This document shows positions 1-64,000 of a stretch of DNA of 64,000 bases, piece after piece. The notes under the pieces are model-generated. The model had not been told where the DNA came from. It worked only from the letters and a program-made list of their open reading frames with translations, and did not search any database. Both the position numbers and the translations under genes were made by a program. Source of the stretch: Limisphaerales bacterium (GTDB lineage Bacteria > Verrucomicrobiota > Verrucomicrobiia > Limisphaerales > DSYF01); assembly GCA_046290825.1 (NCBI GenBank), contig JBKBTZ010000005.1, positions 6,873 through 70,872 on the forward strand, written 5' to 3'. How positions within the stretch are numbered: the stretch's first letter is position 1; every line of letters starts with the position of its first letter.

Positions 1-3000
1 GGGAGGTCAGGTAGCCGCGATTTTCACGCACCTGGGTGACGTGCAGGGTGAATCCTCCGCGCATGGCCTCGGTGACGGCCAGTTGGATTTGCTGCTGCGT
101 GCGTCCGTGCGTGGTCCAGAACCGCTGGAGGATGCGATTCTGGTGCTCGACCTCGATGAACGCGCGGCCGGTTTCGTAACCCGTGCCCCACAGCGCCAGG
201 AACTCGTCCCCCGGCTGCACCTCCCAGCGCGGCGCGGCGACGAGGTGCGGCATTTTGATCGCCAGCCGGGGTGCGTCAGGTGCCAGCACGGTCAGCGGCA
301 GCCGGCCCGTGACGGGCTGGCCGAAGCGGTCGCGCGTTTCAAGCACAGCGCGATAGGCCCCGGCAGGCAGGGTAAAGGCCAGCGTGGCGGCACCGTTGGT
401 GTCGGTGGTAAAACCGCGCTCGACGATGACCTCGCCCAAGGGCCACTTCGCGGGATCCGATAGATCAGTCGGACGAGCCGGATCCGCTGGATCGCTTGGC
501 TCCTGCCACTCTTCCTCCGTCAGCGGCGCACGCTGCACTTTAGCCGGGGCTTGCAGCGCATATACCTTCACGCTGCCCTCGGCCAACTGCGGTTCGCCGT
601 CGAGCGTGGTGGTGTTGACCTTTAACTCCACCGGCCGGCCAACCACCTGCCATTCAGCGGCGGAAACCTTCGCTTCGAGCGCCGCGTAGCCGATGCGGAC
701 GCTGCGTTGATCCGAGCGGGTCTCACCTGCCGTGTCCGTCACATCGGCGGTGATGGAATAAACAAACGTCGGCTCGTTGGTCCGCGAAATGGTGCGATCG
801 GGCCGCGCGACAAACTCGATGGTGAACGAGCCATCCACCCCCGTCCGGGCCGTGCCGTGGGCCATCTGTTGCGCCGAGCCGGACGGCCATCCGCCGCGCC
901 ACCAGCCCCACCACCACGGCCAGCGGACCTCGCGGGTGACGCGCCATTTGACGGTGGCCCCGTCCACGGCGGCTCCCGTGTAACTCGTGGCCCGACCGGT
1001 CAGCACCACCTTCTCGTCCAGCTTGGGCGCGACTTTGGGCGCGTCGAGCGTGACCTCGAACTTGGGCCGCTTGTATTCCTCAACGCGGAAATGCGCCCGA
1101 CCGTCGGCCCGGCCCTGCGCCTCGATCCACATCTGCCCGGTCAACCGGTCGCGCGGCGCGATGAAGCTGCCGGCAAAGGAGCCATAATCGTTGGCGCGAT
1201 GCTGGGCGCGGGCGATTTCCTTGCCGTTGCCGTCGCGGAAGATGACTTCAATCGGTTCGCCGGCCAGCGTGCGGTAGTTGTCATTGCCGTGATTCCATTC
1301 GAGGCAGATGCCCTTGTATTGAATCGTCTGGCCGGGACGATAGAGCGCGCGGTCGGTGAAAAACACAGTTTGCTGGCGGGGCCCGATGTCGCGCTCTGCC
1401 GAGGTGAAATTCCACAAGTCTTCTGCCGAGGCCAGTTCGCGGCCCTGATGGCGGACGCGGAAAAGGTAGGTGCGCTGCTTGACGGGTTTGAGGCTGAAGA
1501 AGCCGTTGGTGTCAGTGGCAAGTGGCGGCGCGGCAACCCGGCGGCCATTCGTATCGAGATACCAAGCCTGCACCTCCGCGCCCGGCAGCGGCTCGCCGGA
1601 ATCGGCCTCGAGCACGAAACCCTCGGTCAGCCCGGCGCGCGGACGCAGCACGAGCGCGAGGTCGCTGACCCAGACGGTGGTCACGAAAACAATGTTGTCC
1701 TGGCCGCCAAACTGCGGATCGGCACTGGCGAAAAGGAAGTAAAACCCCGGCTTGATCTGGTCCGGCGCGCTCGTGGTGTGGGCGCGCTCCTTGAAATCCG
1801 GCGTGGCGGGCAGCGTCACGGTCCATTCCCGCGTGGCGGGCCGGGCCAACAGGGCGCGCTTTTCCTTCTCGTCCAGGTTCTCGGGCCGGGGACGGCGGCG
1901 GTTGAGAAAGGATTCCCAGTCCGCCGCGATGGCGCGGAAATGGACCCGGGTGAGATTGCGATAGTGGATGGTAATTTCCGAGCGGGTGTTCCACACGCGT
2001 TCGGTCGTGAAGCGCAGTTCCCGCGCTTCGATCTCCGCCACCAGCGCGGCGCAATGTTTCGCGCCGGGGGATTGCGGATGGGCATTTTTCCCGGACAACG
2101 CGAGCTTCCGCGCCTCCACCCAGTCGCCCTCGTCCCGGGTCACGCGGGCCAGATGCCAGGCCGCAAGCGCGGCGGTTTCGTGGTCGCCCCACCGGGCGAT
2201 GAAGTTTTGGAGTGCGGCCTTGAAGCGGGTGTTCTTGTCCTCGCCGATGGCCGTGTTCCAGCCCCAGACGAGGCGGGCGAGGTCGGCGTCGCAGAAGGCG
2301 GACGGATCGGCGTCCTTTTCGTGAAAAGCGAGCAGTTCCTGGTAAAGCCGGATGGCGCGCTCCGGCGGGGTTACGGGCGCGGGCCGTTGCCACTGGAGAA
2401 ACTTCGGGGCGTCATCCAGCGCCGGGCTATCCGCCGTGAGTTCAAATTCGTCCTCCGCCTTCGCCCCGGCCTGCTCGCCGCTGGTGTAGAAGGACAAGGC
2501 CTCCTGCGCGAGAAAGTCGTAGAGTGTGGGGCGGTAGCGGTCCGGCAGGGTGCCTTTTTCGAGCAGGCCATCCCACGCGCTGATGGGCGTGGCCTTGAGG
2601 GTTTTCTCGGCGGCGAGCGCCGCTTGGAAATGTTTGTCAATCTCCGCAAACAGGCGCGGCAGGTCCCACGTCGTGAAGTCCTTGCCCGGCGCTTCGGCGG
2701 TCTGGGTGCGCTGCATGAACCGCCAGCGGTTCTGCTGGAAATAGCTCCAATACCAGTGCGCCAGCAGCGTTTGGAGGACGGGTTTCATTTCGTCCGGCGC
2801 CTGCGCGATTTCTGCTTCGAGGCGCACGACGTTTTCCTCGGCTTGGTTGCCCTCGAGGGCGCCTTCGAGGGCGATTTTCTGGCCGATGGCCCGGGTGGCC
2901 TCGGGCCAGGCCTTTTCGGCCAGCGCGGCGGCAATGATGGGTTGGAGATTCGTGATGGCTGTCTGGGGCAGCCCCTTGTTGATGGCCTCACGCACGGCCC

Positions 3001-3091
3001 TCCATTCGGCTTCGCGCGGGGCGGCGGAAAGGTGGGGGGACATGGCGGTGATGACAAAAGCGACCGCGAACAACCGGGAGATTCGCTTCAT
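1..3091 (-). CDS. Alpha-2-macroglobulin family protein (MG2 domain), 3' end runs off the window
   Basis: Absent from ORF track (no stop in window). Manual translation: signal peptide MKRISRLFAVAFVITAMSPHLSA, MG2 signature FFTDRALYRPGQ near 1330-1370, VEEYKRPKFEV near 1055-1084, all in one frame. Alternative ATG at 3103. Confidence 0.9.
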   Translation of the reverse strand, partial: MKRISRLFAVAFVITAMSPHLSAAPREAEWRAVREAINKGLPQTAITNLQPIIAAALAEKAWPEATRAIGQKIALEGALEGNQAEENVVRLEAEIAQAPDEMKPVLQTLLAHWYWSYFQQNRWRFMQRTQTAEAPGKDFTTWDLPRLFAEIDKHFQAALAAEKTLKATPISAWDGLLEKGTLPDRYRPTLYDFLAQEALSFYTSGEQAGAKAEDEFELTADSPALDDAPKFLQWQRPAPVTPPERAIRLYQELLAFHEKDADPSAFCDADLARLVWGWNTAIGEDKNTRFKAALQNFIARWGDHETAALAAWHLARVTRDEGDWVEARKLALSGKNAHPQSPGAKHCAALVAEIEARELRFTTERVWNTRSEITIHYRNLTRVHFRAIAADWESFLNRRRPRPENLDEKEKRALLARPATREWTVTLPATPDFKERAHTTSAPDQIKPGFYFLFASADPQFGGQDNIVFVTTVWVSDLALVLRPRAGLTEGFVLEADSGEPLPGAEVQAWYLDTNGRRVAAPPLATDTNGFFSLKPVKQRTYLFRVRHQGRELASAEDLWNFTSAERDIGPRQQTVFFTDRALYRPGQTIQYKGICLEWNHGNDNYRTLAGEPIEVIFRDGNGKEIARAQHRANDYGSFAGSFIAPRDRLTGQMWIEAQGRADGRAHFRVEEYKRPKFEVTLDAPKVAPKLDEKVVLTGRATSYTGAAVDGATVKWRVTREVRWPWWWGWWRGGWPSGSAQQMAHGTARTGVDGSFTIEFVARPDRTISRTNEPTFVYSITADVTDTAGETRSDQRSVRIGYAALEAKVSAAEWQVVGRPVELKVNTTTLDGEPQLAEGSVKVYALQAPAKVQRAPLTEEEWQEPSDPADPARPTDLSDPAKWPLGEVIVERGFTTDTNGAATLAFTLPAGAYRAVLETRDRFGQPVTGRLPLTVLAPDAPRLAIKMPHLVAAPRWEVQPGDEFLALWGTGYETGRAFIEVEHQNRILQRFWTTHGRTQQQIQLAVTEAMRGGFTLHVTQVRENRGYLTS

Positions 3092-3260
3092 GGTGTCGAG
3101 CATAGATGGTTGGACGGGGAAGCCAATCAAATGCTCCCGGCTCGAGCCGCGAAGGGATGACCCTGTGAACAACTTTCGGAGCGGTAGATCAGCATTTTGC
3201 TCGCGAACGAAAGGGCCAGCTCGCAAATTCCCCGCGAACAAACAAAACCATCAGATCACC

Positions 3261-3911
3261 ATGCCCGCTGAAGAACGAGTCCTCTGTTTTGAGCGAATCT
3301 TGCTGGAACAACTGGGGGTGTTTCAGGGCCTGAGCCTTGAGGTGGAGCGTTACCTCCCCGTGATCACGGCCAGCCAGAACCTGTGCTATTTGAACCGCAG
3401 CGCGGCGGAGCAGGACCGGCGTTACAAGCAGTTGATCCCTTATGTGCTCATTTTTTGCCGGGACCGGATTCTGCGTTACCGGCGTGGCAAAGGCGGCCAG
3501 GAAACCCGCCTCCACGGGTTATATTCCGTCGGCATCGGCGGGCATATTGCCGAGGAAGATCACGGGCTGTTCACCACCGACCGGGGCTACCAGGAGGGCA
3601 TGCGTCGCGAATTGATGGAGGAGGTGGCGATCGCCCCGGATCAGGACGCGGCGGTGGCGCTGATCAATGATGACAGCACGGAAGTGGGTTATGTGCATTT
3701 CGGCGTGGTGCATGTGGCGCAGGTGCCCGATGAATCCATCGTGGGCCGGCGCAGCGGCATCCTGGCCCCGGAATTCGTGCCGCTAGACCAGGCCCGCCGG
3801 GAAGCGGCCGGTTGCGAATCGTGGTCACGGTTCTGTTTGGAGCGGGTGGATGTTCTTCTTGCCCGGGCCGCCGCGCTGGGCGTTCGCCCGCTGGAAACAG
3901 CGCTGGCTTGA
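3261..3911 (+). CDS. NUDIX-family phosphoesterase
   Basis: MPAEERVLCF..., YKQLIPY, SVGIGGHI and Nudix-like GMRRELMEEV. Confidence 0.85.
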   Translation: MPAEERVLCFERILLEQLGVFQGLSLEVERYLPVITASQNLCYLNRSAAEQDRRYKQLIPYVLIFCRDRILRYRRGKGGQETRLHGLYSVGIGGHIAEEDHGLFTTDRGYQEGMRRELMEEVAIAPDQDAAVALINDDSTEVGYVHFGVVHVAQVPDESIVGRRSGILAPEFVPLDQARREAAGCESWSRFCLERVDVLLARAAALGVRPLETALA

Positions 3912-3924
3912 TTGGCCGCCCGCG

Positions 3925-4248
3925 ATGGAAACATTCGCCGCATTTCAAGCCTTGGCAGCGCAAACGCCTGTTTCTCTGCGCAATAACCGCGACCGTTTGC
4001 TGCTGCCCGTCACCGGACTCCAACAGGAGGCCGGTAAAGTGGGTGCGCTGCTTGGCGGAGTCCTTGAGGCGGGCGGGGTGCCCCTGTCGGCAGCGCAACA
4101 AGACGAATTCCGGGATCGGATGGCGGACCTGCTGTGGTGCATGGCCCGACTTTGTGAAGAAACCGGCGTTTCCCTGGCAAGTATTGCCGAACACTGCGCT
4201 CACCAACTGCAGGCGCGCGCCAATACTTTGAATCCGGATCAGCGGTGA
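3925..4248 (+). CDS. MazG-like NTP pyrophosphohydrolase family protein (degenerate motif)
   Basis: GLQQEAGKV...DRMADLLWCMARLCEETGVSLASIA matches the MazG-like helical pattern. Confidence 0.7.
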   Translation: METFAAFQALAAQTPVSLRNNRDRLLLPVTGLQQEAGKVGALLGGVLEAGGVPLSAAQQDEFRDRMADLLWCMARLCEETGVSLASIAEHCAHQLQARANTLNPDQR

Positions 4249-4303
4249 GCGGCGTCCCGACTGAAGGGCCGGTTTCTCACCACTGTCTGCGCGCCCACCT
4301 TGC

Positions 4304-4465
4304 TTGAAACCGCCTCCTGTTAGCCGCCGCGCGATGCTGGCCTCCCTCCGGAGGGAAAACGAACGGGCGCTCGTCGAGTTGGTCCGCCGCCGCCTGGCTC
4401 TGCCCGTCGGACAGCGATTGAATTTCTTGCGTGTGCGCCTCCCCGGCGGCGGGTCGCATTTGTAG
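4304..4465 (+). CDS. Small hypothetical protein or gene remnant (43-53 aa)
   Basis: Manual translation (L)KPPPVSRRAMLASLRRENERALVELVRRRLALPVGQRLNFLRVRLPGGGSHL*; fills the gap in the same orientation as neighbours. Confidence 0.35.
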   Translation: MKPPPVSRRAMLASLRRENERALVELVRRRLALPVGQRLNFLRVRLPGGGSHL

Positions 4466-4486
4466 GCAGCGCAAAGAATTCCACAC

Positions 4487-4517
4487 TCGACATCGCGGGC
4501 GGCGGGCGGCTTACTTT
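4487..4517 (+). promoter_or_regulatory. Candidate sigma70-like promoter for the carB C-terminal half
   Basis: TCGACA-N19-TACTTT, 18 bp upstream of the ATG at 4536. Confidence 0.35.
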
Positions 4518-4535
4518 GCCCGCTTTTTACGCGCC

Positions 4536-6323
4536 ATGCCGCTGACGCCTGAACTCCTCGCCCGTGCCAAGTCCCTCGGTTTTTCCGACCGGCAAATCGC
4601 CCATTTGACCGGCACCACCGAAGACGCCATCCGCGCCGAGCGCAAACGCCTTGGTCTGCTGCCCAGCTACCGCCTGGTGGACACCTGCGCGGCCGAGTTC
4701 GAGGCCTACACACCCTACTACTACTCGACCTACGACCGCGGCGATGACGAGGTCAAGAAGACCGACAAAAAGAAGGTGATGATCCTCGGCGGCGGCCCAA
4801 ACCGCATCGGGCAGGGCATCGAGTTCGATTACTGCTGCGTCCACGCCGCGTTCGCGCTCAAGGAGGACGGCTTCGAGACCATCATGGTGAACTCGAACCC
4901 CGAGACGGTCTCGACGGATTACGACACCAGCGACCAGCTTTTCTTCGAACCGCTGACGCTCGAGGACGTGCTGCACATCTACGAGCGGGAAAAATGCTGG
5001 GGGGCCATCGCCCAGTTCGGCGGTCAGACGCCGCTCAATCTCGCGCTTGGCCTGCAAAAGAACGGCGTCAACATCATCGGCACCTCGCCGCAGAGCATTG
5101 AGATCGCCGAGGACCGCGAGCTGTTCGCCGCCATGCTGCGGAAGCTGGACATCCCGCAGCCGCCCAACGGCCTCGCCACCAACGAGGCCGAGGCGCTCAC
5201 CGCCGCGCAACGGCTGGGCTATCCGGTGCTGGTGCGCCCCAGCTTCGTGCTGGGGGGGCGCGCCATGCAGATCGTGTATTCCGACACGGAGTTGCAGCAT
5301 TACATGCGCTTCGCCGTCGAGGCCTCGCCCGAACGCCCCGTGCTGGTGGACAAATTCCTCGAGGATGCGACCGAGGTGGACGTGGATTGCATCGCCGACG
5401 TGGGGCTGCCGAACGGCGGCACGATTGTCGTCGGGGGGATGCTGGAGCACGTCGAATTTGCCGGGGTGCATTCCGGCGACGCCGCCATGGTGCTGCCGCC
5501 GCACACGTTGTCGCCGAAAGTCATCGCCACCATCCGCGACTACACCCACGCGATGGCGCGGGAACTCAAGGTGGCCGGCCTGATGAACGTGCAATACGCC
5601 GTCAAGGGCGAGACGGTGTATGTGCTCGAGGTGAACCCCCGCGCCTCGCGCACCGTGCCGTTCGTCAGCAAGGCCATCGGCGTGCCGCTGGCCAAACTGG
5701 CCGCCCGCGTCATGGCAGGCAAAACGCTCAAGGAACTCGGGTTCACCGCGGAAATCTGGCCGAAATATTGGGCCGTGAAGGAATCGGTGTTCCCGTTCAA
5801 CCGCTTTCACGGGCAGGACATCCTGCTCTCGCCGGAAATGCGCTCGACCGGCGAGGTCATGGGCCTGGATGCCGACCTCGGCGTGGCCTACGCGAAATCC
5901 CAGATGGCGGCGGGCGACCCGCTGCCGTTGAGCGGGCGGGTGTTCATCAGCGTGAGCCGCGAGCACAAGGCGCAGGCCGTCGAAGTGGCGCGATTGTTTG
6001 TGGACCTCGGGTTCGAACTGGTGGCCACGAGCGGCACGGCGGACGCGCTCGAGGCGGCGGGCCTCAAGGTGCAGCGCATTTTCAAGCTTCAGGAAGGCCG
6101 CCCCAACGCGGTGGACCTGCTCAAGAACCGCGAGATTCAACTGGTCATCAACACCCCCTCCGGCGCCACGCCGCGCGCGGACGAGGTGAAAATCCGCACC
6201 ACGGCGGTTTACACTGACACGCCAATCATGACGACGTTGAGCGGGGCGAAGGCCGCCGCGCTCGGCATCGCCGCGCTGCGCAAGAACGGCTACGCGGTGA
6301 AGACGGTGCAGGAGTATCACTGA
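4536..6323 (+). CDS. carB: Carbamoyl-phosphate synthase large subunit, C-terminal half (split carB)
   Basis: AKSLGFSDRQIA, VDTCAAEFEA, GPNRIGQGIEFDYCCVH, HSGD, EVNPRASRTVPFVSKA, C-terminal MGS domain; only ~595 aa. Confidence 0.93.
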   Translation: MPLTPELLARAKSLGFSDRQIAHLTGTTEDAIRAERKRLGLLPSYRLVDTCAAEFEAYTPYYYSTYDRGDDEVKKTDKKKVMILGGGPNRIGQGIEFDYCCVHAAFALKEDGFETIMVNSNPETVSTDYDTSDQLFFEPLTLEDVLHIYEREKCWGAIAQFGGQTPLNLALGLQKNGVNIIGTSPQSIEIAEDRELFAAMLRKLDIPQPPNGLATNEAEALTAAQRLGYPVLVRPSFVLGGRAMQIVYSDTELQHYMRFAVEASPERPVLVDKFLEDATEVDVDCIADVGLPNGGTIVVGGMLEHVEFAGVHSGDAAMVLPPHTLSPKVIATIRDYTHAMARELKVAGLMNVQYAVKGETVYVLEVNPRASRTVPFVSKAIGVPLAKLAARVMAGKTLKELGFTAEIWPKYWAVKESVFPFNRFHGQDILLSPEMRSTGEVMGLDADLGVAYAKSQMAAGDPLPLSGRVFISVSREHKAQAVEVARLFVDLGFELVATSGTADALEAAGLKVQRIFKLQEGRPNAVDLLKNREIQLVINTPSGATPRADEVKIRTTAVYTDTPIMTTLSGAKAAALGIAALRKNGYAVKTVQEYH

Positions 6324-6376
6324 GGCGGGGGATGGCACCAGTTGACCGGCACCGGATGCCCACATAGGATTGCCCC

Positions 6377-6583
6377 ATGGAAATTGTTTTCAGTGTGACG
6401 CAGGAAGCCGATGGGGGATACGTGGCGGAATGCCTGTCACACGACATTTTCACGCAGGGCGACACCTGGGCGGCGTTGCGCACCAACGTGCAGGAAGCGG
6501 TGTCCGCCTACTTTTTCGATCAACCCAAGCCCGCCACGGTGCGCCTGCATTTGGTGCGGGATGAAGTCTTGACGCCCGCATGA
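6377..6583 (+). CDS. hicB: HicB-like antitoxin (short form)
   Basis: EADGGYVAEC...IFTQGDTWAALRTNVQEAV; overlaps hicA start (ATGA). Confidence 0.85.
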   Translation: MEIVFSVTQEADGGYVAECLSHDIFTQGDTWAALRTNVQEAVSAYFFDQPKPATVRLHLVRDEVLTPA

Positions 6584-6819
6584 AGCTGCCGCGCGATCTG
6601 GGCGGCGCGGAACTGGTGAAGCATTTGTGCCGGAACCACGGCTACACGGTGGTTCATCAGGAAGGAAGCCACATCGTTCTCGAAACCAAGGCGCCGTGCC
6701 CACATCGCTTGGCCGTGCCCAATCACTCGCCCGTTCGGGTGGGCACGCTCAATTCCATTCTGCGGGCGGTGGCAGCAGCAAAGAGAATTGATAAAGCGGA
6801 TGTTCTGCGCGGTTATTAA
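6580..6819 (+). CDS. hicA: HicA family toxin
   Basis: MKLPRDL, GY...QEGSHIVL, VPNH, GTLNSIL. Confidence 0.9.
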   Translation: MKLPRDLGGAELVKHLCRNHGYTVVHQEGSHIVLETKAPCPHRLAVPNHSPVRVGTLNSILRAVAAAKRIDKADVLRGY

Positions 6820-7300
6820 ATCAATTGGACGCGGTAGTTGCACTGGCACGGAGCTTGTCCCGTCAATTCGGCTCGCCAAGCAAATGCTACAACTCGACAA
6901 CAATCATGGGAAATTTCGACGAGGACCATGTTCTTGCATTCTCGTATGGCAAGCTGAACTGGCGCACTTGTTGTGGCAATGGCGGTATTGGCTCCATTAC
7001 GCGAGGCGGGACGGTCGGTGGGGGTGGCAATACCCATTGGGAGCCAACGCCGCGAGGACCAAACGTATCTTACCTCATCCGAGTTTTGGTCGCTTACCTG
7101 CTTGGTTGCCACCCGCTCCAAAGGTGTGTGGGCTCTCAAAGCGGCGACTGGCTCCGCCAAACCTTTTGATGCGGATTGGTGACAGCGGGCAACCCTGACG
7201 AGAAATTCTTGGTGGGTTCGCTCAAGGAGCCGCCTTGATTCGAAATCGTTTCCAAATGCCTGATTAACCACCCGCTCTCGCCGCCAAGGCTCCCCACCCG

Positions 7301-9472
7301 ATGAGTTCCGCCCCGCCGCTGTTGCCGCTGCTGAAGCAATACTTCGGCTTCAGTTCGTTCCGGCTTTATCAGGAGGAGATCATCCGGGATGCGCTGGCGG
7401 GACGCGACGTGTTCGCCGTGCTCCCGACGGGCGGCGGCAAGTCGCTCTGCTTCCAGCTTCCGGCCCTCGCGCGGGAAGGATTGACGGTGGTCATCTCGCC
7501 GCTGATTGCCCTGATGAAAGACCAGGTGGACGCGCTGCACGCAGCCGGCGCGCCAGCCACATTTCTGAATTCTTCGTTGAACCAGACCGAGAGGCGCGAG
7601 CGTTACCGGCGGCTGCACAATGGCGAGTTCCGCCTGCTCTACCTCGCGCCCGAACGGCTCATGCTCGACGGCACGCTCGACGCGCTGCGGCGCTGGAATG
7701 TGCGGCTCATCGCCGTGGACGAGGCGCACTGCATCAGCGAATGGGGCCACGACTTCCGCCCCGAATACCGGCAGATCGCGCAACTGCGCCCGCTGTTTCC
7801 CGACGTGCCGATCATGGCGCTGACGGCAACGGCGACGGAGCGGGTGCGCGCGGACATTCTCCAGCAGCTCCGCCTGCGCGAGCCGCGCGTCTATGTGGCG
7901 AGTTTCAACCGGCCCAACCTCACCTACCGCGTCGCACCCAAGGCGAAGGGCTACGAACAGTTGCTGGCGTTTGTCCGCAACCGGCCGCGCGAGGCGGGCA
8001 TCGTGTATTGCGCCTCGCGGGCCGGCGCGGAAAAGCTGGCGGAGCGGTTGAACCGCGACGGCGTGAAGGCGCGCGCCTACCACGCCGGGTTGACGGCGGC
8101 GGAGCGGAGCGGCAACCAGGAACTTTTCCTGCGCGACGAGGTGCGGGTCATTTGCGCGACCATCGCGTTCGGCATGGGCATCAACAAGCCGAACGTGCGC
8201 TTCGTGGTCCACTTCGACCTGCCAAAGAACATCGAGAGCTATTACCAGGAAACCGGCCGCGCCGGGCGCGACGGTTTGCCGAGCGAATGCCTGCTGCTCT
8301 TCAACGCGGGCGACGCGGTGAAACAGACGCGGTTTATTGACGAGAAGCCCGACCCGCGCGAGCGGGAAATCGCCCGCGCCCAGTTGCGGCAGATGGTGCA
8401 TTACGCGGAAACGGCGGGTTGCCGGCGGGTGGAGCTGCTCGAGTATTTTGGCGAGCCGTGGAAGGATGGCTGCGGCGGCTGCGACAACTGCCTTTCCCCC
8501 CGCGAGACGTTCGACGGCACGGTGTCGGCGCAAAAATTCCTCTCGTGCGTGTATCGCATCCGCCAGCACAGCGGGTTCAGCGTGGGGCTGAACCACGTCG
8601 TGGAGGTGCTGACCGGCGCGGACACGGAGAAGGTCCGCCAGTGGGGGCACAAACAGCTCACCACCTATGGCATCGGACACGAACACGGCCGGAAGGAATG
8701 GCAGGCGATTGGGCGGGAACTCATGCGGCTCGGGTTCCTCGCGCAAACGAATGACAAGTTCAGCACGGTGGACCTCACCCGCGAAGGGCTGGCCGTCCTC
8801 AAGGAACGGCGGCCCGTCCAGCTCACCCGCCCCCTGCAGACGCCGATGAAGGCCGCGCACCAGGCCGGGGAGATTGCCTGCGACGAAATGCTCTTCGAGC
8901 GGCTGCGCGGCCTCCGCAAACACCTGGCCGACGAACGTGGCGTGCCGCCCTACATCATTTTTTCCGACGTGGCGCTGCGGCAGATGGCGCGGCTGTATCC
9001 CGCGAGCGAGGCTGAGTTTTCCCGGATCAGCGGCGTGGGCGCACAAAAATTGCGGGAGTTCAGCGCCGTCTTTCTCGCGGAGATCGCGGCTTACCTGGCG
9101 ACGAACGCACGCCAGATTTTTGCCGACGATTCGTTCCAGGTGGAACCGCGCCCGAAGCCGGCCGTGACGGACACGGTGGCGGATTCGCTGCGCCGCTTCC
9201 GCGCGGGCGAGACGGTCGTGGAAATTGCGCGGCAGCGTGGGCTGACCACCGGCACCATCCACGGGCATCTGGCCACCGCCATCGAGGCGGGCGAGAAGCT
9301 TCCGCTGCGCGCCCTGCTGAACGAGGAGGACTGGGAGTGCATCACAGAGGTGTTGCGGCCCCACTCGGGGCCATCGCTCACGCCGGTTCACGCCGCGCTG
9401 GAGGGAAGGTATGACTTCGGGTTGTTGCGCGTGGTGCGCGCGGCGTTGCAGCAGGGATGGAAATTCGATTGA
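7301..9472 (+). CDS. recQ: ATP-dependent DNA helicase RecQ (RQC, HRDC, C-terminal HTH)
   Basis: LPTGGGKSLCFQ, VDEAHCISEWGHDFRPEY, QETGRAGRDG, CGGCDNC Zn site, HRDC region VPPYIIFSD. Confidence 0.97.
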   Translation: MSSAPPLLPLLKQYFGFSSFRLYQEEIIRDALAGRDVFAVLPTGGGKSLCFQLPALAREGLTVVISPLIALMKDQVDALHAAGAPATFLNSSLNQTERRERYRRLHNGEFRLLYLAPERLMLDGTLDALRRWNVRLIAVDEAHCISEWGHDFRPEYRQIAQLRPLFPDVPIMALTATATERVRADILQQLRLREPRVYVASFNRPNLTYRVAPKAKGYEQLLAFVRNRPREAGIVYCASRAGAEKLAERLNRDGVKARAYHAGLTAAERSGNQELFLRDEVRVICATIAFGMGINKPNVRFVVHFDLPKNIESYYQETGRAGRDGLPSECLLLFNAGDAVKQTRFIDEKPDPREREIARAQLRQMVHYAETAGCRRVELLEYFGEPWKDGCGGCDNCLSPRETFDGTVSAQKFLSCVYRIRQHSGFSVGLNHVVEVLTGADTEKVRQWGHKQLTTYGIGHEHGRKEWQAIGRELMRLGFLAQTNDKFSTVDLTREGLAVLKERRPVQLTRPLQTPMKAAHQAGEIACDEMLFERLRGLRKHLADERGVPPYIIFSDVALRQMARLYPASEAEFSRISGVGAQKLREFSAVFLAEIAAYLATNARQIFADDSFQVEPRPKPAVTDTVADSLRRFRAGETVVEIARQRGLTTGTIHGHLATAIEAGEKLPLRALLNEEDWECITEVLRPHSGPSLTPVHAALEGRYDFGLLRVVRAALQQGWKFD

Positions 9473-9499
9473 CCGGCTTCGCGAAGCGCCCGGACGGGC

Positions 9500-9533
9500 A
9501 AAGAAAAACGGAGCCGGGCGAACCCGGCTCCGT
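9500..9533 (-). terminator. Intrinsic terminator of the RRM gene
   Basis: Minus strand ACGGAGCCGGG-TTCG-CCCGGCTCCGT followed by TTTTCTTT, between convergent genes. Confidence 0.85.
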
Positions 9534-9560
9534 GTGAAGGAAAATTGGTTTTGCGCTTGC

Positions 9561-9902
9561 TTAGTAACGGTCGCGGCGGCCCTCATCGCGGTATTCGCGG
9601 CGCGGGCCACGGTCACCCCGGTAACCACCACCACCGCCGCCGGGCGGACGTTCCTCGCGCGGACGGGCGATGTTGACGGTCAGGGGACGGCCGTCGAGCT
9701 GGGCGCCGTGCATGGCGTCAATGGCCTTCTGCGCCTCCTCGGGGGTGCTCATGGTGACAAACGCGAAGCCGCGGGGACGGCCGGTGACACGATCCATCAT
9801 GACGTTGGCCTCGAGAACCGTGCCGTGCGCGGCGAAGGCGTCCTGGAGGTCGTTTTCAGTGGTTTTGAAGGAAAGATTTCCTACAAACAACTTGGTGCTC
9901 AT
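9561..9902 (-). CDS. RRM-domain RNA-binding protein with Gly/Arg tail
   Basis: RNP2 LFVGNL, RNP1 [17 protein letters not shown] tail. Confidence 0.95.
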
Positions 9903-10084
9903 TCTCTCTAACTGTCGGCGACTAACCGTGGCTTGCTCCTGACTGTTCCCGACCGCCGGGTTTCAAATCATCACTGAACGAAGTTCACTTGAAGATTCAC
10001 CATGCCGGGTAAGCGACCAGCTATCTACCTGACGGGCGCGACAATGACAGGTTGGGCGGGGAACGCAAGCGTTGATTATGCCCG

Positions 10085-10546
10085 TCATTGCGGGCCGGAA
10101 TGGCCGCCAAAGCGCCGGGCCAGTTCCCTGCGCCGGAAGGCAAAAATGCGCTCCACGTCCCGCCGCACGAACCACCGGTTCACGAGCGCTCCGCCGGGCA
10201 CGGCGTAACGCACCACGTCCCGCGCCAGCGTGCCCCCATCCCGCGCGGCAAAGGTGTGCTCGTGAATCCACTGCCGGTAGGGACCGCGCAACTGCTCGTC
10301 CACGAACCGGTGGGGCGGCTCCCACTCGCGGATGAGGGTCCGCCAGCGCAAAGGCACGCCATGGACGCGCAACTTGTAGTCTATCAACGTCCCCGCCCGC
10401 ATCTCGATCGGGTCGGGGGTCAGCACCTGAAAATCCAGCCACGGCGGCGTGATGGCCTGGAGATTGCGCGCGTCAGCGAAGAACGGGAACACCGCCTCCA
10501 CGGGACGGGCCAGCCATTGTTCACACTCAAACGTGAATATCTTCAT
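10085..10546 (-). CDS. SRPBCC (START-like) family protein
   Basis: FFADARNLQAITPPWL, FVDEQLRGPYRQWIHEHTF. Confidence 0.9.
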   Translation of the reverse strand: MKIFTFECEQWLARPVEAVFPFFADARNLQAITPPWLDFQVLTPDPIEMRAGTLIDYKLRVHGVPLRWRTLIREWEPPHRFVDEQLRGPYRQWIHEHTFAARDGGTLARDVVRYAVPGGALVNRWFVRRDVERIFAFRRRELARRFGGHSGPQ

Positions 10547-10589
10547 CGCGGGAATTTGCGGTTGCGGCGGGATGTGTTAACCGTCCGCC

Positions 10590-10799
10590 ATGTCGAAATT
10601 CTTTTCCCCCAACTTGCAGCGCACCGGACGAATTCTCCGCGGGGTCGGCGGGGTCGCCCTGGTTTTGGGTGGCGTGGCGGCGCTGTTCTTTCTGTGGTGG
10701 CTGGGGCTGATCCTGCTGGCGTCGGGAGCCTTTGTGTTGTTCGAGGCCGCGCGGGGCTGGTGCCTGTTCCGCGCCTGCGGTATCCGCACCCGTTGGTGA
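10590..10799 (+). CDS. DUF2892/YgaP-like small membrane protein
   Basis: N...RILRG, two hydrophobic segments, GWC motif. Confidence 0.7.
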   Translation: MSKFFSPNLQRTGRILRGVGGVALVLGGVAALFFLWWLGLILLASGAFVLFEAARGWCLFRACGIRTRW

Positions 10800-10806
10800 G
10801 AGCGGC

Positions 10807-11739
10807 TCAGTCAGCCTGCCGTAATTCGTCCAAAGCGCCGCCCAGTTCGCTCAGGTCGGCAATCTGCCGTGCCCCAATCCGATTAAGGACTTCACGGTAG
10901 GCTTCGCAGGCCCGGCCTCCGGCCAGAATGCGAACCTCGGACGGCAGGTAGCGGCGCAAGCTGTTCAATTCACCGGCCAGATTCGGATCGTCCTCGGGAT
11001 AAACGATGCTCAGGGCCACCGCCCGGGCGCGGTTTTGGATGGCCGCCCCGGCGATTTCCGCCGCCGGCAGGTTGACGCCGAGGTAGGTCACCCGCCAGCC
11101 GAGGTTGGCCGCTGCCGCATGCACCATCACGGCACCCAGTTCGTGCAACTGCCCGGCCGGGGTGGCTACCAACAGGACCGGCGCGTTTTCCCCGGGAGCG
11201 AACTGCCGGGCCGTCCGCCCCAGAAATGTGCGCAGCGCCGCACTCAAAAAATGTTCGTGCGCCGCCGTGATCTCGCCCCGCCGCCACAACTCGCCCACTT
11301 CCTGGCTCAGCGGCGCAGCCACCCGGTTCAAAAATCCCATCTGTCCAAACTGCACCACAAACCGGTGCAACGACTCATCCAGCCCATTGGCGTCCAGCGC
11401 CCGGACGCGCTCCAAACATTCCGCCACCGCGTGAGTCGCCGGCACCGGGGCACGAGGCGTCCCCTCCGCGCGATGAACCAGTTCCCCGCCACCCGAGGGC
11501 GCGCCCATCAGGAGCTCGCGCAACTTCTCCGTTGTAAGCCGCGCGGCCTGGCTAATGTTGTGTCCGGCCAACGTGGCTTGGTGGAGCAGGTCCAGCCGCT
11601 CCACCTCCTCATCCGAATAAAGTCGGCGGTTGGTCTCAGTCCGGCTGGGTTGCACGGCCCCGTAGCGCTTTTCCCAAATGCGAATGACATGCGGGCTAAG
11701 ACCCGTGCGTTTGGAAACGGCTTTAATTCCGTGTTTCAT
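10807..11739 (-). CDS. carH: MerR-family B12-dependent photoreceptor/repressor (CarH/LitR)
   Basis: MerR HTH (IRIWEKRYG...RRLYS), W-x9-EH motif (WRRGEITAAHEH), B12-binding QLHELG and YLGVNLP; divergent from a carotenoid operon. Confidence 0.88.
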   Translation of the reverse strand: MKHGIKAVSKRTGLSPHVIRIWEKRYGAVQPSRTETNRRLYSDEEVERLDLLHQATLAGHNISQAARLTTEKLRELLMGAPSGGGELVHRAEGTPRAPVPATHAVAECLERVRALDANGLDESLHRFVVQFGQMGFLNRVAAPLSQEVGELWRRGEITAAHEHFLSAALRTFLGRTARQFAPGENAPVLLVATPAGQLHELGAVMVHAAAANLGWRVTYLGVNLPAAEIAGAAIQNRARAVALSIVYPEDDPNLAGELNSLRRYLPSEVRILAGGRACEAYREVLNRIGARQIADLSELGGALDELRQAD

Positions 11740-11758
11740 AATTTCGCGTCCTCTAAAA

Positions 11759-11882
11759 TAGACACATCCTAGACAAAACACAACCATTGTGTGGAATATA
11801 CCGAAATTCCCAAAAAACCTCGAAAATCCGCCCGCAAAATAAATTGAACAAACTCTTGACCAATATAGACAAATGCTATACA
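11759..11882. promoter_or_regulatory. Putative CarH operators (TnnACA-type direct repeats at ~11-bp period) in the divergent promoter region
   Basis: TAGACA at 11759 and 11770; TGAACA 11845, TTGACC 11856, TAGACA 11866, TATACA 11877; AT-rich spacer; TTGACC is -35-like. Confidence 0.75.
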
Positions 11883-11909
11883 AATCCGTTGTAATTCAGA
11901 CCAAGAGCC

Positions 11910-12680
11910 ATGACAACGTCGCCCCCAAATTCTGATTCACCGGTTGGCGTTCTCTTTGGCGCAACGGGGGGAATAGGCTCCGAACTGGCCCGTCGCCTCA
12001 CAACGGCGGGCTGGCGCCTGTCGCTGCATGCCCGCACGGAAGCCCCCCTGACCGCGTTGGCTCAGGAATTGTCGGCCACGAGTCGGGTGGCGGACGCGAC
12101 GGATCCCGCGGCCGTCGGCGCTGCCTTCCAATCGGCAATGGACCAATTCGGCCGCGTGGACGCGGTTGCCCACTGTGTCGGCTCGCTGCTGCTCAAGCCC
12201 GCCCACTCGACCAGCGATGCGGAATGGCAACAAACGATTTCCCAGAACCTGACCACGGCGTTCAACGTCGTCCGGGCAGCAGTCCCGGTGCTGCGCACGC
12301 GGGGCGGTTCGATTGTGCTTGTCTCGTCCGTTGCCGCGCGCCGGGGCCTGGCCAACCATGAAGCGATTGCCGCCGCCAAGGCTGGGATTATCGGGCTGAC
12401 CCTCGCCGCCGCCGCGTCCTACGCGCGTCAGCAAATCCGCGTCAACTGCGTGGCCCCCGGCCTGACCCGCACGCCGCTGGCCGCCCCGATTCTGCGCAGC
12501 GAATCCGCCCTCAAGTATTCCACCGCCCTCCATCCACTCGGCCGCATTGGCGAACCAGCCGATGTGGCCTCCGCCATCGCCTGGCTGATGCAGCCGGAAC
12601 AATCGTGGCTCACCGGTCAGGTGTTGGGCGTGGATGGCGGTCTCGTTTCCGTGCAACCCACCCTCGCCCTCGGAGCTTGA
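11910..12680 (+). CDS. SDR family NAD(P)-dependent oxidoreductase
   Basis: GATGGIG, NCVAPG, HPLGRIGEP, TGQVLGVDGG; catalytic YxxxK replaced by IAAAK. Confidence 0.9.
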   Translation: MTTSPPNSDSPVGVLFGATGGIGSELARRLTTAGWRLSLHARTEAPLTALAQELSATSRVADATDPAAVGAAFQSAMDQFGRVDAVAHCVGSLLLKPAHSTSDAEWQQTISQNLTTAFNVVRAAVPVLRTRGGSIVLVSSVAARRGLANHEAIAAAKAGIIGLTLAAAASYARQQIRVNCVAPGLTRTPLAAPILRSESALKYSTALHPLGRIGEPADVASAIAWLMQPEQSWLTGQVLGVDGGLVSVQPTLALGA

Positions 12681-12682
12681 AC

Positions 12683-12898
12683 ATGATTGCCACGCTCGAA
12701 ACTCACCTTCCGACCCGCCGCGCCGCGGCCCGCGTTCCGCTCACCCTCAAGCGGCGTGACGCCCGGGCGCAACGACACACGATCCGCGTCTTCGTGATGC
12801 CGGTGAGCCGGGAAGAGGCAGCGCCGGTCAAGAATCAGTTGCCCGTTCAATTCACCGAAACCAGTTTCATCCCGCGCATCCAAACCGCGCGCCTTTAA
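12683..12898 (+). CDS. Small hypothetical protein (71 aa) in the carotenoid operon
   Basis: ATG 2 bp after SDR stop, ends 9 bp before crtN. Confidence 0.5.
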   Translation: MIATLETHLPTRRAAARVPLTLKRRDARAQRHTIRVFVMPVSREEAAPVKNQLPVQFTETSFIPRIQTARL

Positions 12899-12907
12899 TT
12901 TTTCATC

Positions 12908-14443
12908 ATGTCCAAACACGTCATCATCATCGGCGCCGGTCCCGGCGGACTCGCCTCGGCCATGTTGCTCGCCGCCGCCGGCATGCGCGTCACCGTCATT
13001 GAACGCCTCCCCCATGTCGGCGGGCGCACCTCGACGATCGAGGCCAACGGCTACAAATTTGACCTCGGCCCCACCTTTTTCCTCTACCCGCGCGTGCTCA
13101 GCGAAATCTTCGCCGCCGCCGGGCGGGACATGCGGCAGGAGATCGAAATGGTCCGCCTCGATCCGCAATACCGCATCGAGTTCGGCGCGGGCGGGAAGAT
13201 TGACGCCACGCCAAATCCCGAGCGCATGGAACGGGAAATTGCCGCGCTGTCCCCCGCCGATGCCGCCGGCTTCCGCAAGTTCATCACCGAAAACCGCACC
13301 AAGCTCGCGCTCTTCGAGCCGTGCCTCGAACAGCCCTTCCTCGGCTGGCAGGACGTGTTGAACGTGCGCCTGCTCAAGATGCTGCCCATGCTGCATCCCA
13401 CCGAATCGGTGGACACCTACCTGAAGCGCTTCTTCCAGGACGACCGCGTCCGCCTCGCGTTCTGCTTTCAGTCGAAATACCTCGGCATGTCGCCGTTCCG
13501 CTGCCCGAGCCTGTTCTCGATTCTTAGCTTCCTCGAATACGAATACGGCGTCTGGCATCCGCTGGGGGGCTGCGGCGCGGTGTCCCAGGCGATGGCCCGC
13601 GTCTGCCGTGAAATGGGCGTCGAAATCTGCCTGGGCGAGTCGGTCGAAGAGATTCTTTTCGCCGGCAAAAAGGCCGTTGGCGTGCGCACCTCCGCCGGCA
13701 TCCGCCACGCGGATTCGGTGGTGGTGAACGCCGATTTCGCCCGCGCCATGGAACGCATGGTCCCCGACCGCCTGCGCCGGCGCTGGACCAACAAGAAGCT
13801 CGCCCAGAAGAAATACTCGTGCTCGACCTTCATGATGTATCTCGGCGTCGAGGGCACGTTCGACCTCCCGCACCACACCATCCACATCGCCGACGATTAC
13901 GTAAAAAACCTCGACGACATCGAGAACAAGCACGTCCTCAGCGAGGATCCGAGTTTTTACGTCCAGAATGCCTGCGTCACCGACCCCTCGCTCGCGCCCA
14001 AGGGCCACAGCGCGCTCTACGTGCTCGCACCCGTTTCGCACCAGCACCCGAACATTGACTGGAACCGCGAACGCGGCCCGTTCCGCGAACTCCTCTACCG
14101 CCAGATCGCCAAGGCCGGCTACGGCAACCTCGAGGGCCGCGTCCGCTACGAACGCATCATCACCCCCGCCGACTGGGACACGCGCTACGAAATTTACCGC
14201 GGGGCCACCTTCAACCTCGCCCACAGCCTGGATCAACTCCTGCACCTCCGCCCGCAGAACCGGTTCGAGGACCTGGACGCGGTTTACCTCGTCGGCGGCG
14301 GCACGCATCCCGGCAGCGGCCTGCCGGTCATTTTTGAATCGGCGCGCATCACCTCGCGCCTCCTCCTCCAAGACCTCGGCGTCGAACACGACCGCGAACG
14401 CTTCGAGCCACGCCGCGTCCTGCAACCCGCCACCGTCGCCTGA
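12908..14443 (+). CDS. crtN: Phytoene/diapophytoene desaturase family protein (CrtN/CrtI)
   Basis: GAGPGGL FAD motif, FDLGPTFF, QSKYLGMSP, VGGGTHPGSGLP. Confidence 0.8.
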   Translation: MSKHVIIIGAGPGGLASAMLLAAAGMRVTVIERLPHVGGRTSTIEANGYKFDLGPTFFLYPRVLSEIFAAAGRDMRQEIEMVRLDPQYRIEFGAGGKIDATPNPERMEREIAALSPADAAGFRKFITENRTKLALFEPCLEQPFLGWQDVLNVRLLKMLPMLHPTESVDTYLKRFFQDDRVRLAFCFQSKYLGMSPFRCPSLFSILSFLEYEYGVWHPLGGCGAVSQAMARVCREMGVEICLGESVEEILFAGKKAVGVRTSAGIRHADSVVVNADFARAMERMVPDRLRRRWTNKKLAQKKYSCSTFMMYLGVEGTFDLPHHTIHIADDYVKNLDDIENKHVLSEDPSFYVQNACVTDPSLAPKGHSALYVLAPVSHQHPNIDWNRERGPFRELLYRQIAKAGYGNLEGRVRYERIITPADWDTRYEIYRGATFNLAHSLDQLLHLRPQNRFEDLDAVYLVGGGTHPGSGLPVIFESARITSRLLLQDLGVEHDRERFEPRRVLQPATVA

Positions 14444-14445
14444 AC

Positions 14446-15945
14446 ATGGCCGCCCCCGTCACCATTCTGAACCCGCCCTCCGCGTCACCCGCGGAATCGG
14501 TGGATTCGTTGGTGGCAACGGCGCGACAGGCGGCCCTGCTCGCCCAAACCGGTTGGGCCGCCACGCCCGTGCGGGATCGCGTGGCGATTTTGCGTCGCGC
14601 CCGCCGTCTCATTGCCAGCCACGCGGAACAGCTTGCGGAAGCCTCCGCCGCCGCGCGCCGCCGGCCCGTGTTGGAATCCCTGACCGCCGAAGTCATCCCG
14701 CTCGCGGAGGCGTGCCGCTTCCTCGAACGCAACGCGGAACGCCTCCTCGCGCCCGGCCGTCTGGGCCGCCGCGGCCGCCCGCTCTGGTTGAATGGCACCG
14801 TCACGGAAATTCACCGTGAGCCGCTCGGCGTCGTGCTCATTATTGCGCCGTCGAATTACCCGCTTTTCCTGCCCGGCGTGCAGTTGCTGCAAGCCCTGGC
14901 CGCCGGGAACGCGGTCCTCCTCAAGCCCGGCGCCAACGGCACCGCGGCCGCGCAGACACTGGTCAACCTCCTCCATCACGCCGGACTCGATCACCGCCTC
15001 GCACAGGTGCTCCCCGAATCTCCGCGCGCCGCGCAGTCCGCCATCGCGGCCGGGGTCGCCAAAGTTTTCCTCACCGGCTCCGCCACCACGGGCGCGGCGG
15101 TTTACGCGGAACTGGCCCCGCGTCTCATCCCGGCCACGATGGAGCTGTCCGGCTGCGATGCCGTCCTCGTCCGCGCCGACGCCGACCTCGATCTGACCGC
15201 GCGGGCGCTGCGCTTCGGTCTGGAACTCAACAACGGCGCCACCTGCATCGCCCCGCGCCGCGTGTTTGTGCATCGCGCCGTCGCCTCGCAACTGGAAGGC
15301 CGCCTCGCCGCCCTGCCGGGAGCCGCCGCACCGCTCGAACTCGCGCTGCACGTCCGCCGCCACATTGACGACGCGCTGGCGCAGGGCGCGCACCTGATTC
15401 AAGGCCGGCTGCTTTCCGACCAGGCCTGCCTCCCGCCGCTCGTGATTGCGGGCGCCTCCACTTCAATGCGCCTGCTGCACGAGGACATTTTCGCGCCCGT
15501 CATGTCGCTCGTCACCGCCGAGGACGACCACGAGGCCGTGGCGATGGCGAACGACTGCCCTTATGCCCTCGGCGCGACCATCTTCAGCGCCGACGAAACC
15601 GCCGCCCGCGAACTGGCCGCCCGCCTCAACGCCGGCCTCGTCATCATCAATGATCTCATCGTGCCCAGCGCCGACCCCCGCGTGCCGTTTGGCGGGCGCG
15701 GACGCAGCGGCTTTGGCGTGACTCGCGGCGCGGATGGGCTGCTGGAAATGACCGCGCCCAAGGTTGTCACTGTCCGCCGGTCGCGTTTCCTGCCCCACCT
15801 TGACGCGCCCGGCGCGAACGACGCCGAGCTGTTCCGGCAATTTCTCGTGCTCCAGCATGGCACCGGCTTGAAAGCCCGCTGGCAGGCCCTGAAAACCATT
15901 CTCCGCCTCGCCCGCGCCCGTCGTCAAAACTCATCCAACCGTTAA
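14446..15945 (+). CDS. Aldehyde dehydrogenase (probable diapocarotenoid aldehyde dehydrogenase, AldH/CrtNc)
   Basis: APSNYP, FLTGS, MELSG, GATCIAP, EDIFAPV, PFGGRGRSGFG; lies between two crtI-family genes. Confidence 0.85.
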   Translation: MAAPVTILNPPSASPAESVDSLVATARQAALLAQTGWAATPVRDRVAILRRARRLIASHAEQLAEASAAARRRPVLESLTAEVIPLAEACRFLERNAERLLAPGRLGRRGRPLWLNGTVTEIHREPLGVVLIIAPSNYPLFLPGVQLLQALAAGNAVLLKPGANGTAAAQTLVNLLHHAGLDHRLAQVLPESPRAAQSAIAAGVAKVFLTGSATTGAAVYAELAPRLIPATMELSGCDAVLVRADADLDLTARALRFGLELNNGATCIAPRRVFVHRAVASQLEGRLAALPGAAAPLELALHVRRHIDDALAQGAHLIQGRLLSDQACLPPLVIAGASTSMRLLHEDIFAPVMSLVTAEDDHEAVAMANDCPYALGATIFSADETAARELAARLNAGLVIINDLIVPSADPRVPFGGRGRSGFGVTRGADGLLEMTAPKVVTVRRSRFLPHLDAPGANDAELFRQFLVLQHGTGLKARWQALKTILRLARARRQNSSNR

Positions 15946-15971
15946 CTTTTCAATCCTTCAACCAAACCACC

Positions 15972-17552
15972 ATGAAACAACACCCCATCGGCATCATCGG
16001 TTCCGGGCTGGGCGGTCTTGCCGCCGCCTGCACCCTCGCGGCGCGCGGCCATCGCGTCATCGTCTTCGAGAAAAACCCCTGGCTCGGCGGCAAGGCCGCG
16101 CAACTGGACCGCGCCGGCTACCGATTCGACATGGGGCCGACCATCCTCACGCTGCCCTCGGTGCTGCGCCGCATCTTCGCGGAGGCCGACCGCCGGTTGG
16201 AGGATTACCTCGAACTCGTCCGGCTCGACCCGCAATGGCGCAGCTTCTTCCAGGACGGCTCCGTGCTGGACCTCTGGCAGAACGTGCCGCAGATGACCGC
16301 CGAACTGGCGAAGTTTTCGCCCGACCCGCGCACCGGCCCCGGTTACGCGCGGTTCATTGAGTTGAGCGAACGCCTCGACCGCATCTCGAACAAATTCTTC
16401 TTTTACAAATCCGTTGGCGGGCTGGGCGACATGTTCAACCTCTCCAACACCTTCAGCGCCTCGACGCTGAGTGACGTGCTCGCGATGCGAATGCACCGCA
16501 CCGTGGCAAGCACCATCCGCTCGTTTGTGCCCGACGCCCGCGTGTCGCAGATGCTCGACCATTTCACGCAATACGTCGGCTCCTCGCCCTACGCCTCGCC
16601 CGCCGTGCTGTGCGGGATCGCGCACATGCAGACCAACGAGGGCGTCTGGTATCCGATGGGCGGCACCCGCGCCGTCCCGCTCGCCCTGGCCCGCCTGGCC
16701 CGCGAACTCGGCGTGGAATTCCGCCTCAACACCAGCATCGAACGCATCAACGTCGAATCCGGCGAGGTGCGCGGCGTCATCACCGGCACCGGCGAAACGG
16801 TGCCGCTCTCGGCGCTCGTCTCCAACAGCGACTCGGTCCGCACCCACAAGGAACTGCTCGGCGGCCAGCCAGCCGAGCGCGCGTTCCTCAACCGCCGCCA
16901 TTACGAGGCCGCCTGCTCCGGCGTCGTGCTCTACCTCGGCCTCAACCGGCGTTACGAGCACCTCGCCCATCACAACTTCGTCTTCAGCCGCGACCCGCAT
17001 GAGGAATTTGACTTCATTTACAACCGCGGCGAGCCCGCGCCCGATCCGACCTGTTACCTCGCCGCGCCCGCCCAGACCGAAGCGGCGGTCGCCCCGGCCG
17101 GCGGCGACGCGCTCTACGTGCTCGTCCACACGCCGTATCTGCGCCCGCATCACGACTGGCGGCGGATGCTCCCCGCCTATCGCCGGACCATCCTCGAAAA
17201 GCTCAAGACCACCGGCGGCATGAAAGACATCGAGGAGCGCATCGTCTGCGAGGACGTCCTCACGCCGCAGGACATCAACGACCGCTACCGCGTGCTGAAC
17301 GGAGCCATCTACGGCCTCGCCAGCCACGGCAAATTGCTGGGCGCGTTCAAGCCCGCCAATCACAGCCCCGACGTGCGCGGGCTTTACCTGGCCGGCGGCT
17401 CCGCGCATCCCGGCCCCGGCATGCCGATGGTGATGATGTCGGGCTGGATCGCCGCCGATCGGTTGGACCGCGACGGCGTCACCGAACCCGGCAACAAAAA
17501 GCAGCAGCAACCCGCCACCGAGCCGGCCCCCGAACTCGCCGCCGCCGCATGA
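15972..17552 (+). CDS. crtP: CrtI-family oxidoreductase, probable diapolycopene oxygenase (CrtP/CrtNb)
   Basis: GSGLGGL, FDMGPTILT, HFTQYVGSSP, GGSAHPGPGMPMV. Confidence 0.75.
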   Translation: MKQHPIGIIGSGLGGLAAACTLAARGHRVIVFEKNPWLGGKAAQLDRAGYRFDMGPTILTLPSVLRRIFAEADRRLEDYLELVRLDPQWRSFFQDGSVLDLWQNVPQMTAELAKFSPDPRTGPGYARFIELSERLDRISNKFFFYKSVGGLGDMFNLSNTFSASTLSDVLAMRMHRTVASTIRSFVPDARVSQMLDHFTQYVGSSPYASPAVLCGIAHMQTNEGVWYPMGGTRAVPLALARLARELGVEFRLNTSIERINVESGEVRGVITGTGETVPLSALVSNSDSVRTHKELLGGQPAERAFLNRRHYEAACSGVVLYLGLNRRYEHLAHHNFVFSRDPHEEFDFIYNRGEPAPDPTCYLAAPAQTEAAVAPAGGDALYVLVHTPYLRPHHDWRRMLPAYRRTILEKLKTTGGMKDIEERIVCEDVLTPQDINDRYRVLNGAIYGLASHGKLLGAFKPANHSPDVRGLYLAGGSAHPGPGMPMVMMSGWIAADRLDRDGVTEPGNKKQQQPATEPAPELAAAA

Positions 17553-17559
17553 CGTCGCC

Positions 17560-18495
17560 ATGAACCTCACCGCGCTCACGCCGTCCGTCTCCGCCGCCCA
17601 CCGGTCGGCGACGGACGGCGCGCGCCGGACCCCGGAAGTTGCCGCGCCCAACCCCGCCATCCCCGAACCGTTGCGGAAAGATTCCGACGCTGGAAGTTCA
17701 CGCAGCACGCAGCACGCAGCACTCCCCCCCATTTCCCCCCGCCTCCTCCGCGCCTTCACCGCCTACTCTCGCTGGTATGTGGGCCGCCACTTCCACGCCG
17801 TCCGCGTGTGCGAGACCGGCCTCCCGCCGAAGGTTCACGGCCTGCCGATGGTTCTCTACGTCAACCACGCGGCCTGGTGGGATCCACTCGCGTGCCTGCT
17901 GTTGCAGGACGAGTTCTTCCGCGACTGCCGCGCCTTCGCGCCGATTGACGCCCGGGCGCTGCGCCAATATCGCTTCTTTGCCAAGCTGGGTTTCTTTGGC
18001 GTGGAACAGGATTCCCCGCGCGGAGCGGTGAGTTTTCTCCGGCACGCCACGGCCATCCTGCAACACTCCGACACCGCGTTGTGGCTGACGCCGCAGGGCC
18101 GCTTTGCCGATGCCCGCGAACGGCCCGTCCGTTTCAAACCCGGTCTCGGCCACCTGCCGGAGCGCGTTGGCCGGGCGGTGTTTGTGCCGGTCGCGCTCGA
18201 ATACACCTTCTGGGAGGAACGCAAACCCGAACTGCTCGTCCGCTTTGGCGAGGCGGAAATTCTGGGGCGCGAGGTCGGCCTGCCGCCCACGGAAAAGAAC
18301 TGGACCCGCCATTTCGAGCAACGCCTCGAAGCAACGCAGACCGCCCTGGCGGCCGAATCGCAGGCGCGAAATCCGGCGCGGTTCCGCTGCATGCTGCGGT
18401 CGGGTTCCGGCGTGGGATTCTTCTACGACGCCTGGCGTCGCTGGCGCGCCCGGTTGCGCGGCGAACGCTTCACCTCCGAACATGGCCGCCTATGA
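17560..18495 (+). CDS. Lysophospholipid acyltransferase family protein (probable carotenoid acyltransferase)
   Basis: NHAAWWD (HxxxxD), TPQGRF; start uncertain. Confidence 0.85.
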   Translation: MNLTALTPSVSAAHRSATDGARRTPEVAAPNPAIPEPLRKDSDAGSSRSTQHAALPPISPRLLRAFTAYSRWYVGRHFHAVRVCETGLPPKVHGLPMVLYVNHAAWWDPLACLLLQDEFFRDCRAFAPIDARALRQYRFFAKLGFFGVEQDSPRGAVSFLRHATAILQHSDTALWLTPQGRFADARERPVRFKPGLGHLPERVGRAVFVPVALEYTFWEERKPELLVRFGEAEILGREVGLPPTEKNWTRHFEQRLEATQTALAAESQARNPARFRCMLRSGSGVGFFYDAWRRWRARLRGERFTSEHGRL

Positions 18496-19700
18496 ACCTC
18501 GAACCGCTCGCCATCACCGCCCTTGCCCTCGCCGCCATCCCAGCGCTGATGTTCCTGTGGAACGCGCCGCAACTGCGGCGGCTGCGTGGCTGGCGGCCCG
18601 CGAGTGACGTTTCACCCGACGCCATCTCCGTCCTCATCCCCGCCCGCAACGAGGCGGCGAACATTCGCGGCGCGTTGACCGCCGTGCTGGCGAACCGCGA
18701 CGCGCGCTTTGAAGTCGTCGTGCTCGACGACCACTCCGAGGACGGCACCGCCGACATTGTCCGCGAGTTCATGGCGGAAGATGACCGCGTGCGCCTCGAG
18801 ACCGCGCCGCCGCTGCCGCCCGGCTGGTGCGGCAAACAACACGCCTGCCATGTGCTTGCCCAGCGCGCCCGGCATCCACTCCTGCTCTTCGTGGACGCCG
18901 ACGTGCGCCTCGCGCCGGATGCGTTGGCCCGGTTGGCCGCATTCATGGCCTCCGGCGAAGGCGCCCCTCCCCCTGCCCTTGCCAGCGGCGTTCCGCGCCA
19001 GCTCACCGGCACCTTCCTCGAAAAGCTCCTCATTCCGCTGATTCATTTTGTGCTGCTTGGCTTCCTGCCCGTGTGGCGGATGCGTCGCTGCACCAAGCCC
19101 GCCTACGGCGCGGGCTGCGGCCAGTTGTTCATCGCCCGCGCCGATGCCTACCACGCGGCAGGCGGACACGCGGCCATTCGCGATTCCCTGCACGATGGCG
19201 TGAAGCTGCCGCGCGCGTTCCGCCGCGCCGGCTTCCGCACGGACCTGTTCGACGCCACGGACCTGGCCACCTGCCGCATGTATCACAGCGGCGGTGAAAC
19301 GCTCGCGGGACTGACCAAGAACGCCCACGAAGGGCTGGCCGCGCCCGCGCAAATCGGTCCGTGGACGCTGCTGTTGTTCGGCGGGCATGTGCTGCCGTGG
19401 CTGCTGCTCGCGCTGGGTCCGTGGTTGACGGCAACGACGCTGAACCTGGCTGCCGCTGCGGCTGCAGCATCCCTGCTCCCCCGGCTGCTCGCCGCGTGGC
19501 GGTTTCAACAGTCCTGGCTGGGTGCGTTCCTGCATCCGCTGGGCCTGCTGATTTTTCTGGGGGTGCAATGGCGCGCCTTTTTCCGGCGGCTGAGCGGAGA
19601 GACCCCGAATTGGAAAGGACGCAGCTACCCGGCCGCACCCGCGCCGGAGGATCAGGAAACGAAGGGCAAACTGGCGGCGTTGCCTGCCAAGGCCGGTTGA
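18492..19700 (+). CDS. crtQ: GT2 glycosyltransferase (probable diapocarotenoate glycosyltransferase CrtQ)
   Basis: IPARNE, DDHSEDGT, GWCGKQHAC, FVDADV, CRMY; ATGA overlap with acyltransferase. Confidence 0.8.
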   Translation: MNLEPLAITALALAAIPALMFLWNAPQLRRLRGWRPASDVSPDAISVLIPARNEAANIRGALTAVLANRDARFEVVVLDDHSEDGTADIVREFMAEDDRVRLETAPPLPPGWCGKQHACHVLAQRARHPLLLFVDADVRLAPDALARLAAFMASGEGAPPPALASGVPRQLTGTFLEKLLIPLIHFVLLGFLPVWRMRRCTKPAYGAGCGQLFIARADAYHAAGGHAAIRDSLHDGVKLPRAFRRAGFRTDLFDATDLATCRMYHSGGETLAGLTKNAHEGLAAPAQIGPWTLLLFGGHVLPWLLLALGPWLTATTLNLAAAAAAASLLPRLLAAWRFQQSWLGAFLHPLGLLIFLGVQWRAFFRRLSGETPNWKGRSYPAAPAPEDQETKGKLAALPAKAG

Positions 19701-19743
19701 TCGGATGAAGAAACTCACCGCGAGCATTGTTGCGGCGGTGAAA

Positions 19744-19818
19744 TGGTGCGCGCTCAAGGGTTCGAACCTTGGACCCCTTCCGTGTGAAGGAAGTGCTCTA
19801 CCACTGAGCTAAGCGCGC
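19744..19818 (-). tRNA. tRNA-Val (CAC)
   Basis: GCGCGCTTAGCTCAGTGGTAGAGCACTTCCTTCACACGGAAGGGGTCCAAGGTTCGAACCCTTGAGCGCGCACCA: full cloverleaf, anticodon CAC, encoded CCA. Confidence 0.97.
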
Positions 19819-19964
19819 CGGACGGTTTGCGGAACGCCGGGAGGTGGCGTGCAAACGTCACAGTGCGGATTATTCGGAGAGACCCCCGCCAAAGCAATTC
19901 CATTCTCGCTGCGGTTCCCGCCGAGTTCTTGGCCTGGCAACCCGGAGCCGACCATTCTCCCGGC

Positions 19965-22900
19965 TCACAAGGAGCGGAACGGCATCGTCCACGGGTCGAA
20001 CCGGCAGACGGCCTGGTAGGCGCACCGGTCGCAGGCAGTTTCGCGTTTGAGCCGATACGGCGAGACCGCCGCCTCGCCGGCAAAGATGCGTTCGCCCGTT
20101 TCCCGCAGCCGCGCCTCGATGTTCGCCAGCAATTCCGGCAGCCCGCCCGGCGGCAGGGCTTCGTTGCCGCGTTTGGCAAATTCCCCTTTCGTGGTCAGGA
20201 CATACCTGAACTGGTCCCCCTTGCCCGCGCCGCGCGCGTCGAACTGCCGCAGCCACGCGCCATCGAACCGCCCGCGATGCTGGAAACTTGCCATCGCCCC
20301 GGCCGCCTCCGCGCGGGTCGCTGCCGAATCCGCCTTGCCCCGGAGCGGCACATAAAACACGCCCGCCGGCACCAGCTTGTCCGCGCCCAACAACACCCGC
20401 GCCTCCGGCATCTGCGCGAGCGCGGCGAGGTAGGCCAGCAACTGAATTTCCAGCCCGCTCTCGAGCTTCGCGTCGTCCATCTGGCGGGCCGAGGATTTGT
20501 AATCGCAAATCACGAGCAACGCCTCGCCTGTCGGCGTGCGGCACAGGTCCACGCGATCCACCCGGCCCCGCAGGAGCAGGGCGCGGCCGCCCGTCAATGG
20601 AATCCGCCACGCGGGCAGTTCCGCATCCCGCAGGCCGAACGAAACCTCCACACGCTCCGGGTCGAACTGATATTGCGCGGTCCAGCCGATGAGCGTCTCC
20701 ACGAGCCGCGCGAGATTGTCCACCAGCGTCGCGGCGGTGAACCGCGCCACTGGGTCGGCGTGGAACAAGCCGTCGCGGAACACCGGAATCAGTTCCGCGC
20801 CAATCTCGCGCACGAGCTGCCGCGCCTCCGCCGGGGCCAGGTCGCGCCAGCGGCGGCCGGACGCCGTGACGCGCCGGTGAAACGCCTCCATTACCGCGTG
20901 CTGGAAACTGCCCCGCTGCCGGACGTCCGGCGCGAATTCCTCGCGCTCCTCGGTCCGCAGCGCGCGGGCGGCGACGTAATGAAACGGGCAGCCGAGAAAC
21001 TGCTCCAACGCGCTGACCGAGGTCGCGAGTTCGCAGCCATACAGCGCAGCCGCAATGGCGGGGCTGAGTCGTTGCTGGGCCAGCGCGGCGCGGGATTGGG
21101 ACCAGCGGGTGAGGAGTTCGGCGAAGTCGTCGAGGTCCACGAGCGCGGACGTGAGGCGTGAGGCGTGAGGCGTGAGGCCGGGTGCGCTGTGCTCGGAGGT
21201 TCGGGCATGTTCGAGCAGCAGGGGCACCTCCAACTCGCGCGGGTGGACGGCCTCCGGCCACGGCGCGGCGGCGAACGGCTCCACCCGAAGGTGCGGCAAT
21301 GCGCGCTGCACAGCAGCCACGAGCGGGGACGGGTTCAGCTCGTTGCCCTCGGCGTCGGCGCGGCTCCACGAAATGACGAGTTCCCGCCGCGCCCGGGTGA
21401 ATGCGATGTAACCGAAGTAACGCTCGTGACCGATTTGCAGCCGCTCGTTCGCACTCAACACCACCCCGTGCGCCTCCAGTTCCAGCCGGTCCGCCTCCGT
21501 CAGCAGCGGCCCGGGCCGGGGAGGCGCGGGGAACACGCCCTCGTTCACGCCCAGCACAAACACCCGCTGCAAATCCGGATTGCGCGACCGGTCCACGCTG
21601 CCGACCAGCACTTGATCCAGCGCGGGCGGCACCGCACCCACCGTCAGCCCCGCCAGACCGGCCTCGAGCACCGGCAGCCATTCCCGCAGCGGCATCGCCT
21701 CGGCAGCGAACGCGCGCTCGACGTTCGCCAGCCAATCATTCATCTGCGTCCAGACGGTCTCGTGCGCCGCGCGCGGCAACCCGAGTTCCGTTGCGCGCTC
21801 GTTCCAGTCCGCCAGCCGCCGTTCGACGTTCAATTCTTCCCACAAGCCGCGCACTGCCGCCACGAGCGATGCCCCGGTCGGGCCGGAAGCATCCGCCGCC
21901 AGTGCCCGCGCGAAGTTCAGGAACGGCGGCATCGCCTTCGCGCGCAAGTGCTCCAGTGGGTGGTGTGGTGGCGTCGTTTCGGGTTTCGGATTTCGGGATT
22001 CGCGTTTCCCGCTTTCGCTGTCCGCTTTGCCCGGCAGCGTTTCCCGCCACACGCGCCCCTGCCAGCCCAGGCGCAGGGCCTCGTTTTCGAGCGCGTCCAC
22101 CTCGTCGTCGGCCAGGGGAACGAGGCCGGTTTTCAAGGCGCCAAACCAGTCCTCGTGCCGCCAGTCGAATGTCACCGTGCGCAGCGCAAACCGCGTCAGC
22201 TCCGCCAGCGGGTGATGCGCCACGGGTTCGCGGCGATCGAGGAAAAACGGGATCGCGTAACGCTCCAGCACCCGGCGCAGGCTGTCGTGATGCAATTCGA
22301 GGGAACGCACCAGCACCGCGCAGTCGCGGAACCGCCCGCCCGCCTGGACGTGCCGCAGGATTTCACGCGCGGCGAAGGTGGCCTCGGCTTCGGCGTGCGG
22401 GCATTCGATGAGACGGACGGCGGGGGGAGGCGCGATGCGTGAGGCGTGGTGAGTGAGTTCAGTAGCGGGGGCCAATGTCATCGTCGCCTGGCCGGCGAGG
22501 GCGCGTTCGAGCGTGGCCAGTTCCGGCGCGTCGGAAAAACGGCTGCGCGCGGGGTCGCGGGGCAGGACTTCGACCGTGGCGGGCCAGGCGCGCAAGGCAG
22601 TGCGGCACCGGCCAAAGGTGCGGCCCACGATCGCCCACGGCGAAAGCCACGCCGGGTCCGTGGCCGGCTCGTCGTTCAGGCAGAACGCCAGCGTCATGCG
22701 CCCGCAATGCGGAGCGAGCGCGGCGAGCAGGGCGATTTCCTGCGGCGTCATTTCCGCGAACCCGTCGAGCCAGAGCGCATCAATCGAAAGCGAGACGCCG
22801 TCAGCGGTTGCCCGGCGCAAGGCTTCCGTGGCCAGGTCGGGCAGGCGGTTCGCGTCCTCGAGGGAACCGCCGGCGGCGCGGTGCGCAGCAAGCCACGTCT

Positions 22901-23411
22901 CATAACCTTCCAGCAGCCGCGCGAGGTCATGCAGTTTGTCGTCGAGCCGTCCGCTGCGGGGCACGCGCTGCGCCAGTTCGACGAGGCGGGCGGGGCCGAC
23001 GCGGCTGCGTTGCAGTTCGCGGAGCAGCAGGCTGAGTTGCGCCGCGAAACCCGTCAGCCGGGCGCTGGCGCGGAACACACGGAGTTGCGCCTGCTCCCGC
23101 GCGAGCAAGGCCCGCAACGCCATGACGCGCCCCTCCTCGCTCAACAATTCCGGCACCGGCCGGCCCAGTTGGGCGAAGACGAAGGCCGCGAGACGTTCAA
23201 AGGAAAGGATGTGCAACCGGGAATAGCCGGGGAGGGCGGCGTCGCCGGAGCCGGCGAGGAGCTGACGTTCGAGCTGGAAGGTGGCCTGCTTGGGCGCGAG
23301 GAAGAGCAGCGACGGGCCGACGGGGGCGCGGCGCAGTTCCGCGCGCACCTCTGCCACGCAGCGGAAGGTTTTGCCGCTGCCGGCGGGACCGAGAAGGAAG
23401 CGCGCCTGCAT
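19965..23411 (-). CDS. addB: ATP-dependent helicase/nuclease subunit B (AddB-like)
   Basis: N-terminal GPAGSGKT, LRGRVDRVD...DYKSS nuclease motif, QLLAY, Fe-S cysteines (GCPF ... ACDRCAYQAVCRFD). Confidence 0.9.
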   Translation of the reverse strand: MQARFLLGPAGSGKTFRCVAEVRAELRRAPVGPSLLFLAPKQATFQLERQLLAGSGDAALPGYSRLHILSFERLAAFVFAQLGRPVPELLSEEGRVMALRALLAREQAQLRVFRASARLTGFAAQLSLLLRELQRSRVGPARLVELAQRVPRSGRLDDKLHDLARLLEGYETWLAAHRAAGGSLEDANRLPDLATEALRRATADGVSLSIDALWLDGFAEMTPQEIALLAALAPHCGRMTLAFCLNDEPATDPAWLSPWAIVGRTFGRCRTALRAWPATVEVLPRDPARSRFSDAPELATLERALAGQATMTLAPATELTHHASRIAPPPAVRLIECPHAEAEATFAAREILRHVQAGGRFRDCAVLVRSLELHHDSLRRVLERYAIPFFLDRREPVAHHPLAELTRFALRTVTFDWRHEDWFGALKTGLVPLADDEVDALENEALRLGWQGRVWRETLPGKADSESGKRESRNPKPETTPPHHPLEHLRAKAMPPFLNFARALAADASGPTGASLVAAVRGLWEELNVERRLADWNERATELGLPRAAHETVWTQMNDWLANVERAFAAEAMPLREWLPVLEAGLAGLTVGAVPPALDQVLVGSVDRSRNPDLQRVFVLGVNEGVFPAPPRPGPLLTEADRLELEAHGVVLSANERLQIGHERYFGYIAFTRARRELVISWSRADAEGNELNPSPLVAAVQRALPHLRVEPFAAAPWPEAVHPRELEVPLLLEHARTSEHSAPGLTPHASRLTSALVDLDDFAELLTRWSQSRAALAQQRLSPAIAAALYGCELATSVSALEQFLGCPFHYVAARALRTEEREEFAPDVRQRGSFQHAVMEAFHRRVTASGRRWRDLAPAEARQLVREIGAELIPVFRDGLFHADPVARFTAATLVDNLARLVETLIGWTAQYQFDPERVEVSFGLRDAELPAWRIPLTGGRALLLRGRVDRVDLCRTPTGEALLVICDYKSSARQMDDAKLESGLEIQLLAYLAALAQMPEARVLLGADKLVPAGVFYVPLRGKADSAATRAEAAGAMASFQHRGRFDGAWLRQFDARGAGKGDQFRYVLTTKGEFAKRGNEALPPGGLPELLANIEARLRETGERIFAGEAAVSPYRLKRETACDRCAYQAVCRFDPWTMPFRSL
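21150..21177. repeat. 7-bp tandem repeat (CGTGAGG)x4 in-frame inside addB
   Basis: Four exact copies; encodes LTPHASRLT. Confidence 0.9.
21976..22017. repeat. Degenerate 7-bp tandem repeat (GTTTCGG-like) inside addB
   Basis: gtttcgg gtttcgg atttcgg gattcgc gtttccc gctttcg; encodes ESGKRESRNPKPET. Confidence 0.75.
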
Positions 23412-23520
23412 GGGGACTTTTTGGCGGATGCCTTCCGGACGGGCAAAGGAATTCGCCCGGAATCCCCTCGACGCCGAGCAACTGTTTGACTCCCCCCGGT
23501 TCCGTGGCAGTGTCGCGGCC

Positions 23521-24078
23521 ATGAGCATTGTCACGAAGACGGGCGACCGGGGCACCACGGCGGTGATGTATGGGCGGCGCGTGCCCAAAAGCCATCCCCG
23601 TGTCGAGGCCTACGGGACGGTGGACGAGTTGAATGCCGCCCTCGGCATGGCCCGCGCCACCACGCCCCACGCGCCGATGCGCGAACATCTGCTCGGCATC
23701 CAGCACGACCTGGTGGTGTTGATGGGCGAACTGGCCACGGCGGTCGAAGACCTGCCCCGCTACGTGAAGGACGGGTTCACGCTCGTGACCTCGGCCATGA
23801 CGCACAAGCTCGACGCGCTCATCCGCGAGCTGGAGGCGCAGAACATCACCTACAAGGGTTGGGCCACGCCCGGGGCCACGGTGGATTCCGCCGCGCTCGA
23901 TGTGGCCCGCACCGTGTGCCGTCGCGCCGAGCGCCGGGTGTGCGCGTTGCAGGAGGCCGAACTGCTGCACAACGCCGAGATCATCATCTACCTCAACCGC
24001 CTGGCCGACCTGCTCTGGCTGATGGCGCGCTGGGTGGAAACGCACGCCCCCGCGCCAACCACCCCGACCACCACCTGA
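23521..24078 (+). CDS. pduO: ATP:cob(I)alamin adenosyltransferase (PduO type)
   Basis: TKTGDRGTT, AYGTVDELNA, ARTVCRRAER, YLNRLAD. Confidence 0.93.
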   Translation: MSIVTKTGDRGTTAVMYGRRVPKSHPRVEAYGTVDELNAALGMARATTPHAPMREHLLGIQHDLVVLMGELATAVEDLPRYVKDGFTLVTSAMTHKLDALIRELEAQNITYKGWATPGATVDSAALDVARTVCRRAERRVCALQEAELLHNAEIIIYLNRLADLLWLMARWVETHAPAPTTPTTT

Positions 24079-24163
24079 CCGCCAACGCGCGCGATCGCAT
24101 CGCCGGAATTCGCTCTTGAATTGCCCGGTTGATTCAGGCGTAAATCCCACCACGGTTGAACGT

Positions 24164-24628
24164 ATGGACCTCGGCGACATCCTCTCGAAAGATCAGATCA
24201 TTCCCGACCTGCAGGCGTCGGACCGCTGGCAGGCGATTGACGAGCTGATCGGCAACCTCGTGGCCACGGGCAAAATCAAGGCCGAGCATCGGGAGGCCAT
24301 CACCGCCGTCGTCCGCAAGCGCGAAACCTCGATGAGCACCGGCATCGGATTCGGCATCGGCATCCCGCACGCCTCCACCGACCTGATCTACGAGGTCGTC
24401 GGCGCGCTGGGCCGGTCCAAAAAGGGCGTGGACTTCAACGCCCTCGACAACCAGCCCGTCCACCTCGTCATGCTTTTCCTCGTCCCCCAGGGCCAGTTCC
24501 AGAAGCACCTCCACACCCTCGCCAACATCGCGAAAATGCTCCACAAGTCCGACTTCCGGCAGGCCCTCGAACAGGCCCCGGACGCGGAAGCGATGCTCAA
24601 GGCCATCCGCGAACAGGGGAAAAAGTAG
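24164..24628 (+). CDS. PTS IIA domain protein (fructose/Ntr type)
   Basis: RETSMSTGIGFGIGIPHA with phosphorylatable His, DFNALDNQPV. Confidence 0.92.
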   Translation: MDLGDILSKDQIIPDLQASDRWQAIDELIGNLVATGKIKAEHREAITAVVRKRETSMSTGIGFGIGIPHASTDLIYEVVGALGRSKKGVDFNALDNQPVHLVMLFLVPQGQFQKHLHTLANIAKMLHKSDFRQALEQAPDAEAMLKAIREQGKK

Positions 24629-24645
24629 CGGGCGGGCCGGATTGG

Positions 24646-24673
24646 GTTTCGGGTCTCCCGTTTCTGGTTTCGG
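24646..24673. repeat. Intergenic degenerate 7-bp array (GTTTCGG-like)
   Basis: gtttcgg gtctccc gtttctg gtttcgg; same unit as the addB array at 21976. Confidence 0.65.
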
Positions 24674-24735
24674 GTTCTCTTGCACGCTTCGTTTCTTGCC
24701 GGAGCAGCGTTTGCGGGTAACGTTCCGGCTCAAGC

Positions 24736-26538
24736 ATGTTCCCGTTCCCGTGGTTCCTCCGCCTGACCGGCTTGGCGTTCTTCGCGCTGGTCGGGTTGTG
24801 GCCCGGCTTGGTCCGCGCGGAGTATCGCGCGACCTGGCTGGCGCGGGATTCCCTCGACACCAAGGACAAGCTGGCCGCCGCGATGGCCACCGCAGCCTCG
24901 AACCATTTCAACGTGGTGCTGGTGAACTGCTGGAGCCGCGGTTACCCGCTCTGGCGCAGCCAGGTGTTCTCGAACGAAACCGGCCTGGCGATGGACCCGC
25001 ACGCGATGTTCGCCGGGCGTGACATCCTGGCCGAGGCGGTGGCCGAAGGGCATCAGCATGGCCTGCGCGTGATGGCGTGGTTCGAGTATGGCTTCGTCGG
25101 CGGATGGACCGGCTACCTGCCCGGCACCAGCGGGAAGGGCAAAATTTTTGACACGCACCCGGACTGGGTGGCCCGCACGGTGACCGGTTCCGAGATGGAC
25201 ACCAGCAACTTCTACTGGATGGTCCACACGCGGCCCGACGTGCAGGACTTTCTCATCGCGATGAAGGCCGAGGTGCTGCGGAACTACGACCTCGACGGCC
25301 TGGAATTCGACCGCATCCGCTACCCGAGCCTCGGTTACGGCTACGACGCCTACACGACGAATCTCTACGCGCAGGAACACGGCGGCGCGCTGCCGCCCAC
25401 CCAGACGAACAACGCCGCCTGGCTCCGCTGGCGCGCGGACAAGTTGAACGCCTTCCACGGCCGGGCCTACGACGCGCTGAAGGATTTGCAGCCGTCGTTC
25501 CTCCTCGCCAACGCGCCCAGCGCCTACAGCGCCAGCGCCTACTCGGCCTACAACAGCTTCGCCCAGGACTGGGTCTGGTGGGTCAACAGCAACAAGGTGG
25601 ACCGCATCGAACTCCAGTCCTACGTCAGCACCGCAACCTCATTCAGCAACATCCTCCAATTCGTTGCCACGCAGGTGAACGACGTGGGCCGCCTTTCCCC
25701 GGCCTACGCGGTGCGGCCCAACGGCAACTGGATTGATTACGCGGAGATGCTCAAGTTCGTGGATGTGGCACGGGCGGGCGGCTTCGGCGGGCAGGCAGGC
25801 TGGTATTTCACCGACCTCAACACCTCGAACTACTTCGGCAACTTCCGCGCCAATCGCTACACCAACGCCGTTGCCCCGCCCGGCTGGCCCGCCGATTGGC
25901 GCGACCACGTCCGCGTCGTGGCCATCACCAACACCACCGACGCCGTGCGCAACGGCACCTGGACGACCAGTGCGAACACCGGATTGACCGGCCCCTCGCT
26001 CTTTGCGGCAGGCGGCTCGGGAGCGACGCTGGACTACTATTTCGAGGTGCCCACCAATGGTGTCTATGAGGTGTATGCGTTCGTGGTGGCGGCGGCCGGA
26101 CGCTCGACGAACGCGCCGCACCTCGTCTTCGACGCCAGCGGCACGGCGCACACCAACCGCGTCAACCAGACCGCGGCCACCAACATGCGCTGGTTCAAGC
26201 TGGGCGATTACCGCCTCGCCGCCGGCCGACAGCGCGTGCTGCAAATCACCACCGCCGGAACGGCGGGCAACGTCGGCGCGGACGCGGCGATGATTTCGCT
26301 CCATCGCCGGCTGTCCCGGACGCCGGAACTGGCGCATGCCGGGGCGGAGAGCCTGACGAACGGGCAGTTCCGCTTCGCCGTGCGCGGCAACGCGGGCCAG
26401 CGCATCCGCGTGGAAAGCTCGCCCGACGCGGTGACGTGGTCGCCGCTCACGACCGTGACGCTCACGAATGTCACCCGCTGGCTGGTGGACTCGAACGCCC
26501 CGGCCAGCGCCCGCTTCTACCGCGCGGTGCTGCCTTGA
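24736..26538 (+). CDS. Secreted GHL10 (DUF187/YddW-like) glycoside hydrolase with golvesin-like domain and RFYR C-terminal domain
   Basis: Signal peptide, YRATWL, AWFEYG, GLEFDRIRYP; GVYEVY...WFKLGDY...ADA beta domain. Confidence 0.8.
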   Translation: MFPFPWFLRLTGLAFFALVGLWPGLVRAEYRATWLARDSLDTKDKLAAAMATAASNHFNVVLVNCWSRGYPLWRSQVFSNETGLAMDPHAMFAGRDILAEAVAEGHQHGLRVMAWFEYGFVGGWTGYLPGTSGKGKIFDTHPDWVARTVTGSEMDTSNFYWMVHTRPDVQDFLIAMKAEVLRNYDLDGLEFDRIRYPSLGYGYDAYTTNLYAQEHGGALPPTQTNNAAWLRWRADKLNAFHGRAYDALKDLQPSFLLANAPSAYSASAYSAYNSFAQDWVWWVNSNKVDRIELQSYVSTATSFSNILQFVATQVNDVGRLSPAYAVRPNGNWIDYAEMLKFVDVARAGGFGGQAGWYFTDLNTSNYFGNFRANRYTNAVAPPGWPADWRDHVRVVAITNTTDAVRNGTWTTSANTGLTGPSLFAAGGSGATLDYYFEVPTNGVYEVYAFVVAAAGRSTNAPHLVFDASGTAHTNRVNQTAATNMRWFKLGDYRLAAGRQRVLQITTAGTAGNVGADAAMISLHRRLSRTPELAHAGAESLTNGQFRFAVRGNAGQRIRVESSPDAVTWSPLTTVTLTNVTRWLVDSNAPASARFYRAVLP

Positions 26539-26568
26539 CGGCCTCGGGCCGTGTGGGAAATTCCCGTC

Positions 26569-26799
26569 GTGAGCCAGATTCTCTACATGGACAAAGGCCG
26601 CATCACGATTCCCAAGGAATGCCGCGAGCGGCACGGCTTGGAGGACGGCGCGCGAATCGAGTTTTACGAGACGAAGTCCGGCGCCCTGGTGCTCAAGCCA
26701 ATGAAGGCGCGCCCGGCCCTCTCGCTGGCGGAACATCTTGCCCGCCTGCCGGATGCGGACGCCCCGGCCCGGAAGGCGCATTGTCCGCCCCGCGCATGA
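26569..26799 (+). CDS. AbrB/MazE-type antitoxin (VapB)
   Basis: MDKGRITIPKECRERHGLEDG...LVLKP; ATGA overlap with PIN gene; start uncertain. Confidence 0.85.
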   Translation: MSQILYMDKGRITIPKECRERHGLEDGARIEFYETKSGALVLKPMKARPALSLAEHLARLPDADAPARKAHCPPRA

Positions 26800-27218
26800 T
26801 CTACTTGCTGGACACGAACACGGTTTCGGAACTGCGGAAGCCCAAGCCGGATGCCCGGTGTGTTGCGTGGGTGAACCGGCGCAAGCTGGAATGCGGGCTG
26901 TCCGTGGTGACACTGGCGGAGCTGGGTTACGGCGTCGAACGCCTGCCCGAAGGCAAACGCAAGGAGCAGCACCGCCGCGATCTGGCGTATCTCGTGGAGG
27001 ATTACCGGGGTCGCTTCTTCGACTTTGACGGCCCGGCAGCCACGGAGTGGGCGCGTTACGCCGCCTTGCTGGAAACCGAATTTGGCGCGGACTGGTGGAA
27101 GACCTTTGATTTCCGTGACACGCAGATCGCCGCCACCGCCCGGGAATACGGTTTGATTGTTGCTACGCGCAACGCGAAGCACTTCCCCTTTTGCGACGTG
27201 GAAAATCCGTTCGCTTAG
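26796..27218 (+). CDS. vapC: PIN-domain toxin (VapC)
   Basis: MIYLLDTNTVSE, LAELGYG, DTQIAATA, VATRNAKHF, ENPF. Confidence 0.92.
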   Translation: MIYLLDTNTVSELRKPKPDARCVAWVNRRKLECGLSVVTLAELGYGVERLPEGKRKEQHRRDLAYLVEDYRGRFFDFDGPAATEWARYAALLETEFGADWWKTFDFRDTQIAATAREYGLIVATRNAKHFPFCDVENPFA

Positions 27219-27235
27219 GTTACTGCCGCTCCGCC

Positions 27236-28621
27236 CTACCTCGTCGCCGGCTGGAAGGGCAGTTGCGACTGCACCTGCGAGGCGGCCTGCGTCGGGCTGA
27301 GGTTCTTCGCGTCGGCCAGGCCGGCGGCCTGACCGGCCACGAGCGCCGAGGCGGCCGAGGTGCCGGAAATGAGATACGTCTGCCCGTTGTAGGTGACCAC
27401 GCTGGTGCCCGGGGCCATCACGTCCACAAAACTCCCCACGTTGGCGTAGGGCGCGGGCTGGCCGTTCTGCCCAGCGGTGACGGCCGTGACCTGGGGATAA
27501 GCGGCGGGATACGTCGGCGTGGTGACGGGCTGGTTGCCCGCCGCCGCGAAAATGGGGATGCCGGATTTGCTGACGGACTCGATGACGCTGCGCAGGAACG
27601 CGCTGTCCGCCGTGCTGCCCAAGCTGAGATTGATGACATTTGCGCCGCCGTTGACCGCCGCCATGATGCCGACGGCCACGTCGTAGGTGGAGGCCAATTG
27701 GTTCCGGCCATACACGTCCACCGGCAGAATCTGCGCGGAGGTGCTGCCGCCGGTCGCCTGCTGCAGGCCGTTAAGCAGCGTGTTCGCCATCGAGGTGCCG
27801 TGGGTGGGGCTGGTGCCGGACGCCGCCCCTTCGCCCGCCACGGAAATCGCCGGCAACAGGAAGCGGTCCAGCCCGTTGCCCAGCGGTTGCACCGCCGTGT
27901 CAATCAACCCCACCACAACGCGCCCGTCGCCCGTCGGCGGCTTGAGCGTCAACTGCGGCGGGCCAACATGCCGGCCCGGCGCAGCCTGCGGGGAAGGCGG
28001 ACGGTCCACGGTGTAGTTGTAATCCACCCCCTCGACGCCCGGATCATCGAGCAGTTTTTCGCGGGCCGTGTCACGCGCCTTCTCATCTTCGAATTCGAGG
28101 CGATACACGCCAATCTTGTCCAGCCGGCCCGTGATTTTCGCACCCAGCTTCTTTGCCAGTTCCGCGATGTCCGTGCCGGGCATGATTTTGATGACCAGCT
28201 CGTTGGCGATGCGCCGGTCCGCGCTGTCCGCGTCCACGCCGCGAATCAGCCGCGTCGCGGCATCGCGTGAGGAGCGAAAGACAAACAGGCGCGTCGGCCC
28301 GTCCGGCTGCGGCGCGAAGGCGTAGTTCAGGTCGCCCAGCAGCACACGCATTGCCTCGCCCCGGCTCAGGCCGGCGAATTTGGTGGTGATGGTCTTGCCC
28401 GGGGTGGGTTCGAGATAGATGTGCCAGCCGGTCTTGGTGGCCAGCCGGTCCAGCACGGGAATGAGCGGGGCGTCCTGCAAATCCACGTCCAGTGTCTGTG
28501 TGTCGGGCCGCCAGACCAGTGAATCGGCCGCCGCAAGATGCGGGGCCGCTCCCAGCAAAACTCCAGCCATCACAAGCGCGGGAAGAAACTCCAGCCACCG
28601 GTTCATGCGTGTTTGGACCAT
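27236..28621 (-). CDS. Secreted S8 (subtilisin-like) peptidase with N-terminal STN/secretin-N0-like domain
   Basis: Catalytic D (GLIDT), H (THGT), oxyanion N (AAGN), S (SGTS); signal peptide; alternative start 28606. Confidence 0.85.
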   Translation of the reverse strand: MVQTRMNRWLEFLPALVMAGVLLGAAPHLAAADSLVWRPDTQTLDVDLQDAPLIPVLDRLATKTGWHIYLEPTPGKTITTKFAGLSRGEAMRVLLGDLNYAFAPQPDGPTRLFVFRSSRDAATRLIRGVDADSADRRIANELVIKIMPGTDIAELAKKLGAKITGRLDKIGVYRLEFEDEKARDTAREKLLDDPGVEGVDYNYTVDRPPSPQAAPGRHVGPPQLTLKPPTGDGRVVVGLIDTAVQPLGNGLDRFLLPAISVAGEGAASGTSPTHGTSMANTLLNGLQQATGGSTSAQILPVDVYGRNQLASTYDVAVGIMAAVNGGANVINLSLGSTADSAFLRSVIESVSKSGIPIFAAAGNQPVTTPTYPAAYPQVTAVTAGQNGQPAPYANVGSFVDVMAPGTSVVTYNGQTYLISGTSAASALVAGQAAGLADAKNLSPTQAASQVQSQLPFQPATR

Positions 28622-28863
28622 GCCCGGGAGTGTCGGTTCGAAATCCGTCCGGCGCAACTGGAACGTGCACGGGCAAAAGATGCCCCCCGCCGTTCCGTAA
28701 AAGCGTTCGTCCGCGAGCGGCCATCCCCTTCCTCGTCGGCGGCAACCCGCCCGGAACCGCCGAATGCAGCGAGTCCACCGCGGTTCAAACCCCCGCATTT
28801 TCGTGCGGTTGAGGGTTGGCGTTCCAGGCTTATCTTGCGCGCAAGCTGCCAACTCATCCGCCC

Positions 28864-31800
28864 ATGCATTTCCCTGTCGTGTCCCTTTTCGGTCGCCGCC
28901 TGTCGCGCCGGTTTGCCGTCCTGCTCCTGCCCGTGCTGCTGCTCGGGAGCGCGCCCGCCGCGCGCGGCGAGGCCATGCTCCAGTTGTTCAACGTGAACTG
29001 GGATGAGCTGGCCCAGAAAATGCCGGAAATCGCCGAGGCCGGTTACACAAGCCTGTGGTTGCCCCCGCCCGCCAAGGCCGGCAGCGTGTTTTCGGTGGGT
29101 TACGATTTGTTCGACCCCTTCGATCTGGGCGACAAGAACCAGCGCGGCACCGTCCGCACCCGTTACGGCACCAAGGAGGAGCTGCTCCGGGTCGTGGAAC
29201 TCGCGCACCGTTTCGGCCTCCGCGTCTATTTCGACAACATCATGAACCATCGCGGGTTCGACACGCCCGGCTACAACGCCAACACGCCCACCAACCTCTA
29301 TCCCGGCCTGACGGTCGGCGACTTCCACCTGCAACGCCTCGCCAATGGCGAGCACCGGAACTGGAACAGCATCAGCGATTACAACAACCTGTTCCAGGTC
29401 CAGAACCGTCCCCTCTTCGGCCTGGTGGACCTTGCGAACGAACCTGGTTCCCTCAATCTCAATTACGGCCTCACCGAAGGCAGCACCCTGCCCAAGCCCG
29501 TGTTCGTCCGGCAGCCCGCCAATCCCAGCTATTACATGGACACCAACCTCCCGCCCATTGCCGGCCCGTGGCGACCCTTCAACGGCAACAATGGCGACCC
29601 CGTCCCGGAGGACGTCAACGCCCATCTCATCCGCGCCGCGCTCTGGATGGTGAACGAGACGAAGTGCGACGGGTTCCGGTTCGATGCCGTGAAGCACACG
29701 CCTTCGACGTTCTTCGGCTCCACATCGGCCACGCCCGACGGCTACACGGGCGCGATCCAGACCATGTTTGATTACGTTCACGGTTACGGCAACAACGCGC
29801 TGGGCAACGGCTACATCGAGGGCGACAGCAACCGGAACAGTTGCTTCGACACCGAGGCGCCCCGCAACGATGCCCTGCTCTTCGGCGAGCACCTCGGCCA
29901 GCCGCCGGGTTTCCAGGAATACATTGACCGCGGCATGCGGTTGCTCGGCGCGCCGCTCCATTTCCACCTCAACAACGTCTTCGGCAACCCCTCCGCCTCA
30001 CTGGCGGGCCTCGAGCAGCGCGACCCGGCCGCCGCGTCGTTCAGCCCGATCAACAGCGTGCTGTTCGCGCAGAGTCATGACGACGGTTTCGCCAATCGCC
30101 GCGAACTGCACAACGCCTACAACTTCTTCCGCGAAGGCCTGCCCTCCATCTACTCCGACGGCTACAACCAGTCCGGCGCGCCTGATTACTTTCCGCGCGT
30201 GGCCAACGCCCCCTACCTCGGCCAGTTCGGCGACAACAAGATGCCCGAAGTGGCGTGGCTGCATCATCAACTCGCCCGCGGCGGCACCCGTCCCCGCTGG
30301 GGTGACGCCGACATCGTGGCCTTCGAACGCTACGACTACCGCGAGCCGGGCAGCGCCGCGGACCAGACCGTCGTGTTGTTCGCGCTCAACGACAATTACG
30401 GCTTCCCCGGCGACGTCGCGTTTGTGGACGGCGAGGGCGAGGCGTTCCCGTCCGGGGTCAACCGCCCGCCCGGCGCCGGCAGCGACTCGCAGGGCCTGGC
30501 CGTTGGTTTCCCGCCCGGCTCCGTGCTCTCGCAACTGGCCGTCAGCACGCCCGGTTATGACCGCACCTACAAGCGCGTCACCGTCCGCCCGGCCACCAAC
30601 AGCCGCTCGGTCGCGCAGGCCAGCGGCGGCACCACCGTGTATGTCGGCAGCCAGACGATTCCGCCCGGCGGCGGCGCGATTGAAATCCTCATCCCCAGCG
30701 GCGGCTACGTCGCCTACGGTTACCACTGGCCCGAACCCAGCCGCGCCAACCGCAAAGACGTCATCACCCTCCGCCAGGGCGGCCAGGACGCGCCGCGGAT
30801 CACCGTGTTCCGGCGCGACGGCGTGAACGGCGACGACGGCTTCAATCCCATCTACCCGTTCCGCCACCGCGGCAGCGTGAACGAACACGGTCAAACCGTC
30901 GGCGGCGTCAATGTCTCGAACAAGACCTACGCCATTGACGTGCCCATCCTGACCAACGCGCCCTTCGACCTCGTGTTCCGCGTGGACGGCTCCGCCAACA
31001 ACATCCTCGCCAAGCTCGACGGCGGCATGGACCTGAACAGCCACCTGGGCTTCGGCCCGCTCACCGGCGACAAGCGCGACAACAAGCCCGGCACCGCCAC
31101 CGATGTCTTCCTCGGCTACGAACAGGCGCAATTCGTGTCGCGCACCGGCCCCGAGAAGTTCGCCGCCATGGCCACCAACCGGAACAACACCGTCTCCGAG
31201 GGCGCCGAGACCTATCACTACTTCGTGGGCAACAGCGCCAGCAACCGCGTGGTCAACGGCAACGGCAACGACTGGACCGTCACCAACGCCACCCCCGTCT
31301 TCGCCATTCACAGCCCGAGCAACGCGACCACCATCGTGGGCGGCGGCCCCGCCACCCAGCGCGTCCCGCTGAACCCCGTCGCCGGGCAGGACGTGGACAT
31401 CTACATCCGTGCCGGATTCAAGTTCCACATGGACCGCTGCCGCCTTTACTACACCACCGACGGCTCGAACCCCGAGGGCGCGTTCGGCGTCGGGCGCGGC
31501 ACGACCAAGGTGGTCTCCGGTTCGTGGGTCAATGAGGATTCCCTCAACAACCAGGTGGACTGGTGGAAGGCCACCATTCCCGCCGCCGACAACACCAACG
31601 GCGCCCAAATCCGCTACAAGATCGGCCTCTACCAGAATTTCGTCCTGCCCATCTCCGACGCGCTCAAGGACCGGCAGTTCGGGCTGACCACCTTCGCCAT
31701 CACGAATTTCAACCCGACCACCGCCGCGGTCTGGCTGCACAACAACCTCAACCCGGCGCACACCGCCACCGGCCTCGCCGAGGGTTTCCACATCGTCCGC

Positions 31801-32889
31801 GCCCGCACCTTCCTGCCGCGCGACGGCAAATCGTCCGTGTTCAACACCTTCGCCCAGACGTTCTACTACGACGCCGCGCCGCCCGAGGCGGCCATCGCCT
31901 TCCCGACCAACGGGGCCAGCATCGCCGTGGTGAATTACGAGGTCATCATCCGCACCGACGCCTCCGCCACCGGCGTCGAAGTCAACATCCTCGACAGCAG
32001 CGCCGCCAACGACGACGCCGTCACCGGCCTGCTCCAGGGCAACGGTCTGACCAACGGCGTGCCCGCCTTCGCCCCCGCCAACCCGGTCAGCCCCGCGCCC
32101 ACGCTCGACCCGCTCTATCCCGGCCTGCCCAAGGAATGGCGTTTCACCTACGCGGGCGTGCCCAGCAGCGGCACGGCCCTGCTCACGGTCCGCATCCGCG
32201 AGGCCACCACCGCCGTCCTGCCGGGCCGGGTCACGATCCTGACCAACACGGTGAACACCGTGGCCCCGGCCCGCGTGCTCTACTTCAGCACGCCCGCCAG
32301 CAACGGGCCCATCGCCCTCGCCGCCACCAACTCCACCATCTTGTTGCGCGCCTGCAACACCACCTCCGGTGCCGAAACCGCCAACCCGAACAATTATTCG
32401 CTCAAGATCAATGGCGTTTCGATCAATCCCACGAACTGGGTCTTCGGGACCAGTCCGGCCTGCGGGGCGGGCTTCAACTCCCTCGCCTACCGCTGGGGCA
32501 ACATCCCTGCCGGCACCAACGTCCTCGAAGTTACTTTCACCGGCTCCGTGGTCCTCTCCGACACCCGCGTGGTCGTCATCAGCTATCCGCCCCCGCCCGA
32601 CCTCGACAGCGATGGCGATGGCATGAGCGATTTACACGAAAGCATCGCGGGCACCAACCCGAACGACCCGAACGATGTCCTCCGCATCATCGAACTGGCC
32701 GACGGCAACCGCGCCGTCATCTGGGCCAGCGTGGCCGGGAAGGTCTATCGTGTGCTGGCCACCACCGACCTGACGCAACCGTTGCAGCCCGTCAGCGGCC
32801 TGATCCAGGCCAGCGGCGAACTGACGTTCTTCTACGACAACGCCGATTCGGAAGATCAAAGGTTCTATCGCAGTGGGGTTGTGCTGTGA
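28864..32889 (+). CDS. Large secreted GH13 alpha-amylase family protein
   Basis: Signal peptide, YTSLWLPP, DNIMNH, GFRFDAVKH, FGEHL, QSHDD; long beta-rich tail ending DSDGDGM...RFYR. Confidence 0.88.
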   Translation: MHFPVVSLFGRRLSRRFAVLLLPVLLLGSAPAARGEAMLQLFNVNWDELAQKMPEIAEAGYTSLWLPPPAKAGSVFSVGYDLFDPFDLGDKNQRGTVRTRYGTKEELLRVVELAHRFGLRVYFDNIMNHRGFDTPGYNANTPTNLYPGLTVGDFHLQRLANGEHRNWNSISDYNNLFQVQNRPLFGLVDLANEPGSLNLNYGLTEGSTLPKPVFVRQPANPSYYMDTNLPPIAGPWRPFNGNNGDPVPEDVNAHLIRAALWMVNETKCDGFRFDAVKHTPSTFFGSTSATPDGYTGAIQTMFDYVHGYGNNALGNGYIEGDSNRNSCFDTEAPRNDALLFGEHLGQPPGFQEYIDRGMRLLGAPLHFHLNNVFGNPSASLAGLEQRDPAAASFSPINSVLFAQSHDDGFANRRELHNAYNFFREGLPSIYSDGYNQSGAPDYFPRVANAPYLGQFGDNKMPEVAWLHHQLARGGTRPRWGDADIVAFERYDYREPGSAADQTVVLFALNDNYGFPGDVAFVDGEGEAFPSGVNRPPGAGSDSQGLAVGFPPGSVLSQLAVSTPGYDRTYKRVTVRPATNSRSVAQASGGTTVYVGSQTIPPGGGAIEILIPSGGYVAYGYHWPEPSRANRKDVITLRQGGQDAPRITVFRRDGVNGDDGFNPIYPFRHRGSVNEHGQTVGGVNVSNKTYAIDVPILTNAPFDLVFRVDGSANNILAKLDGGMDLNSHLGFGPLTGDKRDNKPGTATDVFLGYEQAQFVSRTGPEKFAAMATNRNNTVSEGAETYHYFVGNSASNRVVNGNGNDWTVTNATPVFAIHSPSNATTIVGGGPATQRVPLNPVAGQDVDIYIRAGFKFHMDRCRLYYTTDGSNPEGAFGVGRGTTKVVSGSWVNEDSLNNQVDWWKATIPAADNTNGAQIRYKIGLYQNFVLPISDALKDRQFGLTTFAITNFNPTTAAVWLHNNLNPAHTATGLAEGFHIVRARTFLPRDGKSSVFNTFAQTFYYDAAPPEAAIAFPTNGASIAVVNYEVIIRTDASATGVEVNILDSSAANDDAVTGLLQGNGLTNGVPAFAPANPVSPAPTLDPLYPGLPKEWRFTYAGVPSSGTALLTVRIREATTAVLPGRVTILTNTVNTVAPARVLYFSTPASNGPIALAATNSTILLRACNTTSGAETANPNNYSLKINGVSINPTNWVFGTSPACGAGFNSLAYRWGNIPAGTNVLEVTFTGSVVLSDTRVVVISYPPPPDLDSDGDGMSDLHESIAGTNPNDPNDVLRIIELADGNRAVIWASVAGKVYRVLATTDLTQPLQPVSGLIQASGELTFFYDNADSEDQRFYRSGVVL

Positions 32890-32990
32890 GTCATGCGGGG
32901 GGGCGTGCGGGCCGGTGGCGGGCAGGCCGCCGGTCCGGCCCGCCTCGCCATCTGATGGAAAGTTCCTGAATGTCACTATTGCCTACGCTC

Positions 32991-33089
32991 GTGCCCCTCT
33001 CCCGGCCTTCCGCCTCCGATCAAGCCGCGGCGGACGGCTCGTCCGCCCTCTCCCCATTTGACGGGGAGAGGGAAGGGATGAGGGGGCAA
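32991..33089. repeat. REP-like composite palindrome
   Basis: CCCTCTCCCC-N7-GGGGAGAGGG (33046-33072), GGCGGACG-N3-CGTCCGCC (33029-33047) and partly complementary outer arms. Confidence 0.65.
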
Positions 33090-33171
33090 TGGCTTGCAAG
33101 TGCCCCACACAAATCATTGACCGCTCCGCCCTTCATCAACCTTTAACATCACCCCCTCAACTCCCCACCCC

Positions 33172-36114
33172 ATGCGCCAAATCCTGATCGCCCTAGCCGT
33201 TGCCCTCGCCACGCTCCCCGCCGCCGCCATCCCCGTCCTCTCGGTCAATGGCGTCAACGCCAACTACACCACCACGCACGTCTTCGTGGATGAGGTCGCG
33301 GGCACCACCGTGCCGCTGAACATCGTCTTCCAGCCCAACGCGGCGAACCTCACCGCCATCGAGGTGTTCAGCAACCTCAACCGCCGCGACCGTGCCGCGC
33401 TCGATGCCGATGGCGACGGCGTGCAGGACGGCATCCTCCCGCCCAGCGGCAACCTCGTGACGGCAGGCAGCGACGCGCACTACTACAAGGCCTACACCAT
33501 GAACGACGCGGGCGGCGGCACGTTCACCCTCACCCTGCTGGCCAGCAACACCGGCGCGTATCGCCTCACCGCGCGCTACAAGGTCACCGGCAACCCCAAC
33601 TGGATTTACTACAACGACTTTGACGGCTCGCCCGGCGTCCGCCAGCGCGACCATGCCATCGTCGTCTCGCCCGTGAACGCCCGCGACATGCGCTTTTACG
33701 AACTCAACGCGCTCACCGTTGAATCCGAGGGCCTGCTCGAATCCCAGCGCAGCACCTTCGTGGACCTGTGGGATGGTCCGGGCGCGACCCGCACGCCGCG
33801 TTGGAATCTCACCTACGTCACCAACCTCGGCGTGAACTGGCTCTGGTTCCAGCCCATCCATCCCTACGGCGTGGATGGCCGTCACCTGAGCGCCGCCGAC
33901 ATCAACGCGCGCGGCCCCGGCCCCTGCGCGTTCACCACCTGGCGCTGGAACGGCGGATCGCCTTTCGAGGACGTGAACTACCCCTACGCCCTCGGCAGCC
34001 CCTACGCCGTGAAGAATTTCTGGGAGGTCGAACCGCGCCTCAGCAAGGCCAACACCCGCGCCGCCGCCATGCAGGAGTTCACCAACTTTGTCGCCGCCGC
34101 CGATGCCGCCGGGGTCAGCATCATGCTCGACGCCGCCTTCAACCACACCGCGTGGGACGTGGAACTGGGCGAATTCGGCCGCCAGTTGTTCTCCCCTGCC
34201 AGCAGCCCCACCACCGAAATCCGCAACGTCGAGGCCCGCTTCTTCTCCCGCGTGGACGACTACTACCAGCGCGCCTTCAACGCCGGCTCCATTGCTCCCG
34301 CCCCGGACCGCTACGACTTCGGCAAATGGCTCGACGCGAAGGACGTGTTCTTTGGCCGCTACGCCGCGCTCTGGCAGAACGCCGGCAGCACCGGCAAGCA
34401 GACCGACGAGGGCGACTGGTTCGATTACAGCGTCGCCACCGGCAACTTCGACGTCTATACCCACAACGTCTGGCGCTACTTCGCGGAATACGCGATCTAC
34501 TGGATGGACAAGACCGGCCACCCCGTCGGCACTCCGAAGAACCAGGCGCACAAGGGCATTGACGGCCTCCGCTGCGACTTCGGCCAGGGCCTCCCGCCGC
34601 AGGCTTGGGAATACATCATCAACCGCTGCCGCAACGTGAAGTGGAACTTCGTCTGGATGTCCGAATCCCTCGACGGCGGCCCCGTCACCTATCGCTCGAA
34701 CCGCCACTTCGACATCCTCAACGAGGACCTCGTCTTCGCCCTCAAGAGCGCCACCACCGCCTCCGCCTACCGCAGCGCCTTCGACAACCGCCGCACCGCC
34801 TACGGCCAGGGCCTCGTCCTGCTCAACACCACCTCGCACGACGAGCAGAACTTCGCCGACCCGTGGCAGGCGCTCATCCGCTTCGGTGTCGCCAGCACCG
34901 TGGACGGCGCGCCCATGATCTTCCAGGGCCAGGAACTCGGCCTGTCCGACTTCTTCGGCTACGACCTCATGGAAAAAAACCTCTGCAAGTATGTCCCGCA
35001 CTTCAAAACGTGGAACTCGATGATGCCCCTCTGGCTCGACGCCGACTTTGGCAACGACCAGTTGTATCCCGTCTATGCCGCCATCAACCACGCCCGCGCC
35101 GGCAGCCCCGCGCTGCGCAGCTCGAACCGCTGGTTCCTCAACCAGACCTCCGGCTCGCCGCAGGAAGCCATCTTCTCCATCGCCAAATACGAGAACCCCG
35201 GCCTCCCGCCCAACCTCTCCGACGTCGTCTTCGGCTTCGTCAACCTCGACCGCAACAACAACCAGTCAGGCACGTTCAACGTCAACATCGCCTCCGGCGG
35301 CTCGAACCTCTTCGGCATCAAGGCGGGCCGCACCTACAACGTGAAAAACATTTCCGCCTACACCGGCGCGGACCCGAACCGGCGCAACGTCTGGCTCTGG
35401 GGTGCCGGCCTGAGCGGGTCCACCATTCTCTCCGGCGGCATCTTCGTCGGCCTGAATCGCGTGCCCACCAGCGCCGCCGCGTGGACCAACGCTCCCTTCG
35501 AGGCGCAGTTCCTCAAGCTCTACGACGTGACCCCGCCCGCCGCTCCCGCCGCGCCCGCCGCCCCTGCCGGCTGGGCCATCGGCACCAACGCCACGTTCAA
35601 CTGGACCGCCGCCAACGAGCCTGAAGGCGGCGTCTCCGGCTACCGCCTCATCGTCGGCACCACGCCCGGCGCGTCGAATGTGTTCAACGGCGTGGTGGGC
35701 GGCCTCGCGCAAACCGCGACCGGCGCGCATGGCCAGACCCTTTACGCCCGGCTTGCGGTCATCAACAACGCCGGCATCGAAGGCCCATTCGGCCCCGTCA
35801 GCGCGGGCGTGCTGCTGCTCGACCCCAACGGCGACCAGGACGGCGACGGCATGACCAACGCCGCCGAAGCGCAGGCCGGCACCGACCCGCTGAACCCGGC
35901 TTCGCTCCTCCGCATCCTCTGGCAAACCGGCGCGAATCAAATCACGTGGTCGAGCGTGCCCGGCAAGAGTTACCGCGTGCAGATGACCACCAATCTGCTG
36001 GTGCCTTTTGCTGACCACGGCCCCGTCACCAACGCCACCGGCCCCGCCACCACCTACACCGACCCCACCGCCACCAACGCCCAGCGCTTCTACCGCGTCC
36101 GCCTGGTGCCGTGA
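33172..36114 (+). CDS. Secreted GH13-like glycoside hydrolase with FN3-like and RFYR C-terminal domains
   Basis: Signal peptide, WFQPIHP, GSPYAVKNF, DAAFNH, GLRCDFGQG, MSESL, TSHDE. Confidence 0.82.
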   Translation: MRQILIALAVALATLPAAAIPVLSVNGVNANYTTTHVFVDEVAGTTVPLNIVFQPNAANLTAIEVFSNLNRRDRAALDADGDGVQDGILPPSGNLVTAGSDAHYYKAYTMNDAGGGTFTLTLLASNTGAYRLTARYKVTGNPNWIYYNDFDGSPGVRQRDHAIVVSPVNARDMRFYELNALTVESEGLLESQRSTFVDLWDGPGATRTPRWNLTYVTNLGVNWLWFQPIHPYGVDGRHLSAADINARGPGPCAFTTWRWNGGSPFEDVNYPYALGSPYAVKNFWEVEPRLSKANTRAAAMQEFTNFVAAADAAGVSIMLDAAFNHTAWDVELGEFGRQLFSPASSPTTEIRNVEARFFSRVDDYYQRAFNAGSIAPAPDRYDFGKWLDAKDVFFGRYAALWQNAGSTGKQTDEGDWFDYSVATGNFDVYTHNVWRYFAEYAIYWMDKTGHPVGTPKNQAHKGIDGLRCDFGQGLPPQAWEYIINRCRNVKWNFVWMSESLDGGPVTYRSNRHFDILNEDLVFALKSATTASAYRSAFDNRRTAYGQGLVLLNTTSHDEQNFADPWQALIRFGVASTVDGAPMIFQGQELGLSDFFGYDLMEKNLCKYVPHFKTWNSMMPLWLDADFGNDQLYPVYAAINHARAGSPALRSSNRWFLNQTSGSPQEAIFSIAKYENPGLPPNLSDVVFGFVNLDRNNNQSGTFNVNIASGGSNLFGIKAGRTYNVKNISAYTGADPNRRNVWLWGAGLSGSTILSGGIFVGLNRVPTSAAAWTNAPFEAQFLKLYDVTPPAAPAAPAAPAGWAIGTNATFNWTAANEPEGGVSGYRLIVGTTPGASNVFNGVVGGLAQTATGAHGQTLYARLAVINNAGIEGPFGPVSAGVLLLDPNGDQDGDGMTNAAEAQAGTDPLNPASLLRILWQTGANQITWSSVPGKSYRVQMTTNLLVPFADHGPVTNATGPATTYTDPTATNAQRFYRVRLVP

Positions 36115-36115
36115 T

Positions 36116-36450
36116 TTGGCGCCTTTGGATTCCGCAGCGGTGCAGCGTGGCGGCGGTCGGCAATCCCGCCGCCATTCCTCCGGGAAAACGGGGATGCCGA
36201 ACGGCACTCCCGCCATCGGAGCAATGCAGCTTACGGCTTTCTCCCGAAAGCCGCCACGGGCGCGGCCGGCGCGAAGCGCTTTGGACTGCGGCGGCCCTGC
36301 CGCCGCTTTCCCGGAATGACCCGCCGCACGCCGGGCACCCGAGGCCGATTGCCCCATCCCACCGCCCATGTCGCCAAGCTGTCTGTCCGGTCCGCTCCGC
36401 CTTCGTGTTTCCTTCGTGTCCTTCGTGTGATTCTTGGTTCATCAGAGTTT
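36116..36450. repeat. Intergenic cluster of REP-like palindromes and a 9-bp array
   Basis: GGCGGCGG...CCGCC hairpin, TTTGGACTGCGGCGGCCCTGCCGCCGCTTT palindrome, CCTTCGTGT x3 at 36400-36428. Confidence 0.55.
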
Positions 36451-36579
36451 TTCCGATCCGGCCTTTCCCCGGGCCGCTCGGCGGCACCCACGAGGTCGCC
36501 CGCCTGGTTTTTGGACGGCGCGCACCGGCTGGGGAAAATCTGCTCGCGCCCGGGGAAGGCCCCCGTTAACTAGAAGGCC

Positions 36580-38211
36580 ATGTCTTCGAGCTTGCGCGCC
36601 GAATCCTGGAGTTCGCGCTTCGGCGTCATCATGGCGGTGGCGGGCAGCGCCGTCGGCCTCGGCAACTTCCTGCGGTTTCCCGGGCTGGCCGCGCAATACG
36701 GCAGCGGCTCGTTCATGATCGCCTACTTCCTTTCGCTGCTGATCCTCGGGATTCCGATCTGCTGGGCGGAATGGACGCTGGGCCGTTACGCCGGGCAGCG
36801 CGGATTCCACTCCAGCCCGGGGATTTTCTACGCGCTCATCCGGCATCCCGCCGGCAAATACATCGGGGTCATCGGTGTCATCGTGCCGGTGATGATCTAC
36901 ATGTATTACGTGTTCATCGAGGCGTGGTGCCTGGGCTATGCGTGGTTTTCGCTGACCGGCAAACTCAACCTCGGCCATGAAGTGGGGCAATACGCGGACT
37001 TTTGGGCGCGGTTCGTGGGCGCGACGGAGGACGGCCTCGGGCTGGGGGGCGGACGCAATGGCGTGCTGATCTTTCTGATCCTCGTGTTCGGGCTGAATTT
37101 CCTCATCATCTACCGCGGGCTGGCCAAGGGCATCGAGGTGTTCTGCAAATGGGGCATGCCGACGCTGATTCTCCTCGCCATCGTCGTGCTGGTGCGCGTG
37201 TTGACCCTCGGCACGCCGGACCCGGCCAAACCCGACCAGAACGTTCTCAACGGCCTGGGCTTCATGTGGAATCCCGTGAAAGCCGATGGCACCGGGATGC
37301 TCGCACAACTGGCCAATCCGCAGCTCTGGCTGGCCGCCGCCGGGCAGGTGTTCTTCTCCCTGTCGGTCGGCTTTGGCGTCATCATCACCTACGCGAGCTA
37401 CCTGACGAACCAGGACGACGTGGTGTTGAGCGGGCTGACCGCGAGCAGCGCGAACGAGTTTTGCGAGGTGGGGCTGGGCGGCATGATCACGGTGCCGGCG
37501 GCGTTCATGTTCCTCGGCGCGGCGGGGGTCATCGGCCAGGGCACGTTTGGCCTCGGGTTCAAGGTGTTGCCGCTGGTGTTCGCCAACATGCCGCTGCCGT
37601 GGCTGTTCGGCGCGGCGTGGTTCTTCCTGCTCTTCCTCGCCGCCGTGACGAGTTCGCTCTCGATGCTGCAACCGGGCATTGCGTTCCTCGAGGAGGGGCT
37701 GGGCCTGAAACGGAAACAATCCGTGGCGCTGCTCGGCCTGTTGACCGCGCTGGGCTGCCTGTTCGTGGTGTATTTCAGCAAGGACTTGAAGGCGCTGGAC
37801 ACGATTGATTTCTGGGTGGGCACGCTGCTGTTGTTCGTGCTGGCGACGATCCTGATCATCATCTTCGGCTGGGTGATGGGCGTGGAGCGCGGCTGGCGGG
37901 AGGCGCACAAGGGGGCGGCCCTGCGGATTCCCAACTTCTTCAAGTTCATCGTCAAATACGTCTGCCCGGTGTATTTGCTGACCATTTTCGGCTTTTGGGT
38001 GCGGTTCAATGTCTTCGCCACCAATCCGGAAACGGGGCGGCTGGAGCCGGCCGGTTACGTCAAGGACCTCGTGGGAGCACACGCCAGCCCGGTGGCGCAG
38101 ATGAGCGTCGCCCTGATCGTGGTGTGCGTGGTGTTCTTCTGCATCCTCACGGCGGCGGCGGGCCGGCGCTGGGACCGGGCCGCGGAACAGGAAAAGGAGC
38201 GTGCGTCATGA
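36580..38211 (+). CDS. NSS (SNF) family sodium-dependent transporter
   Basis: GSAVGLGNFLRFP, AAGQVFFSLSVGFG, AAVTSSLSM, multiple TM helices. Confidence 0.95.
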   Translation: MSSSLRAESWSSRFGVIMAVAGSAVGLGNFLRFPGLAAQYGSGSFMIAYFLSLLILGIPICWAEWTLGRYAGQRGFHSSPGIFYALIRHPAGKYIGVIGVIVPVMIYMYYVFIEAWCLGYAWFSLTGKLNLGHEVGQYADFWARFVGATEDGLGLGGGRNGVLIFLILVFGLNFLIIYRGLAKGIEVFCKWGMPTLILLAIVVLVRVLTLGTPDPAKPDQNVLNGLGFMWNPVKADGTGMLAQLANPQLWLAAAGQVFFSLSVGFGVIITYASYLTNQDDVVLSGLTASSANEFCEVGLGGMITVPAAFMFLGAAGVIGQGTFGLGFKVLPLVFANMPLPWLFGAAWFFLLFLAAVTSSLSMLQPGIAFLEEGLGLKRKQSVALLGLLTALGCLFVVYFSKDLKALDTIDFWVGTLLLFVLATILIIIFGWVMGVERGWREAHKGAALRIPNFFKFIVKYVCPVYLLTIFGFWVRFNVFATNPETGRLEPAGYVKDLVGAHASPVAQMSVALIVVCVVFFCILTAAAGRRWDRAAEQEKERAS

Positions 38212-38354
38212 CTCTGGGCGGCTGGATCACCATGATATTGTCCGTGGGTTTCGTCACCACGCTGTTCGGCTGGTGCATTGTGCGGGTGCTTACCCACAAG
38301 CCTGAGCACCTGCACGGCATTGAGGACATTGACACGCGCGACCGGGAGGACTGA
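38208..38354 (+). CDS. Putative NSS transporter small subunit (MetS-like, 48 aa)
   Basis: MTLGGWITMILSVGFVTTLFGWCIVRVL single TM; ATGA overlap with transporter stop. Confidence 0.7.
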   Translation: MTLGGWITMILSVGFVTTLFGWCIVRVLTHKPEHLHGIEDIDTRDRED

Positions 38355-38403
38355 GGCGGCTTCCCTCCGGAATCGCCCGGTCTCCTGCGGGGGAATCAAC
38401 CCA

Positions 38404-39036
38404 ATGACGCCGACACCCTTCCCGCCCGCCAGACGGCCCCTTGCCAGCCCGCCGGGAACGTGCGATGGCTGGCGCGTGCCCTGGCTGCCTTTCATCGCTG
38501 CCCTGACCGTGCTGCTGGCAACCGCCGTCCCGGCGGCCACCAATGCGCCTGTGCCGCCGGAGCGCAGCCCCACCTTCACCCTGCGCGATCAGTTCGACCG
38601 GCAACACGAATTCAAGTTCCCCCGCGCCAAACCCGCCGTGCTCGCGGTGGCGGACAAGAAAGGCGCCGAGGACATCGAAGGCTGGGCCGCGCCACTGGCC
38701 GAGCGGTTCGGCGACCGGATTGACATTCCCGGGCTGGCGGATGTTTCCGCCGCGCCCCGCCCGCTGCGCGGACTGGTGCAGGCGCGGTTCAAGAAGGCCA
38801 TCACGCATCCGGTCATGCTCGACTGGGAAGGGGATACGGCGCGGGCGTTCCACTACACGAAGGGCCGCGCCAACCTCTATTTGATCGCACCGGACGGGCG
38901 GGTGCTGCATCACCTCGCCGGCAAGGCGGACGCGGAACAACTGCGCGATCTCACCCAGCGCATTGAAACGCTGCTTGCCGCCGCCGCCCGGCCCGCTGCG
39001 CAAAGCTCCGTTGCCGCGCCCGCGGCCCCCCGGTAG
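38404..39036 (+). CDS. Exported thioredoxin-like fold protein without CxxC
   Basis: PTFTLRDQFDR, VMLDWEG, LYLIAPDGRVL; hydrophobic N-region; start uncertain. Confidence 0.65.
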   Translation: MTPTPFPPARRPLASPPGTCDGWRVPWLPFIAALTVLLATAVPAATNAPVPPERSPTFTLRDQFDRQHEFKFPRAKPAVLAVADKKGAEDIEGWAAPLAERFGDRIDIPGLADVSAAPRPLRGLVQARFKKAITHPVMLDWEGDTARAFHYTKGRANLYLIAPDGRVLHHLAGKADAEQLRDLTQRIETLLAAAARPAAQSSVAAPAAPR

Positions 39037-39045
39037 CATCGGCGC

Positions 39046-39873
39046 GTGACCAATCTGCCGCCCGCCAGTCCGCCGCCCCCTTGGGGCGCGTTTCTTTTGC
39101 GCGGGGTTTCCGTGAAGTGGGTGGGCCTGCTCCACCGGTTGCCGCCCGGCAAACGCTGGCGGCGCATCGCCCTGTGGCTGCGCAGCCCGCTGAAACGCTG
39201 GCTGCCGCCCGTGGTGGACGCGCGGGTGTGGAATCTCAAGCTCCGGCTGCACGCGCGCGGCAACCTTTCCGAGCAGCGCCTGTTGCTCATGCCCCAATAC
39301 CTCGACACCCTTGAACGCGACTTTCTCGCCCGCGAACTCGCTGCCGGCGGCTGCTTCCTCGACATCGGCGCGAACATCGGCGCGTATTCGCTGTGGGTTG
39401 CCTCGCAATGCCCGCAGGCCCGCATCGAGGCCTTCGAGCCGGATGCCGAACTGTGTGCGCGGCTGCAATTCAACCTGGCCACCAACCGGCTGGACCACGT
39501 CCACCTGCACCGGGTTGCCCTCGGCGACCACGAGGGCGAGGTCCGCCTCCAAAGCGGCGCGGGCAACAAGGGCGAGAACCGCGTCACCGAAAGCGGCGAC
39601 GGCGTGGCGGTGCCGATGACCACGCTGCCCGCGTTCCTCGAACGCGCGGGCATCCCCCGGATTGACGCGCTCAAGATTGATGTCGAGGGGCACGAAATCC
39701 CCGTCCTGCGCCCGCTGTTCGAGCGGACGCCGCCCGCGCTGCATCCCCGCCTGTTGATCTGCGAACTGGCCCCGCAACCGCAGGCCGACCTGATGCAACT
39801 GCTCACCACCCACGGCTATGAGCTGGTGGCGCGGGGCCGCATGAACGGCATCTTCCGCCTGGCCCGGGCATGA
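39046..39873 (+). CDS. FkbM family methyltransferase
   Basis: FLDIGANIG, AFEP, LKIDVEGHE. Confidence 0.92.
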   Translation: MTNLPPASPPPPWGAFLLRGVSVKWVGLLHRLPPGKRWRRIALWLRSPLKRWLPPVVDARVWNLKLRLHARGNLSEQRLLLMPQYLDTLERDFLARELAAGGCFLDIGANIGAYSLWVASQCPQARIEAFEPDAELCARLQFNLATNRLDHVHLHRVALGDHEGEVRLQSGAGNKGENRVTESGDGVAVPMTTLPAFLERAGIPRIDALKIDVEGHEIPVLRPLFERTPPALHPRLLICELAPQPQADLMQLLTTHGYELVARGRMNGIFRLARA

Positions 39874-40955
39874 GTGACGCGCCGCGCATCCGGGTCAAGT
39901 TCCTCGGCAAAGCCATCGGGCCGGACAATGTCCCGCACTGGCTGGCCCGGTTCCCGGGCGCCGTGCCGCGCCTCGGCGAATGCGAGTTCACGCTTGATCG
40001 GCAAGACCGCTGCTACGACTGGCTGGTGGTATATGACGACCTGCCGCCCCGCGCGGGCGAGCGGCGGACGTTGTGGGAGGAGCGGCTGGCCTGCCCCCGC
40101 GCTCACACGTTGCTCCTCACCACCGAACCGTCGTCCATCAAAGCCTACGAGCCGGCCTACACCGCGCAATTCGGCTGGGTGCTGACCAGCCAGGAACCGT
40201 GGGCGCTGCGCCACCCCCACCGCATCCACTGCCAGCCGGGCCTCGTCTGGTATTACGGCGCGACCGGTCATGGCAACGCCGCCATCAGCGAGCGCGGCAG
40301 TTACGACCACATCGTGGCGAACGTGCCGCGCGCCAAGACAAAAGACATTTCCACGGTGTGCTCATCCAAGGCGATGAAGCACACGCTGCACGCCGCGCGG
40401 AATGAATTCGTCCGACGGCTGCAAACTGTGCTGCCCGGGCTTGAGGTCTTCGGCCACGGCGTGCGTTACGCGGCGGACAAGGCGGACACGCTCGACCCCT
40501 ACCGCTATCACATCGCCATCGAGAACCACGTCTGCCCGCATCACTGGACGGAGAAGCTGGGCGACCCGTTCCTCGGCGTGTGCCTGCCGCTCTATCACGG
40601 CTGCCCGAACTACGCCGACTACTTCCCCGCCGAAAGCGTGCTGCCGATCAACATCCACAATTTCGAGGCTTCCTTGGAAATCATCCGCCGCGCCATCCGC
40701 GACCACGAATACGAGCAACGTCTCCCCGCCATCCTCGAAAGCCGCCGCTTGTATCTGGACCGTTACGCGCTGTTTCCGCAGCTTGCGCGGTTGATTGCCG
40801 AGCGGCACACGCCGGGCGCGGCGGCGGGGAACGCCACGATTTGCAGCCGGCACCTGCTGCGGCGGCGGTCGCCGTGGCACGCGCTGGGGGCGGGCTGGGC
40901 GCGGTTGCGCGTCGGCTGGCTCAACCGGCGGCATTACCCGCGGCGCGCCGGTTGA
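39870..40955 (+). CDS. GT10 (fucosyltransferase-like) glycosyltransferase
   Basis: TTEPSS, YRYHIAIEN, WTEKLGD, PLYHG. Confidence 0.8.
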   Translation: MSDAPRIRVKFLGKAIGPDNVPHWLARFPGAVPRLGECEFTLDRQDRCYDWLVVYDDLPPRAGERRTLWEERLACPRAHTLLLTTEPSSIKAYEPAYTAQFGWVLTSQEPWALRHPHRIHCQPGLVWYYGATGHGNAAISERGSYDHIVANVPRAKTKDISTVCSSKAMKHTLHAARNEFVRRLQTVLPGLEVFGHGVRYAADKADTLDPYRYHIAIENHVCPHHWTEKLGDPFLGVCLPLYHGCPNYADYFPAESVLPINIHNFEASLEIIRRAIRDHEYEQRLPAILESRRLYLDRYALFPQLARLIAERHTPGAAAGNATICSRHLLRRRSPWHALGAGWARLRVGWLNRRHYPRRAG

Positions 40956-41012
40956 CCGGTTCATGGACATTTCCGGCTCCGGCTGCTAAACCGCCCGCGC
41001 CCACGGCAAACC

Positions 41013-41804
41013 ATGACCCTCACCGACCGGCTCCGCATCAACCTCGCCGCCTTCCGCGCCTGTGTTCGCAACTGGCGCGGGCGCAAACATGAGCCAGAAG
41101 CGCCGCTGCACGCGCTGCTCCTTCAACCCGACGATCTCTGCCTGCACATCGGCGCGACCGATGGCAGGCACAGTTATCTCATGGCGCAGGCGCTTACCGG
41201 GCGGGGCCACATTTATGCGTTCGAGCCGTCGCCCCTGACTTTTCCCATCCTCCAACGCACCATCGCGTGGCACGGGTTGCGGAACAAAGTGACCATCGCC
41301 CAAAAGGCGTTCAGTGACCGCCCGCAACGGCTCACCCTCAACGTGCCGCTCAAACGCGCGGGCCACCGGGGCAACGCCTTTGGTTTCGTCACGCCCGCGG
41401 GACAGAAGGCGGCGGGGCGGACCGATGTGGCGCTCGCCGGCGGCGGCGGCATGCTGCATTTCGAGGTCGAAGCCACCACCATTGACGCGGTCGCCGCCAC
41501 GATTGGCCGCGTGGATTTCATCCGCATGGACATCGAGGGCAGCGAACAGCTCGCGCTGGCGGGCGGCTGGCCCGCCATTGAGAAATGGCGGCCGCACCTG
41601 GTCATCGAAATCCATCCGGTCCTACTGCGCGAGCAGTTTGGCGGCAGTGCGCAGGCCATTTACAACCGGTTCCGCGAACTGGGTTACGGCATCTATCATC
41701 TCGACGGCGAACGGCTGATCGCTTCGCCCAACCTCGAGATCGTGCCGTGGAAGGATTACTTTTTCGTCTCCCCGGCGCGACCGCACCGGCTGCCGGTCAA
41801 GTGA
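41013..41804 (+). CDS. FkbM family methyltransferase
   Basis: LHIGATDG, YAFEP, IRMDIEGSE, IEIH. Confidence 0.85.
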   Translation: MTLTDRLRINLAAFRACVRNWRGRKHEPEAPLHALLLQPDDLCLHIGATDGRHSYLMAQALTGRGHIYAFEPSPLTFPILQRTIAWHGLRNKVTIAQKAFSDRPQRLTLNVPLKRAGHRGNAFGFVTPAGQKAAGRTDVALAGGGGMLHFEVEATTIDAVAATIGRVDFIRMDIEGSEQLALAGGWPAIEKWRPHLVIEIHPVLLREQFGGSAQAIYNRFRELGYGIYHLDGERLIASPNLEIVPWKDYFFVSPARPHRLPVK

Positions 41805-41826
41805 ACCGCCGCCGTTCCCGGCCCTT

Positions 41827-42774
41827 TCATTCCCGCCTCAGCGAGCCAGCCGGGAGAACCGCCTCGACCTCCGCCCAAACGCGCTCGACCGCGAGGTTGC
41901 GCAACTCCGCCTCCTGCACGCAGCGAACCGCCGGCCCGCGCGGCGCGGAGGTCACCGGGTCTGACGCCTGCGAAAACAGGGCAACCGTCGGCGCGCCTGC
42001 CGCCGCCAGCAAATGCACCGGCCCGGTGTCGTTCCCGACCGCGGCCACTGCGCGCCGCGCCAGGGCGGCCAGTTGACCGAAGGAGGTGAGTCCCAGCAGA
42101 TTGACCAGCCCCGGCACTCGGGCGGCAATCACCTGCGCGGCCCCCGCCTCCGCTTCCGTGCCGATGAGCACCGGCGCAATCCCGGCGGCTTGAAAGTGCC
42201 TGGCCAGTTCGGCGAAGTGCTCCGCCGGCCAGCGTTTCTCCGGTCGGTGCGGCGAACAACCCGGCACCAGCACCGCGAACCTTTCGGGCAGCCCGAACCC
42301 GTCGAGCGGACCGTCCAGCCATTCGAGGGGCGCTCGCCCGGCGGGCTGGACTCCGGCGAGGGCGACGAGCTGGAACAGCCGCTCGGTGGCGTGCCGGCGT
42401 TGCGGACGCAACGGCGGCCCCTGATGCGAACAGCCGCGCACGGTGCCGACCCACTCGGGTTTGGGCCGGCCCAGCATCTGAAAATAACGTCCCGTGCGCT
42501 CGTTCGATTGCAGGTCATAGACCCGGTCAAAGCGTCCCTCCCGCAACCGGCGGCGCAGCGCCAGCCACTGGCCGACCTGCCACCACTTCGGGCCGGCGTC
42601 CGTCCACACCTCCTGGAACCACGGCATCTGGCCCGCCAGCGCGGCGTAGGCGGGCCGGGTCAGGAAGGTGAAGTGCGCCTCGGGATGATGCCGCCGGATG
42701 GCATGGAACACATCGAGCGCCAGCAGAATGTCGCCCAGCGCGCCCAGCTTGATGACGAGAATGCGCTCCGGCAT
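41827..42774 (-). CDS. GT9 family (ADP-heptose:LPS heptosyltransferase-like)
   Basis: ILVIKLGALGD, YDLQ, KRWP, GNDTGPVHL. Confidence 0.92.
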   Translation of the reverse strand: MPERILVIKLGALGDILLALDVFHAIRRHHPEAHFTFLTRPAYAALAGQMPWFQEVWTDAGPKWWQVGQWLALRRRLREGRFDRVYDLQSNERTGRYFQMLGRPKPEWVGTVRGCSHQGPPLRPQRRHATERLFQLVALAGVQPAGRAPLEWLDGPLDGFGLPERFAVLVPGCSPHRPEKRWPAEHFAELARHFQAAGIAPVLIGTEAEAGAAQVIAARVPGLVNLLGLTSFGQLAALARRAVAAVGNDTGPVHLLAAAGAPTVALFSQASDPVTSAPRGPAVRCVQEAELRNLAVERVWAEVEAVLPAGSLRRE

Positions 42775-42780
42775 GGCGGT

Positions 42781-44058
42781 TCAGGCGCGGAAATACTTCC
42801 TGGGCCGGCGCGCCGGGGGGACGGCGTTTCGCGTGTCCACCAGCGGCATCGGGTAACCGGAGAAGTCGAATTGCTTGTAAGCGTCGTGGCCGGTGGAGAG
42901 GAGCAGCAGATCGTAGTCGGGCGTGATGGCGGGGACGGACTTGCGGCCCGCGTATTCGGCATGCTCGCGCGTCTTCGGAATCACCGGCACAAACGGGTCG
43001 TGATATTCGACCCTGGCGCCGAGGGCTTCGAGTTTCTGGATGAGCTTGTAGCTCGGCGATTCGCGGTCGTCGTCCACGTTGGCCTTGTAGGCGAGGCCGA
43101 GGATGAGGATGCGCGCGCCCTTCACAGATTTGCCCTCCTGGTTCAGCGCCTCGAACGCCACGCGCACCACGTGGTCGGGCATGGCGGTGTTGATTTCACC
43201 GGCCAGCTCGATGAAGCGCGTGTGCTGTCCGAACTGCCGCGCCTTCCACGTCAGATAGAACGGGTCAATCGGGATGCAATGTCCGCCGAGGCCGGGGCCG
43301 GGATAGAAGGGCATGAAACCAAACGGCTTGGTCTTCGCGGCTTCGATGACCTCCCAGATGTCTATCCCCATCGCGCCGTAGACGAGCTTGAGTTCGTTGA
43401 CGAGGGCGATGTTGACGGAGCGGAAAATGTTTTCGAGCAGCTTGGTCGCCTCGGCAGCGCGGCAGGAACTCACGGGGACGAGCTTTTGGATCGCCAGCCC
43501 GTAAAGCTCCATCGCCTTCGCCAGGCAGGCGGGCGTGTAGCCGCCCACGACTTTCGGAATGCTGGCCACCTTGCTGTCGGGGTTGCCCGGGTCCTCGCGC
43601 TCGGGAGAAAACGCGAGGTGAAAATCCGCGCCCGCCTTGAGGCCGGAACCGGCTTCCAGCACCTCGCGCAATTCGCCATCGGTGGTGCCGGGGTAGGTGG
43701 TGGATTCGAGCACGACGAGCACGCCCCGCCGCAGATGCGGCGCAAGCTGGCGGCCCGTGTTGAGCACATAGCTGAGGTCCGGTTCGCGGTATTCGTTGAG
43801 CGGCGTGGGAACGCAGAGGATGACGGCGTCCACGGACTGGACGCGGGCGAATTCGGACGACGCCTCGAGCTGACCGTTCTGACGCGCGGCGGCCACGGCG
43901 GCGGCGGGAACGTGTTTGATGTAAGACTGGCCGGCGTTGAGCGCCTCGATCTTGCGCGGGTCAATGTCCAGGCCCAGCACGCGGGCGCCGGAGCGGGCGA
44001 ATTGCAGCGCGAGCGGCAGGCCGACGTAACCGAGACCGACGATGGCGATGGACTTCAT
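42781..44058 (-). CDS. UDP-N-acetyl-hexosamine 6-dehydrogenase (WbpA/WecC family)
   Basis: GLGYVGLP, CVPTP, ESTTYPGTT, PGPGLGGHCIPIDP, YKANVDDDRESP. Confidence 0.93.
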   Translation of the reverse strand: MKSIAIVGLGYVGLPLALQFARSGARVLGLDIDPRKIEALNAGQSYIKHVPAAAVAAARQNGQLEASSEFARVQSVDAVILCVPTPLNEYREPDLSYVLNTGRQLAPHLRRGVLVVLESTTYPGTTDGELREVLEAGSGLKAGADFHLAFSPEREDPGNPDSKVASIPKVVGGYTPACLAKAMELYGLAIQKLVPVSSCRAAEATKLLENIFRSVNIALVNELKLVYGAMGIDIWEVIEAAKTKPFGFMPFYPGPGLGGHCIPIDPFYLTWKARQFGQHTRFIELAGEINTAMPDHVVRVAFEALNQEGKSVKGARILILGLAYKANVDDDRESPSYKLIQKLEALGARVEYHDPFVPVIPKTREHAEYAGRKSVPAITPDYDLLLLSTGHDAYKQFDFSGYPMPLVDTRNAVPPARRPRKYFRA

Positions 44059-44123
44059 GATGCGCGGAACGGAGAGCAGTTAAGCAGGAACCGGCGGGAA
44101 AGAACATCAAACAATGCGGGACG

Positions 44124-44151
44124 AGTGACTCGTGATGCGTGATGCGTAACC
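44124..44151. repeat. 7-bp array (CGTGATG-like)
   Basis: agtgact cgtgatg cgtgatg cgtaacc. Confidence 0.7.
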
Positions 44152-44198
44152 CTGAGCGGCAGCCGAAGCCGGGACGCGCCTCCTCGTCCAAGGCCGGT

Positions 44199-44879
44199 TC
44201 AGTAAGCGAACTCGAACACCCCCTCGGCGACTGGATGAAATCGTTTCCAGTGGCGGCCATCGGGCATCTGGGAATCCTTTCGGGTGGGCTGGTAGTGGGC
44301 TGCTGCTCCACACACCACGCGGAAACCGTAACTGGCGGAGGAGTGTCGCCCGCCAAAAATGGTCAAATCCACCAGCTCTACCGGCGGCCCGTTGGTGACG
44401 AACCGCGAAGGCACGTAATGGATGCGATGGGGGCGCAGCGGCTCCAGTTCAGCGGGCAGGCCAAAAATGCGGAAGGTCTCCCAATCGGCGCTCCAGTTGG
44501 TGTTCCACCAGCCGGGTTCCCGCCGATACACCAGACCGTTCGTGCTCTTTTTCGGCCAAGCCAGTTCCAGGCCCTCGGGGTGCTCAGTCGCCAGCCGCTC
44601 GCACTCTCTCCGCAGCGCCTCCCAGCCGCCGACGCGTTCGACGCGGGCAAGCGCCTCCGCCCGCCATTCCCGCCGCAGGAAAAACCGATGCACGGTCTGA
44701 CCGGGGTCCATCGCCACCAGAAAGCCCGCCAGCCCCACCACCGCCCAGACCCAATGCACCACGGGATGCCGCTGCATCTGGTCTCGAACCTTGCGGGAAA
44801 CCGGTGCCGCCACGAGCCGGACGAGAAACAGAAAACCGGCCGCTGCTGCGATCAAGATGATCGGAAAATACGCGCGCAT
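44199..44879 (-). CDS. Hypothetical membrane protein (2 N-terminal TM segments)
   Basis: 226-aa ORF co-oriented with the operon; no recognised family. Confidence 0.6.
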   Translation of the reverse strand: MRAYFPIILIAAAAGFLFLVRLVAAPVSRKVRDQMQRHPVVHWVWAVVGLAGFLVAMDPGQTVHRFFLRREWRAEALARVERVGGWEALRRECERLATEHPEGLELAWPKKSTNGLVYRREPGWWNTNWSADWETFRIFGLPAELEPLRPHRIHYVPSRFVTNGPPVELVDLTIFGGRHSSASYGFRVVCGAAAHYQPTRKDSQMPDGRHWKRFHPVAEGVFEFAY

Positions 44880-45065
44880 GGATCCACTCCAGCATCTCAG
44901 CCGGAACGCCCAACCAACCGCTTCCGAAGCTGTTGAAACACTGCTCCCCGCCCGCCCACCCGTCCAGAGGAATGTTCAACGACGAGGTCCACCGGGCGCA
45001 GCCCAGTTCCTTCCCGGGCGAAAAACGATTGGGACGAAGGCAGTCTTCCGCTTCTCGAACCGTAT

Positions 45066-45175
45066 GGCAGGGCGCGTCACTCCGGGCGCGCCGTCGCGGG
45101 CTGGGGATGAACTGAGGCCGCTTGCGGCACGCAAAGAACTCCGATGAATCGCGAGCGGGCTGCACGCCCTACCTG
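45066..45175. repeat. Inverted pair of GTAG-type REP-like sequences
   Basis: GGCAGGGCGCGTCACTCCGGGCGCGCC ... GCACGCCCTACC (reverse complement GGTAGGGCGTGC). Confidence 0.55.
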
Positions 45176-45241
45176 CCGACAGGTTCGCGAGGGACGCATC
45201 CAGCATCCGAAAAAGTGAGATGTGCTCGTGCGGCGGCTCCG

Positions 45242-46231
45242 TCACCCGTTTGCCGCCGTGCGGCGGATGATTTCGTCGAGCGGCGTGGCGGGCGTGAAGC
45301 CGGTGACGCGCGACAGCTTGGCCACGGCCGGGCGGCGGCGGCGCATGTCCTCGAAGCCCGGCGCATACGCCTCGTGATACGGCACCAACTCGATGGTGGA
45401 ACGCGAGCCGAGCAGCGCAATCACCCGTCGGGCCAGCTCGAGGATGGTGACTTCCTCGGTCCCGCCGACATTGAAAACCTCGCCTCGCGCGGCGGGCGTG
45501 GCCGCCAGCCGGACGAGTGCCTCGACGGTGTCCTGCACGAAACCGAAGCAGCGGGTTTGCTGGCCGTCGCCATAGACGCGGAGCGGTTCGTTCCGGCGCG
45601 CGGCGGCGATGAAGCGCGGCAGCACCATGCCGTAGCGCCCCGTCTGGCGCGGGCCGACGGTGTTGAACAGCCGCGCGATGACCACGGGAAGGCCGCGTTC
45701 CTGCGCGAAGGCGAGTGCGAGAAATTCGTCCATCAGTTTCGAGCAGGCGTAGCTCCAGCGCGAATGGGTGGGCGGGCCGATGAGCAGGTCGTCCTCCTCG
45801 GCGAACTCGGCCTTGGCGCTCTTGCCATACACCTCGGAGGTCGAAGCCAGCACCACGGGCGTGCGCCGCACGGCGGCGGCCTCGAGCAGCGCCTGCGTTT
45901 CGCCGAGGTTGGTCTCGATGACGCGGATTGGCTCGCGCACGACCAGTTCCACGCCCACGGCGGCGGCGAGATGAAACACCTGGTCCGCGCCCGCCACGAG
46001 TTCGCCCAGTTCCGCGCAGCCGGACACGGTGCTTTCGATGAACCGCAATCCCGGATGCACGGCCACGGCTGCCAGGTTCTCGCGCCGGCCGGTCGAGAGG
46101 TCGTCAATCACCGTGACGCGGTGCCCGTCGGCCAGCAGCCGCTCGACCAGATGCGAGCCGATAAACCCGGCGCCGCCCGTTACAACACAGCGCGAAGATG
46201 GAGGAAGGAGGATGGAGGATGGGGCTGACAT
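45242..46231 (-). CDS. NAD-dependent nucleotide-sugar epimerase/dehydratase
   Basis: VTGGAGFIGSH, HLAAAVG, STSEVYG, YACSK, FNTVGPRQ. Confidence 0.93.
   Translation of the reverse strand: MSAPSSILLPPSSRCVVTGGAGFIGSHLVERLLADGHRVTVIDDLSTGRRENLAAVAVHPGLRFIESTVSGCAELGELVAGADQVFHLAAAVGVELVVREPIRVIETNLGETQALLEAAAVRRTPVVLASTSEVYGKSAKAEFAEEDDLLIGPPTHSRWSYACSKLMDEFLALAFAQERGLPVVIARLFNTVGPRQTGRYGMVLPRFIAAARRNEPLRVYGDGQQTRCFGFVQDTVEALVRLAATPAARGEVFNVGGTEEVTILELARRVIALLGSRSTIELVPYHEAYAPGFEDMRRRRPAVAKLSRVTGFTPATPLDEIIRRTAANG
46194..46224. repeat. 7-bp array (GGATGGA-like), downstream arm of the four-helix-bundle cassette
   Basis: gaagatggaggaaggaggatggaggatgggg; lies in the epimerase 5' end (SAPSSILLPPSS). 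Confidence 0.8.
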
Positions 46232-46235
46232 CGCG

Positions 46236-46619
46236 TCAACGGTCGGGCCGGCAAAAAGTGTCCGCGCGGTCAATCATCTTGTTCAAGGCCGCGCCGATGG
46301 ATTGCCAGGCGGCGTCCATTTCGCGGTGTTGCTGGGCGGTGATGTATCCGCAATCGAGCGCATCATCCAGCCAGGACTGGGTTTCGGTGGCTTCCCCCAG
46401 GGCGTCCGTCACCTTGCTGATGAACGAAGCGGGATAACGTCGGTGCGCCCAGGCCTCGGCAACCAGCGATTTGACGGCCCGGGACGAACGCCGAATCTGG
46501 TCGGTCAGCGAATACCGCTCCTCGACGGGAAATGTGCGTGTCACGCGGAACACCTTGAGGGCCTCCGCCCGCGCCTGCTCGTAAACGCGCAGATCTCGAA
46601 AGCTACGAATGATCGCCAT
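46236..46619 (-). CDS. Four-helix-bundle protein (23S rRNA IVS protein / bAvd-like family)
   Basis: SFRDLRVY, FPVEERYSLTDQIRRSSRAV, AEAW, GEATETQSWL, CGYI. Confidence 0.92.
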   Translation of the reverse strand: MAIIRSFRDLRVYEQARAEALKVFRVTRTFPVEERYSLTDQIRRSSRAVKSLVAEAWAHRRYPASFISKVTDALGEATETQSWLDDALDCGYITAQQHREMDAAWQSIGAALNKMIDRADTFCRPDR

Positions 46620-46644
46620 CTTCAATCCTCCATCCTCAATCCCC
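46615..46644. repeat. 7-bp array (TCCATCC-like), upstream arm of the four-helix-bundle cassette
   Basis: gccatcttcaatcctccatcctcaatcccc; spans the amidase stop and four-helix start. Confidence 0.8.
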
Positions 46645-47754
46645 GCGTTTGAGTCCCCCCACTCCCCTCGCCACCGCCTCCGCCAGACGCTGGCGGTATT
46701 CGGGCTGGTGGATGCGCTCCGCTTCGGCGGGATTTGACAGGTAACCCGCCTCGAGCAGGACGGCGGGACGGTTCTGGCCGCGCAGCACGGTCATGAATCG
46801 CGCCCGGCGCACGCCGCGGTCGGGCGCGCCGGTGGCCGCCAGCAGCTCGCGATGCAGCCGCACGGCCAGTTGCAGGTTGGCCGCGTCGAACCGGTTGTTC
46901 GGGAAGGTCAGGGCGGTGTTGTCCTCGTAACCACGCGCCAGGTTCGACGGCATGCCGAACGGCGTCAGGCAGTAAGTCTCGATGCCCGCGTGGCCGTTGC
47001 CGTTGGCGGAATTGAAATGCAGGCTGAGGAACAAATCCGCGCCTGCCGCCTCCGCAATCGCCACCCGCGCGGGCAGCGACACGTCCGCGTCGTTTGTGCG
47101 GGTCATGACCACCTGCCAGCCCTGCGCTTCCAGCAGCGGTTTCAACCGCTGCGCCCAGTCGAGCGTGTAATGCTTCTCGAGCCGGCCCGGGACGGGACTG
47201 CGTGTGCCGCTGTCCGAACCGCCGTGGCCCGCATCCACGACAATCACCCGCCGCCCGCCGTTCGGCGGCATCCACGGTTCGGCCAGCAGCGGGAGCAGAT
47301 TTTTTTCCACGTCCAGCCGGTGCAGCCAGAGCGAGCCGTTGCGGGCCTGGGGGGGGAACCCCAGCCGGATTTCGAGGCCGTTCCAGCGCGCGAGTTCGCT
47401 GTCGGCCTTGAAAGCGAACTGCCCGCGCGGCGTGGCGAGCGAAAACTGGGCGGCGTTCTGTCCGTTGCCAGCGGTGAGCCGCGTCAATGGCCCAAGCTGG
47501 TTGGAGGCCGCCCACGCGCCGAGTTCGAGCCACGTTTCCGCCGGAACTACGGGCAGAACCGGGGCCGCGGGCGGGGGAACCGGGAACGGAACGGGAACAG
47601 CGACGGTCGGTGGCGAAACCACGGCAGGAGCGGGCGTCAGGTCCACGTCCGGCGGCTGGCCTTTGCCGGGGCGTGACAACGGGGCGCAGCCGGCGAACAG
47701 CAACGCGGCGGCAACGAACAACAGCGGAATGCCCGGGCGGAACATGGCGCGCAT
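46636..47754 (-). CDS. N-acetylmuramoyl-L-alanine amidase (Amidase_3), lipoprotein
   Basis: Lipobox LFAGC, VDAGHGG, EK, SLHFN, LLEAGYLSN. Confidence 0.93.
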   Translation of the reverse strand: MRAMFRPGIPLLFVAAALLFAGCAPLSRPGKGQPPDVDLTPAPAVVSPPTVAVPVPFPVPPPAAPVLPVVPAETWLELGAWAASNQLGPLTRLTAGNGQNAAQFSLATPRGQFAFKADSELARWNGLEIRLGFPPQARNGSLWLHRLDVEKNLLPLLAEPWMPPNGGRRVIVVDAGHGGSDSGTRSPVPGRLEKHYTLDWAQRLKPLLEAQGWQVVMTRTNDADVSLPARVAIAEAAGADLFLSLHFNSANGNGHAGIETYCLTPFGMPSNLARGYEDNTALTFPNNRFDAANLQLAVRLHRELLAATGAPDRGVRRARFMTVLRGQNRPAVLLEAGYLSNPAEAERIHQPEYRQRLAEAVARGVGGLKRGD

Positions 47755-47788
47755 TGTGTGGGCGGCCCGGCCCCGCACAAGCCCGCAC

Positions 47789-48130
47789 TCAGCCGCCAAA
47801 CGCCCCCGCGTGCTCCGCGAAGCGGCGCTGAACGCTGCCGCACACCGACTCGCACAGGTTGAAAATGCCCCGGTCCGCGATGGCGTAGCGCACGCTGAGG
47901 CCGTCCTTGCGCCGCTTGAGGATGCCGGCGTCCACCAGCACCTGCAGATGCCGCGAGGCGTTGGCCTGCGTCAGGCCGGTGGCTTCCACAAGTTCGGTGA
48001 CGCTCAGCTCGCCGCCCTTGAGGGCGTGGATGAGCTTGAGCCGGCTGGCTTCGCTCAACGCCTTGAACCGGCGCGCGATGAGTTCCATCGCCTCGTCGGA
48101 CAGCTCCCGGGATTTGGATGATTTGGCCAT
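47789..48130 (-). CDS. ArsR/SmtB family transcriptional regulator
   Basis: FKALSEASRLKLI, SRHLQVL, RYAIAD, C-terminal CESVC. Confidence 0.92.
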   Translation of the reverse strand: MAKSSKSRELSDEAMELIARRFKALSEASRLKLIHALKGGELSVTELVEATGLTQANASRHLQVLVDAGILKRRKDGLSVRYAIADRGIFNLCESVCGSVQRRFAEHAGAFGG

Positions 48131-48202
48131 GCAACTTTGCCTGGCGGGTGCTTTTCCCGGCGCGGGTTGCCGCCCGGAAAAATTTCCGCTTGCGGGAACA
48201 CT

Positions 48203-48222
48203 ATATGAGCATATACTCATAT
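48203..48222. promoter_or_regulatory. Putative ArsR operator palindrome
   Basis: ATATGAG-CATATA-CTCATAT in the divergent intergenic region. Confidence 0.75.
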
Positions 48223-48259
48223 CGTCAAACGGAACTTTGCAACCAGGTCACATCCGATT

Positions 48260-48472
48260 ATGAAAATGGAAAATGCCATCCGCATCCTCGCCGGCACCAT
48301 GGTGCTGCTCAGCGTGGCCCTCACCCACTTCGTCAGCCCCTGGTGGCTGCTGCTCGCCGTGTTCGTCGGCGTGAACCTCATCCAGTCCGCCTTCACCGGG
48401 TTCTGCCCGGCGGAGAAGATCCTTGCGAAACTCGGCGTCGGCCAGGGGGGCAAATCATGCTGCGCGTCCTGA
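48260..48472 (+). CDS. DUF2892/YgaP-like membrane protein
   Basis: IRILAG, FVGVNLIQSAFTGFCP. Confidence 0.88.
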   Translation: MKMENAIRILAGTMVLLSVALTHFVSPWWLLLAVFVGVNLIQSAFTGFCPAEKILAKLGVGQGGKSCCAS

Positions 48473-48627
48473 TCGCCGTCGGCCTGGGCGCGGCGCTGGG
48501 CGCGGCCCTGGGCTATTTCGGGCAATGCACCTCCGGCACGTGCCCGCTGACCTCGACGTGGTGGCGCGGCGCGCTCTACGGCGGGTTCATGGGCCTGCTG
48601 TTTGGGGTTTTCTCCGGCCGGAATTAA
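48457..48627 (+). CDS. Small membrane protein with CxxGxCP motif (DUF6132-like)
   Basis: MLRVLIAVGLGAALGAALGYFGQCTSGTCPLTSTWWRGALYGG. Confidence 0.75.
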   Translation: MLRVLIAVGLGAALGAALGYFGQCTSGTCPLTSTWWRGALYGGFMGLLFGVFSGRN

Positions 48628-48653
48628 GCGTAGAGCTTGAGCGAGGTTCCCTT

Positions 48654-49676
48654 ATGAAACTCACCCTGTTTTCCACGATGGCTCTGCTGGCGGCCGTTCT
48701 GGCCGGCTGCGGGCGCGCGCCCCAACCCAAACCGGCCGCGGCCCTGCCAACCGCTACCGTCCGCGCCCAGAAGATTGAAACGCGGCGCGTGCCCGTCACC
48801 GAGGAAGTGGTGGGCACCGTGCGCTCGCGGTTGCGCGCGGCGGTCGAGGCGAAGGTCAGCGGGCGCATTCTGGCCCTGCCGGTGATCGCCGGGCAGTCGC
48901 TGGCGGAGGGCGATCTGATCGCCCAGCTCGACGCGCGGGAGATTCAGGCGCGGCTGGACCAGGCGAAGGCGGCGCTGGAAAACGCCGATCGCGACCTGCA
49001 ACGCTACGCCACGCTGCTCCAGCAGCAGGTGCTGACGCGCGCCGAGTTTGACGCGGCAGAAGCCCGCCAGCGCATGGCCCGGGCGGCGGTCGCGGAGGCG
49101 GAAACGATGCTGGATTACGCCCGGGTGGCCGCGCCGTTCGCGGGGGTGGTCACCCGCAAGCTGGCCGAGGTGGGCGATCTGGCGACGCCCGGCCGGGTGA
49201 TCGTCGAGATGGAAGACCCGAAAACATTGCGCGTCGAGGCGGACGTGCCCGAGGCGCTCATCGAGTTCGTGCGGGTTGGCGCGGTTATGAACATTCACGC
49301 GCCCGGCCTGGCGGCACCGCTGGCGGCGACGGTCTCGGAACTTTCCCCGGCGGCGGATCCGAACAGCCGGACGTTTCCGGTGAAACTGGATTTGCCGGCC
49401 AACGCGCCAGTGCGCCTCGGACAGTTCGTGCGCGTGGCGGTGCCGGTGGGTGAGGCGGATGTCCTGCGGGTGCCGACGCGGGCGGTGGTGGTGCGCGGGC
49501 AAATGGAAATGGTCTTTGTGGTCACCAACGGCGTGGCCCAGTTGCGCCTCGTCAAGATGGGCAAACGCAGCGGGGACACCGTGGAGATTGTGTCCGGCCT
49601 GAGCGCCGGAGAGAGCATCGTGGTCGAGGGCGCGGCGCAGTTGCGCGACGGCCAGCCGGTGCGAATCGGGAACTGA
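48654..49676 (+). CDS. RND efflux periplasmic adaptor (MFP), lipoprotein
   Basis: Lipobox LAGC, lipoyl half-motifs, coiled hairpin, APFAGVV, SRTFPVK. Confidence 0.93.
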
Positions 49677-49677
49677 G

Positions 49678-53040
<3,363 letters not shown>

Positions 53041-53119
53041 TCTTTTGCGCCCGCAAAGGCCCGTCCGGCGGCGGGCACCGTTTGCTTTCCGCCCCTGCGT
53101 CGCGTAAAAGGACCGGGTT

Positions 53120-54157
53120 ATGAAGAAAGCCGAAAAGCCCCCCACTGACCCCGAGTTGAAACGGCGCATCGAGGAACTCATCGCCTACCGGGGCGGCGGT
53201 TACAACGAGGACGCGGTCGCGGACATCATCGAGAACGCGCTCAAGCTGCTCAAGGACGTGAAAGACAGCGGCGATGTGCGCGTCATTCAGACCGCCGTCC
53301 GCGAGCTGCGCTACGCGTTCAAGCTGTTCGCGCCCTACGCGGACAAGCGCAAGGTGACGATGTTCGGTTCCGCACGCACCTCCGCCGAGCGCCGGGAATA
53401 TCAGCAGGCGGTGGATTTTGGCCGCAAGATCGTGCAGGCCGGGTTCATGGTCATCACGGGAGCCGGTCCCGGCATCATGCAGGCCGGGCACGAGGGGGCA
53501 GGCCCGGAAAACAGCTTCGGCGCGAACATTCGCCTGCCGTGGGAACAGGGGGCAAACCCCGTCATCGCCCAGGACAAAAAGCTCATCACCTTCAAGTATT
53601 TCTTCACCCGCAAGCTCACGTTCATCCGGCACTCGGACGCCATTGTGCTGTTCCCCGGCGGCTTCGGGACCATGGACGAGGGATATGAGGCCATTACGTT
53701 GATGCAGACGGGCAAGAGTCAGCTCATGCCGCTGGTGCTTGTGGACCGCCCGGGCGGCACCTACTGGAAGACGTGGGACAAGCAAATCCGCGAACACCTG
53801 CTGCGTGACGAGCTGATCTCCCCCGACGACCTCAACCTTTACCAGATCACGGACAACACGGACGAGGCGGTGAAGATCATCACGCGCTTCTACCGAAATT
53901 TTCATTCGACACGGTTCGTGAAGGACCTGCTGGTCATCCGTCTCAAGCACACCCCGTCGGCCACGGCCATCGAGGCGTTGAACGAGGATTTTTCCGACAT
54001 CATCGCCGAGGGGGGCGAGCCGTTCCGCGTCATCCCGCCGACCGAGGAGGAAGTGGCCGACCACGACCGGCTCGAGCTGCCGCGCATCGCCTTCAGCTTC
54101 AACCGCCGCGATTACGGCCGACTGCGCCAGGTGATTGACGTGCTGAACCGGCTTTGA
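53120..54157 (+). CDS. LOG family protein (TIGR00730-like)
   Basis: [23 protein letters not shown]. Confidence 0.92.
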
Positions 54158-54254
54158 AGGCCGCTCGGACCGGCGGAAAAAAGGTTCGCCTGCGGCCGGC
54201 AAAACCGGCTATAACTGGCGGCCCGGCGGCCAGCCCCGCCGGTCTTTTCACACC

Positions 54255-55136
54255 ATGACCAAGAAGTCCGTGCTGCGGTTCGGGCTGCCGAAGGGCAGCC
54301 TCCAGGAAGCCGCCCTCCAAAAGATGGCCAAGGCCGGCTGGAACATTTCCGTCTCCAGCCGTTCCTACGTCCCCTACGTGGACGACGATGAGCTGGAAAT
54401 CCGCCTCATCCGCGCCCAGGAAATCAGCCGTTACGTCGAAAATGGCGTGCTCGACGCCGGCATCACCGGGCACGACTGGATCATTGAAAACGATTCGAAG
54501 GTCCACGAGGTGGGGGAGTTTGTGTTCAGCAAGGTCAGCCGCCAGCCCACGCGCTGGGTGCTCGCCGTGCCGGAAAATTCACCGATCCAATCCGTGAAGG
54601 ACCTCGAGGGCAAACGCATCGCCACCGAGGTGGTGAACCTCACCAAGCGCTGGCTCAAGAAGCACGGGGTGAAAGCCGAGGTCGAGTTCTCGTGGGGTGC
54701 CACCGAGGTGAAAGCCCACGAAATGGTGGACGCCATCATTGAGGTCACCGAAACCGGCTCCTCCCTGCGCGCCAACAAGCTCCGCATCGTCGAGACCCTC
54801 CTTACCTCCTCGCCCCGCCTCATCGTCAATCACGACGCCTGGAAGGACCCCTTCAAGCGGCAGAAGGTCGAGACGCTCGCCCTGCTGCTGCGCGGAGCGC
54901 TCGAGGCCGAATCCAAGGTCGGCCTCAAGATGAACATCGCCGAGAAAAACCTGCAGGGCCTGCTGGCCAGCCTGCCCGCCCTGCGCAACCCGACCATCTC
55001 CCAGCTCAGCCAGCCCGGCTGGGTGGCGGTGGAGACGATCATTGACGAGGCGGTCGTTCGCCAGCTCATCCCGCAGCTCAAGGCGGCCGGGGCCGAGGGC
55101 ATCATCGAGTATCCGCTCAACAAGGTGGTCTATTGA
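54255..55136 (+). CDS. hisG: ATP phosphoribosyltransferase (long form)
   Basis: [28 protein letters not shown]-terminal regulatory domain. Confidence 0.97.
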
Positions 55137-55149
55137 GCGGGGATACCAT

Positions 55150-55180
55150 TTGACATCCGGACCGCGCTTTTTTCTACTTT
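55150..55180 (+). promoter_or_regulatory. Candidate sigma70 promoter for the bS22-like gene
   Basis: TTGACA-N19-TACTTT, 13 bp upstream of the ATG. Confidence 0.5.
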
Positions 55181-55193
55181 CCCCGCAAAACCT

Positions 55194-55295
55194 ATGGGTT
55201 CACTCAAAAAACGTCGCAAGGCGAAAATCAACAAACACAAGCGCCGCAAGAAGCTGCGGCTCAATCGCCACAAGAAGCGCACCTGGCAGAAGTAA
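55194..55295 (+). CDS. 33-aa basic protein, bS22/mS38 (AURKAIP1/COX24 domain)-like ribosomal protein
   Basis: Manual translation [33 protein letters not shown]; below the ORF-track cutoff. Confidence 0.85.
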
Positions 55296-55326
55296 GCCTG
55301 CCCTTCCGCTGATTTTTCCCGGCTCA

Positions 55327-55365
55327 CGGCGGCGTTCGTTTCGGCGGACGCCGCCGCCTTTGTTT
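55327..55365 (+). terminator. Putative intrinsic terminator
   Basis: CGGCGGCGTTCG-tttcgg-CGGACGCCGCCG followed by CCTTTGTTT. Confidence 0.55.
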
Positions 55366-55371
55366 GGCCGC

Positions 55372-57036
55372 ATGATTTCGCGCCCCGTCGCCTTTGCCGC
55401 CCTGCTCCTGCTGGTGCCCCTGCTGGCGGGCTGTCGTTCCGTCGGCCCGGAGCGCGGCTCCCGCGCGGGGGACCGGGATGACGAACGCCAGGCCCGGGCG
55501 CACGCGCATTACGCGCAGGGCGTCCTCCTCGATCTCGACGGCCGCACCGCGGAAGCGCTGGAAGCCTGGCATCAGGCCGCGCTGCTCGATCCCGGCAATG
55601 CGGAACTGACGCTTGAAGTGGCCCGGCGCTGGCTGCTCCAGAAACAGCCGGACCGCGCGCGGGAACTGCTCGAGCGGGCCGCTGCCCGTCGTGACGCGCC
55701 CGCGCCAGTCTTGGTGCTGCTGGGCACCACCGAGTTCGCGCTGGGCCGGACGAATCAGGCCGAACAGGCCAGCCGACGCGCCATCACCCGCGACCCGCGC
55801 CACCTGCCCGGCCACCAAAATCTCCACACCACCCTGCTCAAATCGGGCCGCACCAACGAGGCGCTCCGGGTGCTCCAGGCCGCCGAGTCCGTCCGTTCGC
55901 CCGATGCGGAGTTCCTGACGGGCCTGGCCGAATTGTATCTGCTCCATGCCGCTGCGGTGCCCGCTGTGAAAACCCAGTGCGAGAGCCGTGCCCTCGACCT
56001 GGTGCGCCGCGCCGACGCACTGCAACCAGCAGAGGTGCCGCTCCGCCTGCGGCTGGCCGACGCCTTCAACGTGCTGGGCCAGTCCGACGAGGCCGCGCGG
56101 CGCTACCAGCAGTTGCTGGCTGACCACCCGCAGGTGCCGCTCCTTCAGGAGACGCTGCGCGCCAAGCTGACCGACCTCTACTTGCGCGGCCGGGACCCGG
56201 AGCGCGCCATCGAACAACTGCGCCTCATCGTGCGTGACGACCCGGCCAATCCGCAGGCGCATTACTATCTGGCGCTCCTGGCCACCGAGCGGAACGACGC
56301 GGCCACCGCCGAGGAGCATTTGCGGGCTGTCGTGGTCTTGAACCCGCAGTTCGAGCAGGCCTACTACGACCTCGCGCTGGCCCAGCTTTCCCTCCGCCGG
56401 ACCAACGAGGCCCTGGCCACCTTGATGACAGCGCGAAAGAAGTTCCCGCCCGGCTTCGTCGCCGAATTTCTCCTCGGTCTCACGCTTGCCAACTCCGCGC
56501 GCTACGCCGACGCCGTAGCGCACTACACCACGGCGGAGACGCTGGCCCGCGCCACGGATCCGAAGCGTTTGAACGCCCCGTTTTACTTTCATTTCGGCGC
56601 GGCCCTCGAGCGCAAGGGCGACTACTCCGGCGCGGTGGAATACCTGGAAAAGGCCCTGGCCCTGCAGCCGGACTTCCCCGCCGCCGCCAACTACCTGGGC
56701 TATCTCTGGGCGGAACGCGGCGAGAACCTGCCACGCGCGAAGGAACTGATCGAGCGGGCGGTAAGCGCCGAGCCGCAAAACGCCGCCTACCTCGACAGTC
56801 TCGCCTGGGTGCTGTTCAAGCTGGGCCAGCCAGCCGAGGCGCTGCCGGTGATGCTCCGGGCCATCGCTCTCGCCGAGGCGGAGGGAGATTTTGACGCGAC
56901 GCTCTACGACCACCTGGGCGACATCCAGGCGGCGTTGGGCAACCCCGCCGAGGCCCGCGCGGCGTGGCGCAAAGCCCTCGAGCACCAGCCCGAGGACCGC
57001 GCCGCCATCGAACGCAAGCTTTCGGCACCCCACTGA
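55372..57036 (+). CDS. TPR-repeat lipoprotein
   Basis: Lipobox LLAGC, many TPRs, NYLGYLWA...AYLDSLAWV...DHLGD. Confidence 0.88.
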   Translation: MISRPVAFAALLLLVPLLAGCRSVGPERGSRAGDRDDERQARAHAHYAQGVLLDLDGRTAEALEAWHQAALLDPGNAELTLEVARRWLLQKQPDRARELLERAAARRDAPAPVLVLLGTTEFALGRTNQAEQASRRAITRDPRHLPGHQNLHTTLLKSGRTNEALRVLQAAESVRSPDAEFLTGLAELYLLHAAAVPAVKTQCESRALDLVRRADALQPAEVPLRLRLADAFNVLGQSDEAARRYQQLLADHPQVPLLQETLRAKLTDLYLRGRDPERAIEQLRLIVRDDPANPQAHYYLALLATERNDAATAEEHLRAVVVLNPQFEQAYYDLALAQLSLRRTNEALATLMTARKKFPPGFVAEFLLGLTLANSARYADAVAHYTTAETLARATDPKRLNAPFYFHFGAALERKGDYSGAVEYLEKALALQPDFPAAANYLGYLWAERGENLPRAKELIERAVSAEPQNAAYLDSLAWVLFKLGQPAEALPVMLRAIALAEAEGDFDATLYDHLGDIQAALGNPAEARAAWRKALEHQPEDRAAIERKLSAPH

Positions 57037-57043
57037 ACCGCGC

Positions 57044-57427
57044 ATGGGCCATCAATTCGCCAGGCATTACACCCGCGAGGAGGCCCGCGCCCTGTTGCCC
57101 AAACTCCGCGAGTGGCTCGCCCAGCTCGAAGCGCTGCAGGCCAGCCTCCGCAAACACGACCGGCGCGTGGAGACCATGCTGGACGCCGGCACCGACCGCG
57201 GTGGTCAGACCGTCAACGACTGGGTTCGCACCATGGCGGACATCCAGCGGGTGTTGGAGGAATTCCGCCAGCGCGACATCGTGGTCGAGGACTTGGAACG
57301 CGGAAGACTGAATTTCCCGGCCATCGTTGGCGGGCGTGAAGTCTTCCTGAGCTGGCAGAAGGGGGAGCCAGACATTGAATACTGGCGCGACCTCGACGCC
57401 GGAGCCGGAGGGCGAACGCCGATTTGA
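57044..57427 (+). CDS. DUF2203 family protein
   Basis: YTREEARALLP, DLERGRLNFP, FLSWQKGE, AGGRTPI. Confidence 0.85.
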   Translation: MGHQFARHYTREEARALLPKLREWLAQLEALQASLRKHDRRVETMLDAGTDRGGQTVNDWVRTMADIQRVLEEFRQRDIVVEDLERGRLNFPAIVGGREVFLSWQKGEPDIEYWRDLDAGAGGRTPI

Positions 57428-57507
57428 CGTTGGCGCCAACTCAGGAAGGACGGAAGAACCGCCGACCCCTCACGGATACGGCCGCACCGCATCCATCGGC
57501 GGTGGTG

Positions 57508-58272
57508 CTACTCGAAGGAAACGGACGCGCCCGCCTTGGCGGCCAGCCAGGCGGCATAGTCCTCCGGACTGGTGACCACGAGGCGTCCGCCGGCCATCGC
57601 GGCGTGGCCGTTGCCGCACAACTGGGCACAGTAAATCTGGTAGGTGCCCGCCTTCTTCGGCTCAAACCACATCGGAATCCGCATGCCTGGAATCGCGTCC
57701 TGGGTGGCGCGCATGGCCACCACGCGGAACGAGTGGATCACGTCCTTCGAGCTGATGTAGGCGATGACGGGTTTGCCCACGGGCACGTGGATTTCGTTAT
57801 ACACCTGCACGTCATCCTTGCCCTTGGGGTCGTTGGGATCCACGCCGAAAAGATTGTTGTCCGCCACAAATTTCATGTCCTGCGCGCCAAACGCGCCATC
57901 AGGGCCGGCGTAGCGGGCGTTCCAGCCGAACTGCTGGGCGACCACATGGATGACGGTCGAGTCGCTTTCCTTGGGGAAGTCCCCAACCACCTTGCCCCAG
58001 AGGGGGATGGCCAGAAACAGCAGGAGAAAGCTCTCCGCCACGACCACGCCGACTTCGGCGTAGGTGGAGATGTGGCTGCGCACGCCAAAATAATTGGCCT
58101 TCGCGTTGCGGCGGGCGTTGAAGCGCCACAGCACGATCACGAAATAGATGAACCAGCCGACGAACAGCGCGATCATCAGCCAGTGCAGATAGACGATGAA
58201 CTCGTCCACCTTGTGGCCGTGGGTGGAGGCCAGCTCGGGCATGCCGAGGATTTTGTAAAAGAATTCCATCAT
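57508..58272 (-). CDS. coxB: Cytochrome c oxidase subunit II
   Basis: DVIHSF, CAQLCGNGHAAM CuA site, two TM helices. Confidence 0.95.
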   Translation of the reverse strand: MMEFFYKILGMPELASTHGHKVDEFIVYLHWLMIALFVGWFIYFVIVLWRFNARRNAKANYFGVRSHISTYAEVGVVVAESFLLLFLAIPLWGKVVGDFPKESDSTVIHVVAQQFGWNARYAGPDGAFGAQDMKFVADNNLFGVDPNDPKGKDDVQVYNEIHVPVGKPVIAYISSKDVIHSFRVVAMRATQDAIPGMRIPMWFEPKKAGTYQIYCAQLCGNGHAAMAGGRLVVTSPEDYAAWLAAKAGASVSFE

Positions 58273-58274
58273 GG

Positions 58275-58520
58275 TCAGGACGGGGAGTTGGCGGTGGCGG
58301 GCGCGGTTTGGGCCTCAAGCCGGGCCGCGCGGCGGATGATGAAGACGAAGAACGACGTGATGCCGCCCAGCACGAGAAGCAGAACGGCCAGCAGGAAATA
58401 GATGCCCATGTTCATGCCCTTGGCCATCTCGGAATCCGAGCGGCCAAAACAAGCGGTGCAGGCGGGGCTGGACAGCACCGTGACGAGAAGGAGCAGCGCG
58501 GCGGAAAGCAGACGGTTCAT
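58275..58520 (-). CDS. Small membrane protein with CxxC (ACTAC) motif
   Basis: Signal-like N-terminus, PACTACFG, one TM; tightly coupled in the cox operon. Confidence 0.7.
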   Translation of the reverse strand: MNRLLSAALLLLVTVLSSPACTACFGRSDSEMAKGMNMGIYFLLAVLLLVLGGITSFFVFIIRRAARLEAQTAPATANSPS

Positions 58521-58726
58521 AGGTAGCCAAGGTTCCGGGTCTTGCGAATGAAACGGATGCCGTAAATCACCAGGCCGGCACCAGCGACCAGACCGCCGAT
58601 GCCAAACCCGCGAAGCCAGCCGGAGGCGCCCTCCGCACTGGCGGCGTTCAAGGCCCAAGCGCCGAGGAAGAAGCACATCACGGCGGCCAGCCCGATGAAG
58701 AAGATGTGAAAGGCTTTCAAGGACAT
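58517..58726 (-). CDS. Small two-TM membrane protein
   Basis: MSLKAFHIFFI...; stop overlaps the next start. Confidence 0.7.
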   Translation of the reverse strand: MSLKAFHIFFIGLAAVMCFFLGAWALNAASAEGASGWLRGFGIGGLVAGAGLVIYGIRFIRKTRNLGYL

Positions 58727-58727
58727 G

Positions 58728-59084
58728 TCAGGGGGCCGCCACGGCGGACGGCGTTGAGGGACGAACGGGTTTTTCGGGCACTTCGTGCATCGCCCAGATG
58801 GTCAGCAGGAGCAGGAACACGAGAAAGAAGCCGGTGAAAGCGAGCAACGAGTAGATGAGCCGCTTCTCGGAAAACAGGTGCATCATGAAGCCGAGCACCA
58901 GCGCGGCCTGCACGCCGATCACGGCCAGCGACAGGCCAATGCTCAGCCGGGCGCTGCCGAGATCGAGGAGGTTGATGGCGACGACAATCAACGCGGCGAC
59001 CGCGATGCACACGGACACAATCACATACCGGCGGAGGTGCAAATCCGCCGGAGTCGGGGCCGGGGCCGGAATGGTTTCGCTCAT
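58728..59084 (-). CDS. coxD: Cytochrome c oxidase subunit IV family protein
   Basis: QAALVLGFMMHL motif, three TM helices. Confidence 0.8.
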   Translation of the reverse strand: MSETIPAPAPTPADLHLRRYVIVSVCIAVAALIVVAINLLDLGSARLSIGLSLAVIGVQAALVLGFMMHLFSEKRLIYSLLAFTGFFLVFLLLLTIWAMHEVPEKPVRPSTPSAVAAP

Positions 59085-59087
59085 AAC

Positions 59088-59867
59088 TCAGAACAGATAT
59101 AGCACGGGGAACACAAAGACCCAAACGAGGTCCACAAAGTGCCAGTAAAGCCCGGCGATTTCGACGCGGTTGGTGAAGCGCGCGGGGTCGCGTTGCCACA
59201 TGCCGCTGCCCGGCCCCCATAGATAGGCGAAGACCAGGATGCCGCCGATCAAGTGCAGCGCGTGCAGGCCCGTGATCGCCCAGTAAAGGCCCATCCAGGT
59301 GTTCAACTTGGGGGTGTAGTTGCTGATCCGTTTGATGTCGGCGGCCGCCACGGTGATTTCCGTGTGGGGCAGAGCCTTGTATTCCTTGCGCGTCCGGTCA
59401 AAGAGCACCCGCTGGTTGTCGGTCTGCACGCCATGCACGACGACTTTTTCGTCCGTGCGGGAAACGAGGTGGCCGTCCACGAACTGGCCGGACTTGGTCT
59501 CGATCCAGTAATGTGAGAATTTGTCGCGGTATTCAAAGGCCTTCACGCCCAGGAACAGGATGGCAAGCAGCAGGGTGATGCCGTGGTAGAGCTTGTAGCG
59601 CGGGAACTGATTCAACTTGAGGGCGGCCCAGGCCATGGTGGCGCTGATGCTTGAGGCGATCAGCACCATGGTGTTGAAGGTGCCCATCGGCACGCTCAAC
59701 CAGCCGCGCGGCCAGAGGCCCTCGGGCGCGCCGACCCGCAGCAGCACATAGGCCGAAAACATGCCGCCGAACAACATGACTTCCGACGCGAGGAACAGCC
59801 AGAGGCCGACCTTGGCGTTGTAGAGGCCCGTGTCCGGGCGCGGTTGGGTGGTGTAGGGAATCTGCAT
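59088..59867 (-). CDS. coxC: Cytochrome c oxidase subunit III
   Basis: WLFLASEVMLF, TGLHALH, YWHFVDLVW. Confidence 0.95.
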   Translation of the reverse strand: MQIPYTTQPRPDTGLYNAKVGLWLFLASEVMLFGGMFSAYVLLRVGAPEGLWPRGWLSVPMGTFNTMVLIASSISATMAWAALKLNQFPRYKLYHGITLLLAILFLGVKAFEYRDKFSHYWIETKSGQFVDGHLVSRTDEKVVVHGVQTDNQRVLFDRTRKEYKALPHTEITVAAADIKRISNYTPKLNTWMGLYWAITGLHALHLIGGILVFAYLWGPGSGMWQRDPARFTNRVEIAGLYWHFVDLVWVFVFPVLYLF

Positions 59868-59872
59868 GGAAA

Positions 59873-61669
59873 TCAGGCCTTGGGCGGTTCGTTCTGCGGG
59901 GAATAATCCTTCTCCGCGCCGGGCACGCTGTATTCGTAGGGGCCGCGATACACGGTGACGGGCCGGGTGAAATTACCGTGGCCGGGCGGGGTGGGCGTCT
60001 GCCATTCGAGGGTGGTCGAGTTCCAGGGGTTGTCATTCGCCGCCGGGCGGCCCTTGAAGATGCTGTGGAAGAAATTGATGATGAACGGAATCTGCGCCAG
60101 CAGCAGCCCGGCCGCCGCCCACATGATGAACTTGTTCAGGTAGAGCAGGTCGGGGGCGAGCAGGTAGTTGATCCCGCCGTCGGCCATGCGCCGCAACATT
60201 CCGCCCATGCCCTGCGCGAACATCGGCATGAACACCAGGTTCATGAACAGCAGCGAGCCCCAGAAATGCACCCGGCCCCAGAATTCGTTCAGATGCCGCC
60301 CGGTGATCTTGGGATACCAGTAGTAGATGCCGGCGAAGATGGCGAAGATCGTGCCCGGCGCGACGACGTAATGGAAGTGCCCGATGACGTAATAGGTGTC
60401 GTGCAGGTGGATGTCGCTGATGTTGAAGCCCAGCGGCAGACCGGTCAGACCACCGATGGCGAACATCGGCAGGAACGCGGTGGCGAAGAGCATGGGGGTG
60501 TTGAACCGGATCGAGCCGCCCCAAAGCGAAATCAACAGGCACGTCAGAATGATGACTGAGGGGATCGAGATGATCATCGTGGTGGTTTGGAAAAACGTGG
60601 CGATCTTGGTGCTCATGCCGGTCATATACATGTGGTGCGCCCACACGATGAACGAGATGAAGCCGAGCATCAGTGCCGAATACACCAGCGTCTTGTAGCC
60701 CCAGATGGGCTTGCGGGTGTTGTTGGCCACCACCTCGGCCACGATGCCGAGCGCGGGCAGGATCAGCACATAGACCTCAGGATGCGCCAGGAACCAGAAC
60801 AGGTGCTGCCACAACAGCGGACTGCCGCCGCCGGAAATGTTGGCCAGTTCGCCCCCCACCGCGAGGCCCGTGGGCAGGAAAAAGCTGGTGCCGAACACCT
60901 TGTCCATGAGCTGCATGATGCTGGCGGCTTCCAACGGCGGGAACGCCAGCAACAACAGGAACGCCGCCACAAACTGCGACCACACGAAGAACGGCAGCCG
61001 CATCCACGTCAGGCCCGGCGCCCGCAACTGGATGATGGTGGCGATGATGTTCGCCGAACCCAGCAGCGACGAGCTGATGAGGAAGACCATGCCGATGAGC
61101 CAGTAGGTCTGGCCGTCGGTTGGGATGGCGTTGGCCAGCGGGGGATACGAGGTCCAGCCCGACTGCGCCGCGCCGCCCGGGACAAAAAAGCTGGTGAACA
61201 TCACGACGCCGCCGAGGAAATAAAGCTGGAAGCTGGCCATGTTCAGCTTGGGAAACGCCATGTCAATCGCCCCGATCTGGAGCGGGACGAAGTAGTTGCC
61301 AAAGGCGCCCGTCAACAGCGGCACGATCGCAAGAAACACCATGATGGTGCCGTGCATCGCCCCGAACGAGTTGTAGAGGTCCGGCGACATGATGCCGTTG
61401 GCGGCGGGCTGTCCCAGCGCCCACGCGAGAATTGGACCGACGAGCGGGATGGGCTGGCCCGGGTTGGCGATCTGCCAGCGCATCATCATCATCAGCCCGA
61501 AGCCGAACAGCAGGAACAGCAGGGCGGTGACGCCGTATTGAATGCCGACGACCTTGTGGTCACAGGAGAAGATGTAGTTCGTCCAGAAGCCGCTGGGCGC
61601 GTGATGCGCGTGGTCGTCGTGATGCGCGGCGTGCGCGGCGTCAACGGTGCTTGCGTGAGTGGTGGCCAT
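59873..61669 (-). CDS. coxA: Cytochrome c oxidase subunit I (A1 type)
   Basis: MHGT, GWTSYPPL, HPEVY, WAHHM, HDTYYVIGHFHY. Confidence 0.97.
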   Translation of the reverse strand: MATTHASTVDAAHAAHHDDHAHHAPSGFWTNYIFSCDHKVVGIQYGVTALLFLLFGFGLMMMMRWQIANPGQPIPLVGPILAWALGQPAANGIMSPDLYNSFGAMHGTIMVFLAIVPLLTGAFGNYFVPLQIGAIDMAFPKLNMASFQLYFLGGVVMFTSFFVPGGAAQSGWTSYPPLANAIPTDGQTYWLIGMVFLISSSLLGSANIIATIIQLRAPGLTWMRLPFFVWSQFVAAFLLLLAFPPLEAASIMQLMDKVFGTSFFLPTGLAVGGELANISGGGSPLLWQHLFWFLAHPEVYVLILPALGIVAEVVANNTRKPIWGYKTLVYSALMLGFISFIVWAHHMYMTGMSTKIATFFQTTTMIISIPSVIILTCLLISLWGGSIRFNTPMLFATAFLPMFAIGGLTGLPLGFNISDIHLHDTYYVIGHFHYVVAPGTIFAIFAGIYYWYPKITGRHLNEFWGRVHFWGSLLFMNLVFMPMFAQGMGGMLRRMADGGINYLLAPDLLYLNKFIMWAAAGLLLAQIPFIINFFHSIFKGRPAANDNPWNSTTLEWQTPTPPGHGNFTRPVTVYRGPYEYSVPGAEKDYSPQNEPPKA

Positions 61670-61698
61670 GGGTTCAGGGCAAGGAGTTCAAGGGATGC

Positions 61699-62607
61699 CT
61701 ACTTCAACTTGTCGCCGACCAGCAGGGTCAGCAGCAACGGCAGATAAATGATCGAGGAGTAAAACAGTTGCCGGGCAGCCGTCAGTGACAGGGCGCGGGC
61801 AAAACGGAAAGCAAAGGCCGCGTAGGCCACCCCAAGCAGCAGCGCGCCCCCGAGATAGACCGGGCCCGCCAGCTTGAACAGGAAGGGCAGCATGCTGACG
61901 CCCAGCAGCGCCAGCGTGTGGCTGACGGCCTGCGCGCCGGTCCGGGAACCGTCCGCGTCCACGGCGGGGAGCATGACGAAGCCGGCGCGGGCGTATTCGT
62001 CGCGGTAGAGCCAGGCGATGGCAAAGAAGTGCGGCAACTGCCACAGCGCGAGGATGCCGAAAAGGGTCCAGCCCTCGGGACTCAACTGGCCGCTGGCCGC
62101 CGTCCAGCCCATCAGCGGCGGGATCGCGCCGGGAATTGCTCCGACGGCGGTGTTCAGCCAGGTGACGCGCTTGAGCGGCGTGTAGAGGAACAGGTAGGTC
62201 AGGAGCGTCACCGCGCCGAGGATGCAGGTGAGATAATTCACCGCGAGCGCGAGATAAAGCAGTCCGCCCACCGAGCAAACGCCGCCAAAGAGCAGAACGG
62301 TTTCCGGGGTCAGTTCCCCGGCCGGCAGCGGGCGCGTGGCCGTGCGCCGCATCCGGGCGTCATATTCCCGTTCCAGCAATTGATTGAGCGCCGCCGCGCC
62401 GCCCGCCAGCAGTGCCGTGGCCAGCATGGTGTGGAACAGCCGCGCATAGTCGGTGGCCCCGCTCGTGCCGAGGTAGAACCCAACCAGCGTGGTCAGCAGC
62501 ACCAGCAACGTGAGCCGCGCCTTGGTCAGGTCGCACACGATGGCCACCCAGCCGCGCGCGGACGCGGCACCACGGTCAAGGGAGGAGGACGTCGCCTTCG
62601 GATTCAT
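61699..62607 (-). CDS. ctaB: Protoheme IX farnesyltransferase
   Basis: NQLLEREYDARMRRTATRPL, YTPLKR, GAIPP, WQLPHF. Confidence 0.95.
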   Translation of the reverse strand: MNPKATSSSLDRGAASARGWVAIVCDLTKARLTLLVLLTTLVGFYLGTSGATDYARLFHTMLATALLAGGAAALNQLLEREYDARMRRTATRPLPAGELTPETVLLFGGVCSVGGLLYLALAVNYLTCILGAVTLLTYLFLYTPLKRVTWLNTAVGAIPGAIPPLMGWTAASGQLSPEGWTLFGILALWQLPHFFAIAWLYRDEYARAGFVMLPAVDADGSRTGAQAVSHTLALLGVSMLPFLFKLAGPVYLGGALLLGVAYAAFAFRFARALSLTAARQLFYSSIIYLPLLLTLLVGDKLK

Positions 62608-62794
62608 TCAGATAGGGTCAACTCGGGGTGGCGGCGGGCTGGTTTCCCGGGCCGCAAGGGGCCTGAATTGCCAAAACTTGCCGGGCACCGCAACAACGGA
62701 AGTTAATACGAAATGCCATGAGGGTGATTAACAAGCAGCATAATAAACCTTGTCGCGGCTACAGCGCCGCCGCCGACACGCCGGCCCGGTGGCC

Positions 62795-63376
62795 TCACGG
62801 CGAGGGATTTGGCGGCTTGTTCGTTTTGACTGACTCGCAGATTTCAACACGAAGCTTGGGAAAGACGAACTTCCGCAGCTTGTCGCTGACATCGTTGATG
62901 GCCTCGTTGGCAATCTGCTCGAAAGGCCGGTCATAAGACGATGGGTGCCAGGTATTCGCGGATGGGATGGTTGAAACCCCCGGAAGATGGATGCCTGCCG
63001 CGTGCATCGCCGCATCATTTCTGGCTGCCAAGCCCAACAAATCCCACCGATAGGCCTGTCTCCCCATAAAGGTTGCGATGCTGTGAGAGCCAAGACTGTT
63101 TGGCCCCGGCTCATCGTCTGTTGCAGGATCCCAAATTGACTTGTCGGGAACATCCGAGACCGTGACCCGAACGGAGAATTCGCCAAGCCTGCGTTGTGAA
63201 AAATCGATGGTGATAAAGTAGTAGATGCCGCGGTCAAGCACGTAATCGTCACACCGGAATTTGCAGCCCTTCGGCAGGACCGGAACCTCGTTCAGTTCCA
63301 CTGGACGGAGAAACGGAAATTCCTCAGCCCACTTTTGCCGGAGCATCTTTAGAAACTTTTTCTGTTCGCTGGACAT
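62795..63376 (-). CDS. Hypothetical protein, putative immunity protein
   Basis: Lower GC than core genes; starts 9 bp after the toxin-like fragment. Confidence 0.55.
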   Translation of the reverse strand: MSSEQKKFLKMLRQKWAEEFPFLRPVELNEVPVLPKGCKFRCDDYVLDRGIYYFITIDFSQRRLGEFSVRVTVSDVPDKSIWDPATDDEPGPNSLGSHSIATFMGRQAYRWDLLGLAARNDAAMHAAGIHLPGVSTIPSANTWHPSSYDRPFEQIANEAINDVSDKLRKFVFPKLRVEICESVKTNKPPNPSP

Positions 63377-63385
63377 GACGGTTTC

Positions 63386-63709
63386 CTACGAGCCGGCCCA
63401 CCTTGATAGATAGCTGAACAACCCTTCAACGCCGTAAACAAATCTTACCCCTTGCGGACTGCCCGCGGCTTGCAACACCAACTGTTCGGCTTCTGCCACG
63501 TTTGCGGGGGATTTCAAAGCCCAAACTACAACCTCTCGATTTGAGCCTTGGGTAGTCCACTGAGAGAATTGTTGAACTTGAGACCCCATGCGCGTCAAAG
63601 CATCTCCAGCCCGTGGGAGTTGATATTTGCCTTCTACAAGTCGCACTGCGTCGCCCACGCGCAAAAGAAAATCAGGGCGTCTTGATAGCCCTTGTAGAAC
63701 GGGCTCCTC
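63386..63709 (-). pseudogene. 3' fragment of a PD-(D/E)XK nuclease toxin-like gene cut by ISAs1
   Basis: Frame stays open upstream of the ORF-track TTG up to the IS end: EEPVLQGLSRRPDFLLRVGDAVRLVEGKY. Confidence 0.65.
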
Positions 63710-63710
63710 T

Positions 63711-64000
63711 CAGGGCGTTTGGCTGGCAGGCTCATAGAACTGGGCGGGAGTTGAGGATGAGGCGCAAGGCGCGGTGAGGATGGCGGTGGTATGCTTCAAA
63801 GAAGTGCGCCAAGGGCTGGCCGGGCTCAAAAGGGATCAGGGCCAGCAGGACGTTGCGGGTGAGCGCCAGGTTGAGCGCGGCCTTGGGTTTGCGATGGCGG
63901 TGCCGGTCTTCCTGCCAGGCGCTGGCGTCGCGCTTGTGGTGGTTGCGGTTTTCCACCGACCAGTGCCCGCGCACCGCCTCGGTCGCGCGCTTCTTTTCGC
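63711..64000 (-). mobile_element. ISAs1-family insertion sequence, right end (partial transposase 63732-64000)
   Basis: RGHWSVENRNHHKRD...EDR transposase motif; terminus starting CAGGG at 63711; GC rises at the junction. Confidence 0.88.

Follow-up and report, generated by a model that had tools for sequence, protein, structure and literature searches.

A four-helix-bundle gene between complementary heptamer arrays at the amidase–epimerase junction of a Limisphaerales operon

In the window, the whole stretch of 64,000 nucleotides of Limisphaerales DNA analysed here, a small gene of the four-helix-bundle type is enclosed by two complementary arrays of heptamers. Judged against the corresponding sites of relatives, the 457-bp block made of array, gene and array is an insertion between two cell-envelope genes, at a formerly overlapping stop/start junction of an amidase–epimerase operon. 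With about as much confidence as doubt, we read it as a selfish small-gene cassette of the type known from 23S rRNA intervening sequences (IVSs), whose stem ties translation of both the cassette and the epimerase to translation of the amidase. The elements of the locus are listed below in the order of transcription.

46636–47799, minus strand: upstream host gene, N-acetylmuramoyl-L-alanine amidase (Amidase_3; Pfam E 4.4e-47)
46616–46647, minus strand: left (5') arm, 32 nt, about four GGAGGAT-type heptamers plus an outer CGCG (repeat search)
46236–46619, minus strand: four-helix-bundle gene, PF05635 23S_rRNA_IVP / TIGR02436, 127 aa (Pfam E 4.9e-26)
46191–46222, minus strand: right (3') arm, 32 nt, ATCCTCC-type heptamers plus an outer CGCG (repeat search)
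45242–46231, minus strand: downstream host gene, NAD-dependent epimerase/dehydratase (Pfam E 1.3e-54)
46191–46647, minus strand: whole inserted block, 457 bp, arm plus gene plus arm (absence from relatives' junctions; GC profile)

The amidase–epimerase junction with and without the cassette

The first-pass annotation had described arms that overlap the amidase stop, the cassette start and the first epimerase codons, and the coordinates agree with that description. The last codons of the amidase and its stop TGA (46638–46636) lie inside the left arm, along with the ATG of the cassette (46619–46617) and a GGAGGA Shine-Dalgarno-like motif. The cassette gene ends at TGA 46238–46236, and the epimerase ATG (46231–46229) follows 4 nt past this stop, at the inner edge of the right arm, which itself makes up epimerase codons 4–14 (translation PSSILLPPSSR). 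The block has a GC content of 0.62–0.645, against 0.68–0.72 for its flanks. Neither promoter-like nor terminator-like sites were found inside its 457 bp, which makes co-transcription with the operon probable.

The same annotation had placed an IVS/bAvd-like four-helix-bundle gene between amidase and epimerase, which the gene order and the profile matches bear out. On the strength of its scores against PF05635 (91.5 bits, cut-off 33.8) and TIGR02436 (86.2 bits, cut-off 24), the cassette protein is a member of this four-helix-bundle family, and its gene starts at the same ATG as in relatives (MAIIRSF...). Its relatives by sequence in the PDB are 2GSC and 2RLD (E 1.3e-7 and 3.7e-6, respectively), both of them five-chain entries. 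The matches to the bAvd model PF22296 (E 1.2e-4, 23 bits) and to the Avd model NF033474 (20.7 bits) stay below the curated cut-offs of 40 and 80, respectively, and no match to the reverse transcriptase profile RVT_1 was found in the host assembly (86.6% complete), nor does one adjoin the cassette. When 13 four-helix-bundle genes from this junction are compared, the 11 closest pairs whose dS is not saturated give dN/dS values of 0.04–0.14: the protein is under strong purifying selection.

Relatives in which the amidase adjoins the epimerase uniformly show an empty site: in 22 of 22 the junction measures 5–202 nt and contains neither a four-helix-bundle gene nor an array of even two units, as the earlier proposal of an inserted cassette would have it. 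Across 56 junctions without a four-helix-bundle match, the stop and start codons overlap in 34 (mostly as ATGA) and are spaced by 0–10 nt in a further 8. Because the empty junctions are free of arrays, the arms arrived with the gene; for the same reason the earlier suggestion of a mobile cassette that targets heptamer arrays finds no support.

In other genomes this junction is occupied by at least three cassette lineages, each with a different heptamer, and it also holds gutted or decayed cassette remnants. Of 21 junction cassettes, 11 have the amidase stop within the left array and 10 have it 0–9 nt ahead of the array. In all 20 junction cassettes of the GGAGGAT lineage the epimerase frame opens with an in-frame ATG at the inner edge of the right array and continues through it, which results in epimerase N-termini such as MPSSILHPPSS-(F/H)-VLVTGG. 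On the epimerase tree the cassette is patchily distributed, with 5 changes, and its confinement to a single clade is rejected by the AU test (p 0.0067). A metagenome scan with the epimerase gave a best match of 74% identity and no strain-level pair of filled and empty sites. We also considered a separate insertion of the right arm after codon 4, suggested by the 'MSAP' start that the window epimerase has in common with an empty-site relative (G006). Since the other junction cassettes read M-P-S-S directly, we take this sharing as a two-codon coincidence.

Pairing of the two arms

A repeat search recovered the two arms as an inverted repeat (46191–46222 and 46616–46647) of 32 nt each, 81% complementary and separated by 393 nt; both are heptamer arrays, each also recovered as a direct-repeat family. 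In the ungapped register the 32 positions form 26 Watson-Crick pairs, 2 G-U pairs and 4 mismatches, and the inner 29 hold 23 Watson-Crick and 2 G-U pairs, exactly the number counted in the first-pass annotation. The predicted energy of the arm–arm RNA duplex is -43.4 kcal/mol, while shuffling the right arm gives a mean of -23.8 (sd 3.6), with none of 1000 shuffles as low. When a 481-nt context is folded, 28 of the 32 arm positions pair with probabilities of 0.88–1.0, and a 1051-nt context leaves these values unchanged save for the outermost pair (0.78). Minimum-free-energy and centroid folds alike close off the gene by the arm stem, as the earlier claim of complementary enclosing arrays implied. 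The fold energy of the whole region is ordinary (z -0.82) and only the terminal stem stands out.

Flank complementarity was scored by local complement alignment; the window cassette scores 17.0, a value reached by 0.13% of 3000 random places of the same geometry in the same genome. An RNAduplex comparison of 160-nt against 220-nt flanks was dropped, as random controls equalled cassettes in this 65% GC genome. The pairing extends to outer bases that are not part of the repeats (window, CGCG...CGCG; relatives, AAACGAG...CTCGTTT).

We infer a model of translational coupling at this site from the positions of these elements. On the operon transcript the arms would pair as a 32-bp stem, one strand of which would comprise the amidase stop, the cassette ribosome-binding motif and the cassette ATG, and the other epimerase codons 4–14, directly past the epimerase ATG. 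Ribosomes ending the amidase would melt the stem and thereby free the starts of both cassette and epimerase, the insert would then be expressed only together with the host operon, and the ancestral coupling through the ATGA overlap would be kept across the 457-bp insertion. The first-pass annotation had proposed that the stem gates downstream translation: its geometry fits, in that the upstream stop and the downstream start lie in or against the two stem strands, while the gating itself keeps the standing of a prediction from position.

Heptamer constancy and spread of the design

The arms could also act at the level of DNA, as terminal inverted repeats or as hairpin or cruciform ends of a mobile element that are read by a sequence-specific factor. 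This factor could be the cargo protein, in a REPIN/RAYT-like manner, and RNA folding would be a by-product; we regard this as a possible reading, though not the one we would expect to prevail. Support for it comes, among other things, from the heptamer itself. Synonymous differences between the window gene and its relatives amount to 0.61–0.77 and are thus saturated, and our sequence comparisons show that the heptamer is nevertheless conserved across cassettes. The arms of different cassettes cross-pair with a mean score of 18.9 within a clade and of 7.1 between clades: each clade has a heptamer of its own, and within a protein clade one arm can stand in for another. With fixed flanks, the complementarity of a cassette's own arms (19.55) is close to that of cross-cassette pairs (18.92), 680 of 5000 permutations being as high, and among 19 right flanks that of the window comes 15th. 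This fixed-flank permutation test therefore detects no cassette-by-cassette co-variation of the arms, so that it is the heptamer sequence itself that is conserved, beyond what pairing alone explains. Mismatches number 57 of the G-U type against 74 of the A-C type overall, and 17 against 42 in the window's GGAGGAT clade. The G-U type does not outnumber the A-C type, the mismatches thus give no sign of selection for pairing of the sense RNA, and such wobble-type mismatches without strand bias are consistent with arms that act as DNA. The occupation of one junction by three lineages with different heptamers and the patchy presence on the epimerase tree point the same way, but the patchiness could also stem from homologous exchange of the flanking genes.

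The design is not confined to the junction, nor to one cargo. Complementary flanks are strongly enriched around homologues over genome controls: 6 of 11 PF05635 paralogues in the host genome score at least 16.5, a score reached by at most 0.2% of 3000 controls, and the arms are unclear in 5 of 11 (score 12 or less). Among related loci, 54 of 77 score at least 14, although loci of one clade share descent and such counts overstate the independent evidence. All three GxxExxY nuclease genes of the host genome are likewise flanked by complementary arrays, with scores of 23–27, so that two unrelated cargo families have the design in common, which also favours arms that work as DNA. Outside two big clades, 26 of 34 unambiguous flank calls put cassette and neighbour in the same orientation, and 21 further calls are ambiguous; calling the strand by the longest ORF fails in the window's own genome. 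A search of the literature, which covered few subscription journals and no supplements, returned no paper on heptamer-array arms around PF05635 or GxxExxY genes at sites other than rRNA.

Gene-less hairpins made of such arrays are present in the host genome as well. Tandem Repeats Finder (TRF) at low thresholds gave 8200 arrays, which were filtered before use. Two cassette heptamers recur at gene-less loci, AACATCC at 14 others and CGAAATC at 10 (shuffled units, 0–3), and the solo hairpins have one fixed polarity, both in favour of arms read as DNA. Many solo copies accompany only 2 of the 14 cassettes of the host genome. Against this reading, the window heptamer occurs elsewhere at just 2 loci, one solo hairpin and one lone array (shuffled units, 0–2). 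Internal deletion by itself can yield gene-less hairpins (L174, L148). Furthermore, no recombinase or transposase lies within the block, and inspection by eye revealed no target-site duplication at the window cassette and no direct duplication at the 25 solo hairpin sites listed (one, which contained N, was skipped). No two cassettes of the host genome share arms and none are near-identical copies, so that nothing points to recent movement.

It seems doubtful to us that the block is a true mRNA intervening sequence, whose 32-bp stem would be cleaved by RNase III to release the cassette RNA as in 23S rRNA and to separate the messages of amidase, four-helix-bundle protein and epimerase. PMC4990558 describes the Coxiella burnetii 23S rRNA IVS (helix 45) as a 428-nt insert with a 28-bp terminal stem and a PF05635-type ORF in its loop, cut mid-stem by RNase III and regarded as selfish, with an ORF reported to be decaying and not expressed. 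The window cassette resembles this processed element in size and layout, its stem is of sufficient length for RNase III, and the host genome has an RNase III gene. However, the right arm has the epimerase ATG on its loop side, and a cut in mid-stem would sever this start codon from its frame; all 20 junction cassettes of the lineage are arranged in this way, so that a conserved host gene would be shut off if excision were routine. The missing G-U excess also speaks against excision, as does a duplex that four mismatches break into runs of 9, 5, 7, 2 and 5 pairs.

In a wider reading, which we consider unlikely, heptamer-armed cassettes form one large undescribed class of selfish operon elements whose cargo recognises its own arrays, and rRNA IVSs are the subset that landed in rRNA. 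The four-helix-bundle protein or the GxxExxY nuclease may recognise the 7–8-nt arrays of its own clade, whether in the form of hairpin DNA or of an RNA stem. Such recognition may hold the heptamer constant over long periods, steer spread to operon junctions and seed gene-less hairpins as REPIN/RAYT systems do. A period of 7 or 8 nt is not a multiple of three, and an array would thus offer stop and start signals in all three frames inward and open frames outward, so that an insert at any junction would leave both neighbours translatable.

Finally, it is very improbable that the complementarity is incidental, the left array being ribosome-binding and start motifs and the right array a Pro/Ser-rich coding extension of the epimerase, since, although repeated GGAGGAT yields GGAGG and then ATG at good spacing and the right array is translated, the heptamers of other clades (GTGAGAA, AACATCC, CAGTTGC) lack such motifs and their arms are complementary all the same, complementary flanks are very strongly enriched over the genome controls, and the non-repeat outer bases pair.

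Significance and comparison with known systems

Both PF05635 and GxxExxY comprise a very large number of small genes, which often bear no annotation beyond 'hypothetical', and we know of no function for either family. The locus links a PF05635 gene to a defined and testable anatomy of arms, stem and the stop and start codons of its neighbours. It shows the cassette to be an insertion under selection, at an operon junction colonised by three lineages and strewn with gutted remnants. The mechanism is narrowed on two sides: it is the heptamer sequence itself that is conserved, not the pairing only, and routine excision by RNase III would cost the host its epimerase. If either the coupling or the self-recognition is true, the 35-year-old puzzle of rRNA IVSs would turn into a single instance of a more general parasite of operons, and unexplained heptamer repeat arrays in many phyla would gain an origin.

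The selfish cassette coupled to amidase translation that we favour has its closest counterpart in the 23S rRNA IVSs of Coxiella and Leptospira (S23p ORF), which likewise have a PF05635-family ORF in the loop of a stem of about 30 bp and a total length of about 430–460 nt. The window cassette differs in that it sits between two protein genes of an operon and not in an rRNA helix, and in that its arms are tandem heptamer arrays overlapping the stop and start codons of the neighbours. Its ORF is under strong purifying selection, whereas the Coxiella ORF is described there as decaying, and RNase III processing is demonstrated for the rRNA element, whereas the stem in the window is predicted from sequence.

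The accessory protein bAvd of diversity-generating retroelements (DGRs) belongs to the same four-helix-bundle superfamily and is distant by sequence; the window protein, in contrast, falls below both Avd cut-offs and has an amidase and an epimerase as neighbours in place of a reverse transcriptase. REPIN/RAYT systems, reportedly set out by Bertels and Rainey in 2011, are alike in having a single gene between inverted copies of a short repeat that, as with some cassettes of the host genome, also occurs genome-wide as gene-less hairpin doublets. Here, however, the cargo is a PF05635 protein and not a REP-associated Y1 transposase, the repeats are tandem 7–8-nt arrays and not REP palindromes, and solo copies are plentiful for few of the cassettes. 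The predicted coupling works like that of the MS2 coat and replicase genes, as a comparison of operation only. In MS2, translation of the upstream frame melts a long-range helix that masks the downstream start, whereas the helix in the window would be supplied by an inserted cassette and is predicted to gate two starts at once.

The armed gene and its operon

The PF05635 gene, whose product belongs to the NCBIfam family TIGR02436 'four helix bundle protein', lies between an amidase and an epimerase gene and is enclosed by two short tandem arrays, the arms. The following features are read on the minus strand.

46636-47799, minus: N-acetylmuramoyl-L-alanine amidase (Pfam Amidase_3, E 4.4e-47)
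46616-46647, minus: left arm, 32 nt, short tandem array
46638-46636, minus: amidase stop TGA, inside the left arm
46619-46617, minus: cassette-gene ATG, inside the left arm
46231-46229, minus: epimerase ATG, at the right arm's inner edge and 4 nt past the cassette-gene stop
46191-46222, minus: right arm, 32 nt, short tandem array, translated as epimerase residues 4-14
45242-46231, minus: NAD-dependent epimerase (Pfam, E 1.3e-54)

The observation of a heptamer-armed gene is confirmed, and these coordinates bear out the claim of the first-pass annotation that the arms cover the amidase stop, the cassette start and early epimerase codons. A repeat search gave 81% arm complementarity with 393 nt between the arms. 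In register, the arms form 26 Watson-Crick and 2 G-U pairs with 4 mismatches, and the inner 29 positions reproduce the earlier count of 23 of 29 plus two G-U. The arm RNA duplex reaches -43.4 kcal/mol, as opposed to a mean of -23.8 (sd 3.6) with the right arm shuffled (0/1000 as low). Folding, which the annotation had proposed as a check, yields a predicted arm stem that closes the gene in both the MFE and the centroid structure, with pair probabilities of 0.88-1.0 at 28 of the 32 positions when 481 nt are folded; extending this context to 1051 nt lowers the outermost arm pair alone, to 0.78. The fold energy of the entire region is unexceptional (z -0.82).

The GC content of the block 46191-46647 is 0.62-0.645 and that of its flanks 0.68-0.72. 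A scan of 45000-48400 found no promoter-like or terminator-like site within the block, the sole promoter-like site (48228-48200) being upstream of an ArsR-family gene. Sequence comparison links the cassette protein to two solved structures only, 2GSC and 2RLD, both of them five-chain depositions. Elsewhere in the window, a 226-aa ORF (44199-44879, minus) without a Pfam match separates the epimerase from a UDP-glucose/GDP-mannose dehydrogenase gene (42781-44058).

Insertion and turnover at the amidase-epimerase junction

Relatives with an empty junction, for which a comparison had also been suggested, are common. The epimerase search covered 40 relatives from within the family and order, and 29 loci besides the window's own were fetched. 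The amidase is directly upstream in 22 of these; all 22 junctions span 5-202 nt and lack the four-helix-bundle gene, and none holds even two tandem GGAGGAT (left-arm) or ATCCTCC (right-arm) units. Among 56 junctions without a four-helix-bundle match, pooled from relatives and metagenome loci, stop and start codons overlap in 34, mostly as ATGA. Spacing is 0-10 nt in 8 and 11-30 nt in 1; a further 8 junctions belong to other classes, 3 lack an assignable start and 2 have a gap above 140 nt. Because overlapping or short spacing prevails where the gene is missing, the ancestral junction was a translationally coupled overlap to which the 457-bp block is extra, and the comparison shows an insertion that brought its own arms.

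The epimerase of one empty-site relative (L014, genome G006) begins MSAPQHVVVTGG, and that of the window begins MSAP-SSILLPPSSRC-VVTGG (46220-46231). The shared MSAP, which would be relevant in the case of a separately inserted right arm, is probably due to chance, since the start is a plain M-P-S-S in other cassettes.

A cassette is present at this junction in 16 of 45 epimerase loci. On the epimerase tree its presence requires 5 changes; well-supported branches force at least 3 of these. The window epimerase clusters with three empty genomes from its family (98% SH-aLRT), and a single clade of cassette-bearers is rejected (AU test, p 0.0067). In the four-helix-bundle tree one group (90% support) takes in 13 of the 15 junction genes; the genes of loci L055 and L058 belong to another (94%), although their epimerases group with those of L042, L043, L045 and L050 (99%). 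The epimerase fusion point is constant across the GGAGGAT lineage (...PSS-(F/H)-VLVTGG) and, because it is identical everywhere, the patchiness of this lineage fits a single origin with later exchange or loss better than it fits recurrent de novo insertion.

Of 80 metagenome loci retrieved with the epimerase and sorted by what lies upstream, 12 were too short there. The amidase is upstream in 39, of which 7 have a junction four-helix-bundle gene; 28 have neither, and 1 has the four-helix-bundle gene in a sequence too short for the amidase. Behind the amidase, L129 carries a distinct PF05635 gene (E 6.2e-14) with GTGATGC arms, missed by the tblastn query and hence outside the 7, and L161 carries another (E 5.9e-37, 31% identity) with CAGTTGC arms. 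Since both hold different PF05635 genes and arms, at least three heptamer lineages have colonised the junction. Four 'empty' metagenome junctions are remnants: L174 and L148 retain both arms with most of the gene gone, L146 keeps right-arm arrays alone, and L158 a mini-hairpin. Truncated four-helix-bundle genes occur in L112 and L131. The junction is a hot spot at which cassettes go through a life cycle.

Several other loci deserve mention. In L173 a CGATTGC heptamer array follows the amidase stop at an otherwise gene-less junction, possibly a leftover from a fourth cassette lineage. The metagenome locus L153 (640-1235) has a 548-nt amidase-epimerase gap with no four-helix-bundle gene and two copies of a ~150-nt repeat with the peptide motif ...MRKSE..S.SMNL... 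In the genome contigs L053 and L061, a GGAGGAT-type cassette sits off the junction, ~700 nt past the operon start and in the opposite orientation. Contigs labelled Bifidobacteriaceae or Candidatus Acidoferrum (L047, L049, L050, L057) carry a Verrucomicrobia-type amidase-cassette-epimerase locus or its cassette; these labels look like binning or labelling errors.

Inverted arrays at other loci and constraint on the heptamer

The window genome (3.88 Mb, 65.5% GC, 315 contigs, 86.6% complete) contains 11 PF05635 matches. Each gene was scored by how well the 200 nt preceding it complement, in a local alignment, the 260 nt that follow it, with 3000 random places of the same geometry as control (99.9th percentile, 17). 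The enrichment of complementary flanks that the annotation had put forward for checking is found: 6 of the 11 paralogues score at least 16.5 (window cassette, 17.0), as opposed to at most 0.2% of controls, and 5 score 12 or less. The repeat unit is different in every paralogue. Genes of an unrelated family, PDDEXK_3 / GxxExxY, are similarly bracketed in 3 of 3 cases (scores 23-27), and dozens of inverted-heptamer hairpins of 60-115 nt, with loops of 10-45 nt, contain no gene. These lie on the following contigs of the genome.

C4:2364-2711, C20:6504-6845, C248:24520-24873: GxxExxY / PDDEXK_3 nuclease genes (L122-L124), inverted 7-8-nt arrays
C22:26803-26906, C43:4528-4642, C154:16305-16370, C3:1873-1937, C250 near 24923: examples of gene-less hairpins

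The hairpins form families (AACATCC, GTGATGC, CGAAATC and others) of nearly uniform 5'-to-3' polarity, with one reversed (C252:25341-25400). Two families use a cassette's unit: AACATCC recurs at 14 further loci and CGAAATC at 10 (shuffled units, 0-3). The window's unit recurs at 2 loci, a true hairpin on C250 and a lone array on C244, and the 11 other cassette units tested recur at 0-2 each. Judging from the remnants, gutting of junction cassettes can be one route to such hairpins.

Relatives of the window protein are encoded at 80 loci in one-genome-per-species contigs, 77 of them with enough flank. Scores reach at least 14 in 54 and at least 16.5 in 46, in Verrucomicrobiota, Cyanobacteria, Chloroflexi, Bacteroidota, Acidobacteriota and others; 30 of the 54 come from two clades and are therefore not independent. 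Among the 54, the arms repeat every 7 nt in 35, every 8 in 13, every 9 in 3 and every 4 in 1, with an unclear period in 2. The coding-strand upstream arm is purine-rich (>0.6) in 52 of 54, a bias that, because the arms are inverted repeats, amounts to an inside/outside polarity identical on both strands. Read inward, the left arm has stops in all three frames at 23 loci; read outward, the right arm is stop-free in every frame at 44. The stop-codon excess over composition-matched shuffles is modest (mean 1.72 frames with a stop vs 1.43).

The cassette protein is functional: among 13 junction genes, dN/dS is 0.04-0.14 in the 11 closest pairs with unsaturated dS. Synonymous differences between the window gene and the other 12 are saturated (0.61-0.77). 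Heptamer type tracks protein clade, with GGAGGAT-type arrays on nearly all relatives of at least 64% protein identity, GTGAGAA arrays in a clade at ~60%, and other units on remoter proteins.

Selected pairing in sense RNA should leave more G-U than A-C mismatches, as an A-C becomes G-U only in antisense. The arms scoring at least 14 show 57 G-U-type and 74 A-C-type mismatches (GGAGGAT clade, 17 vs 42; GTGAGAA clade, 11 vs 7; others, 29 vs 25), and a sense-strand signal is absent. When the flanks are fixed, the left flank of a cassette pairs with its own right flank no better than with those of other same-clade cassettes. This holds in the GGAGGAT clade (self 19.55, cross 18.92; 680/5000 permutations as high), where the window cassette ranks 15th of 19, and in the GTGAGAA clade (21.71 and 20.35; 362/5000 as high). 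Flanks from different clades score 7.1. Because arms are interchangeable within a clade, wobble signal is absent and synonymous sites are saturated, the heptamer sequence itself is maintained, beyond mere complementarity. Pairing alone fails to explain this constancy, which reflects either a clade-specific factor or, for GGAGGAT, its ribosome-binding-plus-ATG content.

Proposed translational coupling and known intervening sequences

In 11 of 21 junction cassettes the left array contains the amidase stop, and in the other 10 the stop precedes the array by 0-9 nt. All 20 cassettes of the GGAGGAT lineage have an in-frame ATG at the right array's inner edge, with the epimerase frame running through the array; in L129 the epimerase GTG overlaps the four-helix-bundle stop and the frame reads through both arrays. 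From this conserved geometry we infer that coupling through the arm stem is most likely how the cassette works here. In that stem the end of the amidase gene and the start of the small gene would share one strand, opposite the opening codons of the epimerase. On reaching the amidase stop, a terminating ribosome would melt the left arm and so expose both the epimerase initiation region and the ribosome-binding site and ATG of the small gene; the insert would be co-expressed with the host operon and the old ATGA coupling retained over 457 bp. Outside the two large clades, 26 of the 34 unambiguous flank calls (21 more were ambiguous) put cassette and neighbour in the same orientation, which fits dependence on host transcription.

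As the window genome has an RNase III gene, a mid-stem cut of the cassette transcript by RNase III may occur as a cost or as a regulator; however, such a cut would separate the epimerase ATG from its reading frame, and harmless excision is ruled out here for that reason. A role in a diversity-generating retroelement is unsupported because the assembly, at 86.6% completeness, yields no reverse transcriptase.

We conclude that the block is an inserted, selectively maintained cassette of the 23S rRNA intervening-sequence (IVS) type in an operon. A literature search of main texts, with few subscription journals, returned no account of PF05635 or GxxExxY genes as heptamer-armed cassettes outside rRNA. 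In the available text of a survey of rRNA insertions in the candidate phyla radiation, 23S_rRNA_IVP is functionally uncharacterised (PMC11270868), and a passage of a retroelement paper notes the resemblance of PF05635 to Avd (PMC10053308). The closest description is that of the Coxiella IVS, an element of 428 nt that RNase III excises, with cuts mapped mid-stem; its terminal stem measures 28 bp and its loop holds an S23p ORF, and the authors restate older suggestions that IVSs are mobile-element remnants (PMC4990558, available sections). There the stem is cut and the insert leaves the RNA, whereas at the window's stem the same cut would cost the epimerase its ATG.
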